In this document: in pieces, positions 1-64,000 of the stretch | How the letters are laid out: each line of letters starts with the position of its first letter | How positions within the stretch are numbered: the stretch's first letter is position 1 | Assembly: GCA_965224245.1 (NCBI GenBank) | Contig: OZ245046.1 | Location: 2,464,001-2,528,000 of the forward strand | DNA from: Candidatus Eiseniibacteriota bacterium | GTDB lineage: Bacteria > Eisenbacteria > RBG-16-71-46 > CAZAMP01 | Reading direction: 5' to 3' | DNA length: 64,000 bases | The notes under the pieces: generated by a model | Told to the model about the DNA's origin: nothing | The model's database searches: none | The model's input: the letters and a program-made list of their open reading frames with translations, nothing else | Position numbers and translations under genes: made by a program

Positions 1-295
1 GCCGAAGGCGAGCGTGATGGGTGGTGGAACGTCCATCGGCTGCGCGAAGATGCACTCGGATGGATGTCGTCGTCGAGCGTACGCTGCATATATGGCGCAT
101 CGCGGGCGTCGTGTCCACTGTCGATCTCCCGGGAATCGCGCGCGACCATCCGTCGTGATCGGGTCGGGAGCGTGTGCTAGAGTGCCTCGTGCGACGTCCG
201 AGCGTCGTCGGGCCGACACGCCGGCCGCCGGCGCACCGAGCCCACGCGCGCGCGATCATCCCGGATTAAACAGACACTTCCACCGGACGGTGACG

Positions 296-2071
296 ATGCT
301 CGACCGCCCCAGGCCGCCTCGTCCACCGCGGACACGCGGCGCGTGGATCGGCCTCTCGCTCGGCGCCCTCCTGGCGCTGGCAGGGCCGGCGTCACGACCC
401 GCGGCGCTCGCCGAGACCCTCACTCTCACCCCCGAGTGGTCGGTCGACACCGGCGGATGAATCTTCGCCAACCCCGAGGTCTCGGGGGATCGGGTCTACG
501 TCGGATCGTGCAACGGGCGGTTCCAGTGCCGCGACCTCACCGACGGCTCGATCCGGTGGAGCTACGACGTCAGCGCCGACGGCGAGGCCCGGAGCTTCCA
601 CGGGAACATGCTGCTCCAGAAGAACGTGATCCTCGTCGGCACCGACCCCGAGGACGGCTACCTGTACGCGTTCGACCCGCAGACGGGCGAGGTACGCTGG
701 AAATGGTGGGCCGCTCCCGGGATCGGTACCGACCTGGTCGCGGGGCCCGATCTCGTCTACGCGGTGACGCTGGACGACGTGCTCGTGTGCCTCGACCTGG
801 AGACCGGCGCCGAGCAGTGGCGCAGCGTCCCCGAGACCACCGTCAGCTCCATGCTCACGCGCGGATCCACCCCGGCGCTCGAGGACGAGACGATCGTCTT
901 CGCCGGCGTGGCGGGCCGCGTCCAGGCGCTGGACGCGCGGACCGGCGCCGCCGGGTGGTCCACCGAGGTCGGGGGGCCGGTGACCACGTCGGTGGCCCTC
1001 CATCGCTCACGAGCGCTCGTCGGAACCGAGGCCGGCGTGCTCCACGCGCTCGATCGCACCACCGGGACCGTCCTCCGTTCGGTGTCGCTGCCCGGCTCGC
1101 CGCGCGGCGAGATCGTCACGACCGAGGCGGGGCTGGTGGTGCTCGTCGGCGAGGACGGCTGGCGAGCACGGCTGGTCGCGCTGGACGACGATCTGACCGT
1201 CGCGTGGGAGAGTGTCGCCACCGACGGCTCGCTCTGGACGAGCGCCCGCCCGACGCGAGCGGGCCGGTGGATCCTGGTCGGCACGGCCAGCGGCGAGCTG
1301 GCCGCGATCTCGTCCGACACCGGCGAGACCGACTGGACACTCCCGATCGAGCCCATGCGCGACTGGACCGGGGACGGCATCCGGAGCGCCTCCATCGTCG
1401 CCGGCCGCCTCATCGTGGGCACGATCGCCGGGCGACTCACGTCGTATCGACTCCCCCCGGAGATCCTGGCCGGGGCCGGGCCCGTTCGGCGGCCCCGCCC
1501 GCGTCCGGTGGCCATGGCGCCCACGTGAGCCGGCTGACCCGGCGAAGGGTCGCCGCTTCGGGGAAGCGGCCTGGATCACGACTGGACGGTCTCGCTGCGG
1601 TACGTGGATACCGGAACCGATCGGGCTCGCTGGCGTTCCACGATCAACCGGCGCGTGCTGCCGACGCTCTCGCTCGGGATCGAGTTCAACCCGGTCGTCG
1701 GCGAGGTCGGTCCGCTGGTCACGTGGTTCTTCGTCGGTGAGGGGCATGGCACACCCGCCGTCTTCGTCGGCACCAGCTCCGATCGGATCGGAACCGACGA
1801 GGGCGAGCAGAGCTACTACGCGACGGCGACCAAGCGGCTGCCGTGGTGGCCGGTCTCGGCCTACGTGACCGCCAACTACTCCGAGGCGGACGAGTCGTTC
1901 AACGTGCCCTTCGGGGGCACGATCAACCTCACCGAGACGCTGTCGATGCGTCCGATGTACGATGGCGAGCGCACGCATCTGATGGCCACGGCGGCCACCG
2001 AGCGGTTCGCGGTGTCGCTGATCGCAGTCTGGCTGGAGCGGGTCGGCGTCTCGGTCTCCACGGGCTTCTGA
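296..2071 (+). CDS. Predicted exported multi-selenocysteine protein: PQQ/BamB-like beta-propeller + UxxU linker + C-terminal beta-barrel-like domain (591 aa if all three UGAs are read through)
   Basis: ORFs 14..460, 608..1528 and 1604..2071 share one frame and are separated only by TGA at 458, 1526 and 1535. Signal peptide from ATG 296. The propeller repeat continues across TGA458 (WSVDTGG-U-IFANPEVSGDRVYVGSCNG). SECIS-like hairpins follow each TGA. Protein ends in ...VSTGF. Confidence 0.8.
461..490 (+). promoter_or_regulatory. Bacterial SECIS-like hairpin for UGA 458-460
   Basis: Stem CCCCGA (472-477)/TCGGGG (482-487) with apical loop GGTC (478-481) starting 18 nt after the UGA. Same loop sequence and nearly the same spacing as the E. 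coli fdhF SECIS. Confidence 0.8.
1540..1570 (+). promoter_or_regulatory. Two overlapping SECIS-like hairpins for the UxxU codons 1526 and 1535
   Basis: Hairpin A: CGGCGA-AGGG-TCGCCG (1540-1555), loop 18 nt after the first UGA. Hairpin B: GCCGCTTC-GGG-GAAGCGGC (1552-1570), loop 23 nt after the second UGA. Confidence 0.7.
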
Positions 2072-2097
2072 AGGTCTCGACCACGAGGATGGCGTCA

Positions 2098-2769
2098 ATG
2101 CGCAAGCTCGTCCGTCACGCGATCGCGATCGTCGCGGTCGCCGCCTGCACCGCCGTGTTCGCCGATCCCGCCGAGCACCCGGACGAGGCGGTCTGCCGCA
2201 CGTGCGAGATCCGTGGCGGCGGGCACGGTCTCGAGAAGGTCGCCGCACACCGGGAGTACGAGGGCACGTTCTACTACTTCTGTGACCCGGGCTGTGCGGA
2301 CGCGTTCGATGCGTTCCCCGAAGCCTACGCCCACCAGCCCCTCCCGAGGCCGGCCCCCGACGTCACGTTCACCTCGCTCGACGGCTCGTCCGTTCCCCCG
2401 AGCGCGCTTCGCGGGCAGCACGTGCTCGTGGACTTCTGGGCCACGTGGTGCAAGCCCTGCGTGACGAGCATCCCCAAGCTCGTCGAGATCCAGGAAGAGT
2501 TCGGTGAGCGGGGCTTGCGCGTGGTCGGGGTCTCGATCGACGAGATCGAGGCCGATCGCGTCCGTGCGTTCGTCGACGAGAAGAACATGGCGTACACCGT
2601 GGCGCTGGACGGCGGCGACGAGCCGGCCTGGCTGGCCTATCGGGTGGCCGCGATTCCCGCGGCCTTCCTCGTCGATCCCGACGGTCGCATCGTGGCCGAG
2701 TGGAAGGGGGCGGTCGATCCCTCGCGAATCCGGGCCGAGATCGCCGACCGGCTCGGGGGGACGGACTAG
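2098..2769 (+). CDS. Exported YHS-domain + TlpA/ResA-like thioredoxin (redoxin) fusion
   Basis: Signal peptide; CxxC...YEGTFYYFCDPGC...F YHS signature; LVDFWATWCKPC and cis-Pro motif AAIPAAFLVD. Alternative start at 2089. Confidence 0.88.
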   Translation: MRKLVRHAIAIVAVAACTAVFADPAEHPDEAVCRTCEIRGGGHGLEKVAAHREYEGTFYYFCDPGCADAFDAFPEAYAHQPLPRPAPDVTFTSLDGSSVPPSALRGQHVLVDFWATWCKPCVTSIPKLVEIQEEFGERGLRVVGVSIDEIEADRVRAFVDEKNMAYTVALDGGDEPAWLAYRVAAIPAAFLVDPDGRIVAEWKGAVDPSRIRAEIADRLGGTD

Positions 2770-3004
2770 CTCGACCGGGCCCCGGTAGGCCGCCACCGGG
2801 GCGCCCCCCGGCGCTCCCGCGAGGCTCGAGGTCGTCCGGGATCCCCGCAGCGTCCCCAAACCGCTCATCGGTAAGCATTTGCCTCAAAGCTGAGGATCGT
2901 TATATTCTGAACCGACGCCGAGCGGCGATGGGGGTCGTGTGGGCGGTACGGTCCGCACTCCGGGCGACGCGCGTTTGCCGCTGGAGACGCCGCAGGAGAG
3001 CCCG

Positions 3005-3640
3005 ATGTCCGCCGCCGCCGCTGATCTACCTCCATGGATCCACTCGCTGCCGGTTGCGATCTGGGTGTCCGACGAGCACATGCGCCTGTCGTACGTCAAC
3101 GAGGCCGCAGAGCGTCTCTTCGAGATCACCGGCGACGTCGTGGGCTGCCACTGCTTCGAGATCGTGCGCGGCCGCGACGCAAGCGGAGCTCCGTTCTGTC
3201 GCCCCGACTGTCCGGCGGCGGCCGCGATTCGTGACGGGTGCGCGAACGACGGCTTCGATCTCAAGATCGGTGACGGGGTCGGATCCTGGACGCGCGTGTT
3301 CATCGCTCCGGTCGCGGGTCGCTCGTCGCGGCCGATCATTCACTTCGCGGTCCCGATGCAGCGCGAGCACTGCGCCGAGGACTTCGTCGAGCGCGTCGCG
3401 GAGCGGACCCGTGCCGCGTCCCAGGCTCGACTCGACGCGCTCACCGACCGCGAGAAGGAGATCCTGGCACTTCTGGCGCGCGACAAGACGGCACGAGTGA
3501 TCGCCGACGAGCTGGCCATCAGCTATTCCACCGTTCGCAATCACATCCAGCACGTGCTGACGAAGATGGACGCGCACTCGACCCTGGAAGCGGTCGCGTG
3601 CTGGGTGCTCGCGACCGCCGTCGTGTCCGGCGAGGAGTGA
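3005..3640 (+). CDS. PAS-domain LuxR-family transcriptional regulator
   Basis: PAS-like YVNEAAERLF with Cys cluster; C-terminal LTDREKEIL...IADELAISYSTVRNHI HTH; AGGAG RBS. Confidence 0.88.
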   Translation: MSAAAADLPPWIHSLPVAIWVSDEHMRLSYVNEAAERLFEITGDVVGCHCFEIVRGRDASGAPFCRPDCPAAAAIRDGCANDGFDLKIGDGVGSWTRVFIAPVAGRSSRPIIHFAVPMQREHCAEDFVERVAERTRAASQARLDALTDREKEILALLARDKTARVIADELAISYSTVRNHIQHVLTKMDAHSTLEAVACWVLATAVVSGEE

Positions 3641-3769
3641 CGTCCAGCCATCCCGGACGAGAGCGCTACCGTCCGGTCGCGATCACGCGTCCCGCGACCG
3701 GCGATCACGCCACCGGGACCCGCGCCGGCGACGAGATCCTCGACCGATCGCGATCCAGGAGGCCACGCG

Positions 3770-4381
3770 ATGTCGCCGACCGGGACGTTCGAGATCGCCC
3801 CCAGCGGACGGGCGAGGTGTCGCGGGTGCGGCCGTGCAATCGCCAAGGGCGAGATCCGCTTCGGCGAGCGAATGCCCAATCCCTTCGGTGACGGCGAGAT
3901 GACCCTCTGGTTCCATCCACGATGCGCCGCGTACAAGCGCCCCGAGCCGTTCCTGGACGCCCTGTCCTCGGATACGACTCACTCCGGTGAGCTGTCCGGA
4001 CGCGAGTCCCTGATCGACGCCGCGCGGTGCGGCGCCGCGCATCGCCGGCTACCCAGGCTGAGCGGCGCCGAGCGCGCGCCGAGCGGACGCGCTCGCTGCC
4101 GGTCCTGCCGAACGCTCATCGACAAGCAAAGCTGGCGGTTCTCACTGGTGTACTACGAAGAGGGTCGCTTCGAGCCCGCCGGCTTCATCCACGCGGGCTG
4201 CGCACCGGACTACTTCGAGACGACCGTCGTGACGGAGAGCGCGACGCCTCTCGTGGAGGGCGGCGAGCTTCTCGTGGAGCGCGCCGCACACTTCTCGCAG
4301 CTGGACGACGCGGATCGGTTGGCGCTCGCCGAGGCCGTGGCCGGCGGAGGTCCGTCCACGTCCCCGGTGGCGCTCCCGTGA
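3770..4381 (+). CDS. Tandem PARP-type zinc-finger protein
   Basis: Two repeats: APSGRARCRGC...WFHPRC and APSGRARCRSC...FIHAGC (CxxC...HxxC); AGGAGG RBS. Confidence 0.8.
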   Translation: MSPTGTFEIAPSGRARCRGCGRAIAKGEIRFGERMPNPFGDGEMTLWFHPRCAAYKRPEPFLDALSSDTTHSGELSGRESLIDAARCGAAHRRLPRLSGAERAPSGRARCRSCRTLIDKQSWRFSLVYYEEGRFEPAGFIHAGCAPDYFETTVVTESATPLVEGGELLVERAAHFSQLDDADRLALAEAVAGGGPSTSPVALP

Positions 4382-5127
4382 CGGCGCATCGCCGGGGAGC
4401 CGCCGGCGGGGTCGCGGCGGATCTCGTGCACGTCTGGGTCATGCCGGTGGATGCGTGCATCGCGGCGCACGGCGAGCCGGCGCTCGTGGAGCTGCTCGAC
4501 GCCGGCGAGCGAGCCGAGTGCGGCCGGGCTCGACAGGACCGGGTCCGGCGTGAACGCCTCGTGTCCAGAGCGCTCCGCCGCGTCGCCCTGTCCTGGCTCG
4601 CCGATCGTCCGGCGACGAGCTGGACGTTCACGGTCAACGCGTTCGACCGGCCCGAGCTCGTCCCGACCCCTGGCGTGCCCCCCATCCGCTTCAACGTCTC
4701 CCACTCCGGCGGTCTGGTCGCGTGCGCGACCGCGCTGGCGCACGACGTTGGAGTGGACGTCGAGGACGTCACCCGGCGGGTGTTCGACCTGGTCGCCATC
4801 TCCGGCTACCTGGCGCCATCGGAGAACGAGCATGTCGTGGCGCAGCCGGCGGCGACTCGCGCGCGCACGTTCTTTCGCTACTGGACGCTGAAGGAGGCCT
4901 ACGCGAAGGCTCGCGGCATGGGGCTCGCGGTGGGCTTCGACTCGTTCGAGATGGATCTCGGCGGCTCCATACCGTGCCTCAGCACCGGGCCGGAACGTAG
5001 CGCCTGGCGCTTCGAGCAGTGGGACGTGGGCGACTCCCACGTCGTGGCACTGGCGGTCCACGCGGAGGCAAACGAGCCGCTCCGGATCGTGTTGACCCGG
5101 CTGGACGATCTGAATCCGATTCCCTGA
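4378..5127 (+). CDS. Sfp-type 4'-phosphopantetheinyl transferase
   Basis: FNVSHS, VGVDVE and FFRYWTLKEAYAKARG motifs; GTGA overlap with the upstream stop. Confidence 0.92.
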   Translation: MTAHRRGAAGGVAADLVHVWVMPVDACIAAHGEPALVELLDAGERAECGRARQDRVRRERLVSRALRRVALSWLADRPATSWTFTVNAFDRPELVPTPGVPPIRFNVSHSGGLVACATALAHDVGVDVEDVTRRVFDLVAISGYLAPSENEHVVAQPAATRARTFFRYWTLKEAYAKARGMGLAVGFDSFEMDLGGSIPCLSTGPERSAWRFEQWDVGDSHVVALAVHAEANEPLRIVLTRLDDLNPIP

Positions 5128-5356
5128 CACCGCGCCGGGCAGCGCCACGCGTTCGTGGAGCCGGGTCGATCTCTCCCGAGAGTGCGTAGCCGAGGGTGAT
5201 GAGCGTGACGTGACCGCATCCGGCCCGAACGGACGACGGCGCGCTCCGCGGGGCGGAGCGCGCCGGAGGCTCGAACGCGTGTGAGGTGGGCTCCCCGCTG
5301 GCAGGGCCGGGCGGTGGGATCCGATCCTGCCGTCATCCGGCGTCCCGGGACGGCCT

Positions 5357-5929
5357 TCAGAACGTGAAGCGGAGCCCGGCCGCGAACGGCCACACCCACG
5401 AGTTGCTGGTGCCGACCTCGTCCTCGTCGGTGAACGCGATGTCGCCCTGGGGGCTCAACACGAACGCCAGCTGCGGAGCGAGCGCGTAGGCGAGCTTGGC
5501 TCCCACGTTGATCGCCGGGTACGTGAAGCGGTCACCGCCGTCCACGTCGAACGTCATCGCCCCGGCCCCCGCGTTCACCAGAACGCTGAAACGTCCATCG
5601 GGGCTCGTGTACGCGTCGTAGCCGACCTTGGCCATGATGTGCGCCACGTCGATGTCGGGGCCACTGATGTCGCCGTCGAGGCTCGCGCCCCCGTGACGGC
5701 CGTAGTCCACGTCGGCGAGGAGGTAGAGCTTCGGGCTCACCTGGTAGCCTACTCCGAGGCCGAAGCTCCCGCCGGCCTCGGCCGCGTCGGTGATGTCGAA
5801 AGTCGGCACGTTCAGGCCGCCGCGCGCTTCCAGCATCATCGCGTTCTGGGCGATCGCGGCGCCGGGCAGGGTGATCCCGATCGCGAGCGCCGCCGCCAGC
5901 GCGAGGATCGTCGAGCTCGATGCATTCAT
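5357..5929 (-). CDS. Outer-membrane beta-barrel protein (OmpA-like transmembrane domain)
   Basis: Signal peptide, alternating amphipathic strands, C-terminal GLRFTF. Confidence 0.8.
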   Translation of the reverse strand: MNASSSTILALAAALAIGITLPGAAIAQNAMMLEARGGLNVPTFDITDAAEAGGSFGLGVGYQVSPKLYLLADVDYGRHGGASLDGDISGPDIDVAHIMAKVGYDAYTSPDGRFSVLVNAGAGAMTFDVDGGDRFTYPAINVGAKLAYALAPQLAFVLSPQGDIAFTDEDEVGTSNSWVWPFAAGLRFTF

Positions 5930-6026
5930 GATGGTCCACTCCTGGTCGTGAGTCCGGGACGTCGCGATCGGCCGTCACCGGCGAACCGGGACGGCCGACG
6001 CGTTTGGTTCAGGTCGGAAGGTGCGC

Positions 6027-6572
6027 CTATGACGGGAGGATCACGCCGTCGATGACGTGGATGATGCCGTTGGAGGTCTCGATGTCGGTCGTGACGACCA
6101 TGGCGTCATTGACCATGACCTTTCCATCCTTCACCTCGATGGTCACGTCCTGCCCCTCGACCGTCTTCGCGCTCTTCAGCTTGACGACGTCCGACGCCGC
6201 CACCTTGCCCGGGACCACGTGGTAGGTGAGGATCTGGACAAGCTTGTCCTTGTTCTCGGGCTCGAGAAGCGTCTCCAGCGTCCCCTCGGGGAGCTTGGCG
6301 AACGCCTCGTCGGTGGGCGCGAACACCGTGAACGGCCCCTCGCCCGACAGCGTCTCGACGAGACCCGCGGCCTTCACCGCGGCCACGAGCGTGTCGAAGT
6401 TGCCGGCGCCGACCGCGGTCTCGACGATCGTCGGCAGAGGCGCGGCGTCGGTCGATGCGGTCGCCTCGTCGTGAGCGTGGCCATGATCGGCACCGCGGTC
6501 GGCGTGGACGGCCGGCGAGAACGTCAGTGTCGTGATCGAGACGAGGGCAGCGAGTGAGAATGCGCGAGTCAT
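6027..6572 (-). CDS. Secreted fasciclin (FAS1) domain protein
   Basis: [20 protein letters not shown] and [11 protein letters not shown] motifs; signal peptide. Confidence 0.95.
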
Positions 6573-6867
6573 GAGTCCGGTCTCCTGTTTCGATGTGGTC
6601 GTTTCCCGGGAGAACCACGGCGAGGCCGACGGCCGTCGGTCCGCGATGCTCCGTCTCGCCCGAGTGTTCCTGACGACACCTGCATGGATGCGCTTGTCCG
6701 AGAAATATATTCAACAAAATCTCAACCTGCGATGGTTGTTGGGGTTACGGAGTCTCAGATCCTGGACAGACACCCGGTCGAGGGCGTCCGAACCTGATGC
6801 CACGCCGGCGAGCGGACCGGCCAGCCGGAGCGTCCGCGGCCGACGTCGGGGGGGCACCGGGGCCGGG

Positions 6868-8466
6868 TCACTCCATCGCGGGAAGGCGCTCGTGGAACGG
6901 ATCCCGGAGCGTGCCGCGTCGGGCTCCCCGGGCGCCGGTCTCGTCGTCGAGAACGCGGACCGTCCACTCGTACAGCTGATCCGCCTCGTCGCGCGTGTTG
7001 CCGACGCAGGTCACGCCGACCTTTCCGAACTGCGAGAGCGCCCCGATCATGTGGAACAGCACGCCGGTCTGCGTCACCGGCCGGAAGCTGAGACCGTGCT
7101 GGGTCAGGATCTCGAGGAAGTCCTCGGGCAGAAGCCCGCGATAGGACGGCGAGGTCAGCGCGTCGGTCGAGAAGTAGAACTTCGGCCGGCCGTCCGGCGC
7201 GTGGAAGACACCGCTGTCGGCGTCCAGCGATCCGCAGGTCAGGAACTCCAGCGCCTGGAACGGATGCGTCGTTCCCCCCATCCGGAGGTTGATCTCGATC
7301 GCCGCGATCCGCCACGGCTCGCCCGGCTCGCGCCAGGCCAGGAAGTCCACCGCGACGCGACTGACGACCCCCTTGGCCGCCAGCGCGTCCGCGATCTTCC
7401 GGGCCTCGGCCTGGATCGCAACCCGGTAGTCGTCCGACGCGGGGAACCGGCAGCCGACGTACGCCTGCTTGTTCGGTCCGCCGAGCACCTGATCGTGAGA
7501 CGAGATGACCGCGTGCGTCCCGTCGGGATGGATGCGCATCTGGACGCTCGGTGATCGTACCTCGCTCGCCTCGATGAACTCCTCCACCACGCCGCCCATC
7601 TCGCTCAGCTTGCGGAAGAAGCTCCCGGGCGTCTCCTCCTCGGCGTTGAACACGAGGTGGTCGAGCGCGGCGTCGATCGCCCGGACACGCGCGGCCCGCT
7701 CGGTCGACGAGGGCGACGGGAACGTGAACATCGCGTTCCCCTCGCCCGAAAAGCTCTCGTCCAGCTTCACGACCGCCCGCTTCGAGGCCGGGCGCGCCTC
7801 GGCGAGGTCGGCCAGCGCCTCGGCGAACTCCCGTCTGGTGTGAAGCCCGTGTGAGCCGTGGGGATGGGGCACGCCGGCATCGGCGAACAGGTTCCGTCCC
7901 CCGCTCTTCGTCCCCAGCGCGCGCAGGTCGGGATCGAGCCCGTTGAGCGGAATGTCGAGCGCCAGCGCCAGACGTCGCTCCAGCTCGGTGGAGTTGAAGC
8001 ACGTCAGGTACGCCTGTCGCGGGTTGCCGATCCAGTGCTTGATTCGCTCGATCGCCCTCGGGCGCTCGAGGATCTTCTCGGTGAGCGCGCGGGAGCTGCT
8101 GTCCATCATCGACAGAAAGCCCAGCCGTTTCGACGCGTGGCTCGATGGCACGCCGACCAGGAGATGCAGGTAGTAGTCGATGATGTCCGGGTGGATCGGC
8201 TGGCTGGATAGATACAGAACGCGCGAGGACGGATGCCGTAGCCGCATCAGCGCGAAGAGCAGTCGCTCCTCGTAGCTGGGTACGCCGGAGATCTTCGCCA
8301 GCTCTTCCTGGTCGAAGCTCAGCGACGGCACGACCACCGAGGTATGTTCGAGTGGACGGGCGCCCTGGATCCTGTTCCAGAGCGGTGGGAGCCGCTTCTG
8401 GAGCTCCAGGAACGCCGAGCGCTCCGTCTCGGAGGCAGCGCCCCGATGAGCGGGCATGCTGGTCAT
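6868..8466 (-). CDS. PGM1/BesA-like ATP-grasp peptide ligase
   Basis: VVVPSLS...YEERLLF N-terminal region; ATP-grasp motifs VVKLDESFSGEGN, VEEFI, SPSVQ, IEINLRMGGTTHP. Confidence 0.85.
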   Translation of the reverse strand: MTSMPAHRGAASETERSAFLELQKRLPPLWNRIQGARPLEHTSVVVPSLSFDQEELAKISGVPSYEERLLFALMRLRHPSSRVLYLSSQPIHPDIIDYYLHLLVGVPSSHASKRLGFLSMMDSSSRALTEKILERPRAIERIKHWIGNPRQAYLTCFNSTELERRLALALDIPLNGLDPDLRALGTKSGGRNLFADAGVPHPHGSHGLHTRREFAEALADLAEARPASKRAVVKLDESFSGEGNAMFTFPSPSSTERAARVRAIDAALDHLVFNAEEETPGSFFRKLSEMGGVVEEFIEASEVRSPSVQMRIHPDGTHAVISSHDQVLGGPNKQAYVGCRFPASDDYRVAIQAEARKIADALAAKGVVSRVAVDFLAWREPGEPWRIAAIEINLRMGGTTHPFQALEFLTCGSLDADSGVFHAPDGRPKFYFSTDALTSPSYRGLLPEDFLEILTQHGLSFRPVTQTGVLFHMIGALSQFGKVGVTCVGNTRDEADQLYEWTVRVLDDETGARGARRGTLRDPFHERLPAME

Positions 8467-8537
8467 GCGCGGCAGTATCACCAGGGGTCCCGGGATTGTC
8501 ACGACCGAAACGGCGCCGGCGCCCCCGAGTCCGGGCG

Positions 8538-9686
8538 CTACTCGCCGAACCAGCGCGACAGCCGCTCGGACTCGAACCGCCGCTTCGCCTCGGCGTGCTC
8601 GGCGGAGACCGACCCGAGCGCGATCTCGGGCTCGGGCTGCGCGAAGAAGTCTCCCTCGACCCGCGTCGCCGTCGAGCGGCCCATCTCGATGAAGCAGAAG
8701 CCCCGGCCGTCGAAAGACCCGGGCATCGCCCGGCCGAGACGGTCGGCGGCGATGGCGGCCGCCACCCGCCGACCCTGGAGCTCGGCGAAGAGCCCGGCCT
8801 TCGGAAGCGGGAGTCCGTTCGCGAGCTCGATCCGCGTGACGTCCCCGATCGCGAAGACGCGCTCGTGCTCGGTCTCGAGCGTCGCGGGTCGCACCGCGAT
8901 CCACCCTCCCGGTCCGGTGAGCCCCGACTCGCTGACCACGGTGGGGACCCGGTGCGGGGGCACCGCCATGATCACGTCGGCGTCCAGCGATGCGCCGTCC
9001 GCGTAGCGAACCCGGCCGGGCTCGACGGCGTCGACCTTCCGCCCCACCTCGAACCGGATGCCCCGCTCGGCGAGCCGTTCGCCGAGCCAGCTCGACCCCT
9101 CGGCGCCGGCGTTCGGGAGCAGCATCGGCTGGAGGGTCGTGACGTGAATCTCCGAGCGGTCACGGAGACCCCGATCCCGGAGGTGCTCGTCGAGGAGCAT
9201 CGCGCACTCGTACGGCGCCGGCGGACACTTGTACGGCGCACCGGCCACGACGATCGCGACTCGACCGCCGTCGAACGTCGCGAGCGCCTCGGCACAGGCC
9301 GGGATCGCATCGGCATCGTAGAGATTGTGTCCGTGCTCGACGAGCCCTGGCACCAGATCGGCGCGCGCGACCGCACCGAGGGCGACGACCAGGTAGTCGC
9401 CGTCCAGCATCTCCGCGTCGGTCCGGATCCGGCGAGCGACCGGGTCGATCGTCTGGACATCGCCGCGCACCACCCGGATCCCCCGCCCGGCCAGCGTCGT
9501 GCGCGAGCGCCGCCCCTCCTCGAGCGTGCCCAGGCCCACGAGTGCCCAGAGCTTTCGGAGGCCGATCATGAACGCGTCGCGGCGATCCACGAGCACGACG
9601 TCGTGATCGTCGCCCAGGAGGCTCCGGAGCTCGGTCGCCACCGTCAGGCCGCCGAATCCACCGCCCAGTATCAACGTGCGTGACAT
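8538..9686 (-). CDS. FAD-dependent oxidoreductase, sulfide:quinone oxidoreductase-like
   Basis: GGGFGG Rossmann motif; YKCPPAPYE; FAIGD...LPKAG; distal GFCFIE cysteine. Confidence 0.88.
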   Translation of the reverse strand: MSRTLILGGGFGGLTVATELRSLLGDDHDVVLVDRRDAFMIGLRKLWALVGLGTLEEGRRSRTTLAGRGIRVVRGDVQTIDPVARRIRTDAEMLDGDYLVVALGAVARADLVPGLVEHGHNLYDADAIPACAEALATFDGGRVAIVVAGAPYKCPPAPYECAMLLDEHLRDRGLRDRSEIHVTTLQPMLLPNAGAEGSSWLGERLAERGIRFEVGRKVDAVEPGRVRYADGASLDADVIMAVPPHRVPTVVSESGLTGPGGWIAVRPATLETEHERVFAIGDVTRIELANGLPLPKAGLFAELQGRRVAAAIAADRLGRAMPGSFDGRGFCFIEMGRSTATRVEGDFFAQPEPEIALGSVSAEHAEAKRRFESERLSRWFGE

Positions 9687-9843
9687 GCTGTCTCCTCCCC
9701 CGAGCGAGGTCGTCGTCGCTGCGCCGAGGTCGACCCGCCGTCGCGGTGCGGATGATACCCCCGTTGACGCCGGATGACATCGCCGCCTATCGTCGCGATC
9801 GATGCCGGCGAGCAGTGGGCCCCTCACCGGTGGAGACGGCTGC

Positions 9844-10353
9844 ATGAACCACCGCGACGACGACACGATCGCCCTCCCGGGCACGGGCGGGTGGGCCGTC
9901 CGGCCGACACGCGAGCCGGACCGCGAGCCGTTCGGCCGTCTGCTCTCGTCGGTCGGACTCCCCGAGAGCGGCTTCACCGACCAGTTCGAGCACTTCGTCG
10001 TGGCCGAGCGCGACGGCCACATCGTCGGCGGGGCGGGCGTCGAACGGTACGGCCGCGATGGGCTCCTGCGCTCGGTGGTCGTCGATGCATCCCAGCAACG
10101 GAGCGGGCTCGGGTCACGTCTGGTCGCCGAGTGCGTGACGCGAGCCGAGAGCGACGGGCTGGGCGCGCTCTACCTGCTGACGGAGACCGCACCCGAGTTC
10201 TTCGCCGCCCTCGGCTTCGTCCGGATCGATCGCGCGTCCGTGCCCGAGGCCATCGCGCGATCGAGCGAGTTTGCCAGCGTCTGCCCGGATTCCGCGGTCG
10301 CCATGATGCTCCCGCTGGTCACCGGCTCGACCGCACCCGATCGCGCCCCGTGA
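9844..10353 (+). CDS. GNAT acetyltransferase, arsenic-resistance ArsN2-like
   Basis: GLLRSVVV...QRSGLG, LYLLTETA.EFF and SSEFASVCPDSAVAM motifs. Confidence 0.85.
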   Translation: MNHRDDDTIALPGTGGWAVRPTREPDREPFGRLLSSVGLPESGFTDQFEHFVVAERDGHIVGGAGVERYGRDGLLRSVVVDASQQRSGLGSRLVAECVTRAESDGLGALYLLTETAPEFFAALGFVRIDRASVPEAIARSSEFASVCPDSAVAMMLPLVTGSTAPDRAP

Positions 10354-10389
10354 TCAACCGGTCACCGCTGATCGAGGCTCGGCCGCCGC

Positions 10390-10754
10390 ATGGCGCGGTG
10401 ACCGCCAATCCGGTCTCGCCGGGAAAGGACAGATCGGTGTCGACCCACCATGCCCCCGGCCGCATCGGCCGGCAATACCTCACGTCGAGGCTCGACGTCC
10501 TCCTTGCCGTCGGGGTCGCGACCGACTGCAGCTCGGGTCGCCACATGGGCGTCGAGTCCTCGCGACTTCGACGCGCGCGGAAACGGTGGCGCGCGGGATC
10601 GATCATGCCCCCGATGCCGTGGCCGGCGCACCGCGACGTCACGGACGAGGATCTGCACGCCATCTGGGCGTACCTGCGCACGGTGCCGGCCATCAGCAAC
10701 GGGGCGCCGCGGCCTGCGCCCCCCGGCGAGGGTGCGGCCTCGGCTCCGCACTGA
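10390..10754 (+). pseudogene. Degraded C-terminal remnant of a diheme cytochrome c (c553-like)
   Basis: GRHMGV...IMPPMPWPAHRDVTDEDLHAIWAYLRTVPAISN resembles the C-terminus of such cytochromes, but there is no CxxCH or signal peptide upstream. Confidence 0.55.
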
Positions 10755-10764
10755 CGGTCCCGGC

Positions 10765-11970
10765 GTGCCGAAGAACGCCACGATCGTCCTCTGCAACCGG
10801 CAGGGCGAGCTTCTCGGGGAGCTGGATCCGATCCGTGTCGAGATGCCGTGGTGGCAGGAGGTCTCCGACGTCGTCGCCGCGATCGCCGAGCGGGATCGGA
10901 TCCGGATCACCGTGCTTCGGCTTCTCCAGACGCGTCTGCCGAGCCCCACGTCCCCGAGCGACGCGAGCGACGTCACGTATCTCGCCGAGCTGGACCCGGC
11001 GACGTCGCCGCCTCGCCTGCGGAAGACCGCCTTCGCCAACCCGCCCCATCCTCTGCGATGCGACTACGCCGAGCCCGGAGGACCGACGGCCCTGATCGAG
11101 TGGGCGCGTACCGAGCTGGCCCACGCGGGGCTTCCGGAGACCGGCCCGCCGGCGCAGATGCGCACGTGGAACCTCTCGGCCATCTGGCGATTCGACACAC
11201 CCGGCGGACCCGCGTGGCTGAAGGTCGTGCCACCGTTCTTCGCGCACGAGCCGCTCTTGATCGATCACCTGACACCGGGTCCCGTCCCCGAGCTGATCGC
11301 GCACGCACGGGGTCGGAGCCTCCTCCGGCACGTCCCGGGACGGGACGTCTACGAAGGAGACATGGCCGCACGCCTCCGGCTCCTCGACGTGGTCGTCGGA
11401 CTTCAGCGCGCGAGCGTCGACCGCCTCGACGCGCTGACGGCGATCGGCCTCTTCGACTGGCGTACCCCGGCGCTCGTCGACCGGATGGCGAGGCTGCCGG
11501 CGTACGCGCGCGATGCGGATCGCGAGGCGGTGGAGACGCTCGTGGCGGGGATCGAGGATCGGCTCGAGGCGCTGGCCGCGTGCCGCTTTCCCGACACGCT
11601 CGTGCACGGCGACGCGCACCTGATGAACGCCCTTCTCGGTGACGACGGCGAGATCACGATGCTGGACTGGGGCGATGCCGGCGTCGGTCACCCGCTGTTC
11701 GATCTGGACGCGCTCGAGCGGTGGCGTCCGCCGGACGAGATCGCCACCGTGCGCGACCGACTCGTGTCGCTCTGGTCGGATCTCGTTCCCGAGCCGGACG
11801 TACGCCGGGCCATCGCGCTCTGCCGGCCGCTGGGCGCCCTGCGCGAGGCGCTCGTGTACGCGGGATTCGTGGAGAACGTGGAGCCCGACGAGCGGATCTA
11901 CCACGCCGACGACGTTCCGGCGGCCCTCGCCACCGCCGTGGAGCGCGCCGCAGCGGAGCCCACCGCATAG
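10765..11970 (+). CDS. Aminoglycoside phosphotransferase / choline kinase-like protein
   Basis: AWLKVVPPFFAHE; TLVHGDAHLMN; LDWGDAGVGHP kinase motifs. Confidence 0.88.
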   Translation: MPKNATIVLCNRQGELLGELDPIRVEMPWWQEVSDVVAAIAERDRIRITVLRLLQTRLPSPTSPSDASDVTYLAELDPATSPPRLRKTAFANPPHPLRCDYAEPGGPTALIEWARTELAHAGLPETGPPAQMRTWNLSAIWRFDTPGGPAWLKVVPPFFAHEPLLIDHLTPGPVPELIAHARGRSLLRHVPGRDVYEGDMAARLRLLDVVVGLQRASVDRLDALTAIGLFDWRTPALVDRMARLPAYARDADREAVETLVAGIEDRLEALAACRFPDTLVHGDAHLMNALLGDDGEITMLDWGDAGVGHPLFDLDALERWRPPDEIATVRDRLVSLWSDLVPEPDVRRAIALCRPLGALREALVYAGFVENVEPDERIYHADDVPAALATAVERAAAEPTA

Positions 11971-12095
11971 GTCCGACACCCTCATGCACGCCGGCCGGCG
12001 ATGAACCCGTTCACGTCGTCGGGCGCCCGGTCAGCGAGCCATGCCATGGCGGACGCCGTGCACGCCGACGCGGCGGCGAGCGTCGCCGCCGTCGA

Positions 12096-12674
12096 TCATC
12101 GCGCCGACGACCCCGACGGCGCATGGTCGGTGTTGCGAGTCGCCTCCGGATCGTCCGGGCTCGATGCAGGGGCCGGCATCTCCGGATCGGGACCCGGCTC
12201 GGCGAGCAGCGCGGCGAGCCGGGCCTCGAAGGCCTCGACGTCCTGCGGTCGGAACCCCTCGTGGCGGATTCGAAACGCACCGGTCCGGTCGAAGACGAAG
12301 GCCGTGGGCACCACCTCGAGCCCGAACGCCTTCGCCAGGTCACCCCTGGGATCGCGCAGGACCGGCAGCGTCACCTCGAGAGCCTCGATGAAGCGGTCGG
12401 CGGCCTCGGCGCGGCGGTCCAGGTTCACCGTGACCACGCGGAGTCCGTCGTCGGCACGCTCGGCGGCCAGCGTCTGCATCCATGGAAAGGACGAGCGGCA
12501 CGGCACACACCAGGATGCCCAGAAGTCGACGTAGACCACCTGCCCCGCGTACGGGGCCGGATCGTCGACCAGCGCGAGCACGGCGTCGAGAGAGGGCGCC
12601 GGCTCGTCGGCGGATGCGATGGAGGCTCCCATGGCGAGAGCGCACAGGACGGCGGCGGTGAGACGCGGGTGCAC
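12096..12674 (-). CDS. Exported TlpA-family thiol:disulfide oxidoreductase
   Basis: Signal peptide after AAAGGAG RBS and GTG start; VYVDFWASWCVPC; VVPTAFVFD. Confidence 0.9.
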   Translation of the reverse strand: MHPRLTAAVLCALAMGASIASADEPAPSLDAVLALVDDPAPYAGQVVYVDFWASWCVPCRSSFPWMQTLAAERADDGLRVVTVNLDRRAEAADRFIEALEVTLPVLRDPRGDLAKAFGLEVVPTAFVFDRTGAFRIRHEGFRPQDVEAFEARLAALLAEPGPDPEMPAPASSPDDPEATRNTDHAPSGSSAR

Positions 12675-12869
12675 GTGGGCTCCTTTCGCTCGGTGGACGA
12701 CACGGTCGCGAAACCGAAGGCGCGGCGTCACACGCGCGCGCGGCGGCATCGACGCCGCGGGGGCGCGTGCGAGTCGCCGTCACCGACCTGTTGCACACGA
12801 TCCCCCGAGGCGGGGTTCCCGCCGATCGCGGCGTCCTCGCGCTCGGACGCCGACCCCGTGGCGGGCGCC

Positions 12870-14300
12870 CTACCGCACGACGACGATCCGATGCACGGCC
12901 TGCAACAACCCGTTTCGCAGCCCGACGTGATAGACCCCGGGCGCAACCCGGCGTCCCAGGCGATCGGTGCCGTCCCAGAGCACGTCGCCGGCGGCGGTGG
13001 CGATCGGCGAGGCGATCCGCCGGCCCGACGCGTCGACGACGACGGCATCGGCGCCCACCAGCGCATCGCCGACGATGAGATGGACCGCGCCCCGCGTCGG
13101 GTTCGGCGTCAGCGACCGCAGCAGCACCGGGGAGGCCGGCGTCTCGGCGACCGAGATCAGCGGGTCGCCCTCGGCGACGTACACGTTCCAGCTCCCGCTC
13201 GAGTCGTCGCACCACGCAACCGCCACCTCGCCCCCGGAGTTCGTGGTCACCGACGGCTCGCGCACGTCGCGTCCGATCCCCAGCTCCTGATCGAACGTCC
13301 AGGTGCCCGAGAGATTCCAGGCGACGATCAGACGCTCGTCGACCATCGACAGCGACTCGTCCCAGGACTCGTGTCGCCACGCGAGAACCGGCCGTCCGAC
13401 CTGGGTCAGGTGCAGCCACAGCTCCTGCGGCCACTCGAACAGAGTTCCCGTGTGTCCGGTGCCGATCGCGTCGGCGTCGCCGAACGCGCCACCGGTCCCC
13501 GTCGCGACGCTCACCTGGTTGCACGGACACGTGGGCTGCTGGCCGTGCGCGGCCAGCGCCATGGTCCACGTGTTCGGGTCGACGGCGAGATCGAAGCGGA
13601 TACCGGCGCCCTCCATCACCGGCGATGCCGGCTGCCACGTGGTGCCGTCGAACTGGCGTCCCTGCACGCCGGGGAACGCCGCCCCCGTATCGAGCCAGGT
13701 CACCAGCAGTCGATCCTCGGCGTCGACCGGGCTCAGCTCGACGGAGAGTTCACCGATCGGATCGACCGCGATCGGTCCGGCCAGGATCAGCGGCGCGGAC
13801 CACCCCTCGGTGACGAGCTCGGAGAAGAGCACGTGGAAGACGCCGCTTCCCTCGTCCAGCTCGGCCCAGGCCACGTGGGGCCCCGAGGCCTTCGCGGGAG
13901 ACGGATCGATCGGCGTGCCGAGCCCGGCGCTCCCGACCACGTCGGCGTCGTGCCACGTCCCGCTCTTCCAGCTCCGGAAACGAACCTGATCGGCGTCGTC
14001 TGACCAGACGACGTAGATCTCGTTTCACCTGAGACAGGTGTAGTGGTCGAAGTCGTGCCCGACGCCCACGGTCTCGATTGGACCCCATCCCCCCTCGCTC
14101 TGGTCCTGGTGGAGGATCTCGTCGCCTTCCTGCCAGAGCAGGTGCCGGACGTCGAACGCGTCGGTCGTGAGGATGGGAGCCGTCGACGGGATCGGCGTCG
14201 TGGTGTGCTGGGTCTCGATCCACCCGGCCGCCACCGGCGACGAGACCGTCGCCAGGAGCGTGACGACCGCGGCGGCGCCGACGGGGCGTGGCGCGGGCAT
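12870..14300 (-). CDS. Predicted secreted selenoprotein (CxxU at 89-92) with propeller-like repeats and FlgD-like C-terminal domain (476 aa)
   Basis: ORFs 14025..14300 and 12870..13940 are in the same frame, joined by a single TGA: HYTCLR-U-NEIYVVWSDD. Signal peptide with GAGGAGG RBS; SECIS hairpin; C-terminal PNP...DASGRRI...WDGTDRLGRRVAPGVY. Confidence 0.85.
13994..14013 (-). promoter_or_regulatory. Bacterial SECIS-like hairpin for UGA at 14027-14025
   Basis: Minus strand CGTCGTCT-GGTC-AGACGACG: perfect 8-bp stem starting 12 nt after the UGA, GGUC loop starting at +20. Confidence 0.85.
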
Positions 14301-14560
14301 GGGGTCCTCCTCGGATAGTTGAGCATGCGAGTCGCGGGTCCCGGCCGGGGCCGCGCGAGGAGACCCGACGAGTGTACACCCCCCGCGCGATCGGGTCCGC
14401 CTCGCTCTCGACTACCCGCGTTCGCATCGGCGGGGCGCGCCCCCGCCCGCGACACGGCGGCCGGTGGTCTGCGATAATCACCCCCGTGCATCCACGAGAC
14501 CGCGTCGACGTCCCGGCGGCTCGCCGTCGCCGGCCCTCCCTCGAGCCCGGAGGCATCACG

Positions 14561-16186
14561 ATGATCCGCTCGACCCCGTACCGCGCCGGCGCCGCGCTGG
14601 CCCTGGCCCTCTTCGCAGCAACGGCCCTCGCCGACGACGTGAGGACGCATCTCGAGACCCACGACGGGGGCACGCGCGCGGTCGAGCTCGTGTCACCGGG
14701 CGGCGGCGGTGGCGGGGCCGACACGGGCACCGTCGCTGCGCGCGGGGGGATCGGCGTCGAGTGGCAGCGCACGCTGACCGATGCCGTGTACACGACGTGC
14801 GCGATCGTCGGCAGCCCGGTCACCGACGTGGCCGCGGGTACCGAGCTCAACCCCCCGCGTCAGGCCGAGCTCGTCCCGTCGGTGGGAGACGGCACGCCGA
14901 CCTGGTTCCATCCGGGAACCTCGTTCCGCGTATCCGCCTCCCGCGCCGGTGACGTGATCGCCGGCGTCGACTACGAGTCCGCGACCCAGACCGTCAGCGT
15001 GTACCGCTGGGCGCCGGACTCCAGCACGCCGCTCTGGACCGACACGCTCACGGGCGTGACGCCCGGCTCGTATCGCGCGATCGCGACGTCGGCCGACGGG
15101 TCGACCGTCGCCGTGCTCGTCTCGGTGCAGGCCGGGGGACCGTTCGCCCGGTGTCGCCTGTACGACGCGGCCACCGGCGCGCTGATCGGAGAGCACGACG
15201 GCCCGGCGGGGTTCGGACGCAACGTCTCCATCGGAGCCGACGGTCGATTCGTCGCGTTCATCGGGCTGGCCACCGCGTACGTCGTGGACCGGGACCTCGA
15301 CGCCATCCGCTGGAGCGGCAGCATGGGCGCGACCAACGATCCGATCGCGATCTCCACCGACGGCACGTACCTGGCCTTCGGGTGGACGAGCCTTCAGATG
15401 CGCGCGTGGAACGGCACCGACTACGCCCCCGCGTGGAGCATCGCCGGCGGCAGCTACCAGGTGAAGAGCGTCACGTTCTCGTCGGACAGTGGCACGTTCG
15501 CGGCCGGGTGGTATCGCTCCGACTACCTGCAGAATCGGATTCACCTGTTCGATCCGTCGAGCAGCACCCCGCTGTGGACGCACCTCGACACGCCGGGAAG
15601 CGGCGCGTACCAGGACATCCCCGCCGATCTCGCCCTCACGGCCGGCGGCGAGTATCTGGCCGTCGGATGCTGGGGGGACGCCGCCCACACGAACGACGAG
15701 ATCCGCCTCTACGGCCACGGCTCGCCCGACGCGCTCGGGTCGGTCGGATCGCCGGGCTCGATCTTCGACGTGGACGTGGCGCTGGACGGCGACGGCGTCG
15801 TCGTCACGGCATGCGGCAAGCACGTGCATGCGAACGAGACCGGCCGGGGCGGTGACCTCTTCTCGATCACGTTCACCGAGCCGGTGGCCGTCGGTGACGC
15901 ACCGGGACGACCGCTCGGGCTCGCGATCGACGTGGCCAACCCGCTCCGGGCCGGGGGACGCATCGTGGTGAGCACCGAGCGTGCGACCGACGTCGAGCTG
16001 ACCGTCTACTCGGCGACCGGCCGGCGTGTCCGGGCGCTGGGGTCGGGCATGTTCGACGCGGGACGCCACGAGGTCACATGGGACGGTCGCGACGACGCCG
16101 GGCAGGACGTGGCCGCGGGTGTGTACCTCGTCGAGGGACGGAGCCGAGACGGGAGCGTCACCGCGCGCACGCTCCTCTTGCGTTGA
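14561..16186 (+). CDS. Secreted WD40-like beta-propeller protein with FlgD-like C-terminal domain
   Basis: Signal peptide, repeated ISADG-type blades, YSATGRRVRAL...WDGRDDAGQDVAAGVY tail; GGAGG RBS. Confidence 0.85.
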   Translation: MIRSTPYRAGAALALALFAATALADDVRTHLETHDGGTRAVELVSPGGGGGGADTGTVAARGGIGVEWQRTLTDAVYTTCAIVGSPVTDVAAGTELNPPRQAELVPSVGDGTPTWFHPGTSFRVSASRAGDVIAGVDYESATQTVSVYRWAPDSSTPLWTDTLTGVTPGSYRAIATSADGSTVAVLVSVQAGGPFARCRLYDAATGALIGEHDGPAGFGRNVSIGADGRFVAFIGLATAYVVDRDLDAIRWSGSMGATNDPIAISTDGTYLAFGWTSLQMRAWNGTDYAPAWSIAGGSYQVKSVTFSSDSGTFAAGWYRSDYLQNRIHLFDPSSSTPLWTHLDTPGSGAYQDIPADLALTAGGEYLAVGCWGDAAHTNDEIRLYGHGSPDALGSVGSPGSIFDVDVALDGDGVVVTACGKHVHANETGRGGDLFSITFTEPVAVGDAPGRPLGLAIDVANPLRAGGRIVVSTERATDVELTVYSATGRRVRALGSGMFDAGRHEVTWDGRDDAGQDVAAGVYLVEGRSRDGSVTARTLLLR

Positions 16187-16243
16187 GCGATTGCGGTCAG
16201 CGTCGGCGTCGCGGCGGCGTCGTGGCTGCGCCGGTGCGATTCG

Positions 16244-16639
16244 TCAGCTCGCCGGCTCGTCGGCGCCGCGCGATGCGCCCGTGTTCGTCGAGTAGTGGGG
16301 CTGAAACAGCTCGACCGTGAAGTCGCCCGGCATCTCGAAGTGCGTCGAGAGCGCATAGCCCGCGTCGGAGACCTCGTCGGTGAATCGGACGCCGCGCGAC
16401 TTCAGCTCGGCCACCGTGCGATGGATGTCGTCGCAGTAGAACGAGATCTGTGCGGTCCCGGACGCCGGCGTTCCATCGTCGCGAAGCGGATGACATCCGA
16501 TGTCGGCCCTGGGAGCGTCGAAGATGAGCCACCCGCCGCCCGCGTCGACGTAGGAGTCGAACCCGAGCTTGTCCCGGATGAACGCGCGCAGCTCGTCGGC
16601 CTGGGACGTGAAGAACATCGTGTGCACACCCTTGATCAT
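16244..16639 (-). CDS. VOC/glyoxalase family protein
   Basis: LRAFIRDKLG, GGGWLIF, ISFYCDDI...ELKSRGV and VELFQP motifs. Confidence 0.88.
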   Translation of the reverse strand: MIKGVHTMFFTSQADELRAFIRDKLGFDSYVDAGGGWLIFDAPRADIGCHPLRDDGTPASGTAQISFYCDDIHRTVAELKSRGVRFTDEVSDAGYALSTHFEMPGDFTVELFQPHYSTNTGASRGADEPAS

Positions 16640-16812
16640 GACTCCTCCTCGTGTGTCTCGATCCCTCGGCTCGGCGCCGCACGCTCCCGGGTGTCATCGA
16701 AACCGATCCGCGGCTACACTCCATCCGGGGCGATCCCGTGTGCATGCCTCCGCGCGACCGCCCTCGTGTGGGACACGTCGACGTCACACACTCCTCGATC
16801 TCTGGAGGACAC

Positions 16813-18036
16813 GTGCGAGCTCGGCACACGATGTCGATCGCGGCACTCGCGATCCTCGGGGCACCGGAGGCGTTCGCCGCCGACCTCACGATCGAGGAAG
16901 AGGTTACGCGACAGCTGGCCCGGATCGCGACACTGATCGAGACCCCCGACGGTGCCTGGATCGATCCGTTCGTGTCCGACGGTATTCGCGTCGTGTTCGT
17001 GGGCGAGGAGGTGCACGGCGTCGCCGAGCATCTCGAGCTGAAGCGTGAGCTGGCGCGACGGCTCGTGACCCATCACGGCTTCACGCACGTGCTGTTCGAG
17101 GACGACGTGTACAAAGGCGACGCACTCGACGCGGCTCTCCGGGCCGATCCCCCGACCCGAGCCGCCGATGCGATGAGATCGTTCTTCTGGTGCTGGAACG
17201 TCACCCAGATCCACGCGCTGTTCGACCGGGATCCCGGCCTGGGGCCGCTGCCCATCATCGGCGGGATCGACGTTCAGACCGGCGCGTTCGCGTTGTCCTC
17301 GCTGGAGACCGAGATCGTCAGCGAGGAGCAGCGAGCGGCATTCGACCGGCTGGACGCGATCTTTGCCGGCGGGAACCGCGAGTACGCGGCGACGGAACCG
17401 GGCGAGAAGGCGGCCGACGCGCGCAGGATCGCCGACGCCGCGGCTCGGTTCACGACGCCGGCCGCGGCGCGCGTCTTCGCGCATCTCGGGCGCGTGCACC
17501 GCGTCCGATCGGCCGCCGCCGAGCACGGACCCCGCATGAAGGCGCGCGAGGCCGGCATGGCCGAATCGCTGATGGACGTTCTCGACGCCGATCCCCACCA
17601 TCGCGTGGTGGTGTTCGTCCACGATGCGCACGGGGGCTACACGCCGTTCTACGAGTCGTTCACCGGCGGCGTCGTGCCGGTGGCCGCGCGCGTCCGGGAG
17701 GAGGGCGCCGGCGTGCTGTCGGTCGGCGCCGTCTTCGCCACCGGATCGGTCCTCCTGGACCCGCGGGCGCGCGACGACGAGGGCGGCGCGATCCGGACCC
17801 ACGAGACGCCGCCCGAGGGCTCGCAGGCCGCGTTCTGGATCGGGATCCCGCACGGACGCTGGCTGATCGATCTGCGCTCAGCGGCGGTCTCCGGGAGCGA
17901 GCCGCTGCACGCGTTCCTCCATGCGTCCCCGGCCGGGTACTTCGAGAACTACGGTCCGGCGCGCCCGCTGGCCGACACGTACGACCTCCTCGTGGGATAC
18001 CGCCGGGTAACGCCGGCCACGCCGCCCGAGCCCTAG
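16813..18036 (+). CDS. Erythromycin esterase (EreA/B) family protein, probably exported
   Basis: VVFVGEEVHG, GFTHVLFE, FFWCW, GIDVQ, REAGMAE and VVVFVHDAH motifs. Confidence 0.8.
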   Translation: MRARHTMSIAALAILGAPEAFAADLTIEEEVTRQLARIATLIETPDGAWIDPFVSDGIRVVFVGEEVHGVAEHLELKRELARRLVTHHGFTHVLFEDDVYKGDALDAALRADPPTRAADAMRSFFWCWNVTQIHALFDRDPGLGPLPIIGGIDVQTGAFALSSLETEIVSEEQRAAFDRLDAIFAGGNREYAATEPGEKAADARRIADAAARFTTPAAARVFAHLGRVHRVRSAAAEHGPRMKAREAGMAESLMDVLDADPHHRVVVFVHDAHGGYTPFYESFTGGVVPVAARVREEGAGVLSVGAVFATGSVLLDPRARDDEGGAIRTHETPPEGSQAAFWIGIPHGRWLIDLRSAAVSGSEPLHAFLHASPAGYFENYGPARPLADTYDLLVGYRRVTPATPPEP

Positions 18037-18085
18037 TGACGGCGTCTTCGATCGAGGTGTCCCGACGCCACGACAGGACCCGGCG

Positions 18086-20284
18086 TCAGAGCTCGAGCCC
18101 CAGGTAGAACCCGGGCCACACCCGGACCCAGGTGTCCTCCTCCCGCGAGGAGTGCCACGTCGGGCCGTCGTACAGGTCGCGCCCGTCGCTCAGCTTCGAC
18201 ACGTAGACGTTCACCGTGCCACCGACGACGACCGACAGGCGATCGAGGATCGGCACCCCCAGTCCGACGCGGGCCTGGTTCAGCATGTGCACCTCGTCGG
18301 GCCAGTCGCTGTTCTCCACGATCGCGTTGGCCAGCACCTCGACGTCGACGAAGTAGCGCCGCGCCGGGATGTGCGCGCCGAGCCCGAGCCCGATGAAGAA
18401 GCGATCGTCGTCGTACACCGACTCCGTCGCCGCCGTGTAGAGCGTGTAGACGTGCCGGCTCCCGAGCTTGACGGCCACCCCGGCCTCCGAGACGTCGCTG
18501 GCCCAGAGTCCGACGCGATGGTGACCGTTCTTGACCACGCTCAGGAGCCCGATCGCGGCCCCGTCCACGTCCTCGGCCACGTTCACCACGCCCACCATCG
18601 CGCCCTCGACCCGGCGACCCACGTTCACCACCGAGAACTGGGCGCCGCGCAGGTCGCCGACGACGTTCACCGCTCCGCTGGCCTGAACTCCCTCGAACGT
18701 GACCGCATGGTTCGCCACCCCGGCGAGCTGGGCGCCGCGCGCGTGCGTGGCCTCGTTGGCCACGCCGGCCGCCTGCACGCCGTCGAAGGGCCCGATGGCC
18801 ACGTTGGCCACCCCGGCTCCCTGCATCCCGCGGATCTGACGGTCCCTGGCCAGATTGAAGACGCCGGCGAACTGCACGCCGAGCGTGCGATCGGCGTACC
18901 GGCCACCGTCGAGGTGTCCGCCCGACTCGCCGAGCGAGACGTTTCCGATGCCGGCGAGCTGGGCCCCGATGAGCCCACCCCGGGCGACGTTTCCGAGGCC
19001 GGCGTACTGGACGCCCTCGACGTCCCCGTGGTCGTAGCTGCCGAGCCAGCCGAGTTCGAAGCCGCGCACCCCGCCGTGCTCACCGACGAGATTCAGCGCG
19101 ATCCGGTTCACCGTCCGCTTCGCGTCGGGTCCGGCGGTGCTCACGCCCGGCCACAGCCCCACCGAGAACGTGACCTCCGGATGCGGGGCGCCGGACACGT
19201 CCGGTAGCGGCCCGCCACGCGCGACCGCCGCCTCGACGTCCAGCTCCGAGAGCTGCATCATGGTCAGTGTGGTCGCCTCGTGTGCGTCCACGTGCAGGCG
19301 GCCGCCGTAGTAGTCGCCCTCGCGGCTCACCACGACGCGATAGTCCCCGGGCTCGAGCCCCAGCTCGACCGTGCGACCGGGCATCTTCTGGAGCGCGACC
19401 ACGAGCGCATCGTTCCGATCCCGCACGTGTATGCGGCCGGCCAGGTCGGTTCCGAGCTGAAGCCCGGCCGTGGTGCCACGGATGTCGGTCATCACGAGAT
19501 CACCCGCCCCCACGAGCTGGATGTCGTACGCGGGATGCTGGGCCCCGCCCTGTGTGGCCTCGGTCCGGGCCAGCGTCTCGTCGAACGCGAACTGATACGC
19601 CTCGTTCAGCGTGACGCGTCCGTCACCCGACGCGTCGGCGGCGCCGCGCAGACCCGACACCAGCGCGTTGGTGAAGAACGAGCCGCCGATCCGGTCCGAT
19701 TCCTGGGCCGCCTCGTCCTCGGAGCTGGATGTCAGGAACGCGTGCCCCTCCATCCGCCTCGACGTGTCCACGAGAAACGGGGGCTTCGGCGTGCCGCCCT
19801 TCAGGCGCGTCAGGACCCCGGACGCGCAGCTGTCGAGAATCACCACGCGCACGTCCGCGGGAAGACGGTCGATCGCGGCTCGGAGCTCCTGGTACTCGTA
19901 GCGCGACTCGCCGATCAGGAGGCCGCGCTCGTCGGAGTGACCGGAGTAGTAGACGAAGACCTCCACGCGTCCCGGTCGCGGGCTCAGCGCGTGAATCCTC
20001 GCCTCGAGCTCGGAGAGCGCGGACACGAACGCGTCGTGATCCGGGTCCACGAGAACGATCCGGTCCTCGTCCCGCACGCCGCCGAGCGTCTGGAACACCG
20101 ACGCCACCGAGCCGGCGTCGTGCGCGGCGTAGCGCAGGCGCACGCGATCGGACCCACCGTCGTTGACCCCCATCGAGATCATGAACCGCCGGACCGCGAA
20201 TGCGTCGTCCGCCTGAGCATCGGCCGCGGCCGGGATCGAGGCGATCAGTCCGGCCAGGACGGCGATCGACGCCGTGTTCATCAC
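18086..20284 (-). CDS. Exported caspase-like (peptidase C14) protein with GxQxAG repeats and a C-terminal beta-barrel
   Basis: Signal peptide; catalytic VYYSGHS and ILDSCASG; AAQESDRIGGSFFT; multiple GVQ.AG..N repeats. Confidence 0.9.
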   Translation of the reverse strand: MMNTASIAVLAGLIASIPAAADAQADDAFAVRRFMISMGVNDGGSDRVRLRYAAHDAGSVASVFQTLGGVRDEDRIVLVDPDHDAFVSALSELEARIHALSPRPGRVEVFVYYSGHSDERGLLIGESRYEYQELRAAIDRLPADVRVVILDSCASGVLTRLKGGTPKPPFLVDTSRRMEGHAFLTSSSEDEAAQESDRIGGSFFTNALVSGLRGAADASGDGRVTLNEAYQFAFDETLARTEATQGGAQHPAYDIQLVGAGDLVMTDIRGTTAGLQLGTDLAGRIHVRDRNDALVVALQKMPGRTVELGLEPGDYRVVVSREGDYYGGRLHVDAHEATTLTMMQLSELDVEAAVARGGPLPDVSGAPHPEVTFSVGLWPGVSTAGPDAKRTVNRIALNLVGEHGGVRGFELGWLGSYDHGDVEGVQYAGLGNVARGGLIGAQLAGIGNVSLGESGGHLDGGRYADRTLGVQFAGVFNLARDRQIRGMQGAGVANVAIGPFDGVQAAGVANEATHARGAQLAGVANHAVTFEGVQASGAVNVVGDLRGAQFSVVNVGRRVEGAMVGVVNVAEDVDGAAIGLLSVVKNGHHRVGLWASDVSEAGVAVKLGSRHVYTLYTAATESVYDDDRFFIGLGLGAHIPARRYFVDVEVLANAIVENSDWPDEVHMLNQARVGLGVPILDRLSVVVGGTVNVYVSKLSDGRDLYDGPTWHSSREEDTWVRVWPGFYLGLEL

Positions 20285-21123
20285 CGCATTCCTTTGCGAA
20301 GGATCGTCGAGAACTGATCGTACCCGTCCGGCAGCTCGAGCGCCCCCTGCTCCCGCCGGCCGGGATCGCCCGCGAGAAGCCGGGCCGCCGCCTCGACGGT
20401 CGCCACCGACACGGGCTCGGCGCCGGTGACCAGGAAGAACCGCTCGAACGCCGGCGCGGCGTCGAGCTCGTAGGCATGGGGAATGGGCACCTCACCGTCG
20501 TGCGCCAGCTCGGTCGAGCCCGACGGATCCTCCGGGAAGTGCCGTGTCACGACGCCCGCGCCGTCGATCGAGACCACGACGCCGAACGCATCGTATCCGG
20601 CCACGACCGACAGCTGGAGCACGTCACCGGCGGTCACGGTGGCGCCGTCGGCGAGCCGTTCCGCCTCGTCTCCGGCCCGCCGGTAGACGTTGAGGTGCGG
20701 CGCGAGTCCCTTGGTCCGGATCTCGCCCGAGCCCGGCCCCCGCGGGTCGTCCCCGGGAACCGGTCCCGGCGGCAACAGCAGCATCGCCGCCACCGCCGCC
20801 GCGGCGAGGACGGGAACGCCGAGGAGCCACGATCGGCGACGCGACGGCGTCCGGGTCGTTCGGAGGTCGGGCGGCCGGTCGCGATCGGTCGCGCGAGAGT
20901 TGCGCTCCAGCCGATCGCGGACGCTCCGGGCGAACCGCTCCGGTGGGTGGACGGCCAGGATCTCCGCGTCCGAGCGACGGATCGCGTCCAGGCGCGCCGC
21001 CAGCTCCGCGTCCCCGGCCAGCCGGTGCTCGATGGCCGCCATCGCGTCCGGATCGAGCTCGCCGAGCGCGAACTGCTCGAGCAGAACGTCGGAGATCGGC
21101 GTGGCCTGTTCACGGGAGTTCAT
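20281..21123 (-). CDS. Membrane-anchored anti-sigma factor (ActD-like, DUF4384-like periplasmic domain)
   Basis: LLEQFALGEL N-terminus, one transmembrane helix, IRTKG motif, AYELDAAPAFERFFLV; coupled to the ECF sigma gene. Confidence 0.8.
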   Translation of the reverse strand: MNSREQATPISDVLLEQFALGELDPDAMAAIEHRLAGDAELAARLDAIRRSDAEILAVHPPERFARSVRDRLERNSRATDRDRPPDLRTTRTPSRRRSWLLGVPVLAAAAVAAMLLLPPGPVPGDDPRGPGSGEIRTKGLAPHLNVYRRAGDEAERLADGATVTAGDVLQLSVVAGYDAFGVVVSIDGAGVVTRHFPEDPSGSTELAHDGEVPIPHAYELDAAPAFERFFLVTGAEPVSVATVEAAARLLAGDPGRREQGALELPDGYDQFSTILRKGMR

Positions 21124-21599
21124 GCGTCCTCCAGCGCGCGGGCGCGCACCCGGAGTCCCCGGAGCCGCTTGCGTACCCCGGAGACCGAGAGCCCGACCTC
21201 GCGCGCGGTCTGTTCCAGCGTGAGGCCGTCGACGTAGTGCAGCACCGCCATCACGCGCGTCGACGGACGTTCGTGCTCGAAGAGCCGGGCGATGCCGAGG
21301 CGTGCGAGGAGGCTCGCCTCGCCGTCGTCGCGACCGGCGATCTCGGAGAGGAGCTCGGACTCGGCGTCCTCGGGTCTCGACCGACGAGACCGGAGGACGT
21401 TCAGGCACACCCGGGTCGCCATTCGCATCAGAAGTCCGGCCGGTCTCTCGTCGGCCAGCTCGTCCTGCTTGCGCACGAGCCGCACGAAGACGTCCTGCGC
21501 CGCGTCCATCGCGAGATCCTCATCCTTCAGCAATCGCCGGCATCGGCGGACCACCATCGGTCCGTACCGGCGGTACATCGCTTCGACGTCGATCGGCAC
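21120..21599 (-). CDS. ECF RNA polymerase sigma factor
   Basis: YRRYGPMV...DAAQDVFVRL (region 2); LHYVDGLTLEQTAREVGLS (region 4). Confidence 0.92.
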   Translation of the reverse strand: MPIDVEAMYRRYGPMVVRRCRRLLKDEDLAMDAAQDVFVRLVRKQDELADERPAGLLMRMATRVCLNVLRSRRSRPEDAESELLSEIAGRDDGEASLLARLGIARLFEHERPSTRVMAVLHYVDGLTLEQTAREVGLSVSGVRKRLRGLRVRARALEDA

Positions 21600-21872
21600 G
21601 TGCGGCTCCTCCCGACTTCATCAAGAACAACACGAGAACCGACCGGATGTGTTACCTCGGATCGCGGGAATCTCCACTCCACGTCCCCCGGCGCCACGCG
21701 ACGCACCACCGGCGGGTATCGAACGACGGTGGCATCGGTTCGAACATGGATCGAGAACCGCTCCCGGTGACGCGCCGTACGGCGGCGGATGGACCGCGCG
21801 GGTGCGAGAACGCCGGCGCGGCGCTAGAATGGTGGGTTGCGCCGACCCGATCCGCCGCCGAGGAGGCTTCCC

Positions 21873-23168
21873 ATGCGTCGATCCAGCGCCACGCGGCTCA
21901 CCGTCGCTCTCGTCTCTCTGGCCCTCGCGACCGGCGCGGCGGCCACGACCTGGTACGTGCCCGGCGATGCGAACACCATCCAGGGCGGCATCGACCTGTC
22001 CACCGACGGCGACACGGTTCGGGTCGCTTGCGGCACGTACGTCGAGCACGACCTCGCCATCACGCAGGGCGTGGTCCTGATCAGCGAGACCGGAGACCCG
22101 GGCTGCGTCACGGTCGACGCGGATGGACGGGGGCGCGTGCTGAGCATGGAGCTCGCGACCGGTGCGCCGCGCATCGAGGGGCTCACGTTAACCGGCGGCG
22201 TGACCGAGGCCATCGACGACGTGCCGGGCTGGGGCGGTGGGATCCTCTGCCTCGGAACCGCGGCCTCGATCACGCGCTGTGTCTTCGACGGCAACCAGGC
22301 CTACGGCGGCGGCGGCCTCGCCGCCGTCGGACACGCCGCGCCGACCATCAGTGCGTGTACGTTCACCGGCAACGCCGCGCACGATGGTGGAGGCCTCCTC
22401 TGTCTGGTGGGCACGCACGTCGTGACGGACTGCACGTTCACCGGCAACGCCGCCGACTCGCTCGGTGGCGCGGTGCACGCGGTGCTCGGGGTCGTCGACG
22501 TCGCGGGCTCGACGTTCCACGGCAACGCGGCGCCGTTCGGTGGCGGCGTGGCATCGGGGGTGTTCGAGTCGGTGTTCGAGATGAACCGATCGATCCTGTC
22601 GTTCAGCACCGCGGGCGATGCGGTCAGCTGCGACGAGCAGTCGCACGCCGCGCTCGCGTGCTCGGACGTGTTCGGCAACGCGGGCGGTGACTTCGTCGGA
22701 TGCCTCGCCGGCCAGGACGGCACGTCGGGCAACTTCTCGGCCGATCCGCTGTTCTGCGACGCGGCGAGCGGCGACGTTCGGCTGGCGCCGACCTCACCGT
22801 GTCTGCCGGGCCAGCATCCCGACGGCGCCGCCTGCGAGCAGATCGGCGCCCACGGCGCCTGTGACGTGCTGGCCGCGGGGGAAGCGCCCGCGACCTCGGC
22901 ACGGCCGTCGCTTCACGCGCACCCCAACCCGGCGCGGGGCGCGATCGTGCTGCGCTACGAGGCGGGGCCCGACCGCGACGCCGTCGTGTCGATCTTCGAT
23001 CTCGCCGGTCGCCGCGTGCGCGCGTTCTCACCGGTGCGCGGCGCGGGGACGATCATCTGGGACGCGACCGATCTCGCGGGTCGCGCGGTGGCCGCCGGCA
23101 CGAGCTACTTCGTGCGCATCCGCACCGGTCACACCGAGCGCACGCTCCGCCTCACGCTCCTGGAGTGA
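21873..23168 (+). CDS. Secreted right-handed beta-helix (FxxN/GGG repeats) protein with FlgD-like C-terminal domain
   Basis: VPGDANTIQGGID start; repeated CTFTGNAA..GGG; GNFSADPLFC; HPNP...FDLAGRRVR...WDATD tail. Confidence 0.88.
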   Translation: MRRSSATRLTVALVSLALATGAAATTWYVPGDANTIQGGIDLSTDGDTVRVACGTYVEHDLAITQGVVLISETGDPGCVTVDADGRGRVLSMELATGAPRIEGLTLTGGVTEAIDDVPGWGGGILCLGTAASITRCVFDGNQAYGGGGLAAVGHAAPTISACTFTGNAAHDGGGLLCLVGTHVVTDCTFTGNAADSLGGAVHAVLGVVDVAGSTFHGNAAPFGGGVASGVFESVFEMNRSILSFSTAGDAVSCDEQSHAALACSDVFGNAGGDFVGCLAGQDGTSGNFSADPLFCDAASGDVRLAPTSPCLPGQHPDGAACEQIGAHGACDVLAAGEAPATSARPSLHAHPNPARGAIVLRYEAGPDRDAVVSIFDLAGRRVRAFSPVRGAGTIIWDATDLAGRAVAAGTSYFVRIRTGHTERTLRLTLLE

Positions 23169-23235
23169 GCGAGCCGGACGAGGCGACCGGCCCGGTCGTT
23201 CGAGGCGAGAGGCGACGCCCGACCGGGGACGGCGA

Positions 23236-24564
23236 TCAGCCGGGGTCGACGGCCACCCCGGGAGCTACGTCGATGGCTCGCAGCCGCTCACCGGCCGCAT
23301 CGAACACCTCGATCACCACCGGCGTGTCCGACGGCACAAAGAGACGCGCCGCCGACTCCCCGTCGGCCTCGGCCCAGTCGAGCGGCACCGCCTCGTCGGG
23401 CTCGCCGTCCACTCGGGCCCGGAGGATGCACGTCCGATCGCGGCACCCGGGGACGTCCACGTCGAGCGCACGACGCCGGCCGCCCAGCGTCATCCAGTCG
23501 GGACGTCCGTTCGTGTACGTGGTCCTCGGCGTGAAGACCTGCAGGTCCACCGCGAAGTCGGCCGGCGCGTACGGCCGGCCGTCAGCCTCCACGAGGACGA
23601 CCGGTCCTCCGTCGAGGAGCCCCGCCGCGAGCGCGGCCCGGTACGCCGGATGCTCGTGCGCGGCGTCGCTTCGCTCGCTGAGCCGCGTCTGATCGACGGT
23701 GACCGGATCGATCCCGGTCATCTCGCGGAGATAGAGCGCCATCGGATACCAGCGCTCGGTCTCGCGCTCGAGGATGTGTGAGAAGCCGGCGTGGACGAGC
23801 ACCCTGGCCTCGGGGTCGGCGTCGAAGATGGCGTGCGCGAGGTTCTCGGCCTGCGCACGATCGCGCCGGGCCTGTGGGGTCAGGTCGTCGTCGGTGTCGG
23901 TCTGATCGGGTCGGCTCTCGTAGGGAACGAGCCGGTAGCCGAGCCGGAGTGCCTCGCGTACGACGGCGGCGAAGACGGGCTCGCCGGTGTACGTGCCGGT
24001 GCCGTCCGTCGGGTACCCGCGCGTGGCCAGCGTGGAGTCGTCGTGGGAGAACGCCTCGGCCGCCAGGTAGCGGTAGCCCTTCTCCTGGAGGATCGGGAGA
24101 AGCTCGAGCGTCAGGAGGCGATCGGACGCCGCGTGATGGCGCTCGTTGATCATGATCACGCGCGCGGTGTCGGCCACGTCGGCGAGGTACTCGATCGCGT
24201 CGATCGCCCGGAGGTCGTCAGGGAGCGTTCCCACCGAGTCCGGTCCGCCCATCAGGGAGTCCCAGGCACGAAGGGCGGCGGCGTGGTGGCCGAGCGCGGC
24301 CTCGGCCTGGGCGAGGATCTGCGTGTACGCACTCTCCCACCGGGTGCCCTCGTAGTCGGATGCGTGAGCGCGGGTGCGCAGCAGCGGTGCCCACCGTGGC
24401 TCGCCGGGCTCGCGTCGCGAGAGGTTCCAGGGCGGCTCGGGCTCGGCGGCGGGCGCGGCGACGGCGGGCTCGGCCGCGGGCTCGGGGTCAAGATCGGACC
24501 GTGCCCACGCCGGAGGCGCGAAGAGGAACGATGCGCCGAGAATCATCGCAAGCGTCGACCGCAT
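23236..24564 (-). CDS. Exported hypothetical protein, probably EreA/ChaN/TIKI superfamily hydrolase
   Basis: Signal peptide; VIMINERHH, YLAAEAF, RDRAQA and LVHAGFSHI resemble the catalytic motifs of this superfamily. Confidence 0.65.
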   Translation of the reverse strand: MRSTLAMILGASFLFAPPAWARSDLDPEPAAEPAVAAPAAEPEPPWNLSRREPGEPRWAPLLRTRAHASDYEGTRWESAYTQILAQAEAALGHHAAALRAWDSLMGGPDSVGTLPDDLRAIDAIEYLADVADTARVIMINERHHAASDRLLTLELLPILQEKGYRYLAAEAFSHDDSTLATRGYPTDGTGTYTGEPVFAAVVREALRLGYRLVPYESRPDQTDTDDDLTPQARRDRAQAENLAHAIFDADPEARVLVHAGFSHILERETERWYPMALYLREMTGIDPVTVDQTRLSERSDAAHEHPAYRAALAAGLLDGGPVVLVEADGRPYAPADFAVDLQVFTPRTTYTNGRPDWMTLGGRRRALDVDVPGCRDRTCILRARVDGEPDEAVPLDWAEADGESAARLFVPSDTPVVIEVFDAAGERLRAIDVAPGVAVDPG

Positions 24565-24704
24565 GATCGGCGCGCTCAGACACGGTCTTTCGGGTGACGG
24601 GTTCGTTCGATCATGGAGGAGATCATACCTCGAACGATCGACACCCGCCGCCGGGTTTTCGAGGTGATGGACCGCGACCCGGAACTCTGGTCGCAGAGTC
24701 CCCA

Positions 24705-25472
24705 CTACATGCCGACGACCACCGAGACGACCGCGTAGTGAAGCCAGGCGAAGTTGTAGACGGAATCGACGTCCGCGCCCCCCTCGAGCGTGCGGTAGCC
24801 ACCGGTGATTCGCCAGCGCTCGCCGACGTCTCGACCCAGCTTCAGCGCGACGTCGAAGGCCCGGCCGGGGCCACCCGCGAGGCCGTCGAAGTCGAAGAGA
24901 AGTCGCCATCGCGGAGCGACCTGCCAGTCGGCTCCGAGATGCAGGAGGGGGACGAAGCCGACGTCGGTGTCCCTGCCGGTCGTGGACCCCTGGACGAGCT
25001 CGACCTTCGCGTCGCGGACCTTGGCCGTGAAGCCCGTCCACAGGCTCAGCGTCTCGCGATCCGTGAGTCGATAGCGGTACGTCAGGCGCCACGAGTTGAA
25101 CTGGTACGTGGCCTCCACCGGTCGGGCGGGCTCGAACATCGCGCCCGCGAAGCGGACCGGTCCGGGAGGCCGGTCGGTCTCTCGTATCGACAACGGTGCG
25201 AGCAGGGCGCGCAGGCTGTGTTTGGCTCCGAGGTTGGCGGTCAGATACAGGCGTCCGGCTGCAAACGGGCCGTTGCCGGTCACGTCGATGAGCGAGAACC
25301 GGGATCCCGTCTCGTCGTTGGGGATCTGAACGTCGTTGCGACTCTGCCAGAGAGCGGCGCCCTCCAGCTCGGCGACCAGGAACGAGTCCTCGAGGGTCGT
25401 CGCCGTCGAGACCGAGCACAGCGCCGGCATCGTCAGCGCCAGCAGAACCGCTCGCGTGATTGCGTCGGGCAC
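24705..25472 (-). CDS. Putative outer-membrane beta-barrel protein
   Basis: Signal peptide; amphipathic strands (YQFNSWRLTYRY, GYRTLEGGADVD). Confidence 0.7.
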   Translation of the reverse strand: MPDAITRAVLLALTMPALCSVSTATTLEDSFLVAELEGAALWQSRNDVQIPNDETGSRFSLIDVTGNGPFAAGRLYLTANLGAKHSLRALLAPLSIRETDRPPGPVRFAGAMFEPARPVEATYQFNSWRLTYRYRLTDRETLSLWTGFTAKVRDAKVELVQGSTTGRDTDVGFVPLLHLGADWQVAPRWRLLFDFDGLAGGPGRAFDVALKLGRDVGERWRITGGYRTLEGGADVDSVYNFAWLHYAVVSVVVGM

Positions 25473-25652
25473 GGAGGTCCTTCCTTTGTCCGTCTCACGC
25501 CGGTCGGGCATGGTTGCGGTCGAGACGAAGCGCCTACCGGTACCTCGCCGTCTGGCGGTCACCCCGGGCACTTCTCTCTGGCGGGGCGTGCGCGGAGAGG
25601 CTAGAGTCCGGCCCGCGTCGGAGGACGCGCTGTACCCGACCACAATCCGATC

Positions 25653-26078
25653 GTGACCGACGTGCTGCTCACTCTCCAGCTGGCGACGACCCTCACGCTG
25701 ACAGGCGTGATCTGGTATGTCCAGCTCGTTCACTACCCGCTGTTCGCCATGGCGGATCGAGCGCGCTTCGCGCAGTTCGAGCGCCGACACTCCAGAGCGA
25801 CCGGCCGGGTGGTCGCGCCGCTGATGATCGTCGAGGCGATCTCGGCGCTCGCGTTCATGCTCACCGCCGATCCCGACCACCGATCTCCGGCGCTCGCAGG
25901 GGCGCTTCTCGTCGCCGCGATCTGGCTGTCCACCTTCCTGCTTCAGGTCCCCTGCCACCGGACGCTCGGCACCGGCTTCGACGCCAACGTACATCGACGA
26001 CTGCTCCGCACGAACTGGATCCGCACCCTGGCCTGGAGCGGGCGGTCCGCGATCCTCCTGTGGATCGCGGCGCGATGA
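25653..26078 (+). CDS. Small integral membrane protein (DUF1772-like)
   Basis: Four hydrophobic segments; GVIWYVQLVHYPLF, QVPCH and NWIRT motifs. Confidence 0.75.
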   Translation: MTDVLLTLQLATTLTLTGVIWYVQLVHYPLFAMADRARFAQFERRHSRATGRVVAPLMIVEAISALAFMLTADPDHRSPALAGALLVAAIWLSTFLLQVPCHRTLGTGFDANVHRRLLRTNWIRTLAWSGRSAILLWIAAR

Positions 26079-26150
26079 CGCGTGCGTCCAGGCTCCGTCA
26101 TAAGGCGTCACGCCGGCGAGCGTGCGCGCCCTGATGGGCGTCCGGGCTCA

Positions 26151-27365
26151 TCACTCGTGGCCACCCGTTCCCGGGGAGGATCCGCTGGCTCCTTCTCGGG
26201 GCAGGCCCAGGCGGAGGACCGCGAGCCCGACGAGGGCCGAGAGGATCGAGCCACCGAACACCCCCAGCCGCGTCGCGACCGCGTAGTCCGCCGGCTGGCC
26301 CTCGAACGCGAGCATCCCGATGAACAGGCTCATCGTGAATCCGATGCCGGTGAGGATGCTGACCCCGAGGAACGCGACCCAGGACACGTTGCCGGGCAGC
26401 CGCCCCAGGCGCGCGAGAACGGCGAGCGCGGCGAAGCCGAATACCCCCACGGCCTTCCCGATGAAGAGCCCGCACGTGATCCCCAGCGTGACCGGCCCCA
26501 GCCACACGTCTCCCCCGATCCCCCGGAAGCTGACCCCGGAGTTCACGAACGCGAAGAGCGGCAGGATCAGGTAGGCCACCCATGGGTGCAGAATGTGCTC
26601 GAGATGCCGGAGCGGCGATTGACCGCCGTCATCCTGCGCGCGCAACGGGATGGCGAACCCGAGCGCGACCCCGGCGAGCGTCGCGTGGACACCGGACTTG
26701 AGCACGCAGATCCAGATGATGCTACCGACGACGAAGTAGGCGCCGAGGTGCGTGACGCGGCATCGGTTCAGGATGAACAGAACGGCGACCCCGGCCGACC
26801 CGAGCCCGAGCGCCAGGGTCGAGAGCTGCTCGGTGTAGAAGAACGCGATGATGAGGATGGCGCCGAGGTCGTCGACGACCGCCACCGCGGTCAGGAAGAC
26901 CTTCAAGGCCAGGGGCACACGGGTTCCCAGAAGAGAGAGGATCCCCAGCGAGAAGGCGATGTCCGTGGCCGCGGGAATGGCCCAGCCGGTGCGCGCAACC
27001 GGATCATTCTGTGCGAACCCCAGGAAGACCGCGGCGGGCACGACGACGCCCCCGAGCGCGGCGATGACGGGGAGGGTGACCTGCCGGCGGTCGGACAGCT
27101 CGCCGTCCAGGATCTCGCGCTTGACCTCCATCGCGACCAGCAGGAAGAAGATCGCCATCAGCCCGTCGTTCACGATGAGCAGGAAGTTCTTCTTCAGCTC
27201 GAGCGCTCCGAGCGTGATCTCGATCGGGATGTCGAGCAGCAGCTGATAGATGCGTGCGAGACCGGGTACGTTCGCAGAGACGAGCGCCGCCGCAGCGGCC
27301 AGGATCAGCAGGATCCCGCTGGCCGACTGGAGTTTCAGAAACCGCTGAAGCATCTGAACGGGCAT
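26151..27365 (-). CDS. nhaA: Na+/H+ antiporter NhaA
   Basis: NDGLMAIFF, EVKRE, GWAIPAATDIAF, VDDLGAI, KSGVHATLAG and GIGFTMSLFI motifs. Confidence 0.97.
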   Translation of the reverse strand: MPVQMLQRFLKLQSASGILLILAAAAALVSANVPGLARIYQLLLDIPIEITLGALELKKNFLLIVNDGLMAIFFLLVAMEVKREILDGELSDRRQVTLPVIAALGGVVVPAAVFLGFAQNDPVARTGWAIPAATDIAFSLGILSLLGTRVPLALKVFLTAVAVVDDLGAILIIAFFYTEQLSTLALGLGSAGVAVLFILNRCRVTHLGAYFVVGSIIWICVLKSGVHATLAGVALGFAIPLRAQDDGGQSPLRHLEHILHPWVAYLILPLFAFVNSGVSFRGIGGDVWLGPVTLGITCGLFIGKAVGVFGFAALAVLARLGRLPGNVSWVAFLGVSILTGIGFTMSLFIGMLAFEGQPADYAVATRLGVFGGSILSALVGLAVLRLGLPREGASGSSPGTGGHE

Positions 27366-27375
27366 GACGGTCTCC

Positions 27376-28287
27376 TCACCCGGCCTCGTGGCCGAACAGC
27401 CGATCCCTGGCCACCTCGAGAAGTAAACGTACGGCCGGATGCTTGACCTTTCGCTCCACGGAGATGGCGTAGAAGCGCTCGCGAAGCTCGGGAAGACGGC
27501 CGACCACCCGTACGCGATACTGCCGCACGATCTCGTCCTCGATGACGCTGGGGCCGATGAAGAGCCCGAGCCCGGCCTGACCGAACACCTTCAAGAGCGC
27601 ACTGTCCTCGAACTCCGCCACGATCCGGGGGCGGAAGCCGGTGCGTTCGCACCACCCGTCGAAGGCGCGCCGCAGCGCCGTGCTGGTGGTCGGCAACAGG
27701 AACGGCGCGCCGTCGAGAGAGTCGGGGAACCTCTCGAGGTGTCGCTCCGCGAGATCGCCGACACCGAAGACCGTCGACTCGCAGCCCCCGATCTCGTGGT
27801 TGAAGGCCCGGATGTTCACGTCGGCGCCGATCGGACCGTCCGACAGCACCAGATCCAGCTCGTGAACCGCCAGCCGCGCCAGGAGCTCGGGCGACTTGCC
27901 CTCGAAGCAGATCAGCTGAGTGGGCTCGGTCGAGGCCAGGGCCGGATCGAGGAGTCGATGGGCCACGAGCTTGGGGACGACGTCCACGACGCCCACGCGG
28001 AAGCGAAGCGGGCTTCCCGCCGGCCGCCCCTTCACCACGTGCCTGAGCTCGCGACCGAGCGCGAAGATCTCGTCCGCGTAGCGGTAGACCAGACGACCGG
28101 TCTCGGTCAGCACGAGCTTCCGGCCGGAGCGAGAGAAGAGCCTCGCCTCCAGATCGGCCTCGAGACGTCTTATCTGGGCGGAGATCGTGGGCTGGGCCAG
28201 CTGCAGCTTCTCACCGGCAGCGACGATGGTCCCCTCCCTGGCCACGGTCCAGAAGTACAAGAGATGATGGTAGTTGAGCCATTCCAT
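27376..28287 (-). CDS. nhaR: LysR-family activator NhaR
   Basis: MEWLNYHHLLYFW...QPTISAQI; EFEDSALLKVFG; ERKVKHPAV; directly upstream of nhaA. Confidence 0.95.
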   Translation of the reverse strand: MEWLNYHHLLYFWTVAREGTIVAAGEKLQLAQPTISAQIRRLEADLEARLFSRSGRKLVLTETGRLVYRYADEIFALGRELRHVVKGRPAGSPLRFRVGVVDVVPKLVAHRLLDPALASTEPTQLICFEGKSPELLARLAVHELDLVLSDGPIGADVNIRAFNHEIGGCESTVFGVGDLAERHLERFPDSLDGAPFLLPTTSTALRRAFDGWCERTGFRPRIVAEFEDSALLKVFGQAGLGLFIGPSVIEDEIVRQYRVRVVGRLPELRERFYAISVERKVKHPAVRLLLEVARDRLFGHEAG

Positions 28288-28300
28288 GATCAGAAACGTT

Positions 28301-28360
28301 ACATCGGCTGAGACGATGGTTCAACATTTTATTTTCTATTTTTCTAATTCTCGATTCATC
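28301..28360. promoter_or_regulatory. LysR-type operator in the divergent nhaR/HPF promoter region
   Basis: Palindrome CATCG-N7-CGATG (28302-28318; T-N11-A) followed by a strongly AT-rich tract. Confidence 0.65.
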
Positions 28361-28425
28361 CCGATACTCCCCGTGCGTGGCAGGAGTCACGCGGTGCCCG
28401 ACTACCCGTGCAAGGAGATGACCCG

Positions 28426-28809
28426 ATGCGGCTCGAGATTCACAGTCGGAGCTTTCCCCTCACCCCGTACCTCAGTCGCCACGTGGAAGGGCGTGTCCAC
28501 CATGCGCTGGATCGGGTGCTGCCGCGCGTCTCGGTCGTGTCCGTGCGGCTGGCCGACGTCAATGGTCCTCGTGGCGGTAGCGACAAGCACTGCGGGGTGA
28601 CCGTCCGGCTGGCCGACGGCCAGACGGTGGTGATCCGCGAGCTGGACGCCTGCGCCTATCGCGTGGTGGACCGAGCGGTGACTCGCATGAAGCGCCAGGT
28701 CAAGGAGCGGCTCAAGGCGCAGCGCCAGCGGCGGCGCGGGCGTCTGACCATCCGACGTCCGGATCGCGAGCCGGGCGATGACGACGCCGACGCGGCGGCC
28801 GTGGCCTGA
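28426..28809 (+). CDS. HPF/RaiA-like ribosome-associated protein
   Basis: VRLADVNGPRGGSDKHC motif; AAGGAG RBS; divergent from nhaR. Confidence 0.88.
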   Translation: MRLEIHSRSFPLTPYLSRHVEGRVHHALDRVLPRVSVVSVRLADVNGPRGGSDKHCGVTVRLADGQTVVIRELDACAYRVVDRAVTRMKRQVKERLKAQRQRRRGRLTIRRPDREPGDDDADAAAVA

Positions 28810-28870
28810 TCGACGACGATGGGCCTTCGCGGGGGTTGGGCCTTCAACCAACCCCCGCCGCGGCGGGGAT
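28808..28870 (+). repeat. ~60-bp repeat with hairpin, copy 1
   Basis: 27-bp core CGGGGGTTGGGCCTTCAACCAACCCCC (28830-28856) is identical to 29782-29808; 9-bp stem GGGGGTTGG/CCAACCCCC. Confidence 0.9.
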
Positions 28871-28948
28871 CGAGTAACGTCCGGATATTTTTCTTGACAT
28901 TATGCTCGACATGCCCGAGAATGCGGGTCGTTCGAAGGAGGTCCGGGA

Positions 28949-29671
28949 ATGGTGACATCGGATTACGTGGCCTGCATCGCCGCGGTCATCCTGCTGGCGG
29001 CGGTTCCGGCAGCCGCCGAGACGGGGGTCGTCGACCGCTCGTCCAGCGGGTCGAGCGCCGTGTCGCCGTCCTCGGAGCGTGTTCGTTTGGAGGTCGCGCC
29101 GATGTCTGCCGTACACGATCTGGTCGACTTCTCGACGCGTGGCGAGATCGATCGCTGGCGCGTGGTGAACGACGGCGTGATGGGAGGACTCTCGCGGAGT
29201 CGCCTCGTCGCGGTCTCGGATTCCACCGCCGCCTTCGAGGGCGTGCTCTCTCTCGAGAACGACGGGGGCTTCGCGTCGATCCGGCGCGCATCCAGCCGTT
29301 ACGACATGGCGGATGCGAGCGCGATCGAGGTCGTCGTCAGAGGAGATGGCCGACCGTACCAGCTTCGGCTGCGCACGAACGACGGGCTCGATGGGATCGC
29401 GTACCGGGCGACCTTCGACACCGTGCCGGGTGAGTGGCTCCGGATCGCCATCCCGTTCGACGAGTTCGTCGCGAGCTATCGGGGCCGGCGCGTTCCCGGC
29501 GCCCCCTCGCTCGACCCCGCCGACGTGCGTCAGCTGGGGTTTCTGCTCGCGGACGAGCGCCCCGGCCCGTTCAGGCTCGAGGTGCGCTCGGTTCGGGCAC
29601 GCGGGAGCGAGCCCATGGGCTCGGAGGGATCCGACTCGTCGGGCGGCGGGTCGGCAACGGGCGCCACGTAG
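28949..29671 (+). CDS. CIA30 family protein (start uncertain)
   Basis: WRVVNDGVMGGLS, SLENDGGFASIR, RGDGRPY and GPFRLEV motifs. Confidence 0.9.
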   Translation: MVTSDYVACIAAVILLAAVPAAAETGVVDRSSSGSSAVSPSSERVRLEVAPMSAVHDLVDFSTRGEIDRWRVVNDGVMGGLSRSRLVAVSDSTAAFEGVLSLENDGGFASIRRASSRYDMADASAIEVVVRGDGRPYQLRLRTNDGLDGIAYRATFDTVPGEWLRIAIPFDEFVASYRGRRVPGAPSLDPADVRQLGFLLADERPGPFRLEVRSVRARGSEPMGSEGSDSSGGGSATGAT

Positions 29672-29761
29672 GCGCCAGGCGACGGCTCGGGGTCCGACGT
29701 CTCGACGTCAAGGTCTCGAGCACCGCTGCGTTGATGCGGATGCGATGGCCGCCGGTCAGCG

Positions 29762-29822
29762 GATCGACAACAACGGCCTTCCGGGGGTTGGGCCTTCAAC
29801 CAACCCCCCGACGGCGGGGGGA
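29762..29822 (+). repeat. ~60-bp repeat with hairpin, copy 2
   Basis: Direct repeat of 28808-28870. Confidence 0.9.
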
Positions 29823-30057
29823 CGTCTGGTCACCGTGCCGCTGTCGAACCCGACGAGTCTCTCGATGACCCACCAACGTCGACGCCCAGGCGCAGACGTT
29901 CCAGGAGCACTCGGCCTCGTCCCCCTTCTGACCCCGTCTGATGCTCCCTGGCATGTGCTCGCTGCACGACGCGACCTCTCGGCCTCGTCGCTCGAGACGA
30001 TGAGCGGCCACTGCGCCCCGCATCATGCGCTCCGCGGCGTCTGCGTATTCGACGAAC

Positions 30058-30747
30058 TCAGAACACGCCGGCGATGTACGCAAGCCCCATGAGTCCCAGA
30101 ATCGCCGCGCTGATCCTCGGCAGCAGATGTTCGTATCGGTGGAGCCTCTTCTCGAAGCGATTGAGCGTCGCGATGGCCAGGCATGTCAAGACCACGAGAC
30201 TCACGGCCACCGCAATGGCATAGACACCCATGACCAGCCACGCGTTCGCCTTCCCCGCCGCGAGCGCGATGATCGCGAACTCCTCCTCGTGAACGAAGCC
30301 GAGCGCAAACGCAAAGCCGGCGAGACCCATGAGACTCCCGACGGACTTTCCATCTCCGACAGCGTGGTCGTGGTGGTGATGGCCGTGATCGTGGTGCTGA
30401 TCACCGGCGCGGTGATGGTGGTGATGGTGATGATGGTGCCCACCACGCCACTGATGAGCGGCCATGAGCAGAAGCAGTGCACCCGCCACGACGTTCATCC
30501 AACCGAGGGAGTCGAGGTCCCACACGTGGTTCGCGAGCGCATACAGCGCGACGACGGCGAAGGACGACGTGAGGTGCGCAACACCCAGGATCACGGCGGC
30601 CCATATGCCGTACCACCACCGATACCGCTTGCGGAGCGCGAAGATCGCGGCGACCGGCCAGCCGTGCCCGGGCTCCACGCCGTGGAGCATCCCGATCGAG
30701 ATCGCGGTGGCGTAGACGGCAGCCGTCCCCTGGAGTGGCATGCTCAC
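30058..30747 (-). CDS. His-rich nickel/cobalt transporter-like membrane protein (RcnA/UreH-like)
   Basis: GMLHGVEPGHGWP motif, about six transmembrane helices, central poly-His loop; ATGA overlap with the RND gene stop. Confidence 0.8.
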   Translation of the reverse strand: MSMPLQGTAAVYATAISIGMLHGVEPGHGWPVAAIFALRKRYRWWYGIWAAVILGVAHLTSSFAVVALYALANHVWDLDSLGWMNVVAGALLLLMAAHQWRGGHHHHHHHHHRAGDQHHDHGHHHHDHAVGDGKSVGSLMGLAGFAFALGFVHEEEFAIIALAAGKANAWLVMGVYAIAVAVSLVVLTCLAIATLNRFEKRLHRYEHLLPRISAAILGLMGLAYIAGVF

Positions 30748-33700
30748 CTCCCGGCGTGATCGAGTGTCTCGGTTGCGCGGTCCGACGTCAGATCCGAGCC
30801 CGCCCAGCGAGTGAACAGGACCGGTACCAGAATCATGTTCAGGAACGTGGAGGTCAGAAGACCCCCGATCAGGACCTCGCCCATCGGGCTCTGGATCTCG
30901 TTCCCCGGCTTCGTTCCCGCGAGTACGAGCGGCACGAGCGCGAGTCCGGCGGTCAGTGCAGTCATCAGAACCGGCGCCAGTCGCTCCTCAGACCCCTTGC
31001 GCACGGCCTCCCCGATCTCGAGTCCCTCGCGCATGAGGTCTTGATATCGCGAGACCAGAAGCACGCCGTTGCGCGTTGCGACGCCGAACAACGTGATGAA
31101 ACCCACGAGCGCGGCGATGCTCAGGACCCCCTCGCCGATCGCCACCGCGAAGACACCGCCGATCATCGCCAGCGGGAGGTTGACGAGCACGATGAGCGTG
31201 TGCCGGTGGTTTCGGAAGGCGACGTACAGCAGCGCATACATGGCAATCAAGATCAGAACGGCCAGTAGCATGAGCGTCCGTGCACTCTTGGCGCCCTCCT
31301 CGAACTGACCGCCGTAGCTGATCCGGTATCCTGTCGGGAGGTCCATCGCCTCCGAAACGGCCCGTCGTGCCCGCTCGACCGTGCCAGCCAGATCGGCCCC
31401 CTCGATGTTCGCCGTCAAGACGCCGACGCGCTGCACGTTCTCTCGCCGAACCAGGCTCGGGCCCAGGTCGAAGCGGACCTGCGCGACATCATCGAGTCGC
31501 AGCACCGCTCCGTCGGGCACTACGACCGGGATCTCACCGAGCTGATCTCGATGCTCGCGCAGCCGCTCCGGCAGCGTGACCACGATGCGTGATGGGACGC
31601 CGTGCTCGACGATCTCACCCACCTCCGTACCCTGAAACGCCGCCTCGACGATCTCGGCGAGATCGGATGCACCTAGGCCGTGACGCGCCATGCGCGTGCG
31701 GTCGAAATCGAGCAGAAGCTGAGGGACGCTCGCCTGCTCCTGGTTACTGAGGTCCACGATTCCCGGAACTCCGCGCACGATCTCCTCCACGCGGCTCGCG
31801 ATGCCGCGGATCACCGAGAGATCGGAACCGAAGACCTTGACGGCGAGATTCGACTTGCTGCCCGAGATCATGTGATCGATCCGGTGACTGATCGGCTGCC
31901 CGAAGCTGACCGTCGCGCCGGGAATCATCGCGACCGCATCTCGCATCTCGGCAAGTAGCGCTGCCTTTGGCCGCCCTTCCTGGAGGACGACTTCCATCTC
32001 CGACGCGTTCACGCCCTGCACGTGCTCGTCCTTCTCCGCCCGACCCGTACGACGGCTCGTGGAGACGACCTCGGGAAACGCGAGAAGCGCCGCCTCGACC
32101 GCACGGCCCACCTCGTCGCTGTCCTCCAGCGTGATCCCGGGAGGGTTCACGACCGAGACAGTCATCGATCCCTCGTTGAAGGGCGGGAGGAAGCTCCGTC
32201 CGAGAAACGGCAACACGACCAGCGCACCCAGGAGCAACGCGCTCGTCGCGCCGAAGACGATTCGTGGGCGGGAGAGGACGCGTTCCAGGACCCGGCGATA
32301 CCGGGCACCGACCCACCGCATCAGCCATGGCTCCGGGGCCGTGAGCACCCGGGGCGAGCGCAGGAAGAACCAGCATAGAACCGGTGTCACGGTCACGGAC
32401 ACGAGGAGCGACGCCGCCAGGGCCACGACGTACGCGAGGCCGAGCGGCCGGAGCAGGCGGCCCTCCATCCCCGGAAGGAAGAACAGGGGCACGAACACGA
32501 GAACGATGATGATCGTGGCGAAGAAGATGGCATTGAGCACCGCCGACGCCGCCTCGTGTATCACCCGCAACGAGGGTCGACGCGCGTCCGGGGGCCGTGT
32601 CTGCTCCTCGCGGAGGCGCCGGAATGCGTTCTCCACGACGATGATGGCGTCGTCGACGAGTGCGCCGATCGCGATCGTGAACCCGCCGAGCGTCATCGTG
32701 TTGATGGTCTGACCGAATGCCGATACGACGAGTACGCCGGTCACCAGTGACAGGGGCAACGCCAGCGTCGAGATCAGCGTCGTGCGGACGTTACCGAGAA
32801 ACGCGAAGAGAATGAGAACGACGAGGATCGCACCGTGCAGCATCGCTTCCGAGATGTTGTGGATGGCCGCCTCGATGAAGTCGGACTGCCGGAAGTTCTC
32901 CTTCTCGATCGTCACCCCCCTGGGAAGCGATGGGGCGAGGTCGTCGAGCACGGCGTCGATCTCCTGCATCAGCGCCAGCGTGTTCGCACCGGGCTGCTTC
33001 TGCACGCTGAGGATGACCGCCGGCTTGGTGTTGTAGGCTGCGATCCCGCGCTTCGGCTCCGCACCCACCGAGACCGTGGCGACATCGCCGACCGTCAGCG
33101 GGAGTCCGTCGATCACCCGGACGACGGCGCTCTCGAGGTCCTCCACGGAGCGGGCACGACCGAGCCCACGTACCAGGTATTCTTGCCCACGATCGACGTG
33201 AAAGCCGGCCGCCGGGCTGTGTGTGACCTCGGAGAGGGCACGAGCAATCTCCGCGACGCCGATCCCGTGCTGCATGAGCGCGGCCGGCGAGAGCTCGACC
33301 TGAAACTCGCGCACGTCACCGCCGATGGGCGTCACCTGCGAGATTCCGGGAACGGCCAGCAGGCTGCGGCGGAGAACGGTCTCGGCGACACGTCGGAGCT
33401 CACCCTGCGAGATGAGCGCCTCATCGGCGGTCAGCGCGACAAACGTGATCTCGCCCATGATGGAGCTGATCGGTCCCAGCTCCGGGGGCTCCACCTGCTC
33501 GGGCAGCGATACCTTGCCGATGCGCTCCGCGACGACCTGCCGGGCTCGGTAGACGTCCTCTCCCCACTGGAACTCGACCCAGACGACCGAGATGCCCGCG
33601 GCCGAGACCGAGCGCACGCGGCGAAGACCGGGCGCGCCGTTGAGCGCCGACTCGAGCGGGAACGTCACGAGGAGCTCCATCTCCTCGGGGGCCATGCCCG

Positions 33701-33860
33701 GTCCCTCGGTGAGCACGGTGACCGTCGGTGCCGTGAGGTCGGGAAACACGTCCACCGGGATCCGGCCCGCCCAGATCGCGCCCCCCACGAGCAGGACGCC
33801 CGCGACGAGCAGCATGAGACCGCGGTGGTTCAGCGAGAGTCGGATGAGTCGATCGAGCAT
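30744..33860 (-). CDS. CzcA/CusA-family heavy-metal RND efflux permease
   Basis: PVDVFPDL, GALVDDAIIVVEN, ERLAPVLMTALTA motifs; 1038 aa. Confidence 0.95.
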   Translation of the reverse strand: MLDRLIRLSLNHRGLMLLVAGVLLVGGAIWAGRIPVDVFPDLTAPTVTVLTEGPGMAPEEMELLVTFPLESALNGAPGLRRVRSVSAAGISVVWVEFQWGEDVYRARQVVAERIGKVSLPEQVEPPELGPISSIMGEITFVALTADEALISQGELRRVAETVLRRSLLAVPGISQVTPIGGDVREFQVELSPAALMQHGIGVAEIARALSEVTHSPAAGFHVDRGQEYLVRGLGRARSVEDLESAVVRVIDGLPLTVGDVATVSVGAEPKRGIAAYNTKPAVILSVQKQPGANTLALMQEIDAVLDDLAPSLPRGVTIEKENFRQSDFIEAAIHNISEAMLHGAILVVLILFAFLGNVRTTLISTLALPLSLVTGVLVVSAFGQTINTMTLGGFTIAIGALVDDAIIVVENAFRRLREEQTRPPDARRPSLRVIHEAASAVLNAIFFATIIIVLVFVPLFFLPGMEGRLLRPLGLAYVVALAASLLVSVTVTPVLCWFFLRSPRVLTAPEPWLMRWVGARYRRVLERVLSRPRIVFGATSALLLGALVVLPFLGRSFLPPFNEGSMTVSVVNPPGITLEDSDEVGRAVEAALLAFPEVVSTSRRTGRAEKDEHVQGVNASEMEVVLQEGRPKAALLAEMRDAVAMIPGATVSFGQPISHRIDHMISGSKSNLAVKVFGSDLSVIRGIASRVEEIVRGVPGIVDLSNQEQASVPQLLLDFDRTRMARHGLGASDLAEIVEAAFQGTEVGEIVEHGVPSRIVVTLPERLREHRDQLGEIPVVVPDGAVLRLDDVAQVRFDLGPSLVRRENVQRVGVLTANIEGADLAGTVERARRAVSEAMDLPTGYRISYGGQFEEGAKSARTLMLLAVLILIAMYALLYVAFRNHRHTLIVLVNLPLAMIGGVFAVAIGEGVLSIAALVGFITLFGVATRNGVLLVSRYQDLMREGLEIGEAVRKGSEERLAPVLMTALTAGLALVPLVLAGTKPGNEIQSPMGEVLIGGLLTSTFLNMILVPVLFTRWAGSDLTSDRATETLDHAGR

Positions 33861-33868
33861 CGCGTCCC

Positions 33869-35704
33869 TCAGTGCACGTGGCCGTGGCCGACACCCGACG
33901 ACACGAGCGTCGCGCGCCGGATGACCGGACCGCCGACGCTCACGACTCGGTCACCGGCCTCGATGCCGCGCACGATCAATCGATTCCCCTGTCGAGAGAC
34001 GATCTCCACCTCCCGGCGGATGAAGCCCTCGCCGTCGATCTGCTCGAAAACGACGGGCGTCCCCGCATCGTCGACGATCGCGCTCGCGGGGACGATGACG
34101 CCCGAACGCGTCGCCGGCAACGTCACCTCGGTCTCGACGGCGCTTCCGAGGGGAACCGGTGGCGTCCCCGCCACCTCGAATACACAGGCGACGGTTCCGT
34201 TCATCTGGCTCACCTCGGGCGCTCGCGAGACCAGTCGGGCCTCCGACTCCGAGACGATGACGGGCTCACTCATGCCGGCGCCCCGGACCGCGATGCCGGT
34301 CCCGGCGCTCCCGACGTCCATGGCCTGAGCGGGTCGAAGAAACACCTCGATCCAGTAGGGCTCCACCCGTACGACACGCCCCAGCACCTGACCGGCGGTG
34401 ACCACCTCGCCCGGGCGCACGCGAACGTCCGCGACCTGGCCGGTCAACGGCGACACGACCGGTACGCGCTCGCCACTTGCCGCACCGCCGGTGCGCCCGG
34501 CTCGCGCGGTTCGCAGATCACGTCGTGCCGCCTCGTGCTGTGCCTCGAGCGAGGTGACGTCCGCGCGGGCTGCATCGACCTCGGCGCGACTGGTCGCCTC
34601 CACGCGGAGGAGGGACTCCAGGCGAGACAGTCGCTCCTCGGCCAGCGTCAGTGCGATCCTCTTCTCCGTCTCCAGGGCCTCGAGCTCGGCGAGGCTACGA
34701 TCCGACGCGACGTGTGGTGTCAGTGCAAAGAGCTGTTCCCCGGCGGAGACGTCACGTCCGAGGTGAGGCCAGGGCGCCCCCCCGGCGACCGCGTTCATGG
34801 GCGCGGCGAGCACGACCTCCCCTCCGGCGACGGGACGAATGCGACCGGGGCCACGCGCGACGAGGTGGAGTTCGCCTTCGATCGCCCACGTCGTGGCGAA
34901 GCGCGTCTTCCACTGCTGCTCCTTCAGGAATGGAATCACCTCGCGGTCGGGATCCGGCGCGTCGCGCTCCAGGCCACCCGGGCGCTCTGGCGTCCCCACC
35001 CGGACACGACCCGCCGGAATCTCCTCCCGTCGCCCGGCGATCTCGATCCGGAAGAACAGCGCGTAGATCCCCTCGCCGGGCGGGCGCACGGCCACGTCGA
35101 AGATCCCGTCGCGCAACGCGACCTCTTCCCCGAAGACGGCGTCGCTGCCGTCACGACGCAGGATGATCTCGACGAGCCCGTCGCGCATGGGTGAGAAGTC
35201 CCGCAGGATGGTCACGTGCGTGTGAGACTTCGAGACCTCACCGGCGACGAGCGGATCGGCCTCCGCGAAGATCTCGAAGTGCTCTCCCCAGGCCGTCACC
35301 GCCCACGAGTCGTCGTCGCCGTGGTCATGCGCGTCGCCGTGGTCGTGCCCGTCGCCGTGGTCGTGCCCGTCGCCGTGGTCGTGCTTGTCGCCATGGTCGT
35401 GCCCGTGATCGGACTCTTCGTGCGCATGGCCGGGGTCCTCGTCGTCATGATCATGGGAAGCGTCCTGTGCGTGCGCGTCGTCGTGCCCCGAGGGCTCGCC
35501 GTGATCATGCTCGTGCGCATCATCGTGTTCATGGGCGCCCTCGTGTTCGTGACCGTGGTCATCGACCCGAGGAGGGACACGCATGGAGGCCTGAACGACC
35601 TCTGGGCGCTCGCGGCCGTCATCGTCCGGCGGAGCCCCCGCCGGGCCACAGCCAATCACCGCCAGAAGGGGGACGAGCGGCATCAACGCTCGGACAACAC
35701 TCAT
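33869..35704 (-). CDS. RND periplasmic adaptor lipoprotein with a long His/Asp-rich N-terminal tract
   Basis: Lipobox LAVIGC; (DGHDHG)n repeats; VVSPLTGQV...GEVV.AG hairpin/lipoyl motifs; ends GHGHVH. Confidence 0.92.
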   Translation of the reverse strand: MSVVRALMPLVPLLAVIGCGPAGAPPDDDGRERPEVVQASMRVPPRVDDHGHEHEGAHEHDDAHEHDHGEPSGHDDAHAQDASHDHDDEDPGHAHEESDHGHDHGDKHDHGDGHDHGDGHDHGDAHDHGDDDSWAVTAWGEHFEIFAEADPLVAGEVSKSHTHVTILRDFSPMRDGLVEIILRRDGSDAVFGEEVALRDGIFDVAVRPPGEGIYALFFRIEIAGRREEIPAGRVRVGTPERPGGLERDAPDPDREVIPFLKEQQWKTRFATTWAIEGELHLVARGPGRIRPVAGGEVVLAAPMNAVAGGAPWPHLGRDVSAGEQLFALTPHVASDRSLAELEALETEKRIALTLAEERLSRLESLLRVEATSRAEVDAARADVTSLEAQHEAARRDLRTARAGRTGGAASGERVPVVSPLTGQVADVRVRPGEVVTAGQVLGRVVRVEPYWIEVFLRPAQAMDVGSAGTGIAVRGAGMSEPVIVSESEARLVSRAPEVSQMNGTVACVFEVAGTPPVPLGSAVETEVTLPATRSGVIVPASAIVDDAGTPVVFEQIDGEGFIRREVEIVSRQGNRLIVRGIEAGDRVVSVGGPVIRRATLVSSGVGHGHVH

Positions 35705-36918
35705 CGCGAGTCTCCATGGGTGAGAGGGCGGCCCGCGCTGATCTCCAGCCGCCGGTGCGCAAGGAGCGCCTCCTGATACAATTCGAGCGCGCGGCTGCGC
35801 GTCTCGGTGACGGATCGGAGCGCATCCAGGAGATCGGTGAGTGTCGCCTCCCCCGCGCCGAACTGCGCGGTCGCCGCCTCGATGACGGTGCCGGCTCCAT
35901 CCGTGGTCGCCATGACATCGAGAGCCACGGCTCGGAGGGATTCGTAGGCGCTCTTCGCCGCTTCGAGGTCGGAGGCGGCGCGTGCCCGGCCGACCTCGAG
36001 ACGCGCCCGAGCGACCTCCTCGTCCCGACGGGCTCGAGCGCGTTCCCCCTGTTGCCGATCGAACAGGGGGATCGTCCACTCGATACCGAGAACGGGGCCG
36101 TCGACCCCTGCATCGTCATCGTCGACGAACGTCCAGCCCCCGACGATCGATGGGAACTCCAGAAACCGACCGGCGAGGCGTCGTGAAAGCTCCGCCTGCT
36201 CGGCCTCGAGCTGCAACGCGGTCAGATCCGCCCGGGAGGTGGTGTCGAGGAATCCGCTCATCCCCGGCAGCCCGGGCCGAAGCGGGCGACGAGACGTATC
36301 CAGCCCTGGAAACAGCCCCTGGATCTCCGCGGTCACGCGGAGCAGCTCGGCTTCCGAGGTGGCAAGCGCGCTCCGGGCCGCCGCGGCCTCCAGCTCCAGG
36401 CGTCGCGCATCGAGCCCCGACTCCTCTCCGGTGGACGCGCGGGCGCGAGCCCGCACCGCGAGCCGTTCGATGCGATCGCTCACGTCGGCGAGTAGATCTC
36501 GCTCCTCGACGGCGAGCGACCAGCGCGCAAAGAGCTCACGAAGTGCCCCACGAAGGTGGAGCCGATGCCAGTCGAGCCGGTGCTCGGCGGCGGCCAATCC
36601 GCTCGCCGCCGCCTCGTTGGCAAGCCCCCTCCGACCGTCGAGCGGCGGTCGCCAGCTCAGCTCGAGCGTCGACTGGGCGGGAGCTCCGTCCGGCGCCTCT
36701 CGCTCGAAGCTCATGCCGGGGTTCTCGGTGCGGGGCGTTCGCCGATCGCCTTCCGCCGCGGCCAGCTCGTCCCGTAACGCCACGGCGGCCGGGTGGTCGT
36801 CCGTCAGGAGCGAGAGGAACGTCTCTTCGGAGATCTCACCGCGGTCGGCGGCTCCGATCGTTGTCGCCAGCATCAGTGCGACGCACGCCGTGCCCGGTGA
36901 CGAGCGTGTCGCTCTCAT
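35701..36918 (-). CDS. TolC-family outer-membrane efflux protein
   Basis: Signal peptide, helical repeats, IPLFDRQQG motif; operon context. Confidence 0.9.
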   Translation of the reverse strand: MRATRSSPGTACVALMLATTIGAADRGEISEETFLSLLTDDHPAAVALRDELAAAEGDRRTPRTENPGMSFEREAPDGAPAQSTLELSWRPPLDGRRGLANEAAASGLAAAEHRLDWHRLHLRGALRELFARWSLAVEERDLLADVSDRIERLAVRARARASTGEESGLDARRLELEAAAARSALATSEAELLRVTAEIQGLFPGLDTSRRPLRPGLPGMSGFLDTTSRADLTALQLEAEQAELSRRLAGRFLEFPSIVGGWTFVDDDDAGVDGPVLGIEWTIPLFDRQQGERARARRDEEVARARLEVGRARAASDLEAAKSAYESLRAVALDVMATTDGAGTVIEAATAQFGAGEATLTDLLDALRSVTETRSRALELYQEALLAHRRLEISAGRPLTHGDSR

Positions 36919-37193
36919 CGCAGATAGGTCCGGATCACGTCGATCAGCTCTTCGGCGGCCGCGGTCTGCTCCGAGGTGGGCGTCCTCTCCGGATCGATGA
37001 CGTGGTGGCGAATGTGCCCCTCCATAACCTGGGCCATCAGCCCGTCGATCGCTCCGCGACACGCGGCGATCTGCTGAAGCGTGTCCGCGCAGTCCCGCTC
37101 CTCTTCGAGATCGCGCTCGATCGCATTCAGCTGGCCGCGGATGCGCCGCACGCGGTTGAGGAGCTTCTTCTTGTCTCGAACCAGGTGAGCCAT
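36915..37193 (-). CDS. RcnR/CsoR/DmeR-family metal-sensing repressor
   Basis: MAH...LLNRVRRIRGQL...C...QQIAACRGA...EGHIRHH, the H-C-H-H fingerprint of Ni/Co sensors. Confidence 0.93.
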   Translation of the reverse strand: MAHLVRDKKKLLNRVRRIRGQLNAIERDLEEERDCADTLQQIAACRGAIDGLMAQVMEGHIRHHVIDPERTPTSEQTAAAEELIDVIRTYLR

Positions 37194-37216
37194 GGGTCCC
37201 TCCTGAGGCCGCGGAG

Positions 37217-37245
37217 AATACTATACCCGGGTATTGTATTGTCAA
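37217..37245 (-). promoter_or_regulatory. Sigma-70 promoter overlapped by an RcnR/CsoR-type operator palindrome
   Basis: Near-perfect palindrome AATACTATACCCGGGTATTGTATT (37217-37240); minus-strand TTGACA (37245-37240), 16-nt spacer, TAGTAT. Confidence 0.85.
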
Positions 37246-37463
37246 TCGGCTGTGGTCGGCGGCATTGTCGCTGGGTCCGCATGGGTCCCAGCCCGGCCGC
37301 GCACTCGGTTCGTTGATCGAGGCACAAGGAGATGTGTAGGAGTGGAGCGTGGTGGACGCTCGCGCAGGAGCGGGTGACGCCGGCCCGGCAGGCCTGGTGT
37401 CCGGTTGGGGATCGGCACGAGTCCCGGGCATCGGAACCTCGAGCCGACGGGGCTGTGGACCGG

Positions 37464-39173
37464 TCACCGATCGAGCACGGTGTACTCCAGGTAGAGCTTC
37501 TTCTCCACGGTGCGCTTGCGAAACGCTCGCCACTCGCTCGTCGAGAGCTCGTCGGGCTTCTCGACGTGAGCGCGGTCGCTCCGGAACACGCGTCCGCGGG
37601 CCTTCTCCGAGAGAGCCGCTTCGATGGCCGGCAGCGGGTGCTGCCAGGGCTTGGACTTCGTGGTCGCCCACTTCGTGTTGGCGGGAATCATGGCGACGAA
37701 GTCGCCCCGTAGCTCGCCCTGGGCCATCCAGGCAAGATTGGGGTGGGTGTCGTCGGCTGCGCCGTCCAGCGTGGCGTTGTGCGATCCGTGGTGGCCGACC
37801 TTGTAGAACACGCAGCGAGACAGCAGCTCTCGAGCGCTGACGTTCTTCCCGTCGACCTTCCACCCCAGCTTCCTCCAGGAGATCCAGTTTCCGCGCTGGG
37901 CGTCACCGGTGAACAGCAGCACTCGCCTGGACCGCGGGAGCTCGAAGGCGAGCACCAAGCTGGTGTTGTTGACCTCGTCGTTGAGGCGCAGCGCCAGCGC
38001 CTCGACGGGCGAGCACCAGTCGTTGTCGATGCGTCGCCACGCCTCGTCGTCCGGGCCGTCGGGGACGGGCGGATCCGCCTGTTCACCGCCATAGACGGCG
38101 CGATAGAACTCCTCGCTCGAGAGCTCTGCCGCTTGGAGGTCCTCCATGCGCTCGTCGAGGGACTCGGCCGGTGCCGGCTGCCCGAACACGGCGTCGCGCT
38201 CGAGGACGTAGCGGTTCGGGAAGGGCGAGCGATCCGCAGGACTGCTGTCACCCGATGCAAACGCGGCCAGCAGCGAGCGGCTCTGGCCGTCCAGGGCCAG
38301 GGACTCTCCGCCGTCGAGCCGGAACTCCTCGTCGTGACGGGGCTCGAGGTCGAGCAACAGCCTGGTGCTCCGCGGTGGCCCGAGAGCGAAGACGTTCAAC
38401 CCTCCGACGTCGGGAAGCTCGTACGGGCCTCGGTCCGGCCTCAGAAACCTGGGCGTCTTCTCCGACTTGTCACGCAGGTACTTGATCGCTCTCTTGTTGG
38501 TGATGCCCTTGATCGTGGCCGCGAGGGCGCCGATGCCGTGTCGCTGCCGTTGGCCTGTGTCGACACCGTCGAGCGCCAGCCCGGTCAACGAGGCGGCGTC
38601 GAGGTCCGGTGCGGCCATGCGCAGAGACTCGAGGTCGGCGATCACCGCATCGGCGCCGCCGTCCTCCCCGATCTCCAGGTCGAGCAGCTCTTGCAGCCTC
38701 TCGGCACGCTCGCGGTCGGCCCGGGTCGCTCTCAGGGCCTGCAGCCTGCGATGTGCGAGCGCCAGGGACACGAGCGTGTCGTTGAAGCGGTCGCGCAGCT
38801 TGTTGGCGAAGCGATCGGAGCCATCTTCGGTCCAGGGGAGCCACACCTGTCCGACGCGGATGTCGTCGAACGCTCGCTTCTTGCTCCCCGTGCGCTTGCG
38901 GGCCAGGAACCCGTTGACGTGATCCTGATGCTCGTGCGTGACCACGACGACGTCGATGAAGCCGGCCGTCGCCTCGGCAATGTCGGCGATGATGGTGTCG
39001 ATCTTCTGGTCCTCGATCTCCGACTTCGGCTTGTAGCCGCAATCGATCAGCACGTACACCGGACGTCTCTTCGACCCGGACTTGCCCGGAAACGCGAGCA
39101 GGAAGCAGTCGCCGTGCCCCTGGCGGTACATGCGCACCGTCACCCCCGAAGAAGGCGCCTTCATGATGGCCAT
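37464..39173 (-). CDS. MBL-fold metallo-hydrolase (ComEC/Rec2-like)
   Basis: GHGDCFLL, LIDCG, THEHQDHVNG, NNTSLV, LLFTGDAQ and KVGHHGSHN motifs. Confidence 0.92.
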   Translation of the reverse strand: MAIMKAPSSGVTVRMYRQGHGDCFLLAFPGKSGSKRRPVYVLIDCGYKPKSEIEDQKIDTIIADIAEATAGFIDVVVVTHEHQDHVNGFLARKRTGSKKRAFDDIRVGQVWLPWTEDGSDRFANKLRDRFNDTLVSLALAHRRLQALRATRADRERAERLQELLDLEIGEDGGADAVIADLESLRMAAPDLDAASLTGLALDGVDTGQRQRHGIGALAATIKGITNKRAIKYLRDKSEKTPRFLRPDRGPYELPDVGGLNVFALGPPRSTRLLLDLEPRHDEEFRLDGGESLALDGQSRSLLAAFASGDSSPADRSPFPNRYVLERDAVFGQPAPAESLDERMEDLQAAELSSEEFYRAVYGGEQADPPVPDGPDDEAWRRIDNDWCSPVEALALRLNDEVNNTSLVLAFELPRSRRVLLFTGDAQRGNWISWRKLGWKVDGKNVSARELLSRCVFYKVGHHGSHNATLDGAADDTHPNLAWMAQGELRGDFVAMIPANTKWATTKSKPWQHPLPAIEAALSEKARGRVFRSDRAHVEKPDELSTSEWRAFRKRTVEKKLYLEYTVLDR

Positions 39174-41377
39174 CCGAAGCCTCCCTTCTCCACGTGACGG
39201 TGCAGGTTCGCGAAGGCGTTGGCCGGGGGCTCGTCGCCGGGACCGTCGAAGGCATTGAGTACCCGGCCCGCGCTACGCAGTCGGAAGTCGCGCTGTCGCG
39301 CGAGCCCGGTGTCCTCGTCCACCGCCCAGGGCGTGCGGATGACGCGCCGGATCTCGTAGGTGCCGGCGTCGATGAGCAGCGTCGAGCCGCACCGGTGGCG
39401 GAAGTCGCCTCGAGGATCGTCGACGGCCTCGCCCCGGTCCGCCCTGGCCTGGACCTCGCGGTCGAGGTAGCCGGCGCGGCTCTGCACGATCTCGACCACG
39501 TACTCCCGCTCCACCTGACCTCGGTTGCCCAGCCGGTTGGCCATGCGCACGGAGTGGACCTCGACACTCGGCAGGCCGTTGACGTTCGATCTTCGGATCG
39601 AGCGCGGTGCGCCCGGATCCATCGTCAGCCCGATGAGCTCGTGGAGAGCGGGCGACAGAGGGTTGGTGATCAGCCCCCAGAAGAGACGGGCGTAGAACTT
39701 CCGCGCCAGAAACTCGACCTCACGGTTCGCCGACAGCCCCATCTCCAGGAGGTTGCGTGACAGGACGTTCTCGCGGCTGAGCCGACCCGGCGTCTTCGTG
39801 TACGCGCGCTTGCGCAGCCGGGTGCCGACGTTGTGCGTCATCTTCTCGGCGATCCGCTCGGCGTCGGCATCGAGCTCGTTGATGATCCTGGTGCCTGCCG
39901 AATCGCTCATGTCGCCGCGCTGCCTCAGTTCCTCGAGCGCTTCGGAAGGCTGCGACAGGAGCCGGTCGAGGTCGCCCAGGAACTCCTCCACCGCGCCCGC
40001 GTCGAGGTCCGCGGCAACCTCTCGCAGCGTCGGCCACAGGAGGCTGTTCTCGGTGACGATCGGCAGGTTCTCGGGGAGGATGCCCCAGGAGGTGAACGCC
40101 TCGATGAAGGCCCGCCGGTAGCCGTTCTCGTCTTCGGGGTAGAGATCGTGGTCGGCGGTGATGATCGCTCGCAGATAGTCGCCGAAGGTGACGTTCACCG
40201 GGGGGCAGTAGTCGAGGGCACGGATGCACATCTTGAGCACGTGCTGGGCCGACTTCGAGGCCTCCTTGGCGAGACGCCGCACGAGGTCCGGGTTCAGCTC
40301 GCCCTCTGGCAGGATGCCGCTGCCGCTCGACGCGATGCGCAGCAGGTCGGCGATCCGATCCTTGTAGATGGTGAGGAAGGCGCGGAAGACCGCCGCCACC
40401 AGGATGGCTCCGCGATCGTGGACGGCGGTCGTTCCGGCCAGCACGCGATTGTCCGGCTCGCGCACTCGCCACTCTCCGTTCTCGGTCGTGCCGAGTGCAT
40501 CGCGCAGAGCCCCGCCGCGCCCGAGAGCCTGGCCGAACTCCTGTGCCAGCTCACCGAGGAGACTCTGCTTCTCGAGATCGCCCCGGGTCCTGGCGATCTG
40601 GTCGCGCAGGACCTCCGGGAACGAGAAGTGCTGGAAGATCGCCACGATGTCGGCGAAGGCCTCGTGCAGGGCCAGAACGTCGGGATTGCTGGGCTCGATG
40701 TAGCGGGGATGCATGCCGTCGAGCAGCGCATGGCACGTCTCGTGGACGACGATGTCCTGTGAGAGGCAGGTGAAGACCGTCGAGCCCGGCGCCAGGCTCG
40801 AGGAGCCTGCACCGGCGCCGAAGTAGCCGAACAGGAGCGCCTTCTTGTCCGGGTCGTAGTAGGCGTTGGCCTCGCGCAGCGCATGGGGGTAGATGCGCAG
40901 CCGACGCACGAATCCGTCGTCGCGCGACGACCAGAGTGCGACGCGCCCGAGTGCCATCTCGAAGTTCGAGATGGTGTGCATGGCCACCGCGTACACCATC
41001 TGCTGGTGGAACCTGGGGTTCTCCTCCGAGGGCTCCAGACCGTCGGAGAGCAGGAGCGCCGGCTCGTTGAGGTCGATCGGCTCGTAGAAGGCGCCGCTGG
41101 CCGGGTCGAAATCGACGACTTCCAGATACTCGCCGCGTGGTCCCAGGAACTTGCGCGAGCGGTCGACGGGATCGAGCTCCCAGGGCAACGAGATCGTGAG
41201 CTCCCGGACCCGGCGGTTGACGTACTTGTTGCCGGTGGCCGGATCGAAGGCGAAGACACGGAGGCGGCGCGGGCTCTGGGCGAAGGCGGGATCCTGCATC
41301 TGTCTCCTCAGCGGGCTCGGGTGGGCGATCCGTGCCCGGCCGATGGGCCGAGACTGCTGGGGTCCAGGATACGGCAT
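39161..41377 (-). CDS. Cytoplasmic thermolysin/M4-like zinc metallopeptidase with C-terminal extension (start uncertain)
   Basis: ANAYY, HETCHALLDG (HExxH) and ALHEAFAD third ligand; no signal peptide; overlaps the MBL gene start. Confidence 0.88.
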   Translation of the reverse strand: MPYPGPQQSRPIGRARIAHPSPLRRQMQDPAFAQSPRRLRVFAFDPATGNKYVNRRVRELTISLPWELDPVDRSRKFLGPRGEYLEVVDFDPASGAFYEPIDLNEPALLLSDGLEPSEENPRFHQQMVYAVAMHTISNFEMALGRVALWSSRDDGFVRRLRIYPHALREANAYYDPDKKALLFGYFGAGAGSSSLAPGSTVFTCLSQDIVVHETCHALLDGMHPRYIEPSNPDVLALHEAFADIVAIFQHFSFPEVLRDQIARTRGDLEKQSLLGELAQEFGQALGRGGALRDALGTTENGEWRVREPDNRVLAGTTAVHDRGAILVAAVFRAFLTIYKDRIADLLRIASSGSGILPEGELNPDLVRRLAKEASKSAQHVLKMCIRALDYCPPVNVTFGDYLRAIITADHDLYPEDENGYRRAFIEAFTSWGILPENLPIVTENSLLWPTLREVAADLDAGAVEEFLGDLDRLLSQPSEALEELRQRGDMSDSAGTRIINELDADAERIAEKMTHNVGTRLRKRAYTKTPGRLSRENVLSRNLLEMGLSANREVEFLARKFYARLFWGLITNPLSPALHELIGLTMDPGAPRSIRRSNVNGLPSVEVHSVRMANRLGNRGQVEREYVVEIVQSRAGYLDREVQARADRGEAVDDPRGDFRHRCGSTLLIDAGTYEIRRVIRTPWAVDEDTGLARQRDFRLRSAGRVLNAFDGPGDEPPANAFANLHRHVEKGGFGWPS

Positions 41378-41598
41378 ATGCAACCCGGCGTCCTGGTTTT
41401 TTGGCTGAAAAACTTCCTTTCCTGGGCATCGCCCGAGACCGCGACCGAACGCCTCGGGCAAGTACGGTTGGCAGGAGTCGCGGCGAAGGGCGACGCCCGA
41501 GCGTGCGTGACGCGGTGCGACCGGCGCGGCCACCCGACAACCTCACCCATGCGACAACGCCTGAACGAGATCTCGTTGCCATGGATGAGGTTGGAAGT

Positions 41599-41675
41599 TG
41601 GCGTCCCGGACGGGATTTGAACCCGTGTTGCCGGCGTGAAAGGCCGGTGTCCTGACCTGGCTAGACGACCGGGAC
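41599..41675 (-). tRNA. tRNA-Glu (TTC)
   Basis: Acceptor GTCCCGG/CCGGGAC + G-CCA; anticodon arm CCGGC-CTTTCAC-GCCGG; T arm GGTTCAAATCC. Confidence 0.97.
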
Positions 41676-41764
41676 GCGTGAAAGGCCGCTGGCGTGCGAG
41701 GCCGGAGGAGACTATCAGGGAGCCCAGAGACGGTCAACGCCGCCAGGGGCGCGGCTCCGGTGCC

Positions 41765-43270
41765 TCAGAGCCCCACCCTGACGAGGTACGTCGGCCTCAG
41801 ATCCTCCATCGACGGCAAGCTCCCGTCCGCGAACACCAGCGGAATCTGACTGTCCGCGATCACGAGGATCTCCCGCCCCGCGATGGCCCCCGTCGTGGGA
41901 TCCCCGAAGCGCGGATGGTGCCGGCACAGGACGTCCATCGACCGGATGGAACGGCCGTCGGCGTCGAGTCGGAACCGCGCGACCTGTGCAAGGCCCCGGC
42001 CGTTCTGGATCGCGACCAGCGACGATCCGTGCCGGTAGAGCCCATCGATGGCCACCGTGCACACGCCGTGCGGATGGCGCATCAGCGTGACCTCGCCCGT
42101 CTCCACGTCGATCAGCGTCAGGCCGACCGCGTACTGGCTCACGTAGAGAAGCGTGCCGTCGGGCGAGATCGCGATGCCGTTGGGCGCGAAGAGCGACCCG
42201 GGCGGCAGGAACGCGTGCAGCGTGGACTCGTCGGGCGCGAGCGTATAGATCGCGCCCCCCTCGGCCTCGGTCACGTACACGGTGCCGTCGGGGGCCACCA
42301 CGAGATCGTTCAGGTTGATCGCGCCCTCCTCGCGGCTGAGGCCCGCCGCTCGCACGACCGCCGCGGTCTCGAGATCGAACGCGTGCACCGCGGCGCGGCC
42401 CGATCCGTCGCGCCGCGCCCCCTCCATCTCGGGCAGCTCGGCGCTGGCCACCCAGAGCCGGCGCCGCTCGACGTCGACGCGCAGCCCGAGCGCGCCGAGG
42501 AGACCGTCGCGGCCGGACGCGACGAACGGCGTCGCGTTGCCCTCGCGATCCAACCGGAGGACCTTCCGCTGGCGGATGCTGCCCACGTAGAACACGTCGG
42601 CGGTCGGATCGTATGCGATGCCCTCGGGAACCAGATCCCGCTCGGGGATCTCGTACACGACGTCGCAGCGACCGCCGGGCGTGCGGAGCTCGTGCTCGCG
42701 GTCCACCATGGCCGCGAACAGGCTGTCCGCCTTGAACGTGGTGTCGGCGCGGAGGGACTCGAAGGCCCGGTCGTGGGCGATGTCGAGGGTCACGCCGGTC
42801 TCGACGGCCATGTGGAGCCAGCTCAGGGCCTCCTGATGACGCTCCTCGAACGCCATCGCCCGCGCGACGTGTCGCAGGAGCGCGGGATGCCCCGGCGCCA
42901 GCGCGAGCGCGCGCTGGGCGTGCTCGGTGTAGGCCGCGAAGTCCTCGGCCTCGGCGGCGGCGACCGCCGACTGGTACTCGGAGAGAACCTCGTGCGCGTC
43001 GGCGTTGACGGCGTCACCGGTCTCCGCGTCGCCGGACTCACCACTCGCCGTGTCGCCGGTCTCGCGCGCTGCCGCGTCGCCGGTCTCGCCGTCGGCTGCG
43101 TCGGCGGTCCCGGCGGCGCTCTGGCGACCCTCACCGGCGGCGGGCGCGGGATCATCCTGGGCGGCGGTCGAGATCGGGGTCACCAGGAGCGCCGCGACGA
43201 GCGCCGAGGCGATGGCGCGCGCCGGGGTCGTTCCCGTTCCGGGTCGGGGTCGGGGTCGTCGAGATCCCAC
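41765..43270 (-). CDS. Exported TPR + SMP-30/gluconolactonase-like beta-propeller protein
   Basis: Signal peptide, acidic linker, TPR-like helices; PEGIAYD, LNDLVVAPDG, PNGIAISPDG and IDGL motifs. Confidence 0.85.
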   Translation of the reverse strand: MGSRRPRPRPGTGTTPARAIASALVAALLVTPISTAAQDDPAPAAGEGRQSAAGTADAADGETGDAAARETGDTASGESGDAETGDAVNADAHEVLSEYQSAVAAAEAEDFAAYTEHAQRALALAPGHPALLRHVARAMAFEERHQEALSWLHMAVETGVTLDIAHDRAFESLRADTTFKADSLFAAMVDREHELRTPGGRCDVVYEIPERDLVPEGIAYDPTADVFYVGSIRQRKVLRLDREGNATPFVASGRDGLLGALGLRVDVERRRLWVASAELPEMEGARRDGSGRAAVHAFDLETAAVVRAAGLSREEGAINLNDLVVAPDGTVYVTEAEGGAIYTLAPDESTLHAFLPPGSLFAPNGIAISPDGTLLYVSQYAVGLTLIDVETGEVTLMRHPHGVCTVAIDGLYRHGSSLVAIQNGRGLAQVARFRLDADGRSIRSMDVLCRHHPRFGDPTTGAIAGREILVIADSQIPLVFADGSLPSMEDLRPTYLVRVGL

Positions 43271-43408
43271 CTGCGCACTCCTTGCGACGCGGACTCGAGA
43301 CGGTGCGGGTGCCGTCGGGTGCGAGCACGAGCGCCGGTCATCGCGTCGCGAACCGCCCCACGCGGCGAACCTCGAAGCGCCGAGAGTCTACCGATCCGAT
43401 CGGTGTCG

Positions 43409-45397
43409 TCAACCGGCGGGCGGCTCGCCGTCTTCGTCGGAGGACTCGACCTCGTCCACCAGTCGCTCCCACTCCTCGTACCGGTCCGCCTTGTCGCGCT
43501 GGAGCGCCGCGTGCTCCTCGGTGACCACGCGTCGGGCGTCGGGATCCAGCTCCGGTGACGACATCCGCGCCACCGCGCTCTCCAGCCGCTCGTCGATCCC
43601 GGCGATCTCGGCCTCCAGGACACCGATGCGATCGAGCCGTCGCCGCCGCGCGCGCTGGCGCTTCTCGCGCTCGCGCTTCTCCTGCTTCCTCGCCTCGTAG
43701 CTGTCGCGGGTCTCGGCGTCCCCGGACTCCGTCGCACCCGCTCCGCCGATCGGCTCCAGCGCGAGGCCGCCGGACTCGAGCCGCCTTCCGTCGCGCGCGG
43801 CCTGGAAGCCGGCGAAGCCGCCGAGGTACGTCGTCAGCCCGCCGTCCTCGACGTTCATGATCGTGGTCGCGAAGTTCGACAGGAACGCCCGGTCGTGGCT
43901 GACCGCGACGACGGTGCCGGTGTAGTCCGCGAGCGCCGCCTCCAGCGCCTCGCGCCCGTCGATGTCCAGATGGTTCGTCGGCTCGTCGAGGAAGATCAGG
44001 TTCGGTCCGTCCAGGAACAGCTTGGCCAGGGCCACGCGACAGCGCTCGCCGCCGGACAGGAGGTGGATCGGGCGAAACACGTCGTCGCCCACGAACAGGA
44101 ACCGGGCCAGGTAGCCCCGCATCTCGCCCTGATCGGCGAGGGGCCAGATCGCCTGGATCTCCTCGAGGATGCTGGCCTCGGACGAGAGCCCCCGGAGCTC
44201 CTGATCCAGGAATCCGATCATGACGCCGACGCCATGCGTGACCGAGCCGCCGTCGGGCGGGCGCTGCCCCGAGAGAATCCGGAGCAGCGTCGTCTTGCCG
44301 CACCCGTTGGGGCCCAGGATCCCCACGCGATCTCCGCGGCTCAGATGGAACGACACATCGCGAAGGAGCTCGCGGCCGCCGATGGCGGCCCGGACGCCGT
44401 CGACCATCAGCACGTCCCGGCCCCCGGGCACCCGGGGCTGGATGCGGATCCGCGTCTGTCGCTCGTCGGGCTCGGGCCGATCCAGACGCTCCATCTTCTC
44501 CAGCCGGCGACGCCGCGAGATCGCCTGCTTGTAGCTCTGGCCAGCGATGTTGCGCTGGACGAAGTCCTCCTGGCGCGCGATCTCCTTCCGCTGGAGCCGG
44601 TAGCGTTTCTCGTCCTCGGCCCGCCGCTGGTCGCGCATCTCCATCGCGCGCCGGTACGGCGCCGGGTACACGGTGATTCCCTCGTTCGCGACGTCGAACG
44701 TGATCTCGGTCACCGCCTCCAGGAGAAAACGGTCGTGTGAGATGAGCAGGAACCCCTCGCGCCAGCTCCGGAGGTACGACTCCAGCCACTCGATCGCGGC
44801 CAGATCCAGGTGGTTCGTGGGCTCGTCCAGGAGAAGGAGATCGGGCTGGACGAGGAGCGCCCGGGCCAGCGCCAGGCGGTTCTTCTCGCCACCGGACATC
44901 ACCGACAGCTTCTTGTCGAACGACCCGGGCGAGAAGCCGAGCCCACAGAGGACCGATCGGATCCGGAAGTCGATCTCGAACCCGCCCCGGCGCTCGAAGG
45001 CGTCGTCGAGCACGTGAAGCCTGTCGAGCAGCGCGTGCTCCTCCTCGCTGCCGTGCCGAACGGCGCCGGACGCGAGCTGCTCGCGGATCTCGTGGGCGCG
45101 TGCGGACAGCTCGGTCAGCGAGTCAAACGCGCTGCGGGCCACCGACTCCACGGTCGCGTCGGTGTCGAAGGTGGGGATCTGCTCGAGCACCGACACGCGC
45201 GCGTCGCGTGAGACCCACACCTCGCCCTCGTCGGGCTCGATCTCCCCGGTGAGGAGCCGGAAGAGCGTCGTCTTGCCGGTGCCGTTGCGACCGGCCACGC
45301 CGATCCGCCGTCGAGGCGGGATCTCCAGCGATACGCCGCCCAGCACGGTGAGCGGACCGTAGAACTTCGAGGCGTTCGTCAGCCGCGCGATGCTCAC
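43409..45397 (-). CDS. ABC-F family ribosome-associated ATPase
   Basis: Two ABC domains (GRNGTGKTT/SGGEK/DEPTNHLD and GPNGCGKTT/SGGER/DEPTNHLD) with a C-terminal coiled coil. Confidence 0.96.
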   Translation of the reverse strand: MSIARLTNASKFYGPLTVLGGVSLEIPPRRRIGVAGRNGTGKTTLFRLLTGEIEPDEGEVWVSRDARVSVLEQIPTFDTDATVESVARSAFDSLTELSARAHEIREQLASGAVRHGSEEEHALLDRLHVLDDAFERRGGFEIDFRIRSVLCGLGFSPGSFDKKLSVMSGGEKNRLALARALLVQPDLLLLDEPTNHLDLAAIEWLESYLRSWREGFLLISHDRFLLEAVTEITFDVANEGITVYPAPYRRAMEMRDQRRAEDEKRYRLQRKEIARQEDFVQRNIAGQSYKQAISRRRRLEKMERLDRPEPDERQTRIRIQPRVPGGRDVLMVDGVRAAIGGRELLRDVSFHLSRGDRVGILGPNGCGKTTLLRILSGQRPPDGGSVTHGVGVMIGFLDQELRGLSSEASILEEIQAIWPLADQGEMRGYLARFLFVGDDVFRPIHLLSGGERCRVALAKLFLDGPNLIFLDEPTNHLDIDGREALEAALADYTGTVVAVSHDRAFLSNFATTIMNVEDGGLTTYLGGFAGFQAARDGRRLESGGLALEPIGGAGATESGDAETRDSYEARKQEKREREKRQRARRRRLDRIGVLEAEIAGIDERLESAVARMSSPELDPDARRVVTEEHAALQRDKADRYEEWERLVDEVESSDEDGEPPAG

Positions 45398-45563
45398 CGG
45401 TGTCGGGCTCCGTGTCGTTGCGCGGATGCGTGCGCGGTCGTGTGATCGGGCGCAGGGGAGGTCGTGTGCCCCCACTCACGCGTGGTCGCTCCCGTGGTCA
45501 CGCGCGCGGGGGTGCGCGCGCCGGCGCGCCGCACCTCGAGGTGTAAACGAGGATGACACCCCA

Positions 45564-47024
45564 TCACGACCCCGCCGGATCGGACGCGACGTCGCCGTCG
45601 TCGTCGCGCCGTCGCTCGGACTTCAGTCGCGCCCAGTATGCAAGTCGCTTCTGAACCTCGCGCTCGAACCCACGTGATACCGGCGTGTAGTAGCGCCGGC
45701 CGACCAGCGCGTCGGGAAGAAACTCCTGCGCCGCGTACGCGTCGGGGTAGTCGTGATCGTAGCGATAGCCCTCGCCGTAGCCGAGGCTCGACATCAACCG
45801 CGTGGGCGCGTTGCGCACGTGCATGGGCACGGGCTCGGTGCGGTGCTCGGTGGCGTCGCGTCGTGCGGCCGCGTATGCGAGCGTGACCGCGTTCGACTTC
45901 GGCGCGGTGGCGAGATACGTCGCGGCCTGGGCGAGCGCCAGATCGCACTCGGGCATGCCGACCACACGCGTCGCGTCCATCGCGGCCACCGCGACCGAGA
46001 GCGCGTGGGGATCGGCGTTGCCCACGTCCTCGGACGCCATCCGGATCAGGCGCCGGGCCACGAAGGACGGATCTCCCCCGCCGGTGAGGATGCGCGCCAG
46101 CCAGTAGAGCGCGCCGTCGGGGTCGCTCCCGCGGACGGCCTTGTGCAGTGCCGAGATCAGGTTGTAGTGCTCCTCGCCGCCCTTGTCGAACACGGCGAGC
46201 TTGCCGCTCTGCGCGAGACGGAGGACGTCTTCGGTGGTCACGACGCGTGACGATCCGCGCGACGAGTCGGCCGCGCCCGCCCCGTCGGCCTCACCGGCGC
46301 TGCCAGTCTCACCGGCCCCATCGGCCTCACCGGCGCCGTCGGCGGTCCGCGCCGTGCTCGCGACGAGTTCGAGGAGGTTCAGCGCGGTGCGGGCGTCTCC
46401 GTCGGCGATGCGGGTGATCGCGACCCGCGCGTCGGCGTCGATCTCGAGGCCGGCGTCCCCGAGCCCCCGCTCGCCATCGGCCAGCGTGCGCTCGATGAGC
46501 CGCGCGATGTCGCTCTCGTCCAGCGGCGCGAACGTGAACACGCGGCAGCGCGACAGGAGCGCCCGGTTCACCTCGAACGACGGGTTCTCGGTCGTGGCGC
46601 CCACGAGCACGAGGAGGCCGCTCTCCACGTGAGGCAGGAACGCATCCTGCTGCGCCTTGTTGAACCGGTGAATCTCGTCCACGAACAGCACCGTGGACCG
46701 CCCCTCGGCCGCGTGCATGCGGGCCTCGGCGACCACGGTCCGGACCTCCTTGACCCCGGCCAGGACGGCGCTGAACGTCACGAAGCGCGCTCCGCTGGCG
46801 CCGGCGATCAGGGACGCGACCGTCGTCTTGCCCGAACCCGGCGGACCCCAGAAGATCATCGAGGGGAGCCGATCACGGGTCGAGGCCTCGACGATGCCGG
46901 ACAGGGCGCCGCCCGGACCGAGTAGCGAGGCCTGCCCCACGACCTCGTCCAGCGTGCGCGGGCGCATGCGTTCGGCGAGCGGGGGGCGGATGTCGGCCGG
47001 CTCGTCCGGCTCGAAGAGTCTCAC
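45564..47024 (-). CDS. rarA: Replication-associated recombination protein A (MgsA)
   Basis: PLAERMRP, WGPPGSGKTT, DEIHRFNKAQQD, GATTENPSF, ISALHKAVRGSD and ASEDVGNAD motifs. Confidence 0.96.
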   Translation of the reverse strand: MRLFEPDEPADIRPPLAERMRPRTLDEVVGQASLLGPGGALSGIVEASTRDRLPSMIFWGPPGSGKTTVASLIAGASGARFVTFSAVLAGVKEVRTVVAEARMHAAEGRSTVLFVDEIHRFNKAQQDAFLPHVESGLLVLVGATTENPSFEVNRALLSRCRVFTFAPLDESDIARLIERTLADGERGLGDAGLEIDADARVAITRIADGDARTALNLLELVASTARTADGAGEADGAGETGSAGEADGAGAADSSRGSSRVVTTEDVLRLAQSGKLAVFDKGGEEHYNLISALHKAVRGSDPDGALYWLARILTGGGDPSFVARRLIRMASEDVGNADPHALSVAVAAMDATRVVGMPECDLALAQAATYLATAPKSNAVTLAYAAARRDATEHRTEPVPMHVRNAPTRLMSSLGYGEGYRYDHDYPDAYAAQEFLPDALVGRRYYTPVSRGFEREVQKRLAYWARLKSERRRDDDGDVASDPAGS

Positions 47025-47110
47025 GCGAGAACCTCACGGGATCGGGGCTTCATGCGCGGCATTCTACTCGATCCCGGCGATCCGGACAGACGGCGGGCGC
47101 TCCGGCGCGG

Positions 47111-48085
47111 CTAGTCCGGATAGCCGTCCGGGTTGGCCTGGAACCAGTCCCATGCCGTCCGGATGATCTCGGTGAGATCGGTGTAGCGGGGCTGCCACCC
47201 CAGCACCTCGCGCGCCTTGGCCGCCGACGCGACCAGCGTGGCCGGATCGCCCGAGCGTCGTGGCGCGTCCTCGGCGGCCACGGGACGCCCCGTCACCTCG
47301 CGTACCGCCCGGACGACCTCCCGCACCGAGAAGCCGTTGCCATTGCCCAGGTTGAAGTAGTCAGTGCCGATCGCGTCGAGCCGGTCGAGCGCGCGGATGT
47401 GAGCGTCGGCGAGATCTCTCACGTGGATGTAGTCCCGGACGCAGGATCCGTCCGGTGTCGGGTAGTCGCCGCCGAAGACGAAGAGCCTCTCGCGCTTCCC
47501 GCGCGCGACGTCGAGGGCGATCGGTATGATGTGGGTCTCGGGCTCGTGGTCCTCGCCCGCCTCGGGGATCGCCCCCGCGGCGTTGAAGTAGCGCAGCCGG
47601 ACCGAGCGCATGCCGTGAATCCGGTGATACCACTCGAGGATGCGCTCGAACATCAGCTTCGACTCGCCGTACGGGTTGGTCGGAAGCTGCGGCGCATCCT
47701 CGTCGATCGGGGAGCGCTCGGGCTCGCCGTAGGTCGCCGCGGTCGACGAGAACACGAAGCGCTCGACTCCGGCGGTGCGCATCGCCTCCAGGAGCGCCAC
47801 CCCCTTCGCGACGTTGTTCTCGAAGTACTTCCCCGGCCGCTCCATGCTCTCCTCGACCCGGCTGTGCGCGGAAAAGTGCATCACACAATCGGTTCCGGGA
47901 AGCACCTCACCGAGGAGGCGAGAATCGCCGTGATCGCCGAGGACGAATCGGGCGGCGGTCGGAACCGCGGACCGGTGCCCGCGGCTGAGATCATCCAGCA
48001 CGATCACGTCGTGGCCCAGACGAACCAGCTCGTGCGCCGTGACACTCCCGATGTAGCCGGCTCCGCCGGTGACCACGACCCGCAT
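47111..48085 (-). CDS. galE: UDP-glucose 4-epimerase
   Basis: TGGAGYIGS, FSSTAATYG, YGESK, LRYFNAAG and DGSCVRDYIHV motifs. Confidence 0.96.
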   Translation of the reverse strand: MRVVVTGGAGYIGSVTAHELVRLGHDVIVLDDLSRGHRSAVPTAARFVLGDHGDSRLLGEVLPGTDCVMHFSAHSRVEESMERPGKYFENNVAKGVALLEAMRTAGVERFVFSSTAATYGEPERSPIDEDAPQLPTNPYGESKLMFERILEWYHRIHGMRSVRLRYFNAAGAIPEAGEDHEPETHIIPIALDVARGKRERLFVFGGDYPTPDGSCVRDYIHVRDLADAHIRALDRLDAIGTDYFNLGNGNGFSVREVVRAVREVTGRPVAAEDAPRRSGDPATLVASAAKAREVLGWQPRYTDLTEIIRTAWDWFQANPDGYPD

Positions 48086-48194
48086 CGACTCCGCTCCTCG
48101 GTGATTGGCCGCTCGCTCCGGCGCGCTGCCACGGCGCCGGCCGTCGGTCGGAAGACTACTCCTCCCTCCACGATCGACAAAATCGACCGGCACG

Positions 48195-48222
48195 AAAAGG
48201 CCCCGTCCGGATGGACGGGGCC
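48195..48222 (-). terminator. Rho-independent terminator downstream of the histone-like gene
   Basis: 10-bp stem GGCCCCGTCC/GGACGGGGCC with 4-nt loop, followed by TTTT on the minus strand. Confidence 0.7.
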
Positions 48223-48345
48223 CGTGCCTGGAAGCGACCAGTCCTAGCGAGTAGGCCGGCGTTTCCAATCATGCGCCTGGTCTCGGGGAGACCGCGTCTC
48301 CCGCGAAGCCGACCCGCCCGCAGGCGGGGTCACGATCGGGGTGAC

Positions 48346-48768
48346 CTACCCCTTCTTCGTGGTCTTGCGCTTGGCGGTCTTGCGCTTGGCCGTCTTGCGC
48401 TTGGCCGTCTTGCGCTTGGCGGTCTTGCGCTTCGCCGTCTTGCGCTTGGCCTTCTTCTTCGCGGTCTTCTTCTTGGCCTTCTTCTTGGCGGTCTTGCGCT
48501 TGGCCTTCTTCTTCGCGGTCTTCTTCTTGGCCTTCCTCTTGGCGGTCTTGCGCTTGGCGGTCTTGCGCTTGGCCTTCTTCTTCGCGGTCTTCTTCTTGGC
48601 CTTTCTCTTGGCGGTCTTGCGCTTCGCCGTCTTGCGCTTGGCCTTCTTCCGGGTGGCTTTCTTCTTGGTCGCTTTCTTCTTGGTGGCCTTCTTCCGGGTG
48701 GCTTTCTTGCGCTTGGCCTTCTTCTTCGTGGCCTTCTTCCGAGTCACTCGCTTCTTGGCTGTGGCCAT
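48346..48768 (-). CDS. Histone H1-like, Lys/Arg/Ala/Thr-rich basic nucleoid protein
   Basis: 140 aa made of KKATK/KRKTA pentapeptide repeats (15-bp DNA repeats); GGAGG RBS. Confidence 0.9.
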   Translation of the reverse strand: MATAKKRVTRKKATKKKAKRKKATRKKATKKKATKKKATRKKAKRKTAKRKTAKRKAKKKTAKKKAKRKTAKRKTAKRKAKKKTAKKKAKRKTAKKKAKKKTAKKKAKRKTAKRKTAKRKTAKRKTAKRKTAKRKTTKKG

Positions 48769-48818
48769 TACCGCCGTCCCTCCGCGTTTGGGCCTCTTCC
48801 CGACGTCATGTCAGGATT

Positions 48819-49184
48819 TCACTTGCCGACGATGTCGGCGACTTCACTCAAGAATCCATCGAGGTCGAACGGCTTCTTCACGTAGCCATCCACCCCGAGC
48901 TCCTGCAGCTCGGCCTCGAGACCGTTCCGTCCGTAGGCCGTCATCATCATCACGCGCAACGGCAGCGCCTCACGCCGGATCCGGCGCAGCACGTCCACGC
49001 CCGATCGCCCCGGAAGGCGATTGTCGAGTACGACGAGATCGAAGTCGTTTCGTGGAAACAGCAACGTCTCGGCAGTCTCCGCGTCCGATGCGGCCTCCGC
49101 GTCGTACCCCTGATCGCGCAGGACATCGGTCAGCGTCTTCAGGAGGAGTCGCTCGTCTTCGACGATGAGCACTTTCTTGGGCAC
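48819..49184 (-). CDS. Single-domain response regulator (receiver)
   Basis: VLIVEDE, DLVVLDNRLP, MMTAYG and YVKKPF motifs. Confidence 0.93.
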   Translation of the reverse strand: MPKKVLIVEDERLLLKTLTDVLRDQGYDAEAASDAETAETLLFPRNDFDLVVLDNRLPGRSGVDVLRRIRREALPLRVMMMTAYGRNGLEAELQELGVDGYVKKPFDLDGFLSEVADIVGK

Positions 49185-49225
49185 GCGCGACCACCTCCGC
49201 TGCAGTTGATGTAGCCCGATTCATT

Positions 49226-49400
49226 ATCAAGAAGCGTTCCACTCACCGCGAAGACGCCGGCCACATCACTATTCTTCGTCAAATCAAGGAGTTACATTGA
49301 GGACCGCGCGTGTTTGTGGAGCAGATGTGCTCGTGCGACGTGTCAACGTGAGTGACACCCTGGCGCGATGGCTCGCGATCACCTGTCAATCAATGTGACA
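49226..49400 (-). promoter_or_regulatory. Sigma-54 promoter with IHF site and paired enhancer palindromes
   Basis: Minus-strand TGGAACGCTTCTTGAT (49241-49226); IHF consensus AATCAAGGAGTTA (49282-49294); two TGTCA-N7-TGACA palindromes (49341-49357, 49384-49400). Confidence 0.75.
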
Positions 49401-49430
49401 GTTCGGACGGCGGGGATCGGAACGGACCGA

Positions 49431-50831
49431 TCAGCGCGTGGCGGGCTCGGTCGCCACGTCGGCGTCGATCGTCTTGAGGCGCGTGATCAGATGCTGGCGC
49501 GACACGTCGAGCACGCGAGCGGCCTGGCTGCGATTCCCGTCGCACGCGTGGAGCACGCGAAGGATGTGCTGGTCGGCGGCCTCGCGCAGCGACATCTCCG
49601 GCGTGACCGAGCGCGGCGAGGGCAGCCCGCCGGCGCGCCGGAGAAGCTCGGGGAACTCGGACTGAAGCTCGTCGGGCAGATGGCGGATCTCCAGCCGATC
49701 GCCGTCCTCGAGCAGGACCACGCGCTCGAGGAGGTTCTTCAGCTCACGGACGTTGCCCGACCAGCGATGGCGCCGGAAGAGCTCGTCCACCTCGGAAGAG
49801 ATGTCGGTGAACCGCTTCTTGAAGCGGGCCGAGAACGTGGCCAGGTAGTGCCGCGCCAGCTCTCCGATGTCGTTGCCCCGCTCCCGGAGCGGCGGCAGCG
49901 TCAGCGCGACCACCTTCAGGCGGTAGTAGAGGTCCTTCCGGAAGCGCCCGTCAGCCACGAGCTCCTCCAGTCGCGCGTTGGTCGCGGTGACGATCCGGAG
50001 GTCCACCTCGATGTCGGAGCTCCCCCCGACCCGGCGATAGGCCCGATCGTCGATGAACCGGAGCAGCTTGGCCTGCGTGACCAGCGGCATCTCGCCCACC
50101 TCGTCGAGGAACAGCGTCCCGCCGTTGCAGAGCTCCACGAGCCCGCGCTTGAGGCGCGTGGCCCCGGTGAAGGCCCCTTTCTCGTGCCCGAAGAGCTCGT
50201 TCTCGAGCAGCGCCTCCTGAAACGACGAGCAGTTGATCTCGACGATGGGACCGTCGCGGCGCGAGGAGAGATGGTGAACGGCACGCGCGAAGAGCTCCTT
50301 CCCGGTGCCGCTCTCGCCCTGGATCAGCACCGTCGTCGAGTCGCTCTCGGCCACCTTGGTCACGGTGTCCCAGAGGCGCCGCATGGTCTCGGAGCTGCCC
50401 ACGATGTCGTCGGGCCGGAACGTCTTGCGACTGGCCGACTCGTAGAGGTCGAGCTTCCGGTCGCGCTCGAGGTTCTGCGCCGCGTTCCGCACGACGTGGA
50501 GAATCTCCTCCAGCTCGTAGGGCTTCCGCAGGAAGTCGGCCGCGCCGAGCTTCATGGCCTGGACCGCCTTCCCCACGTCCCCGTGGGCGGTGATCATGAT
50601 CACGCGCAGGAAGGGGTCCTCCGCGCGGAGCTCCTGGAGGAGATCGAGCCCGTCCGCGTCGGGCAGACGCAGATCCAGCACCACGAGGTCCGGCGCGCGC
50701 CGCGCGACGATCTCCAGCGCCTCGGCCCGCGACCCGGCCAGGTCCACCTCGAAGCCGTGGTCCACCAGAACCGACTGCAGGGACTTCCGGATCAGGGCCT
50801 CGTCGTCGATCACGAGGATTCGCGCTCTCAC
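49431..50831 (-). CDS. Sigma-54-dependent NtrC/AtoC-family response regulator
   Basis: Receiver domain, [31 protein letters not shown] and a Fis-type HTH. Confidence 0.96.
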
Positions 50832-50844
50832 TGGCCGCCCTCCG

Positions 50845-51993
50845 TCACGCCTCGAACCCCTCGGGGACCGGGAACTGAAGCTTGAAGATGGTGCCGCCCT
50901 GCGGGCGATTGCGCACGTGGATCGTGCCGCCGTGGTCCTTCATGATCTGCAGCGACAGCGGCAGCCCCAGCCCCGTGCCCATGCTCTTCATGGTGAAGAA
51001 CGGGTCGAAGATGCGGTCCTTGGCCTCGGGCGGGATCCCGCATCCGGTGTCGCTGAAGGACACCTCGACCGTCGGACGCTTCACGCGGTATCGCCGGAGC
51101 GCGCTGGACACGCGCAGGATGGTCTCGCTGTCACCGTCAACGTCGGCCAGCGCGTCGATGGCGTTGATCAGCATGTTCGAGAACACCTGGAGCGTCGTGG
51201 CCTCGTCCACCTCGACCCGGGGCAGGTCCCCCGCGAGCTCCTTGCGCAGCGTCACGCGGGTGTCCGCGAGGCGGCGCGAGACGCGGTCCAGGCTCGTCTC
51301 CAGGAGCGAGTTGATGTCGATCAGGTTGCGCGTCCCGCCGGGAGGCCGCGCCAGCACCAGCAGGTCGGTGATGATCTTCTCGATGCGGTCGAGCTCGGAG
51401 ATGACGTCTCCCACGCTCCCCCGGAGGGGATGATCGGGGTCGAGCTTGGTCTCCAGGAACTGGATCGTGGTGCGGATGCCCGTGAGCGGGTTCCGGATCT
51501 CGTGGGCCACGACGGCGGAGAGCTCACCCAGGTGGGCGAGCCGCTCGGCGGTGCGGCGGAACTCCTCTTCCTCGGCGGTATCGGAGATGTCGCGGAACGT
51601 CACCACCGCCCCGATCGAACGTCCCCGTCGATCCTCGAGGACCCGGGCGCTCGACTCCACGACGACCTCCTTGTCGCCGATCCTCAGCGCGACCTCGCGC
51701 ATGCGGCTCGGATCTCCGACCCGATCCTCGCCGCTGGGAGAGAGCCAGTCGGCGTCGTCGGTCTCGACCACGTCGGACAGACGCCGGCCCCGCACGTCCT
51801 CCAGCGTGACGTCGAGGACGTCGGCCGCGACCTGGTTCAGGAACAGGACGGTGCCGCCGGGGTCCAGGGCCAGAAGGCCGGTGTCGAGGTTGTCGAGAAC
51901 GAGGTGACCGAGGTCCTCCGCGGCCGGCTTCTTCGGGGCGGGCTCGGCCGCGGCGGGGGTCGTCATCGTGGCCGGAACGTCTCCCTGTTCCAT
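50845..51993 (-). CDS. Cytoplasmic PAS sensor histidine kinase
   Basis: PAS domain; VAHEIRNPL H-box; NMLINAIDA, DTGCGI, FDPFFT and GTGLGL; no transmembrane segment. Confidence 0.95.
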   Translation of the reverse strand: MEQGDVPATMTTPAAAEPAPKKPAAEDLGHLVLDNLDTGLLALDPGGTVLFLNQVAADVLDVTLEDVRGRRLSDVVETDDADWLSPSGEDRVGDPSRMREVALRIGDKEVVVESSARVLEDRRGRSIGAVVTFRDISDTAEEEEFRRTAERLAHLGELSAVVAHEIRNPLTGIRTTIQFLETKLDPDHPLRGSVGDVISELDRIEKIITDLLVLARPPGGTRNLIDINSLLETSLDRVSRRLADTRVTLRKELAGDLPRVEVDEATTLQVFSNMLINAIDALADVDGDSETILRVSSALRRYRVKRPTVEVSFSDTGCGIPPEAKDRIFDPFFTMKSMGTGLGLPLSLQIMKDHGGTIHVRNRPQGGTIFKLQFPVPEGFEA

Positions 51994-52048
51994 GCCGTCG
52001 GGCTCTCCTCCGGTGGCGGCAGCCGGACACCCCATCGCGGGGCGCGGG

Positions 52049-52456
52049 TCAGGAGGCGGTCACCGGGCGCGTCGCGATCGCGAGCCTGGCCGCCCCCAGA
52101 CGCTTGGCGATGTCCATGACCTCGATCGTGCGTCCGAGTGAGACGCTCTCGTCTCCGCGCACGACGACGGCACGGTCGGGGTCGGACTCGAGCGCCTCGG
52201 CCAGCTTTCCCTGCAGCTCCGCCATCGTGACGCGGTCCTCGTTCACGAGGACCCGTCCATCCTTCTCCAGCGTGATCACGATCGGATGCTGGTCGAGCGT
52301 CTCGGGATTCGACTCCTTGGGCAAGCTGACCTTCGTACCAACTTGCATGATGAACGACGAGGAGAGCAAGAAGAAGATCAAAAGCAGGAAGATGATGTCG
52401 GCCATCGCCGTCGACTCGAAGCTCATCAGCAGCTTTCGCTGCTTCTTGAACTTCAT
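52049..52456 (-). CDS. exbD: ExbD/TolR biopolymer transport protein
   Basis: MADIIFLLLIFFLL transmembrane segment with conserved Asp; VVRGD...VMD motif. Confidence 0.92.
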   Translation of the reverse strand: MKFKKQRKLLMSFESTAMADIIFLLLIFFLLSSSFIMQVGTKVSLPKESNPETLDQHPIVITLEKDGRVLVNEDRVTMAELQGKLAEALESDPDRAVVVRGDESVSLGRTIEVMDIAKRLGAARLAIATRPVTAS

Positions 52457-53127
52457 CGAACGGTACCGTGCGCGCGCCGGCGAGTCGCCTCGGGATCGTG
52501 CGCGCCGGTGCCGTGTGCCGCGTCGCGCGTGAAGAGGGACTCGATCACGCGCTCGGACGCCATCTCCATCTGGTGCGTGATGGCCTGGATGCGCCCGACG
52601 ATGATGTTGTGCGCGAAGTACGTGAACACGCCGACCGACAGCCCGGCGGCCGTGGTCAAGAGCGCCTCCCAGATGCCGCCGGCCAGCACGCTGGCGTCGA
52701 CGTTGCCCCCGAGCTTCTCGATGGACTGGAACGCCTGGATCATCCCGAGCACCGTCCCCAGGAAGCCGAGCAGCGGCGCCCCTCCCACGATCGTGGCCAG
52801 GACGGCCACGTTGCGCTCGAGCCGGTTGGTCTCGGTCTCGCCCGCGCCCTCGATCGCGCGCCGGACCTCGGCCTCGCCGCCGGACACGTGCGAGAGCCCC
52901 GCCAGGACGACGCCCGAGAGCGGATGACCGCTGCGCTCGCAGACGTGGATGGCCTCGGTCAGATCACCCGAGGCGACCGCGTCGCGCACCTCCCGCTCGA
53001 GGCGATCGGCGCCCCGAGACGCCTTCCGGAGCTGCGTCACGCGCTCGAGGATGATCGCGACCGACACGACGGAGCACAGAAAGATGGGGTACATCAGGAA
53101 CCCACCCTTCGACAGCAGCTCGAGCAA
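52453..53127 (-). CDS. exbB: ExbB/TolQ/MotA proton-channel protein
   Basis: APLLGFLGTVLGMI and GIWEALLTTAAGL motifs. Confidence 0.93.
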   Translation of the reverse strand: MLELLSKGGFLMYPIFLCSVVSVAIILERVTQLRKASRGADRLEREVRDAVASGDLTEAIHVCERSGHPLSGVVLAGLSHVSGGEAEVRRAIEGAGETETNRLERNVAVLATIVGGAPLLGFLGTVLGMIQAFQSIEKLGGNVDASVLAGGIWEALLTTAAGLSVGVFTYFAHNIIVGRIQAITHQMEMASERVIESLFTRDAAHGTGAHDPEATRRRAHGTVR

Positions 53128-53221
53128 GATGCCTCCCTGTTTCGCGACGGCCCGCTCTGCGTGGCCGGCGCGCGAAGCGGCCGGACGCGGGAGCGCAGCC
53201 CGATTCGATCACGACGTCGAT

Positions 53222-54859
53222 CTAGAACGCGTAGCGGAACCCGGCATGCACCGATCGCCCCTCCGCGAGGTACTCCCCGTACTCCCGATACGACCGGTCG
53301 GCGAGGTTGCGGCCCTCGATGGTGACCTCCCAGGGCGCGCCCACCCGGAACTCGGCGATCGCTCCCAGGGTCCAGCCTCCCGCCAGGCGTCCCTCGTCGG
53401 TGCTCCCCCAGCGGTCGCCGAGGAACGTGGCGGTCACTCCGGCCGTGCCGCGGCCTCTCCGGTACTGGAGCCCCACGTCGGCTGCGTGCGTGGCAACGTA
53501 CGCGATCCGGGCGCCCTCGATCCACGTCAACGTGTAGTGGGATTCGACGGCGAACCCCCGCGGGAGCTGCCAGGTGGCGTGGCCGGATGCCTCGAGCACG
53601 TACCGGAGCCCCAGGTTCGTCAGCGCGTAGCGTCCCGGCTCGCTCGCCTCGAGGTGCAGGTAGCCGCGCGATCGCCGGAGCGAGGCGCTTCCGTCCAGCG
53701 AGAGCTCGCCGTTCGGCCAGAGCTCGCCACCGGCCTCGAGACCGATGATCGAGCGCTCCGGCGCCTGCCCCACGACCCCGGCCGCGAACGGCGTGTCCTC
53801 GAAGTGGCCCAGGAGATCGGGTGCCACGAACACCGGGGCGATCCCGAACCAGACGCGACCGGCGGGGTAGACCTCGCGCGCCAGGCGCAGCCTCGGACCG
53901 ATGACGTCGTGCGTCCCCAGCCGGTGCAAGGCCACTCCCCCGATCACGCTCCAGCCGGAGTCGTGCCGCATGCGGATGGTGGCTTCGGCGTCGACACGCC
54001 CCCGCGTGTCGCCGTCGCCCGCGGGATCCTCCTCGTCGAGTACGCCGGTGTTCACGTCGACGCTGGCGTTCCACATCCGGACCCCGAGCGGAACGTCCAG
54101 GTGCACGCCCGCCCTCGCGTCGAACACGGTCTGCTCGCGCGCGCCGTCGACCTCTCGAAACGAGCCCCGGTCGGCCTGGCCGGTGAGCCCCAGGACGAAC
54201 CCGCCGCCTTCGATGCGGTACGCGAGCTCGCTGCTCCAGCGACCGAACGTCTGCTGTCGATGGGCCTCCACCAGATCCGCCGTGCGCTCGCCTCCCACCG
54301 GGAGATCGGTCTCACGCGAGCGCCGTCCGACCTCGACCCGGAAGGCCGATCCCCCGGTGGGCGCCATGGCCGCGCCGACCGCCAGGTCGAGGCGGCTCCA
54401 TCCCGAGTCGGAGAGGTGACCGTCCGAGGCCTCGCCGCCCAGCCGCCCGAACAGCCCTCCGGTCTCCAGCTGCTGCGTGACGTCGAAGCCCGCGGCGAAC
54501 GTGCCGTATCCACCGCCGCGCAGGCTCCCGCGCACCGCCAGCTCGTCGGGAATCGCCGGTGCGTAGACCTCGTCGTAGCGCATGCGCGTGGCCTCGTCGC
54601 CGACGCGCACGTCGACCGGGGAGCCGATCTCGGGCACGGCGAGCGGGATCGGATCGCTGGCCACCGCACGCGCGTCCTCGGGATCTCCCACGCCGAGGAG
54701 CGCCTCGTCGATGTCCTCGATGCCGACCTCCGGCAGCGCCAGGTCCGGCTTCGCGTCCTCGAGATCCTGACCCGGGGCGGCGTCCGGCCGGATGAGCGCG
54801 GTCGCCGCGAAGACGATCAGCGCGACGGGTCGCCGGTGGGCTGTTCCTCGAAAATCCAC
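53222..54859 (-). CDS. TonB-dependent-receptor-like outer-membrane barrel
   Basis: Signal peptide; C-terminal GRNLADRSY...GRSVHAGFRYAF typical of TBDR ends; short for a full receptor. Confidence 0.75.
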   Translation of the reverse strand: MDFRGTAHRRPVALIVFAATALIRPDAAPGQDLEDAKPDLALPEVGIEDIDEALLGVGDPEDARAVASDPIPLAVPEIGSPVDVRVGDEATRMRYDEVYAPAIPDELAVRGSLRGGGYGTFAAGFDVTQQLETGGLFGRLGGEASDGHLSDSGWSRLDLAVGAAMAPTGGSAFRVEVGRRSRETDLPVGGERTADLVEAHRQQTFGRWSSELAYRIEGGGFVLGLTGQADRGSFREVDGAREQTVFDARAGVHLDVPLGVRMWNASVDVNTGVLDEEDPAGDGDTRGRVDAEATIRMRHDSGWSVIGGVALHRLGTHDVIGPRLRLAREVYPAGRVWFGIAPVFVAPDLLGHFEDTPFAAGVVGQAPERSIIGLEAGGELWPNGELSLDGSASLRRSRGYLHLEASEPGRYALTNLGLRYVLEASGHATWQLPRGFAVESHYTLTWIEGARIAYVATHAADVGLQYRRGRGTAGVTATFLGDRWGSTDEGRLAGGWTLGAIAEFRVGAPWEVTIEGRNLADRSYREYGEYLAEGRSVHAGFRYAF

Positions 54860-57800
54860 GGGTTCTCCTTGATCCAGTCGAGGCGGCGCTGCGCGTCCTC
54901 GGTCCACGACGCGTCTCCGCTCGCCTCGACGATGTGCTGATACTGATCCTCGGCGTCGCGCCAGCGGCTGAGACGCTCGAAGGCCTCCGCCATCCGGTAG
55001 CGCGCGGAGATTCGCCACTCCTGCTGGTCGGCGAACTGCTCCACGACGCGTCGATACCCGCCGATGGCATCTTCGTACCGCTCGGAGTCGAAGTCGAGAT
55101 CGGCGACCCAGTACTGCGCCTCCGCACCGACGGCGCCCGTTCCCAGCTCGGCGGCGCGACTCAGGTGGCGCTTCGCGCGCTGGAGATCGCCCCGGTCACG
55201 GGCGATGAGACCGGCCTCCAAGAGCGCGTCGGCCCGCACGGCCGCCTCGGCCGACGTGGCCTTGCCCACCGACTCGAACGCGTCGAGCGCCTTGTCGGTC
55301 TGGCCGGTCTCCTTGAACGCCAGCCCCAGGTTGAACAGGGCGGTGACGCGCGTCTTCTCGTCGGGCTTCAGCCGCACGACGCGTTCGAACTCGTCGCGAG
55401 CCAGATCGTATTTGCCCAGCTCGTAGAAGAGACGTCCGGCCTCGAAGCGGAAGTCGATGCCGTCCTGCACGTCGCCGTGATGGGCCGCATTGCGATAGAA
55501 CTCGGCCGCGCGCAGCTGGTCGCCCAGCTCCAGCGACGCCAGCGCGCACCGGTGGTTGGCGTCGACGACGTAGGTGTCGGGCGTGCCGGCCTTCAGGTAC
55601 CGGCGCAGGGCCTCGATGCCTTCGCGCCAGCGACCGGCCTCCAGATGCTCCACCCCGATCCGATACATCGTCTCGCCGCTGGCCGCGGCCTCGGGTACCA
55701 CCTCGGCGTGCTCGCTCGCGGCGGTCACCGCGGCGTCGGTCTTCCCCGCGGCCTCGAGGCTTCTGACGCGCCCCGCGTAGGCGGCGTCCCGAACGTCCTT
55801 CGGGTAGATGCTGGCGGTCAGCGGCTCGTACGTGGCGGCGGCGTCCTGGAACTGACCGAGCGCGTACTGACACTGCCCCAGCTGGAGCCGCGCCCGCGTG
55901 CGCACCGAGTCGGGGGTGTCGGTGCGGGCCAGCACCCGCTCGACGCGCAGGCTCGCGTCGGCGTAGCGCCCCTCGTCGTGGAGCAACGCCGCCGCTCGCG
56001 TCAGCGCGTACGGCACCTCCGGGCTCTCGGGGTAGCGCCGGGTGATCTCGTCGTAGCGCGCGCGCGCGTCGGCGACGTTGCCCGTGCGCTCGAGCGCCGA
56101 CGCGAGCTGGACCAGCGCTCGCTCGGCCAGACGGCTCTGCGGGTAGCGAGCGAGGAGGGCGCCGAGATCGCGAGCGGCCAGATCGACCCGGTCGAGGCGC
56201 AGCTGGCACATCGCCCGGCGAAACAGGAGGTCATCCTCGCGCCCGGTGTCTCGGAAGCGATCGAGCAGGTCGGTGAAGCGCTCGGACGCGTCCTCGAAGC
56301 GACCCTGGCGGTAGTCGCACCACCCCTCGCCGTACAGCGCGTCGGCGGCGCGTGGGCCGTCGGGATCGGCGATGCGGATCGCGCGATAGCTCTCGCGGGC
56401 CTCGTCGAAGCGCTCCTGCCGGTAGAGCGACTCGGCCAGCCAGAACCGCGCGTCGGCCCGGTGCGGACTGTCGGGATACCGGAGGATCAGCTCGCGAAAG
56501 GACTCCTCGGCCTCGGCGAACTGGCCGAGCTTGTACGCGCTGACCGCGAGCCGGAAGAGAACGTCGGCCCGGTCGCCGTCGCCGCTGGAGCGGGTCAATC
56601 GCGCGCGGTACGCGGCCGCGGCGTCGTCGAAGCGCTCGGACAGGAACAGGTTCTCGCCCCCCACGAGGCTCGCCTCTGCCACGAGCGGCGACTCGGGATA
56701 CAGCCGCGTCAGCTCGTCGATCAGCGTCTGTGACCGCTCGTAGTCCCCCAGCCGGTGATACGTGTACGCCAGCGCGTATCGGGCCTCGTCACCGAACGGC
56801 GTGTCGCGGCGACCGCGCACGCGCTCGAGGGGACCGACCGCGTCCTGGAGGCGATCCAGGCGCAACATCGCCACGCCGGTCGCGTACGCGGTGGCCGTGC
56901 GCAGCGAGTCGGACACGCCGGTCATCGACGAGAGCTCGGTGAACCGGCCGAGCGCCTTCTCGTAGTCGCCCGCGGCCATCTCGGCCCAGCCGATCTGATA
57001 CGTGAGCGTGGCCCGCTCGCTCCCCTCGGCGGACGCGAGCACGCGCTCCAGGCGCGGGAGCGCATCGACCTCGTGGCCGAGCGCGAACAGGCTCTGCGCG
57101 ACCATCAGCTCGCCCCGGGGGTCCAGCGCCGCGATGTCGTCCTGGAGCCACTCCAGCGCCTCGGCGTGCCGTCCCAGCCGATAGCACGAGGCCCCGGCCT
57201 CGAATCGTGCACGTCCGGCGACGTCGGGGTCGGTGCCGGCGGCGGCGATGCGGAAGTCTTCCAGCGCCTGCTCCTCGCGGCCGAGCGCACGCGCGCACCA
57301 CCCGTGTCCGAAGTGCGCGCGCTGGCGCACGTCGGCCGAGCCCACCCGGAGGAGCGACTCGTACAGCCCCAGCGCCCGGGTGCAATCACCCTGACGGGCC
57401 AGCGCCTCGGCGCGGAGCCACCGGGCCCGCGCGACGCGGGGGTCCAGAGGGGCCTGCGTGTAGAAGCGGCCGAACGCGAGCTGCGCGCCGGCGTAGTCAC
57501 CCGACTCGTAGAGAACCTCGCCACGCAGGAAGAGCGCGTCCAGCGTGACCGCGAGCGGACCGTCCAGGCGCTCGATGACGTCGAGATCCGCGAGGACGCG
57601 CGCATCGTCGCCCCGGGAGCGCCAGATGCGCGCGCGCATGAGCCGCGCGGTGGCTTCGTCGTCGGCGCTCTGCGTCTCGCTGATGAAGAGATCCAGCTCG
57701 GCCGCCGCCATCCGCCAGCTGCCGCGGTCCATCGACTCGCGGATGCGCTCGAGGGGCGCGCTGGACGCGTGCGCCGTGGCGGCCAGGCACACGGCGACGC

Positions 57801-57903
57801 ACACGCCGAGGACGGCGACGAGGACGGCGGCGGTCGCCGGGCCGGCGTGCGCGCGACCGGGCGCGACGCGCGTCGGGGTGCGCGTCATCAAAGAGACGAA
57901 CAC
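54817..57903 (-). CDS. Large exported tetratricopeptide-repeat protein
   Basis: Signal peptide followed by many TPRs (YPxS...A.F..A/G motifs); 1028 aa. Confidence 0.92.
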   Translation of the reverse strand: MFVSLMTRTPTRVAPGRAHAGPATAAVLVAVLGVCVAVCLAATAHASSAPLERIRESMDRGSWRMAAAELDLFISETQSADDEATARLMRARIWRSRGDDARVLADLDVIERLDGPLAVTLDALFLRGEVLYESGDYAGAQLAFGRFYTQAPLDPRVARARWLRAEALARQGDCTRALGLYESLLRVGSADVRQRAHFGHGWCARALGREEQALEDFRIAAAGTDPDVAGRARFEAGASCYRLGRHAEALEWLQDDIAALDPRGELMVAQSLFALGHEVDALPRLERVLASAEGSERATLTYQIGWAEMAAGDYEKALGRFTELSSMTGVSDSLRTATAYATGVAMLRLDRLQDAVGPLERVRGRRDTPFGDEARYALAYTYHRLGDYERSQTLIDELTRLYPESPLVAEASLVGGENLFLSERFDDAAAAYRARLTRSSGDGDRADVLFRLAVSAYKLGQFAEAEESFRELILRYPDSPHRADARFWLAESLYRQERFDEARESYRAIRIADPDGPRAADALYGEGWCDYRQGRFEDASERFTDLLDRFRDTGREDDLLFRRAMCQLRLDRVDLAARDLGALLARYPQSRLAERALVQLASALERTGNVADARARYDEITRRYPESPEVPYALTRAAALLHDEGRYADASLRVERVLARTDTPDSVRTRARLQLGQCQYALGQFQDAAATYEPLTASIYPKDVRDAAYAGRVRSLEAAGKTDAAVTAASEHAEVVPEAAASGETMYRIGVEHLEAGRWREGIEALRRYLKAGTPDTYVVDANHRCALASLELGDQLRAAEFYRNAAHHGDVQDGIDFRFEAGRLFYELGKYDLARDEFERVVRLKPDEKTRVTALFNLGLAFKETGQTDKALDAFESVGKATSAEAAVRADALLEAGLIARDRGDLQRAKRHLSRAAELGTGAVGAEAQYWVADLDFDSERYEDAIGGYRRVVEQFADQQEWRISARYRMAEAFERLSRWRDAEDQYQHIVEASGDASWTEDAQRRLDWIKENPWIFEEQPTGDPSR

Positions 57904-58199
57904 GGTTGTCTTCCTCTGCTACACGGCCGCGCGATCGGGCCGAGATCACGCGCTACGCTCACGCGGAGGTCTCGTGCAGGGCTGGCTGCCGCGCAATCTA
58001 TCACAGCGTTTCCGGCATTTCTACGCTCGTTGACCGACGCATGTTCCGTTGCTAGGGTGCGTTGCGCCGCTTCTCGCAGGATCGTCGCTCACCGCGACGC
58101 GTGCGTCGCGCGCGGCGCTCACGACACGTGCACCGTTCGCCTGGGACATACGCGGTCGTGCAAACGTCACCTCGGATCGGTCGGAGGTCAACGAACGGC

Positions 58200-58874
58200 A
58201 TGTCATCGCAACGTGATACGCCTGTGGGCCCACCGCCTGCAGGGCTCGACGCCGGCGCCGCCACGCTCGACGACTCCGTCGAGACGCGCGCGGCGAAGCT
58301 GTGCCTGACGCGCGCAACCAGCCCGCGCTGGGCGCCGATCGCGGTGGCGTCGCTGTCGGACACCATGCTCGACCACGCATGGTGCGAGAAGAAGGCCGCG
58401 GCCACGGCGATGTCTCTCGTGAGTCGATACCCCGAGGACCCGGATCTGGTTCGGGCCATGATCGCGCTGGCCCACGAGGAGTGGCAGCACTTCGAACGCG
58501 TGTTCTCGGTGCTGGACGCACGGGGCATCAGGTTCACGCGCGAGGAGCGCGATCCCTACGTGAACGAGCTGGTCTCGCTCTCTCGCGCCACCGAGCCCCA
58601 CCGGTACCTGGATCGGATGCTCATCGCGGCGTTCATCGAGGCCCGGTCCTGCGAGCGATTCGGGCTCCTGGCCGAGGCGCTTCCACCGGAGGAGGCCGAG
58701 CTGGCCGAGTTCTATCGCGAGCTCTTCGTTTCCGAGGCGCGCCACTACACGCTGTTCGTCGAGCTCGCGGCCCGCCGCGCCGACCGCGAGACGGTGCGCG
58801 CGCGCGTGGCCGAGCTGTCGGCACACGAGTCCGACATCATCGCGCGGCTGCCCCTGGCACCCAGGATGCACTGA
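58200..58874 (+). CDS. miaE: tRNA-(ms2io6A37) hydroxylase MiaE
   Basis: DHAWCEKKAA, EEWQHF, IEARSCERF and SEARHY di-iron motifs. Confidence 0.93.
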   Translation: MSSQRDTPVGPPPAGLDAGAATLDDSVETRAAKLCLTRATSPRWAPIAVASLSDTMLDHAWCEKKAAATAMSLVSRYPEDPDLVRAMIALAHEEWQHFERVFSVLDARGIRFTREERDPYVNELVSLSRATEPHRYLDRMLIAAFIEARSCERFGLLAEALPPEEAELAEFYRELFVSEARHYTLFVELAARRADRETVRARVAELSAHESDIIARLPLAPRMH

Positions 58875-58900
58875 CCGATGCGGTCCCGGACGACCGGCGC

Positions 58901-59770
58901 GTGAACGTCGGCGCCCACATGTCGATCGCGGGTGGCCTCCACCGCGCGATCGAGCGCGCCGAGTCCGAGGGCGCGACCGCGCTCCAGATCTTCGTCCGCA
59001 ATCAGCGCCAGTGGGACGCCAAGCCCATGGCGGACGACGACCGGGACCGGTTCCGCGAGGCGCGCCTGGCGAGCGGCCTCTCGGGCGTGATCGCACACGC
59101 GAGCTACCTCCCCAATCTGGCCTCGCCGGACGACGCGCTGTGGGAACGATCCATCTCGGCGATCACCGACGAGCTGGGACGAGCGGACGCGCTCGGGCTG
59201 GACGCGCTGGTGCTCCATCCCGGCGCCCACATGGGGTCGGGCGTCGACGCCGGGCTGACGCGGATCAGCCGCGCGGTACGGCGGATCCTGGATGCGCATC
59301 CGCGAGCCCGATGTCGCCTCCTGTTCGAGACGACCGCCGGCGCCGGCACGCAGATCGGCTCACGGTTCGACGAGCTCGCGCGCCTGATGGCGACGTCGGG
59401 GCCGCTCGATCGGCTGGGCGTGTGTCTGGACACCTGTCACGTCTACGCCGCGGGTCACGACATCGGGAGCGCCGCGGGCTACCGGCGCGTGCGCCGCGAG
59501 CTCGACGCGATCGTGGGGCTCGTGCACCTCCACGCCGTCCACGTGAACGACTCCGAGGGCGCCCTGGGGTCGCACCTGGATCGTCATGCCCACATCGGGC
59601 GCGGAGAGATCGGGGACGCGGGGTTCGGAGCCCTGATGCGAGACCCCCGCCTGGCAGCGGTGCCGAAGATCCTGGAGACGCCCAAGGGCAGGACCCGCGG
59701 GCGGACCTGGGATGCGGTGAACCTGGCGCGCCTGCGGCGGCTCGCGCGCCCGAAGGGCCACCGTCGGTGA
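58901..59770 (+). CDS. nfo: Endonuclease IV
   Basis: GAHMSIAGG, QIF, HASYL.NL, HPG, ETTAG, CLDTCH, HVNDS, DRHAHIG and ILETP motifs. Confidence 0.96.
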   Translation: MNVGAHMSIAGGLHRAIERAESEGATALQIFVRNQRQWDAKPMADDDRDRFREARLASGLSGVIAHASYLPNLASPDDALWERSISAITDELGRADALGLDALVLHPGAHMGSGVDAGLTRISRAVRRILDAHPRARCRLLFETTAGAGTQIGSRFDELARLMATSGPLDRLGVCLDTCHVYAAGHDIGSAAGYRRVRRELDAIVGLVHLHAVHVNDSEGALGSHLDRHAHIGRGEIGDAGFGALMRDPRLAAVPKILETPKGRTRGRTWDAVNLARLRRLARPKGHRR

Positions 59771-59801
59771 GGGGGCGACGCGGTCGGGCGGGGTCCGACG
59801 G

Positions 59802-60359
59802 TCAGGCGCGCGTGACGTACTTTCCGGTGCGGGTATCGACGCGGATGACGTCGCCCGGGTCGATGAAGTACGGGACGAGCACGGTCGCCCCGGTCTCGAC
59901 GGTGGCGGGCTTGCCGCTGCCCTGGGCGGTGTCGCCCTTGAACGCCGGCGGGCAGTCCTCCACGCGCAGATCCACCGTGGTCGGCAGCTCGACGGCGATC
60001 GGACGCCCCTCGTAGACCAGCACCATGGTCTCGATGTTCTCCTGGAGCCACTTCGACTGGTCGCCGAGCACCTCTTCGGTGATGGGGAGCTGATCGAACG
60101 TCTCGGTGTCCATGAAGTGGTACTCGCCGTCGGCGCTGTACAGGTACTGCATCTTCCGGTTCTGGCAGTCGGGCTTCTCGAACTTCTCGCCGGCACGGAA
60201 CGTGCGGTCGATGACCGAGCCGGTCAGGAGGTGACGGAGCTTGGTCTTGACGAACGCGCCGCCCTTGCCGGGCTTGACGTGCTGGAAGTCGATGATCTGA
60301 TGCGGCGCGCCCTCGACCTGAATGCGCAAGCCGTTCCGAAAGTCCGCAGTGTCGATCAT
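59802..60359 (-). CDS. efp: Elongation factor P
   Basis: QHVKPGKGGAFV, KGDTA and VDTRTGKYV motifs. Confidence 0.97.
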   Translation of the reverse strand: MIDTADFRNGLRIQVEGAPHQIIDFQHVKPGKGGAFVKTKLRHLLTGSVIDRTFRAGEKFEKPDCQNRKMQYLYSADGEYHFMDTETFDQLPITEEVLGDQSKWLQENIETMVLVYEGRPIAVELPTTVDLRVEDCPPAFKGDTAQGSGKPATVETGATVLVPYFIDPGDVIRVDTRTGKYVTRA

Positions 60360-60362
60360 GGC

Positions 60363-61217
60363 CTATTTGAGCCTCTTGAGAATGTTGTAGCCGACGTTGC
60401 TCTCGAAGATCTGGGAGACCTGACCGATCTCCAGCGATCGGGCGATGTCGCCGACCTCCTGGCCGTACGTGTACCGGTTGAACGTGCCGAGGTTGCCGCC
60501 CATGCCCTTGCGGGGGCCGTCGGTGTGCTTCCGCGCCAGGTGCTGGAACGAATCGGGGTGGGCCAGCGCCCGCCGATGCAGGTCGCCGATGAGCTGGATC
60601 GCCTCGAAGCGCGTGCGGTCGTTCTTGCCCGCCTCGCGGTGCGAGATCAGGATCAGCGCACAGATGTAGTTGTCGGCAACGTCACGCTTCAGGATGTGGA
60701 AGCCCGCGGGCGTCTCGACCACGCCGGTGACCTCGCCGATGTCGATCGAGAACACCGCGTTCTCGAACTCCTCGTTTCGCGTGCCCCGCGGGAACGGCGG
60801 CACGAAGCAGCTTCGATCCCGGTAGAGGCTCTCGGAGTGCTCGTCCAGGAGCGCCTCGAACGTGGCCTCGCCCGACTCGATCTTCCCATGGATCTCGTCG
60901 GCGAGAGCCCGGGCCTCGTCCCGGCTGCGCGTGATCGTGTCCCCGGCTCCGATCGCGCCGGCATACCGGATCAGGATCTCGCGGCAGGCCGCCTTGTCGG
61001 TGCTCTCCTCGCCGACGTCGTCCATCCCGCGCGTCGAGATCTCGCCCGGCGGCAGGAAGTCGACGCCGGGAGCGTCGGTTCCCGAATCCGCCGCATCACC
61101 CGTGGAATCACCACTTCCGCATCCCGGGCCCAGACCCGCGACCCCGATCACCACCGAAAGCACCGCGACGCGCAGCCCGCGACGCGACGATCCTCTCCGT
61201 CCAACGCTCGTCGACAT
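60363..61217 (-). CDS. Lipoprotein with two parvulin-type peptidyl-prolyl isomerase domains
   Basis: Lipobox-like GPGC; EFENAVF...VETPAGFHILK; GGNLGTF...ESNVGYNILK. Confidence 0.85.
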   Translation of the reverse strand: MSTSVGRRGSSRRGLRVAVLSVVIGVAGLGPGCGSGDSTGDAADSGTDAPGVDFLPPGEISTRGMDDVGEESTDKAACREILIRYAGAIGAGDTITRSRDEARALADEIHGKIESGEATFEALLDEHSESLYRDRSCFVPPFPRGTRNEEFENAVFSIDIGEVTGVVETPAGFHILKRDVADNYICALILISHREAGKNDRTRFEAIQLIGDLHRRALAHPDSFQHLARKHTDGPRKGMGGNLGTFNRYTYGQEVGDIARSLEIGQVSQIFESNVGYNILKRLK

Positions 61218-61329
61218 TCTCACTCCGAACGGACTCAAGTCCATGGCGAACTTCGTGTTGCCGCTCTCATCAGGACGCGGCATTATGCCAAAGTCGACCC
61301 GACGCAATCAACGACTCCGCGAGGTTCCG

Positions 61330-62157
61330 ATGCGCGTGGCCTGCCTCCAGACTCTCCCGATCTTCGGCGACGCAGAGGCGAACCTGAACGCGATCGAATC
61401 CGCGCTGGCAACGCACCGGCCGGCCGGGAACGCGGATGCGCCATCCGAACCGGATCTCGTTGTCTTACCGGAACTTGCAACGACAGGCTATCTGTTCGGC
61501 GGCCGTGACGAGGTGCGGACGCTGGCGGAGCCGGTCCCCGAGGGACCGTCCACGGCACGCCTGGCCGGCCTTGCCGCCCGGTACGGTGTCGCACTGGCCG
61601 CCGGGATCGCCGAGCGGGAGGGCGATCGGCTGTACAACAGCGCCATCCTGGTCACCCGCGACGGACTGGCCGGACACTACCGCAAGGTTCACCTCTTCGA
61701 TCGCGAGTTCGAGTGGTTCGATCCGGGCGACCTGGGCTTCGGCGTGTTCGACCTCGGCGACGTGCGCGTGGGGCTGATGGTGTGCTTCGACTGGTTCTAC
61801 CCCGAGTCGATGCGATCGCTGGCGCTCGGGGGCGCGGACGTGGTCGCCCATCCCGCCAATCTGGTGCTTCCATGGTGTCAGGAGTCGATGCCGGTTCGTT
61901 GCCTCGAGAACCACGTGTTCGCGGTCACGGCCAATCGCGTCGGGACCGAGACGCGCGCCGGCGGCTCGCTCACGTTCACCGGCGGCAGCCAGATCACGGG
62001 GCTCCGGGGCGAGGTGCTGGGGCGCGCCTCGACCACCTCGGCGGACTGGATCGAGGCCGACATCGTCCCCCAGCGAGCACGTGACCGGCGCATGCGGACG
62101 ATGACCGACGTGCTGTCGCTCCGGCGCCCCGACCAGTACGTGAGCGAGCGCGCGTGA
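61330..62157 (+). CDS. Carbon-nitrogen hydrolase (nitrilase family)
   Basis: Catalytic triad VLPEL, YRKVHLF and VCFDWFYPE. Confidence 0.94.
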   Translation: MRVACLQTLPIFGDAEANLNAIESALATHRPAGNADAPSEPDLVVLPELATTGYLFGGRDEVRTLAEPVPEGPSTARLAGLAARYGVALAAGIAEREGDRLYNSAILVTRDGLAGHYRKVHLFDREFEWFDPGDLGFGVFDLGDVRVGLMVCFDWFYPESMRSLALGGADVVAHPANLVLPWCQESMPVRCLENHVFAVTANRVGTETRAGGSLTFTGGSQITGLRGEVLGRASTTSADWIEADIVPQRARDRRMRTMTDVLSLRRPDQYVSERA

Positions 62158-62996
62158 GGTCGGGGTCGCACGCGGCCGCGAGAACGCGCCTCCGATGCTC
62201 CCCGGCCGTCGGGATCGGGCTGGGCGCGCTCGCGCTGTGCCTGACCGGGTGTACGGTCTCCCCACCGCCGGCCGACGACGCGCTGTCCCCGTATCCCGGC
62301 GGGATGAGCCGGCGCCAGTTCGGTGCGTACGCGCAGCTCGACCGTGTCATCCTGGACGACGGCGACTCGCGCTGGATCGTGACGCCGCGATCGGTCCTGG
62401 AGCTGAGCGCCGGACATCTGCGCTACGAGTTCGGCCCCGACGAGGGCATTCTCGGCTCGATTCAATCCGCGGCCCAGGACGGCGCCCGGATCTGGGTCGG
62501 CACCGAGCGCGCCATCCAGGTAATCGACAAGGATCTGCACTTCGTGCGCACCGTCGTGGACGAGGCCGGCCTCGAGTGCCGCTTCCTGGCCTCGCTGGAC
62601 CGGGTGCCGCGCTTCGACGACGACGTTCGCATCACCCCCGGTCGCGCGGTCGCGCTGACGGCCTACGGCGCGGGCGTCCTGGACGGCGCCACGCTGGCCT
62701 ACGCGAACTACCCCTTCGACGGGCTGGACCTGCGGCGCGTCACCGACGTGGTTCTCTTCGAGGACGCGATGTGGGTGGCCACGCGACAGGGCCTTCTCCG
62801 CTTCTCGCTGTCGTTCAACTCCTGGGACGACAGCTTCGCGAACAAGGCGCTGCACCGCGCCGCGGTCGTGCGGCTGGAGATCGTGCCCGAGGTCCAGGGG
62901 AACACCGTCGTCGGGTACTCGCTGTACGCACTGACGCCGAGGGGCGCGTTCGTGTACGAGTCCGCGTTCGATCGGTGGAACCGCGTCGGGCTCTAG
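62154..62996 (+). CDS. Hypothetical lipoprotein with propeller-like repeats
   Basis: Lipobox LTGC; IWVGTE and MWVATRQGLLRF repeats; GTGA overlap with the upstream stop. Confidence 0.7.
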   Translation: MRSGSHAAARTRLRCSPAVGIGLGALALCLTGCTVSPPPADDALSPYPGGMSRRQFGAYAQLDRVILDDGDSRWIVTPRSVLELSAGHLRYEFGPDEGILGSIQSAAQDGARIWVGTERAIQVIDKDLHFVRTVVDEAGLECRFLASLDRVPRFDDDVRITPGRAVALTAYGAGVLDGATLAYANYPFDGLDLRRVTDVVLFEDAMWVATRQGLLRFSLSFNSWDDSFANKALHRAAVVRLEIVPEVQGNTVVGYSLYALTPRGAFVYESAFDRWNRVGL

Positions 62997-63101
62997 CCCG
63001 GTGGGTCACCGACGGTCGCGGCGGCGGCGACGGCGCGGCCGGAGATGCACCGTGTGGGCAAGGACACCCACGTTGGTGGGCGATCGCGTGCGGGGGGCAC
63101 G

Positions 63102-63133
63102 AGAAACGCCCCGGGGCGCGGGCCCCGGGGCGT
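63102..63133 (-). terminator. Rho-independent terminator after the secretin gene
   Basis: 12-bp stem ACGCCCCGGGGC/GCCCCGGGGCGT with 4-nt loop, followed by a short T-rich tail (TTCT) on the minus strand. Confidence 0.7.
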
Positions 63134-63159
63134 CGAGATCTCGTGACCGGCGTGCGCGT

Positions 63160-64000
63160 CTACTCGACGATGCGCGGCGTCACGAAGATGATCAGCTCCC
63201 GCTTCGACTCCGTCGTCGAGGTCGACCGGAAGACGCCACCCACGATGGGCAGGCTGCCCAGCACGGGCACGCGGCGCTCGGTCTCGGTCTCGTTCTGGCG
63301 GATCATGCCACCGATCGCGACCGTCTCGCCGTCGCGCACCATCACCCGCGTGTCCGCCTCGGACGTGTTGATGATGATCCCCGACGCATCGGAGGCCTGG
63401 CTCGCCAGGTCGGACACCTGCGGATGCAGATCGAGCGTGATCGACGATCCCTGGTTGATGTACGGCGTGACGCGCAGCTCGATCCCGATCTTCTTCAGCT
63501 CGGTGATCGCGTTGCCGGCCTCGTCCTGCACCACCAGCGGGATCTCCTGACCCACCAGGATGCGAGCCTCGCGGTTGTTGACCGTCGAGATGCGCGGGTT
63601 CGAGATGATGTTGGCCTTGTTGGTCTGCTCGAGCGCCTGGAGCGTCAGGTTCAGGTCCACCCAGTCCTGGATGACCCCGAAGTTGATCGTGCCGACGCTG
63701 CGCGCGATGCCCGCGTCGACCGACGCGTTCGCGCTGGCCGACAGGGACGTCGAGTGCAGGTTCTCCGCACCCCACTGGATCCCCAGCTCGCGAGCGGCGC
63801 CCGCATCCATGTCGACGAGCTCGGCCACGATCTCGACCTGCGGCGTCCGGCTGTCCAGCTTTCGCACGAGACCGTCCACGGCCGGGAGCACGCTCGGGAT
63901 GTCGGTCACGATGATCGTGTTCGTGCGCTCATCGACCTCGAGCTTGCCGCGCGGGCTGAGCATCCCGGTCACCGACGCCACCAGCTCGGACGCGGTGGCG
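63160..64000 (-). CDS. pilQ: Type IV pilus secretin PilQ-like, C-terminal part (5' end outside window)
   Basis: VDERTNTIIV, QVEIVA, ISNPRISTVNN.EA.I.VG, GETVAIGG, VPVLGSLP and ELIIFVTPRIV motifs. Confidence 0.88.
   Translation of the reverse strand, partial: ATASELVASVTGMLSPRGKLEVDERTNTIIVTDIPSVLPAVDGLVRKLDSRTPQVEIVAELVDMDAGAARELGIQWGAENLHSTSLSASANASVDAGIARSVGTINFGVIQDWVDLNLTLQALEQTNKANIISNPRISTVNNREARILVGQEIPLVVQDEAGNAITELKKIGIELRVTPYINQGSSITLDLHPQVSDLASQASDASGIIINTSEADTRVMVRDGETVAIGGMIRQNETETERRVPVLGSLPIVGGVFRSTSTTESKRELIIFVTPRIVE

Follow-up and report, generated by a model that had tools for sequence, protein, structure and literature searches.

An in-frame TGA is almost certainly a selenocysteine codon in the gene for a secreted eight-bladed PQQ-like propeller protein of a Candidatus Eiseniibacteriota bacterium

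Comparison of homologous loci indicated that the TGA codon at position 458 of the DNA analysed here (64,000 nucleotides, referred to as the window) is almost certainly read as selenocysteine (Sec) and lies in the gene for a secreted propeller with eight blades. The gene at 296-1528 very likely specifies a secreted, PQQ-like propeller of about 40 kDa in which UGA55 is read as Sec and forms part of a putative redox centre. The following features, all on the forward strand, were assigned:

296-1528, +, selenoprotein gene of 410 codons, the 55th of which specifies Sec, and a terminal TGA at 1526-1528
296-409 (end approximate), +, signal-peptide-like N-terminus with a basic stretch, the hydrophobic segment LSLGALLALAG and AALA, recognised by eye from the translation
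458-460, +, in-frame TGA read as Sec (U55)
461-471, +, spacer of 11 nt between UGA and hairpin, read from the sequence
472-487, +, SECIS-like hairpin with stem arms CCCCGA (472-477) and TCGGGG (482-487) and the apical loop GGUC (478-481)
509-511, +, TGC codon of Cys72 in GSCNG, which is proposed to pair with Sec55
596-601, +, codons of the FH motif (Phe101-His102), a hallmark of the family
608-1528, +, truncated ORF of 306 amino acids obtained by gene calling with table 11, lacking the signal peptide, U55, C72 and H102

The ORF listing and the translation with TGA read as U showed that the frame starting at ATG 296 was unbroken except for TGA 458 and gave one protein of 410 residues with U as residue 55. 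Relatives aligned with this product on either side of the TGA, and Pfam assigned it to PQQ_2 (5.8e-40). The conserved frame extended upstream of the TGA and included the signal peptide, W48 and G54; all full-length family members possessed a comparable hydrophobic N-terminus in frame 5' of the TGA.

The preliminary description had proposed a Sec codon with an fdhF-like hairpin at this site and had named the homologues as the place to check it. When the homologues were inspected, both elements turned out to be conserved, and Cys occurred at the site in four relatives. TGA was present at the identical aligned codon in all 20 homologous loci with DNA, which came from several phyla (the window, L037, L036, L065 to L077 and L080 to L083; L037 is the same gene as L007 and L078 and was counted once). 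TAA, TAG or a sense codon was found at the site in none of these loci, even where protein identity was as low as about 30%. Four proteins (P0108, P0117, P0208 and P0213) had Cys at the Sec site, read straight through and had kept C72, while P0106 had Ala at the Sec site and Val at position 72. Around the Sec site G54, P60, V62, G64 and C72 were conserved. The homologue L084 from G005 lacked the Sec blade.

If the TGA were a true stop, the gene would be a pseudogene, the result of a sequencing error, or two genes, the first a short ORF and the second a propeller with a start further downstream. Gene calling with table 11 yields exactly that, and GTG, a possible start codon, follows the TGA in many relatives, with 25 of the 66 truncated database representatives beginning there. 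However, it is specifically TGA that occurs in 20 of 20 loci, the coding sequence is conserved in frame on both sides, and the homologues with Cys are single continuous proteins. The window has ATC, not a start codon, directly 3' of the TGA, and translation from the next in-frame start (608) would forgo C72 and F101-H102; the product of the upstream ORF would amount to a signal peptide without a cargo. In one clade, moreover, no variable site falls on the TGA and the hairpin. A true stop is therefore extremely unlikely.

The SECIS of E. coli fdhF has a GGUC apical loop and lies 11 nt from the UGA. The arrangement in the window, UGA, 11 nt and CCCCGA-GGUC-UCGGGG, was exactly as first described and in frame. 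It resembles the fdhF type in its in-frame UGA, its short stem-loop within the ORF and its GGUC loop, but differs from it by a stem of 6 bp, by having no evident bulged U and, in one clade, by a slipped CGUGU loop. Taken alone, the hairpin of the window is not beyond chance. Its 81-nt context had a folding energy of -31.2 kcal/mol (z -0.11), which was matched in 90 of 200 shuffles; a piece of 35 nt folded into the hairpin with -11.2 kcal/mol (z -0.51), which was equalled by 56 of 200 shuffles. As the DNA is G+C-rich, the thermodynamics of a single sequence are uninformative. A scan of the 6.9-Mb genome yielded 471 hairpins with a GGTC loop and a stem of at least 6 bp, and 40 distinct TGA sites were located 9-13 nt upstream of a GGTC-loop hairpin. 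At gathering thresholds, Rfam gave nothing at the hairpin, and a tRNA was its sole match.

It is the comparison across loci, not the single sequence, that places the TGA and the hairpin above chance. A hairpin was present in 20 of 20 loci, 10-13 nt 3' of the TGA, with a stem of 5-7 bp in the relatives. The apical loops were GGUC, AGGUUG, GGUCUU or CGUGU, and alignment columns 43 and 44 (G and T) were invariant in all 20 loci. Bacterial SECIS elements are expected to carry a guanosine (G/U) in a small loop at their apex, and every one of these loop types does. The loop of the window starts 17 nt after the UGA, inside the range of 16-37 nt that is quoted for the apical loops of bacterial SECIS elements in a passage of PMC10778597.

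The pairing was tested on 16 loci and then on 18 distinct sequences. In the hairpin register 88.1% of the cells were paired in the 18 distinct sequences as compared to 76.5% in shuffles, a value reached by none of 500 shuffles, though kinship makes this significance overstated; controls with slid partners gave only 40-62%. The covariation score was 0.370 versus 0.150 in shuffles (0 of 500), a significance likewise inflated by the relatedness of the sequences. The number of pairs altered on both sides (3 versus 1.9) was not above that in shuffles (90 of 500), and RNAalifold recovered from the 84-nt alignment just the four inner pairs and a second, weak helix. One stem pair varied from C-G in L075 over U-G in L065 to U-A in L076, and L081 retained a 5-bp hairpin despite replacement of Gly by Arg. 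In the clade of L037 (6 of the 18 distinct rows) pair 40-47 was broken in the common register, and the hairpin, with the loop CGUGU, requires a slip by one base. Since conserved codons for Pro (CCN) and Gly (GGN) are located in the stem arms, part of the pairing is due to them. In a clade of five sequences, segments of 36 nt contained a median of 8 variable sites, and the value dropped to zero only over the TGA and the hairpin.

The host genome encodes SelA (7.2e-128), the SelB wing domain (1.9e-15), tRNA-SeC(tca) and SelD (5.5e-113). The selD gene has an in-frame TGA of its own, which is followed after 12 nt by a hairpin with the loop GGGUC. SelA was also present in all seven genomes with the TGA form, i.e. 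that of the window and six others; as 189 of the 206 genomes of the class possess SelA, this co-occurrence is not discriminating. Sequence by itself cannot prove insertion of selenium, and the UGA might be read as an ordinary residue, such as Trp, Cys or Gly, by a near-cognate tRNA or under a reassigned code. The hairpin would then only stimulate read-through, as hairpins 3' of stop codons can do. On the other hand, TGA is a normal stop in this genome, as seen at the end of the gene itself and from selA and selB, which are free of internal stops; the Sec machinery is complete, and the hairpin matches the host selD element in distance and G/U loop. Furthermore, the sole sense residue found repeatedly at the site was Cys (four proteins), the usual counterpart of Sec. 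Translation as an ordinary residue is thus very unlikely. The initial proposal of a Sec codon with a SECIS-like hairpin was borne out by the invariable TGA, the compensatory changes in the stem, the Cys homologues and the full machinery, and on the comparative evidence codon 55 is almost certainly decoded as Sec, presumably by SelB, the Sec-tRNA and the hairpin 11 nt downstream.

When the single protein served as query, a word-based search retrieved mostly generic PQQ proteins. On the basis of the alignments, the window gene is the founding example of a widespread family with presumably mostly Sec-containing members and the pattern G-U-[IV]...P-x-V-x-G-D...G-[SFY]-C-x-G...F-H. Among the best 150 matches in a library of 1.8 billion proteins, the family accounted for 66 or more clusters (50% identity), and MAGs with the labels Eisenbacteria, Blastocatellia and KSB1 contained it. 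Its defining features are the predicted U55, C72 and F101-H102, all of which are missing from generic PQQ propellers. C72 was present in 60 of the 61 representatives covering the position (the exception being P0106) and in all 10 aligned loci. The FH motif occurred in all 78 aligned rows that covered it and in 72 of the 92 proteins of a second search, in which 17 full-length generic PQQ proteins had neither the Sec/Cys site nor C72 nor FH. P0025, which is of similar length, was rejected as a relative as it lacks the family motifs, and the members of 54-57 amino acids in the cluster of P0108 were rejected as unrelated.

Proteins of this family are cut at the UGA by gene callers, and the remainder is named BamB. 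A downstream mis-start of database homologues had been predicted, and 66 of the 69 representatives did begin at or after the codon that follows the TGA, 25 of them exactly at that codon. The window's own entry (P0003) comprises 306 amino acids from ATG 608, with 100% identity over 74% of the query. With Sec in the 66 inferred from the protein starts, the 69 representatives consist of 66 presumed Sec forms, two Cys forms and one Ala form.

The window protein is similar to propellers of the BamB and YxaL type, all being extracytoplasmic with an N-terminal signal and PQQ_2 repeats; Foldseek comparisons with BamB chains gave E values of about 1e-21 and TM scores of about 0.7-0.85. BamB has a lipoprotein signal with a lipobox cysteine. 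By contrast, inspection of the N-terminus of the window protein by eye (...LSLGALLALAGPASRPAALAETL) revealed no Cys and thus no lipobox cysteine, and BamB is without Sec, without a counterpart of C72 and without FH. The scores with TIGR03300 (111.8 bits, equivalog cut-off 285.2) and NF008351 (92.7 versus 423) were far below the cut-offs. The same type of repeat is found in PQQ-dependent alcohol and methanol dehydrogenases (TIGR03075, 8.7e-18), but the score of 64.2 bits compares to a cut-off of 480, and the window protein is about 200 residues shorter. In tblastn comparisons with the dehydrogenase-like loci L053, L056 and L058 the Sec fell on the second Cys of an ACC or CC pair just before a blade, a placement to be read with the preference of BLAST for C-C matches in mind. 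The family profile aligned with 1kv9_A from its position 39 onwards, i.e. from the Sec column, and from residue 106 of the chain, which we take to be about the place of the active-site vicinal disulfide of that protein. As a lead, the Sec site may therefore correspond to the vicinal-disulfide position of quinoproteins.

Tetrathionate hydrolase is a PQQ-like propeller without the PQQ cofactor, and if this holds, the scaffold should be able to carry a catalytic site of its own. The family profile matched this enzyme (PDB 6l8a and 7cqy) with an E value of 2.9e-18 at profile positions 148-356; these are later blades outside the Sec region, tetrathionate hydrolase has no Sec, and no functional relation is implied. 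With the Trx, Prx-like, DsbA-like and TlpA-like selenoproteins (UxxC/CxxU) the window protein shares a single Sec, a partner Cys and the existence of Cys homologues. It differs from them in having no thioredoxin fold, in the separation of Sec and Cys by 17 residues in different propeller loops, and in Sec forms being far commoner than Cys forms (66 presumed versus 2 among 69 representatives). Several thiol-oxidoreductase selenoprotein families are also exported (PMC13188914, Table 1). That table, which dates from 2026 and covers 119 families and subfamilies of prokaryotic selenoproteins, contains no PQQ, BamB or propeller entry, and the terms 'PQQ' and 'propeller' do not occur in the text of the selenoproteome papers examined; Table S2 of deep-Sep and Additional file 1 of BSepDB may use another name. 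The NCBIfam selenoprotein models did not match the window protein.

The AlphaFold model (pLDDT 83.5, pTM 0.80) gave the eight-bladed BamB and Cake8 as top matches in Foldseek. When the N-terminal 91 residues were searched against PDB sequences, the top matches were solely idealised repeat designs and BamB. Sec had been expected in the first blade, and in the model U55 is indeed placed in the loop that leads to strand A (61-63) of that blade. Cys72 is predicted in the B-C turn of the same blade. At blade 2, His102 of the FH motif is predicted in the entry loop and Thr116-Asp117 in the B-C turn. The D-A and B-C loops of a propeller are on one face. Sec55, Cys72, His102 and Thr116-Asp117 would accordingly surround the mouth of the central channel on the same face and may constitute an extracytoplasmic redox centre. 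The suggested pairing of Sec with the Cys of GSCNG received indirect support from the near-invariance of C72 and from P0106, the sole exception at this position and also the sole Ala form; we infer a Sec55-Cys72 redox centre from these sequences and the model. In such a centre the attack on an oxidised or electrophilic substrate would fall to Sec. Cys72 would then resolve the intermediate by forming a selenenylsulfide, and the Sec-Cys pair would be regenerated by a thioredoxin-like protein of the periplasm. One possible reductant for the propeller protein is encoded in the downstream context:

2098-2769, +, YHS and Redoxin/AhpC-TSA (TlpA-like) gene (Pfam: AhpC-TSA 1.3e-21, Redoxin 1.3e-19, YHS 1.4e-7)

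A neighbour of the Redoxin type was kept in none of the 16 other loci with flanks, and P0187, a family member, had a borderline C-terminal Redoxin domain. No conserved gene partner was found across the 17 loci with flanks, in which the neighbours included methyltransferases (4), WD40 proteins (3), MFS proteins (2) and Redoxin (1); as partners are not conserved, the neighbourhood gives no function. The methyltransferases, which are SAM-dependent, adjoin the gene in L068, L069, L082 and L083, and that of L068 also matched TehB (1.6e-7). These enzymes and the metal-binding YHS domain of the window neighbour would also suit a different role, in which Sec is real but serves, with Cys72 and His102, as a ligand of a metal or metalloid (Cu, Hg, As, Se or Te); the three residues would then make up a site for its binding or transfer or be part of a metal cofactor. 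A Sec/Cys/His cluster is plausible for a soft metal, and several known selenoprotein families are metal-related (PMC13188914, Table 1). However, the propeller protein itself matched no metal-binding family and the neighbours are not conserved, while the joint loss of U and C in P0106 suits either model. A metal site is on balance improbable. The redox reading can be extended, tentatively and with considerable doubt, to an unrecognised class of extracytoplasmic selenoenzymes, namely a cofactor-free propeller with Sec, Cys and His at the channel mouth, at the spot of the quinoprotein vicinal disulfide. Because about 30 presumed Sec forms are counted for each Cys form, such enzymes might perform a chemistry poorly served by sulfur, for example the handling of selenium, sulfur or metalloids together with SAM-dependent methyltransferases.

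A second candidate selenoprotein (CxxU versus CxxC) is located at 12873-14300 on the reverse strand of the window and suggests that the selenoproteome of this lineage is under-explored. The propeller itself represents a new selenoprotein family on a PQQ-like beta-propeller, a fold without an entry among the 119 inventoried families (PMC13188914). Its members are systematically mis-annotated, with the signal peptide and the Sec blade dropped and the rest called BamB. Correction alters the predicted location (exported) and the predicted function (a catalytic centre) of hundreds of entries. The putative centre of U55, C72 and H102 is open to a direct test by mutagenesis, and as so strong a preponderance of Sec over Cys is uncommon among selenoprotein families, these proteins are a good place to ask what selenium contributes as compared to sulfur.

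The preliminary description had read an in-frame UGA, 11 nt and a CCCCGA-GGUC-UCGGGG hairpin in the sequence, and exactly this arrangement was found at 458-487 of the window:

458-460, forward strand: TGA, followed by an 11-nt spacer
472-487, forward strand: hairpin with arms CCCCGA (472-477) and TCGGGG (482-487) and loop GGTC (478-481)

The frame containing this TGA is opened by ATG 296 and closed by TGA 1526-1528. In the translation of 296-1528 with TGA read as U, U is residue 55 of 410, preceded by a signal-peptide-like N-terminus and followed by a PQQ-type propeller (Pfam PQQ_2, 5.8e-40). The sole product of ordinary gene calling in this region was a 306-aa ORF from ATG 608, and the protein's own entry in the public collection (P0003) is the same shortened form. 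Taken alone, the hairpin motif is unremarkable. The 81-nt TGA context folded no better than shuffled sequences (z -0.11), for the 35-nt piece that folded into the hairpin the energy was -11.2 kcal/mol (z -0.51), and Rfam gave no match at the site. A scan of the organism's own genome yielded 471 hairpins with a GGTC loop and at least 6 bp of stem, and 40 distinct TGA sites lay 9-13 nt upstream of such a hairpin. The UGA and the loop are separated by 17 nt, a distance within the range (16-37 nt) given for bacterial SECIS elements in a passage of PMC10778597.

Homologous DNA loci were collected in several scans. Among 61 related genomes, the best match outside the own genome was L007 (29-31% identity), in which the aligned position is likewise TGA and the downstream Cys is retained. 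A further scan, in which each species was represented by one genome, identified L037, from a MAG labelled Candidatus Eisenbacteria, and L036, from a MAG labelled Blastocatellia, both with TGA; L037 is the same gene as L007 and was counted once. The remaining 27 loci of that scan were generic PQQ proteins with other residues at the Sec site. All 13 loci from a metagenome scan had TGA at the site, and a profile search in the class (206 genomes) added four loci (L080-L083 from genomes G155, G168, G162 and G120). Overall, TGA occupied the same codon in 20 of 20 loci, none of which had TAA, TAG or a sense codon there. The upstream frame stays open in all 20, with a hydrophobic N-terminus and invariant W48 and G54. 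Two further observations concern L084, in genome G005, and L075. The former matched from residue 84 onward only, without the Sec blade; upstream of the match each of the three frames contains stops, and the locus may be a remnant. L075 (2399-3088) ends 188 codons past the TGA, compared with its close relative L065. Both look damaged.

The hairpin began 10-13 nt after the TGA in all 20 loci. Its loop was GGUC in the window, L066, L067, L074, L065, L075, L076, L080, L082 and L083, AGGUUG in L036, GGUCUU in L081, and CGUGU in the L037 clade, where the pairing register has slipped by one base. Pairing was counted in 18 distinct rows for a single shared helix of seven pairs, formed in the window by 471-477 and 482-488. 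In these rows, whose relatedness is a caveat on the statistics, standard pairs filled 88.1% of cells, against 76.5 ± 2.1% with the 3' letters shuffled (reached in 0 of 500 shuffles), and sliding the partner by 1-3 columns reduced pairing to 40-62%. The covariation score was 0.370 compared with 0.150 in shuffles (0/500), and the number of pairs with changes on both sides, three, was not above shuffles (90/500). An earlier count with 16 loci gave the same picture. The helix is closed by A-U in the window and by C-G in nine other rows. For the third pair L075 has C-G, L065 has U-G, and L076 and L066 have U-A; one outer pair varies among C-G, U-A, G-C and U-G.

As the stem arms encode conserved Pro and Gly residues, some of this pairing is due to the protein. 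In L081, Arg replaces Gly and a 5-bp hairpin is still kept. Within the L037 clade, 25% of sites varied among five full-length genes, with a median of 8 variable sites per 36-nt segment. The only segments of this length with zero variation were those starting 6-9 nt before the TGA, which cover TGA and hairpin; the segment starting at the TGA had one variable site. The hairpin of L081 and these invariant segments suggest that the RNA itself is constrained.

The genome encodes SelA (7.2e-128), a SelB winged-helix domain (1.9e-15) within a 671-codon frame, one tRNA-SeC with anticodon TCA, and SelD (5.5e-113), whose gene has one in-frame TGA of its own:

L003 1528 (own-genome selD locus, outside the window): TGA in the context GAG-U-ASKLGPG

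A 7-bp stem carrying a GGGUC loop follows twelve nucleotides after this TGA. An element of the same kind is thus used in a bona fide selenoprotein gene of the genome, which can serve as an internal reference for the SECIS type. SelA was found in all seven searchable genomes with the TGA form, a co-occurrence that tells little within the class, since SelA is present in 189 of its 206 genomes (a tally including G053, which is flagged unpublished and enters no other claim). Selenocysteine decoding at codon 55 is very probable, and the interpretation in the preliminary description was supported as a whole.

The own-genome scan for GGTC hairpins also revealed a second candidate in the window:

12873-14300, reverse strand: 476-codon frame of a candidate selenoprotein, TGA 14027-14025, hairpin about 14010-13991

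This frame has a signal-peptide-like start and the motif C-L-R-U, and its hairpin (8-bp stem, GGUC loop, z -3.18) follows 14 nt after the TGA. Three full-length homologues, from the related genomes G068, G064 and G027, carry CPIC, CSVC and CGVC at this site, so that, as judged from sequence, the motif reads as a classical CxxU/CxxC pair. The only Pfam family found for the product was a weak C-terminal match to FlgD_ig (0.0037). On contig C10 of the own genome, a TGA at 7593 on the minus strand is followed after 13 nt by a GGTC-loop hairpin, and the frame is open on either side of the TGA (138 and 289 codons); it is only a lead because long open frames are common in a G+C-rich genome.

Homologues had been expected to be mis-started downstream of the UGA in databases, and this was the case. 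A profile of ten full-length members (A4) was run on a library of 1.84 billion representatives, and its best 150 matches included 69 single-propeller proteins of less than 700 aa. For 66 of these, the first codon is the one directly behind the Sec site (25 proteins) or a later one; the codon directly behind the Sec site is GTG in many members. The other three span the site: P0108 and P0117 have Cys there and keep C72, while P0106 has Ala, and in it Val replaces the Cys that the other 60 of the 61 representatives covering position 72 have there. F101-H102 was present in 78 of 78 alignment rows covering it. A second, word-based search (A5), whose collection overlaps with that of A4 so that the counts are not additive, gave 92 further proteins. 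FH was found in 72 (70 truncated, and the full-length P0208 and P0213 with Cys at both the Sec site and 72), 17 were full-length generic PQQ proteins without Sec/Cys site, C72 or FH, and 3 were fragments. We infer a TGA upstream of the truncated entries. The source names are 'outer membrane protein assembly factor BamB' or 'PQQ-binding-like beta-propeller repeat protein', as for MEK7728727.1 from a candidate division KSB1 MAG. A few representatives carry C-terminal fusions to DUF6265 (P0121, P0180), Glyoxalase/VOC (P0191) or, borderline, Redoxin (P0187).

AlphaFold with a ten-row alignment predicted a confident propeller (mean pLDDT 83.5, pTM 0.80), and the nearest solved folds were eight-bladed BamB, the designed Cake8 and YxaL. 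Identity with BamB was rejected (111.8 bits against a cut-off of 285.2, no lipobox Cys visible), as was that with quinoprotein dehydrogenases (64 bits against 480). In the model residues 46-51 form a strand, and U55 lies in the loop ahead of strand A (61-63) entering blade 1, in keeping with the first-blade position proposed for Sec. C72 is in the B-C turn of blade 1 (strand B 66-70, strand C 75-80), F101-H102 in the loop ahead of strand A (106-108) of blade 2, and T116-D117 in the B-C turn of that blade. In propellers, one face carries both the D-A and the B-C loops, arranged about the central channel, and clustering of the family-specific invariant residues is therefore expected there. This predicted clustering and the joint loss of U and C72 in P0106 support the earlier suggestion that Sec pairs with the GSCNG cysteine but do not demonstrate it, and we consider the chances of a Sec55-Cys72 redox couple to be even. 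In tblastn alignments to the quinoprotein-dehydrogenase-like loci L053, L056 and L058, the residue aligned with Sec was the second of two adjacent Cys. The family profile aligns to chain 1kv9_A from the Sec column (profile position 39) and residue 106 onward; the vicinal active-site disulfide of these dehydrogenases would be located there, and this correspondence is worth recording as a lead.

No conserved neighbour was found among 17 loci with usable flanks. The following genes were located in the window and beside the gene in other loci:

1604-2071, forward strand: 155-aa ORF without Pfam family, separating the selenoprotein and YHS-Redoxin genes
2098-2769, forward strand: fusion of YHS metal-binding domain and Redoxin/AhpC-TSA thioredoxin fold (TlpA-like, WCKPC), with N-terminal hydrophobic segment
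2939-3640, forward strand: PAS and LuxR/GerE regulator, an ordinary neighbour
3770-4381, forward strand: protein with two zf-PARP zinc fingers, an ordinary neighbour
41599-41675, reverse strand: tRNA-Glu (TTC), an ordinary neighbour
L068 1502-2365, L069 146-988, L082 2658-3251, L083 749-1396: SAM-methyltransferases

The YHS-Redoxin protein, encoded two genes downstream, is a possible periplasmic reductant for the selenoprotein. The methyltransferases are of class I and directly adjoin the gene in these four loci from two clades; that of L068 also matches TehB (tellurite resistance, 1.6e-7). WD40 proteins adjoin the gene in L065, L075 and L082, and MFS transporters in L072 and L083. Neighbours and fusions are compatible with thiol-dependent or metalloid chemistry and too thin to name a substrate.

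A full-text literature search, covering listings and the beginnings of abstracts, gave no description of a PQQ-, BamB- or propeller-type selenoprotein. No such protein is contained in the whole of Table 1 (119 families and subfamilies) of a 2026 review (PMC13188914), and 'PQQ' and 'propeller' do not occur in this review or in the main-text passages covered of the deep-Sep (PMC12013277) and BSepDB (PMC13326102) articles. NCBIfam release 20 contained no selenoprotein model matching the window protein. On these grounds the protein was filed as a new family among the bacterial selenoproteins. The family is unusual in two respects: its scaffold is a propeller and not a thioredoxin fold, with Sec and Cys placed on different loops, and its Sec forms strongly exceed the Cys forms.

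Follow-up and report, generated by a model that had tools for sequence, protein, structure and literature searches.

Layout of the gene and its reading frame

This locus raises the question of how two UGA codons 9 nt apart in one frame are decoded when two overlapping hairpins, each a candidate SECIS, lie just downstream of them. In the window (the whole 64,000-nt stretch of Candidatus Eiseniibacteriota DNA that was analysed), positions 296-2071 of the + strand form a single open frame of 591 residues, in which three in-frame TGA codons give U55, U411 and U414. TGA 1526 and TGA 1535 share this frame, and its terminal stop is a TGA at 2069-2071. Its features are as follows.

296-2071, + strand: selenoprotein gene encoding a signal peptide, PQQ-type propeller, linker, U-A-G-U and barrel domain (from the frame, PQQ_2 and homologues)
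296-412, + strand: likely signal peptide (MLDRPRPP...ALLALAGPASRPAALA), identified by eye in the translation
428-1480, + strand: PQQ/BamB-like beta-propeller, approximate limits (PF13360 and PF13570 over residues 53-373)
458-460, + strand: in-frame UGA for U55, within the first blade of the propeller (the frame runs from the signal peptide into the PQQ repeat)
472-487, + strand: SECIS-like hairpin for U55, CCCCGA/GGUC/UCGGGG, starting 11 nt past the UGA
1526-1528, + strand: UGA1 (U411; from the frame and homologues)
1535-1537, + strand: UGA2 (U414; from the frame and homologues)
1538-2068, + strand: C-terminal domain of 177 residues, predicted outer-membrane beta-barrel of about 12 strands ending in Gly-Phe

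The linker before the motif is Pro/Arg-rich, and the motif itself reads P-T-U-A-G-U. Among the models for the propeller, only the general Pfam model PQQ_2 was passed (137.7 bits); the scores against the BamB equivalogs TIGR03300 (109.9, cut-off 285.2) and NF008351 (90.1, cut-off 423) were both below their cut-offs, which places the propeller outside BamB by these models. The residues of relatives that align with U55 were variable, and no Cys pair was seen at that position. An Rfam search of 250-2900 at E <= 1 returned no match.

Selenocysteine machinery of the genome

The genes selA, selB, selC and selD are all present in the genome, with scores that all exceed the curated cut-offs. SelA scored 515.8 bits, SelB with its neighbours 353.4 bits (cut-off 242.25), and SelD 378.4 bits; the tRNA-Sec match of selC reached 71.9 bits and was called tRNA-SeC(tca) by ARAGORN. 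The selD gene itself contains one in-frame TGA, which together with two AhpC-like genes and U55 makes up the other Sec sites of the genome (n = 4). A genome-wide UxxU scan yielded 0 candidates but missed even the site in the window, and is uninformative. TGA is the commonest ordinary stop, ending 1886 of 2731 long GC3-rich frames.

A conserved UxxU family and its Cys homologues

The module with two TGA codons was found in 7 of 40 class-level relatives, and searches of genome_contigs and metagenome_contigs returned 156 and 223 relatives, respectively, of which 80 were kept from each; the window's own locus, seven relatives and the 160 kept made up the 168 loci compared. TGA-x-x-TGA occurred in 166 copies in these loci, spanning many phyla; one more copy had TAA at the first place, two copies ended at a contig end, and none carried a Cys codon. 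The record titles include Eisenbacteria, Acidobacteriota/Thermoanaerobaculia, Gemmatimonadota, Poribacteria, Methylomirabilota, Latescibacteria, Calditrichia, Planctomycetota and others. The scan pattern PGEG[AS]P[LV][RG]G[SD] is skewed towards sequences retaining the peptide encoded by the downstream hairpin (hairpin B, below); a second pattern and the homology searches are free of this bias. Within the window's phylum, 44 of 206 genomes had a match, and 45 of the 46 matches contained both TGA codons, the remaining one being a fragment.

Conservation in the family is highest over the 12 to 15 codons that surround and separate the TGAs, and the C-A-G-C of four distant homologues (P0134, P0142, P0156 and P0149) aligns with U-x-x-U. 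When a possible C-x-x-U form (P0128) was used as a phylum-wide query, UxxU forms alone were recovered, and among the 24 loci examined, 23 duplicated loci already in the set; among the UxxU-barrel homologues, the Sec forms found were all UxxU. Known UxxU models did not account for the site: NF041115 in 151 genomes of the class gave no in-frame TGA among the matches listed, with TAG in one match, and TIGR02605 in 41 relatives likewise gave no in-frame TGA among the matches listed. Judged from its sequence and that of its homologues, gene 296-2071 is a genuine selenoprotein gene with a real double-Sec site, as the sequence-only reading had proposed, and the UxxU-plus-barrel module is a widespread, previously unannotated family of predicted selenoproteins. 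The family has hitherto been invisible to annotation; in the database, the best 120 of 401 homologues are fragments of 138-173 residues that start past UGA2.

Gene callers split the locus in the same manner, which would fit TGA 1526 being a true stop followed by a separate gene from GTG 1604, or TGA encoding an ordinary amino acid. Such a lack of recoding is highly improbable. It is already contradicted by the conservation of the TGA codons, which lie in the best-conserved stretch of the family, by the use of TGA as a stop in this genome and by the C-x-x-C alignment; furthermore, the downstream piece would be a barrel devoid of a signal peptide, 1400-2900 contains no terminator-like or promoter-like site, and the Sec machinery is complete. 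It is also very unlikely that near-cognate read-through, or a tRNA-ReC-like tRNA inserting Cys, decodes one of the UGAs. Genes for tRNA-ReC-like tRNAs are commoner in genomes with UXXU hydrogenases, according to the accessible part of PMC13582414, and ARAGORN lists a second, odd 80-nt tRNA-Cys(GCA) here (C1:4940935-4941014). Its 7-bp acceptor stem, its poor D arm and its lack of a long variable arm set this tRNA apart from tRNA-Sec; only one RF01852 match in the genome lies above the cut-off, and TGA at both places in 166 copies agrees with selection for Sec at each of them.

In most members, the module directly follows its own signal peptide, and 0 of the 167 other loci had the propeller fusion. 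The nearest stop upstream of UGA1 lies fewer than 100 codons away in 106 of 166 copies, so that stopping at UGA1 would yield just a signal peptide and linker there. A selenium-dependent switch between a propeller-only product and a barrel form, which had been suggested from the window, thus lacks support as a feature of the family.

Hairpin B is the conserved SECIS of the family

Three hairpins were considered downstream of UGA1, and nucleotides (nt) are numbered from UGA1 below, so that nt 27-32 correspond to 1552-1557.

1535-1552, + strand: hairpin D, UGACCC/GGCGAA/GGGUCG, 6 bp, -9.0 kcal/mol, containing UGA2
1540-1555, + strand: hairpin A, 6 bp with an AGGG loop, candidate for the SECIS of UGA1
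1552-1570, + strand: hairpin B, 8 bp with a GGG loop, the SECIS conserved across the family (from covariation, core conservation and RNAalifold)

Hairpins A and B are located where the sequence-only reading had placed them and have 1552-1555 in common. Hairpin B (GCCGCUUC/GGG/GAAGCGGC, -12.5 kcal/mol) begins 14 nt past UGA2, with 22 nt to its loop; from UGA1 the corresponding distances are 23 and 31 nt. Its 7-bp core was intact in 138 of 145 distinct sequences, 95.4% of cells were paired across the homologues, and RNAalifold recovered it. Both-side changes numbered 36, whereas shuffles gave 7.2 +/- 2.4 and 0 of 500 reached 36, far beyond what chance would give. Pair 33-39 was C-G in 124 sequences, U-A in 17, G-C in 1 and unpaired in 3, and changed state 8 times on the quick tree on which all our tree contrasts rest. 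Nucleotides 34-38 in the 166 copies were CGGGG (141), CGUGG (21) or GGGGG (4). In a PVGGAG subclass (L019, L057, L129 and L156), the hairpin appeared by eye to be rebuilt a few nucleotides upstream, and in L129 and L156 the rebuilt hairpin has the loop GGUCG. The covariation of synonymous sites, together with AGEAR... in Cys homologues in place of PGEGAPLRGSG, agrees with the earlier suggestion that this peptide is constrained by RNA. By comparative analysis, hairpin B is the SECIS of the family, and it is the sole element for which selection at the RNA level is evident.

Evidence for and against a role of hairpin A

Hairpin A (CGGCGA/AGGG/UCGCCG, -8.6 kcal/mol) lies 11 nt (stem) and 17 nt (loop) past UGA1. 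Its loop is 8 nt from UGA2, and hairpin A therefore cannot serve UGA2. The sequence-only reading had proposed a sequential relay in which A is the SECIS for UGA1, the ribosome moves 9 nt and melts A, and B then forms and recodes UGA2. At the four other Sec sites of the genome, the hairpin begins 9-12 nt and the loop 16-20 nt past the UGA; A lies within this native range for UGA1 and B far outside it (n = 4), which speaks for the relay and against a single SECIS. The codon usage of the 5' arm points the same way, since its synonymous sites (nt 15 and 18) strongly favour nucleotides able to pair with G30 and G27: Pro codon 5, a pairing site of hairpin A, is CCC in 90% (background 25%), and the third base of Gly codon 6 is a pyrimidine in 93% (background 56%), while the two codons within the loop follow background usage. 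Moreover, the A-like hairpins of the family were more stable than codon-redrawn controls (mean -4.83 versus -2.28 +/- 0.22 kcal/mol), and the 5-bp core was complementary in 101 of 145 sequences.

This complementarity is partly forced, however, because three of the five core pairs are set by invariant Gly, Glu, Ala and Pro codons. The core was interrupted in the other 44 of 145 sequences despite an invariant UGA1, and the sixth pair (A-U, 1545-1550) was found only in the window and 4 others of 145. Pair 18-27 was unpaired in 36 of 145, A27 was compensated by U18 in 0 of 8 independent tree contrasts, and by our own count a C.A mismatch interrupts the middle of hairpin A in 7 of the 12 loci titled Poribacteria. 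Covariation was absent: the 8 both-side changes compare with 6.1 in shuffles, and 115 of 500 shuffles reached 8. A GAA-GGG codon association (23/44 versus 13/101; Fisher p = 1.5e-6) was not significant in tree contrasts, where 4.3 went the same way and 1.2 the opposite way, of 13. The covariation check proposed with the relay thus came out in favour of B and against A. The bias at nt 18 is also explained by a 3-bp mini-stem (nt 17-19 with 24-26) that can coexist with hairpin B, and that at nt 15 by the CCC/GGG stem of hairpin D.

Competition between A and B and alternative folds

Folding of the region divided the two hairpins in the same way. When nt 14-60 were left free to fold, B had a median probability of 0.98 and A a mean probability of 0.01; A stayed at 0.00-0.02 in all ribosome contexts modelled, including a ribosome on UGA1. 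Forcing A cost a mean of 5.5 kcal/mol relative to forcing B, and A was at least as stable as B in 2 of 145 sequences. Since B outcompetes A in these models, B should already be folded when the ribosome is at UGA1, contrary to the order of events in the relay. The minimum free energy structure of 1520-1600 contained neither hairpin as drawn, and its folding energy (z = -0.97; 36 of 200 shuffles at least as stable) is not, by itself, beyond chance. Hairpin D is compatible with a 7-bp hairpin B and had a probability of 0.98 in the free 60-nt window sequence. Taking the native spacing and codon bias of A together with its interrupted core, missing compensation and low predicted occupancy, we consider the relay possible but doubtful, and the same holds for a form of it in which a third strand between the UGAs masks the region beforehand. 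If true, the relay would be the first bacterial pair of dedicated, mutually exclusive in-ORF SECIS for adjacent Sec codons. In eukaryotes, the Selenoprotein P mRNA has two SECIS elements that divide the work among several UGA codons; these lie in the 3'-UTR and act at long range, and they are not overlapping in-ORF hairpins.

The central strand also has partners upstream. Nt 27-32 can pair alternatively with the two codons between the UGAs (nt 4-9), with nt 15-19 as in hairpin A, or with nt 38-45 as in hairpin B, and the RNA might pass through several states, a hairpin of nt 4-32 masking UGA2 and B before the ribosome arrives and translation handing the strand on stepwise. Helix C, formed by nt 4-9 with the central strand, was 89.8% paired and had 15 both-side changes against 5.7 +/- 2.1 (0 of 500 shuffles), A27 was followed by U9 in 3.0 of 8 tree contrasts and opposed in 0.1, and nt 9 was a pyrimidine in 93%; in the consensus, the long hairpin of nt 4-32 reached -16.6 kcal/mol against -14.9 for B. 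We nevertheless consider a multi-state RNA improbable, as shuffle tests inflate support among kin, the tree contrasts are too few for significance, and 25 of 145 sequences, the window among them, lack pair 5-31. Furthermore, G+C-rich GGC/GCC repeats easily yield such alternatives, and no function is needed to account for them.

Comparison with known SECIS elements and UxxU systems

The spacing between the UGA and the SECIS is tight in Escherichia coli. The accessible text of PMC8659212 places the SelB-binding stem-loop 11 nt from the UGA and describes the minimal fdhF-type SECIS as a stem-loop at that distance with a bulged U17 and loop nucleotides G23 and U24. Compared with that description, hairpin A has the 11-nt spacing but lacks a bulged U and a loop GU, and hairpin B starts 14 or 23 nt past the UGAs, has no bulge and carries the loop GGG. 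Like other bacterial SECIS (fdhF, bSECIS), the elements here are in-ORF hairpins just past a UGA with a small, G-rich apical loop; unlike the fdhF type, the main loop form has no bulged U or G-U dinucleotide, and two UGA codons 9 nt apart share one region. The broader bSECIS model, as summarised in the legend of Fig. 2 of PMC13188914, has a UGA-to-loop distance of 16-37 nt, an apical loop of 3-9 nt with a G in one of its first two positions, 4-16 bp in the upper stem and a free energy no higher than -7.5 kcal/mol. By this summary, hairpin B agrees in distance for UGA1 (31 nt) and UGA2 (22 nt), in size (3-nt loop, 8 bp), in loop G (GGG) and in energy. The window's hairpin A likewise agrees in every item for UGA1, with 17 nt to a 4-nt AGGG loop on 6 bp and sufficient energy, which favours the relay. 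The family consensus of A (-7.4 kcal/mol) just misses the threshold given there, and -7.5 kcal/mol is reached by 2% of the 145 sequences.

Two UGA codons separated by two codons and followed by a SECIS-like hairpin also occur in the UXXU-type Group 4 [NiFeSe] hydrogenases, for which, in the accessible part of PMC13582414 (2026), a single SECIS is proposed for both codons and the question is posed how two UGAs 9 nt apart are decoded by a bacterial ribosome, for which the SECIS must lie immediately past the codon. The protein is unrelated, and UXXU and CXXU interconvert there, according to that text, while the Sec forms found here are all UxxU. The UxxU selenoproteins listed in the available portions of PMC13188914 and PMC9312934 (a Prx-like thiol:disulfide oxidoreductase, the metal-binding protein NF041115 and the FmdB family TIGR02605) share the UxxU redox or metal motif, with CxxC in Cys homologues; they have other folds, and their models do not match the outer-membrane barrel domain. 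The accessible portions of deep-Sep and BSepDB make no mention of PQQ or a propeller, and the literature, as far as its accessible text goes, names only the GSU2204/MtrB family (NF041027), a different family, as outer-membrane barrel selenoproteins.

A proposed single SECIS for both codons

We favour hairpin B as a single SECIS serving both UGA codons, with a probability of about 0.5; that neither this nor an A-then-B relay holds is unlikely. In the favoured scheme, 296-2071 would be translated into one secreted selenoprotein with a signal peptide, a propeller containing U55, a linker, P-T-U-A-G-U and the barrel, SelB and tRNA-Sec reading both UGA codons of the motif as selenocysteine. Hairpin B, folded in thermodynamic modelling by the time the ribosome reaches UGA1, would direct Sec insertion at UGA2 from a near-canonical distance and at UGA1 from 9 nt further, the 12 spare nucleotides being looped out or held in a small stem. 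In this scheme, hairpin A would be auxiliary or incidental, largely imposed by the P-G-E-G-A/S-P codons. In the main class of the family, B lies past the native range even from UGA2, which is unlike a compromise position serving both codons. With its two UGAs 9 nt apart, two candidate hairpins and natural variants, the family is a very conserved natural test case.

The barrel domain and its partner gene

A barrel had been proposed for the C-terminal domain, and structure prediction bore this out: the model (pLDDT 86.3, pTM 0.82) has 13 strands, and transmembrane beta-barrels account for all 11 structure matches at E <= 0.001. The best of these were to KdgM (4pr7_A, TMt 0.63, rmsd 4.2; 4fqe, TMt 0.61). 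The domain had no Pfam match at E <= 10 and no NCBIfam model, and the family profile matched no sequence in the PDB. The modelled barrel fold, together with the aromatic C-terminus (...STGF), points to a predicted outer-membrane barrel of about 12 strands. The KdgM/NanC-type 12-strand porins resemble the predicted fold and also have a C-terminal aromatic residue, but their identity is only 9-12%, and they have no N-terminal UxxU/CxxC segment. On such a barrel, the diselenide-capable UxxU motif would occupy an unusual location for selenium.

The gene just downstream encodes a possible partner of the selenoprotein.

2098-2769, + strand: partner gene, YHS domain and TlpA/ResA-like thioredoxin fold (WCKPC)

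A YHS-TlpA homologue was present in 119 of 167 family loci. This genetic tie between the barrel and a YHS-thioredoxin partner points to envelope metal or redox chemistry, and we infer for the protein that the UxxU motif is probably a redox or metal-handling site working with the neighbouring YHS-TlpA-like protein.

Selenocysteine decoding in the window and its genome

Window nucleotides 296-2071 form a single open frame of 591 residues when TGA is read through, with in-frame TGA codons at 458, 1526 (UGA1, residue U411) and 1535 (UGA2, U414); the frame closes with a TGA at 2069. A signal-peptide-like start leads into an N-terminal PQQ/BamB-like propeller, which scores below the BamB equivalog cut-offs; no Pfam or NCBIfam model matched the last 177 residues. 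Two hairpins lie downstream of the UxxU codons:

1540-1555, hairpin A, candidate SECIS for UGA1: CGGCGA/AGGG/UCGCCG, -8.6 kcal/mol folded alone
1552-1570, hairpin B: GCCGCUUC/GGG/GAAGCGGC, -12.5 kcal/mol folded alone

They share nucleotides 1552-1555, just as the sequence-only reading had placed them. The raw fold of 1520-1600 was ordinary (z = -0.97; 36 of 200 shuffles were at least as stable as the native sequence), so above-chance evidence must come from comparison of homologues.

The genome (6.9 Mb, 68.6% G+C) encodes a complete Sec machinery, namely one tRNA-Sec, SelB, SelA and SelD, the last being a selenoprotein itself. TGA is also its commonest ordinary stop (1886 of 2731 long GC3-rich frames). 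The genes for SelD and two AhpC/TSA-like proteins carry one in-frame TGA each (G000:C1:4218211; C1:4920231, minus strand; C1:4156964), followed after 9-12 nt by hairpins with the loops GGU, GUU and AGUUC. ARAGORN called a second tRNA-Cys(GCA) of 80 nt (G000:C1:4940935-4941014); its D arm is weak and its anticodon stem has 6 bp, and it is probably a poor call that does not resemble tRNA-Sec.

The remaining in-frame UGA (458, U55) falls within the first propeller blade, and a textbook-like hairpin (CCCCGA/GGUC/UCGGGG) begins 11 nt later, the whole element spanning 458-487. In the PQQ repeats of relatives the residue at this position varies (L, V, R, G, P, A, I, K or E) and is not Cys, so U55 has no Sec/Cys pair.

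A widespread UxxU family

Among 40 class-level relatives, 7 have the C-terminal module, each with two TGA codons in frame. Scans of larger collections gave 156 relatives in genome_contigs and 223 in metagenome_contigs, from each of which 80 were kept. Across 168 loci, 166 copies have TGA-x-x-TGA followed by PGEG, two are truncated where the contig stops, and Cys codons are absent from both UGA positions throughout. In one metagenome copy (L183:1489) UGA1 is replaced by TAA while the rest of the gene is intact; a sequencing error or inactivation of the gene may account for this. A contig titled Eisenbacteria (L096) carries two family genes about 1.2 kb apart (L096:301 and L096:1489), both with UxxU. 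Of 206 genomes in the window's phylum, 44 gave a total of 46 matches, 45 of them with two TGA codons; this count takes in one unpublished genome (G053), on which no result depends alone.

Of 401 database proteins, the best 120 have lengths of 138-173 residues and therefore start after UGA2; where the source gives a name, it is 'hypothetical protein'. Searching 1.84 billion representatives with a profile recovered full-length Cys forms, in which C-A-G-C aligns with U-x-x-U as a classical Sec/Cys pair at both positions and the following peptide reads AGEAR... versus PGEGAPLRGSG in the Sec forms. Two database proteins (P0128 and P0225) have W at a place that is TGA in the family, probably through a gene caller taking TGA as Trp; judged from its sequence, P0128 (C-V-G-W) may be a natural C-x-x-U form. 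The TGA-x-x-TGA kept in homologues, the C-A-G-C of the Cys forms and the complete machinery bear out the earlier claim of a real double-Sec site, and 296-2071 thus appears to be a genuine selenoprotein gene.

UxxU selenoproteins and bacterial SECIS elements as such are already known. The present family is widespread and without annotation: it is absent from the selenoprotein families named in the consulted passages of two reviews, and Pfam and NCBIfam likewise have no model for it. It provides an exceptionally suitable natural test case for how UxxU is decoded.

Hairpin B as the probable family SECIS

Hairpins were compared in 145 distinct 60-nt sequences numbered from the U of UGA1. The helix of hairpin B (27-34/38-45) was 95.4% paired and showed 36 both-side changes, whereas shuffles gave 7.2 +/- 2.4 and none of 500 reached 36. 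The synonymous pair 33-39 (third bases of Leu and Gly) was C-G in 124 sequences, U-A in 17, G-C in 1 and unpaired in 3. In a tree from which these codons had been left out, columns 33 and 39 changed 7 and 6 times and the pair state only 8 times; nt 39 tracked nt 33 in 2.8 of 3 supported independent contrasts, a number below that needed for a formal test. RNAalifold recovered hairpin B, and nt 34-38 read CGGGG in 141, CGUGG in 21 and GGGGG in 4 of 166 copies. In a PVGGAG subclass (L019, L057, L129 and L156) the peptide differs, yet by eye a G+C-rich hairpin is remade a few nucleotides upstream, with the loop GGUCG in L129 and L156. The covariation sought for hairpin B was found, with two-sided changes far above shuffles and a 7-bp core whole in 138 of the 145 sequences; the comparison identifies hairpin B as the probable SECIS of the family.

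One hairpin or two

In the published consensus, the loop of a bacterial SECIS lies 16-37 nt from the UGA (PMC13188914). Hairpin B fits the consensus for both codons, its loop being 31 nt from UGA1 and 22 nt from UGA2. For UXXU hydrogenases, a recent study puts forward one SECIS that serves the two codons together (PMC13582414). We give a probability of about 0.5 to the reading in which one SECIS, hairpin B, would direct Sec insertion at both UGA1 and UGA2.

The sequence-only reading had proposed that hairpin A recodes UGA1 and hairpin B then recodes UGA2. The stem of hairpin A begins 11 nt, and its loop 17 nt, downstream of UGA1, within the range of the genome's four other Sec sites (stem at 9-12 nt, loop at 16-20 nt), whereas hairpin B stands at 23 and 31 nt. 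Codon usage is also biased in this hairpin: CCC stands at Pro codon 5 in 90%, against 25% elsewhere in these genes; the third base of Gly codon 6 is a pyrimidine in 93% versus 56%; and where codon 9 encodes Ala, its third base is a purine in about 94% (pyrimidine in 6% versus 38% at a control Ala column); the major third base of 16 control columns stood at 0.39-0.78. The two codons within the hairpin A loop, by contrast, were used at background. A-like hairpins were, moreover, stabler than codon-redrawn controls.

However, no covariation was evident in the 145 sequences: hairpin A was 78.3% paired versus 77.5% in shuffles, with 8 both-side changes versus 6.1 (115 of 500 shuffles reached 8). 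Pair 18-27 was broken in 36 of 145, and U18 compensated A27 in none of 8 tree contrasts. By our own count from the listing, 7 of 12 Poribacteria-titled loci have a mid-stem C.A mismatch. Invariant amino acids fix three of the five core pairs, and the sixth pair, the source of the window hairpin's good appearance, occurs in only 5 of 145. With a ribosome modelled on UGA1 (nt 14-60 free), the predicted probability was about 0.01 for hairpin A and a median of 0.98 for hairpin B, and forcing hairpin A cost a mean of 5.5 kcal/mol (5.7 in the window). The biased sites can be explained by a 3-bp stem (17-19/24-26) that coexists with hairpin B, by hairpin D (window nucleotides 1535-1552) or by helix C (4-9/27-32), which shows some two-sided changes. 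Taken together, these results make two successive hairpins an unlikely but serious alternative to hairpin B serving both codons; a multi-state RNA is considerably less probable, and other readings share the rest of the odds.

The predicted barrel and its partner gene

AlphaFold2 (111 sequences) gave an all-beta model of the C-terminal domain (pLDDT 86.3, pTM 0.82). All 11 Foldseek matches of this predicted model at E <= 0.001 were transmembrane beta-barrels, KdgM being the best by size-normalised score (TMt 0.61-0.63), and a language-model atlas pointed in the same direction for a Cys form.

Most family members are short: fewer than 100 codons separate UGA1 from the nearest upstream stop in 106 of 166 copies, and in those inspected the intervening codons encode a signal peptide and a Pro/Arg-rich linker. 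The propeller fusion was found at none of 167 loci outside the window's genome, to which it seems unique. The suggested selenium-dependent switch between products thus finds no support as a family feature, and is possible in the window's one fused gene.

The next gene (2098-2769) encodes a YHS domain and a TlpA/ResA-like thioredoxin fold, and its homologue is present at 119 of 167 family loci, so that UxxU barrel and YHS-TlpA-like gene form a conserved pair. N-terminal YHS domains occur in 5 of 7 long Cys-form homologues scanned (P0141, P0150, P0158, P0160 and P0151), where fusion to the barrel replaces the gene pair. We infer that the barrel and its partner would form an envelope redox or metal-handling module. 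The next downstream open frame (2939-3640) ends in a LuxR-type helix-turn-helix-like sequence, as read by eye.

Follow-up and report, generated by a model that had tools for sequence, protein, structure and literature searches.

On the minus strand of the window, by which we mean the whole 64-kb stretch of DNA analysed here, two open reading frames lie one behind the other: 14300..14025, which encodes 91 amino acids (stop included in the coordinates), and 13940..12870, which encodes 356 amino acids from a GTG start. They are held as separate database entries of the source genome (P0012 and P0002). When the TGA that closes the first is translated as U, the frame 14300..12870 gives one chain of 476 residues with this single TGA at codon 92 and no other stop, and the residues around it read H-Y-T-C-L-R-U-N-E-I. 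The first-pass annotation had joined the two frames through this one TGA, as T-C-L-R-U-N, and the frame, the coordinates and the GC content by codon position all agree with that junction. The last of these is 0.68/0.52/0.92 on the 5' side of TGA 14027 and 0.71/0.52/0.90 on the 3' side, where 384 codons follow without a second lesion and with GC3 still at 0.90. No other TGA in the window is flanked on both sides by at least 40 open codons with GC3 above 0.8. Codon 92 is thus an in-frame UGA within a continuous, conserved coding frame, as is expected of a selenoprotein gene. Table 1 lists the features of the locus.

Table 1. Features of the candidate selenoprotein gene and its surroundings, in window coordinates.
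Feature	Positions	Strand	Remarks
Shine-Dalgarno GAGGAGG	14306..14312	-	5 nt upstream of ATG 14300
Whole candidate selenoprotein gene	12870..14300	-	ATG 14300 to TAG 12872-12870; 476 residues, proposed Sec at codon 92
Putative signal-peptide coding part, about residues 1-25	14226..14300	-	By eye: basic N-terminus, hydrophobic stretch, ...SPVAA/GW
Beta-propeller domain (predicted), residues 27-378	13167..14222	-	Seven four-stranded blades, DSSP string read by eye
In-frame UGA, proposed Sec codon 92, motif C89-L-R-U92	14025..14027	-	Cys-aligned homologs; P0052/P0059 ends
SECIS-like element	13978..14024	-	Upper hairpin 13994-14013, GGUC loop 14005-14002
T-C-P-C motif, residues 257-260	13521..13532	-	C258 and C260 invariant in family
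FlgD-Ig-like/T9SS-type C-terminal domain, residues 394-476	12873..13121	-	Weak own match; family profile
Terminator-like hairpin	12720..12737	-	In the 195-nt spacer from the selenoprotein gene to the TlpA-like gene
TlpA/ResA-like thiol:disulfide oxidoreductase, WCVPC	12096..12674	-	Likely start GTG 12674 behind AAAGGAG

Homologs treat the two parts as one protein. Six close full-length homologs (470–488 aa, 30–46% identity) align end to end across the TGA join, and homologs conserve the stretch of 29 codons that leads from the TGA to GTG 13940. At the position of the proposed CxxU selenocysteine, five of these six carry Cys within a CxxC (P0003, P0006, P0007, P0010 and P0011) and the sixth, P0008, has Asp. 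In four distant full-length relatives the residue is D, A, G or P; judging from these alignments, the Sec site is dispensable to the wider family. Two further database proteins, P0052 (90 aa) and P0059 (92 aa), are 38–40% identical to the N-terminus and both end in T-C-x-x, exactly where the 91-aa frame ends, as judged from the protein sequences. A homolog search with the 91-aa N-terminal frame matched only itself. Profile searches of genome contigs retrieved five distant relatives (23–33% identity; Gemmatimonas and Fibrobacteraceae metagenome-assembled genomes) and no close homolog, and no tRNA-Sec was found within these five loci. A distant relative in a Gemmatimonas metagenome-assembled genome adjoins selB, which is uninformative for the source genome of the window.

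The first-pass annotation had also described a perfect 8-bp stem with a GGUC loop at +12 to +31 after the TGA. The hairpin CGUCGUCU-GGUC-AGACGACG is present at that place (13994-14013), with a UGA-to-loop spacing of 19 nt, and below it the SECIS-like element continues in the lower helices GAUC/GAUC and AAACGA/UCGUUU. The upper hairpin has a folding energy of -10.8 kcal/mol. The 50-nt element reaches -20.1 kcal/mol (z -2.94, with 1 of 200 shuffles as good), and a 66-nt fold has a z of only -1.54, 16 of 200 shuffles being equally stable. The fdhF-type SECIS of E. coli ends in an apical GGUC tetraloop some 20 nt past the UGA, whose exposed G and U contact SelB. Our element shares with it the GGUC loop at about 20 nt, whereas its stem sequence is unrelated and the perfect 8-bp pairing shows no evident bulged U. 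Codon choice across the element tends to differ: A or T stands in third position in 4 of the first 16 codons past the UGA and in 9% of codons in the remaining gene (P = 0.056), and the sole TCA serine codon of the candidate gene closes the hairpin loop.

The hairpin also fits a general model of bacterial SECIS elements. As set out in section 5 of PMC13188914, the bSECIS consensus has a loop of 3–9 nt, an upper stem of 4–16 bp, G in the first two loop positions and a UGA-loop distance of 16–37 nt, with a minimum free energy of -7.5 kcal/mol or lower; the GGUC hairpin after TGA 14027 conforms to all four consensus constraints. This loose consensus is unspecific here, as 5 of the 24 true TGA terminators precede a conforming hairpin at or below -7.5 kcal/mol. 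A GGUC loop followed none of the 24 genuine terminators. Rfam returned no SECIS family match, either for the whole window at gathering thresholds or for 13900-14100 at permissive ones, and gave one chance-level snoRNA match.

A second locus in the window shows the same arrangement of stop codon and loop. Only three GGUC hairpins with a perfect stem of at least 5 bp exist on the two strands of the window, and two of them lie 20 and 22 nt past a TGA that interrupts a coding-like frame (458 on the plus strand and 14027 on the minus strand). Their loops are identical and their stems different. In 200 first-order (Markov-1) random sequences, with stems of at least 6 bp, the chance expectation for a GGUC hairpin 20–23 nt past a TGA is 0.01 per window, against the two observed. 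The other TGA gene is BamB/PQQ-like, and its TGA site has no aligned Cys in eight distant homologs.

An AlphaFold2 model of the 476-residue protein (pLDDT 90.5, pTM 0.77) consists of beta structure throughout, with the exception of the signal-peptide helix, which spans residues 8-18 at low pLDDT in a region whose pattern is common to the homologs. Foldseek placed seven-bladed PHL/PLL lectins first (TM by target 0.66) and sialidases next, and a profile of the family matched a pseudaminidase among solved structures (E 2e-4). Asp-box-like S-x-x-x-G-x-W turns can be read by eye in the window protein; BNR_4 was matched in 4 of 30 relatives and not in the window protein, and Pfam and NCBIfam contain no family that covers the propeller. 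The model and the Foldseek matches bear out the earlier proposal of a propeller-like, non-thioredoxin fold. In the model, strands 82-89 and 94-100 are linked by a turn of residues 90-93 (pLDDT 96–97); the CxxU thereby lies where two inner strands of blade 2 turn tightly into each other and not at a thioredoxin-type helix. The protein likewise has no thioredoxin-type match in Pfam or NCBIfam. The T-C-P-C motif noted at first pass is there, and we considered a joint four-ligand site of C89, U92, C258 and C260. As we read the strand order of the model, the CxxU falls in an A-B turn of blade 2 and the CPC in a B-C loop of blade 5, which would put the two motifs on opposite faces.

The C-terminal end resembles sorting domains. 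The window protein itself matches FlgD_ig weakly (E 0.0037, 17.7 bits, below the Pfam cutoff of 27) and the C-terminal end of PorZ at E 8e-4 (NCBIfam, under the curated cut-off). Among 30 aligned family members, FlgD_ig is found in 23 and Por_Secre_tail in 9, and the family profile matches the solved structures of FlgD (E 2e-9) and of PorU and PorZ (both E 1.5e-7). The FlgD-like/T9SS-type tail of the first-pass annotation is supported by the matches of the family profile and the relatives. This domain probably serves sorting or surface attachment. With its signal-peptide-like N-terminus, read by eye, the protein is probably exported. No T9SS machinery genes were found among the 40 window ORFs scanned. 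The C-terminal domain is common to the candidate selenoprotein and a neighbour gene, and the protein Atlas look-alikes of homolog P0006 are generic FlgD_ig, Por_Secre_tail and BNR clusters.

The next gene on the same strand, described earlier as a WCVPC TlpA, is TlpA-like and has this motif. Its longest frame begins at ATG 12749, and its product has Redoxin and AhpC-TSA domains (E 1e-16) and matches the NCBIfam ResA, DsbE and TlpA models, all below their curated cut-offs (ResA 69.9 against 170). It shares with the periplasmic reductases TlpA, ResA and DsbE the Redoxin/AhpC-TSA domains, the WCxxC motif and a signal-peptide-like N-terminus; the family assignment relies on the Redoxin-type domain, the WCxxC and an export signal seen by eye, with the NCBIfam scores under the equivalog cut-offs. 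The neighbour is a Cys form, unlike the UGC-type TlpA selenoprotein.

Across all six frames of the window there are only two TlpA-like ORFs, and each is downstream of, and on the same strand as, one of the two TGA/GGUC genes. The earlier observation that a selenoprotein followed by a TlpA appears twice is thus right in gene order and strand; at the other locus, however, an unrelated 178-aa ORF stands between the TGA gene and its TlpA-like partner, a YHS-TlpA fusion. The further claim of a dedicated extracytoplasmic Se-redox system has gene order in its favour and no other support, and on the other side stand the 195-nt spacer with its terminator-like hairpin, the 178-aa ORF and the absence of Cys in the eight homologs of the other TGA gene. 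Searching the ORFs of the five distant-relative loci with the TlpA-like protein (phmmer) gave no match. A dedicated system is something that one might infer and that we put forward as a tentative idea, which we regard as rather doubtful: the window could hold an unrecognised extracytoplasmic Se module, in which a surface or secreted propeller selenoenzyme and other T9SS-type exported CxxU proteins would be served by dedicated, adjacent TlpA-like reductases. The CxxU hairpin would then be a selenylsulfide or metal-binding site that these reductases keep reduced, and the module would comprise two units here, the propeller gene with its TlpA and the BamB/PQQ-like TGA gene with its YHS-TlpA.

For the locus itself, we consider it quite likely that 14300..12870 on the minus strand constitutes a single gene, whose product is an exported selenoprotein of 476 residues with UGA codon 92 read as Sec. 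The protein is probably genuine as a selenoprotein and represents a family of its own among them. The first-pass reading of one gene with a CxxU motif gains support from the Cys homologs, the ends of P0052 and P0059, the bSECIS-type hairpin and the second TGA/GGUC locus. A global reassignment of TGA was considered and rejected, because TGA terminates 24 of the 33 Pfam-supported ORFs of the window.

The locus could also be a pseudogene, a Cys-form gene with a TGC-to-TGA nonsense mutation that now yields only the 91-residue fragment, with the hairpin arising incidentally from the codons that specify Y-V-V-W-S-D-D-A. Because the aligned residue is Cys in five of the six close homologs, one base change suffices, and it would produce an identical frame picture; loose SECIS-like hairpins also stand behind 5 of 24 real TGA stops, and selA, selB, selD and tRNA-Sec were not seen within the 64-kb window. 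We nevertheless hold this to be unlikely. Two divergent homologs (P0052 and P0059) end at the same codon, the 384 downstream codons at GC3 0.90 have gathered no second lesion, and the stem is built from rare A/T-ending codons. The same GGUC loop recurs, at the same spacing, behind a second frame-interrupting TGA, where 0.01 would be expected.

The remaining accounts seem to us less probable still. The TGA might be read through without selenium, by a near-cognate tRNA (Trp or Cys) or at a low, hairpin-aided level, which would suit a frame that is continuous and conserved and Sec machinery that is only presumed; but the site pairs with the Cys of a CxxC, the classical Sec/Cys signature, the loop and spacing of the hairpin fit the SelB-type consensus, and TGA is the main terminator (24 of 33 ORFs), all of which make such read-through very unlikely. 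That both frames are distinct database entries (P0012 and P0002) could speak for two genes, one for an exported peptide of 91 aa and one for a cytoplasmic protein of 356 aa whose start is GTG 13940. Yet a single chain spans both parts in the full-length homologs, which also keep the 29 codons from the TGA to GTG 13940, and the 356-aa protein would start halfway through blade 2 and lack the signal peptide, so that we think this highly improbable. A sequencing or assembly error would have to affect just a single base, in a TGC or TGT codon, but it would have to coexist with two unrelated database entries truncated at the same codon and with a SECIS-type hairpin that is common to the second TGA gene; its probability appears very low.

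If the locus does encode a selenoprotein, its workings can be envisioned as follows. The GGUC hairpin would act as a bacterial SECIS and recruit SelB with Sec-tRNA(Sec), allowing UGA codon 92 to be decoded as selenocysteine. The predicted product would have an N-terminal signal peptide, a seven-bladed BNR/lectin-like propeller and a FlgD-Ig/T9SS-type C-terminal domain. Outside the cytoplasm, we infer that C89 and U92 would most likely either form a selenylsulfide reversibly or bind a soft metal together, and the exported WCVPC TlpA-like protein is the obvious candidate for keeping them reduced. This pairing offers a concrete, testable idea for selenol upkeep in an oxidising cell envelope. Tests of expression and read-through in E. 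coli may be feasible, because the GGUC loop is fdhF-like.

If confirmed, this would be a selenoprotein family with a fold and a location unlike those of most known ones. Under standard annotation the gene falls apart into two ORFs, both in this genome and, it appears, in two or more further organisms, and present-day protein sets therefore do not show the family. According to a 2026 review (PMC13188914), the majority of the prokaryotic selenoproteins that have been characterised are thioredoxin-like in fold, and its catalogue of 119 selenoprotein families includes none resembling the window propeller protein. Our literature searches turned up no selenoprotein of the propeller, BNR, FlgD or T9SS kind. 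With bacterial CxxU selenoproteins listed in Table 1 of PMC13188914 (for example SelW-like, AhpD-like and GrdA), our candidate has in common the CxxU, the Cys homologs and a bSECIS-type hairpin after the UGA; unlike them, it is a predicted beta-propeller with the motif on a beta-hairpin turn, a signal peptide and a T9SS-type domain.

Two other groups of proteins offer points of comparison. With the T9SS propeller proteins PorZ (5m11) and PorU (6za2) the candidate shares the C-terminal domain by profile (E 1.5e-7), and with PorZ also the fold (Foldseek rank 28), whereas its own matches lie below curated cut-offs and, in the literature searched, none of the T9SS propeller proteins or BNR/sialidase-like propellers is known to contain selenocysteine. 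From the membrane-barrel envelope selenoproteins it differs in its predicted fold, a soluble propeller joined to a sorting domain, and it has no sequence relation to them, but it would have in common with them a Sec in an exported all-beta envelope protein, and the TonB-dependent type likewise carries a CxxU.

The candidate selenoprotein gene is best read as a genuine selenoprotein gene, a reading we hold to be quite probable, in which UGA codon 92 would be decoded as selenocysteine (Sec) through a SelB-type hairpin. The ORF listing of the minus strand contains a 91-aa ORF and a 356-aa ORF that, as the first-pass annotation had proposed, join in frame: translated with TGA as U, they form one 476-residue frame whose single TGA is codon 92, with H-Y-T-C-L-R-U-N-E-I around U92. 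This frame has GAGGAGG 5 nt upstream of its ATG, encodes by eye a signal-peptide-like segment at residues 1–25 and closes with TAG. Global reassignment of TGA is ruled out because, among the window's 33 Pfam-supported ORFs, 24 terminate at TGA, nine at TAG and none at TAA.

Several rival accounts have to be set beside Sec decoding, namely that the gene is a pseudogene, that its stop is read through by a non-Sec mechanism, that the two ORFs are separate genes or that the TGA is a sequencing error. GC content by codon position is 0.68/0.52/0.92 upstream of the TGA versus 0.71/0.52/0.90 downstream, and a six-frame scan of the window found no other TGA flanked on each side by 40 or more open codons with GC3 above 0.8. 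A word-indexed protein search returned the 356-aa ORF itself and three other matches; an exhaustive search of 1.84 billion representatives returned 630 proteins at E ≤0.001, 8 of them at E ≤1e-30. Six close homologs are full length (470–488 aa) and alignable from signal peptide to C-terminus, and the suggested check for Cys at the Sec column came out positive in five, each within a CxxC (TCLMC, TCPVC, ICPAC, ACLSC and HCSVC); the sixth has Asp, and in four full-length but distant relatives the column is filled by D, A, G or P. C89 is retained in every one of the nine close sequences covering the position and in three of four distant ones, and the TCPC motif noticed earlier is present, with C258 and C260 (P-T-C-P-C-N) kept throughout the family. 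Two short N-terminal homologs, P0052 (90 aa) and P0059 (92 aa), end in ...T-C-W-N and ...T-C-W-T, coinciding with the ...T-C-L-R terminus of the 91-aa ORF; judging from these termini, three divergent sequences halting two residues past the same Cys look like a conserved Sec-TGA in standard gene calls.

Positions of features in the window
Feature	Position	Strand	Remark
BamB/PQQ-like beta-propeller gene	296-1528	+	TGA at 458-460; second TGA/GGUC case in the window
Hairpin of BamB/PQQ-like gene	472-487	+	6 bp, GGUC loop
178-aa ORF between BamB/PQQ-like and YHS-Redoxin genes	1538-2071	+	
Exported YHS + Redoxin/TlpA-like fusion	2089-2769	+	WCKPC; YHS 31.8 bits, cutoff 30.3
ATP-grasp-type protein	6871-8904	-	
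Presumed non-Sec relative	8538-10022	-	
TlpA-like neighbour, likeliest start	12674	-	GTG, preceded by AAAGGAG
Candidate selenoprotein gene	14300..12870	-	476 residues
356-aa ORF	13940..12870	-	
In-frame TGA of candidate gene	14027..14025	-	Codon 92
91-aa ORF	14300..14025	-	Stop included
Divergent exported protein upstream of candidate gene	14552-16186	+	Clear FlgD_ig tail (E 5.5e-11)
Third GGUC hairpin	about 63712-63727	-	6-bp stem

The hairpin past the TGA, CGUCGUCU-GGUC-AGACGACG, begins at a distance of 12 nt, and sequence and folding both agree with the perfect 8-bp stem and 4-nt loop first described; two additional helices lie beneath it. Folding of the 50-nt element gives -20.1 kcal/mol (z -2.94, with 1 of 200 shuffles equally good), and a 66-nt piece gives a z of only -1.54 (16 of 200). 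The consensus bSECIS in the main text of PMC13188914 has a loop of 3–9 nt with G within its first two positions, an upper stem of 4–16 bp, a UGA-to-loop distance of 16–37 nt and an MFE ≤ -7.5 kcal/mol; the candidate hairpin fits throughout (GGUC loop, 8-bp stem, 19-nt spacing and, in the upper hairpin by itself, -10.8 kcal/mol). This loose model is unspecific in the GC-rich window, where a conforming hairpin also follows 5 of 24 genuine TGA terminators; the discriminating feature is the GGUC loop, which follows none of the 24. Over both strands of the whole window, no more than three hairpins combine a GGUC loop with a perfect stem of at least 5 bp, and two lie 20 and 22 nt past a TGA interrupting a coding-like frame, where 200 first-order (Markov-1) random sequences give an expectation of 0.01. 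The third is inside a secretin gene, and no TGA was found 14–33 nt upstream of it. A/T-ending codons make up 4 of the 16 directly past the UGA versus 9% in the remaining gene (P = 0.056), and the loop-closing base comes from the gene's sole TCA codon. No Rfam family matched the hairpin.

The propeller-like, non-thioredoxin fold expected at first pass is supported by an AlphaFold2 model built from a 30-sequence alignment (pLDDT 90.5, pTM 0.77, all-beta). In our reading of the strand list, it comprises seven four-stranded blades (residues 27–378) closed by an N-terminal strand, a disordered linker (381–391) and a beta-sandwich (394–474). In a Foldseek search of the PDB the top match was to PHL/PLL, seven-bladed lectins of Photorhabdus (TM by target 0.66), ahead of bacterial sialidases, BT3686-type glycoside hydrolases, PorZ and galactose oxidase. 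The family profile, compared by sequence with solved structures, picked up FlgD through its Ig domains (E 2e-9), PorU and PorZ through their C-terminal domains (E 1.5e-7) and, weakly, a Pseudomonas pseudaminidase (E 2e-4); no NCBIfam model covers the propeller. The FlgD-like/T9SS-type tail is probable at the family level, with Pfam assigning FlgD_ig to 23 of 30 aligned members (Por_Secre_tail to 9 and BNR_4 to 4), although the candidate's own FlgD_ig score is only 17.7 bits. In the model C89 is the last residue of strand 82–89, and the turn 90–93, including U92, leads into strand 94–100 (pLDDT 96–97), so the C-x-x-U motif is predicted to sit on a beta-hairpin rather than in a thioredoxin fold. 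We envision that the product is exported, probably sorted or anchored by its C-terminal domain, and that the C-x-x-U turn could either work in redox chemistry as a selenylsulfide pair or bind a soft metal.

New selenoprotein families are reported regularly. Among the 119 families in Table 1 of PMC13188914 none is of the propeller, BNR, FlgD or T9SS kind; the terms propeller, FlgD and T9SS are absent from the main texts of that paper, the deep-Sep paper and the BSepDB paper, and a full-text literature search, likewise of main texts, retrieved no relevant report on such a selenoprotein. Non-thioredoxin envelope selenoproteins do exist, among them a TonB-dependent receptor with FCYXU and an MtrB/PioB-type barrel (PMC13188914).

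The window's second TGA/GGUC gene is BamB/PQQ-like: read-through of its TGA adds a signal peptide and the first strand, and its hairpin lies at the same distance from the TGA as that of the candidate gene. At the TGA site its eight distant homologs carry S, P, A or G and none has Cys; no close homologs were found. Two genes downstream lies the YHS-Redoxin fusion. The 178-aa ORF in between has no Pfam or NCBIfam match and ends in an aromatic residue, as in outer-membrane barrels. Next to the candidate gene, the WCVPC TlpA announced at first pass was recovered as a Redoxin/TlpA/ResA-like gene on the same strand, and co-transcription of the two is uncertain because their 195-nt spacer contains a terminator-like hairpin. 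Used as phmmer queries on the complete six-frame ORF set of the window, the two TlpA-like proteins found only themselves. Each of the two TGA/GGUC genes thus has one of the window's two thioredoxin-type genes a short way downstream on its own strand; the claimed repetition holds at both loci, but as gene order only, and is no more than suggestive of a shared Se-redox system. The neighbouring TlpA-like protein would be a plausible reductant for C-x-x-U. The divergent FlgD_ig-tailed protein upstream has only its C-terminal domain in common with the candidate (28% over 100 residues).

No tRNA-Sec or sel genes were found within the 64-kb window. A genome-collection scan for the family yielded five distant relatives only, one of which, in a Gemmatimonas MAG (locus L001, 1796-4858, minus strand), is convergent to an open frame at 62-1675 (plus strand) encoding selB (TIGR00475, 336.6 bits, cutoff 242), then ispG; this indicates no more than the occurrence of relatives in a genome that decodes Sec. 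Elsewhere in the window, the gene at 8538-10022 is presumably a non-Sec relative, since no in-frame TGA was seen in it, and the large ATP-grasp-type protein weakly matches BesA propargylglycine-glutamate ligase (146 bits, cutoff 750).
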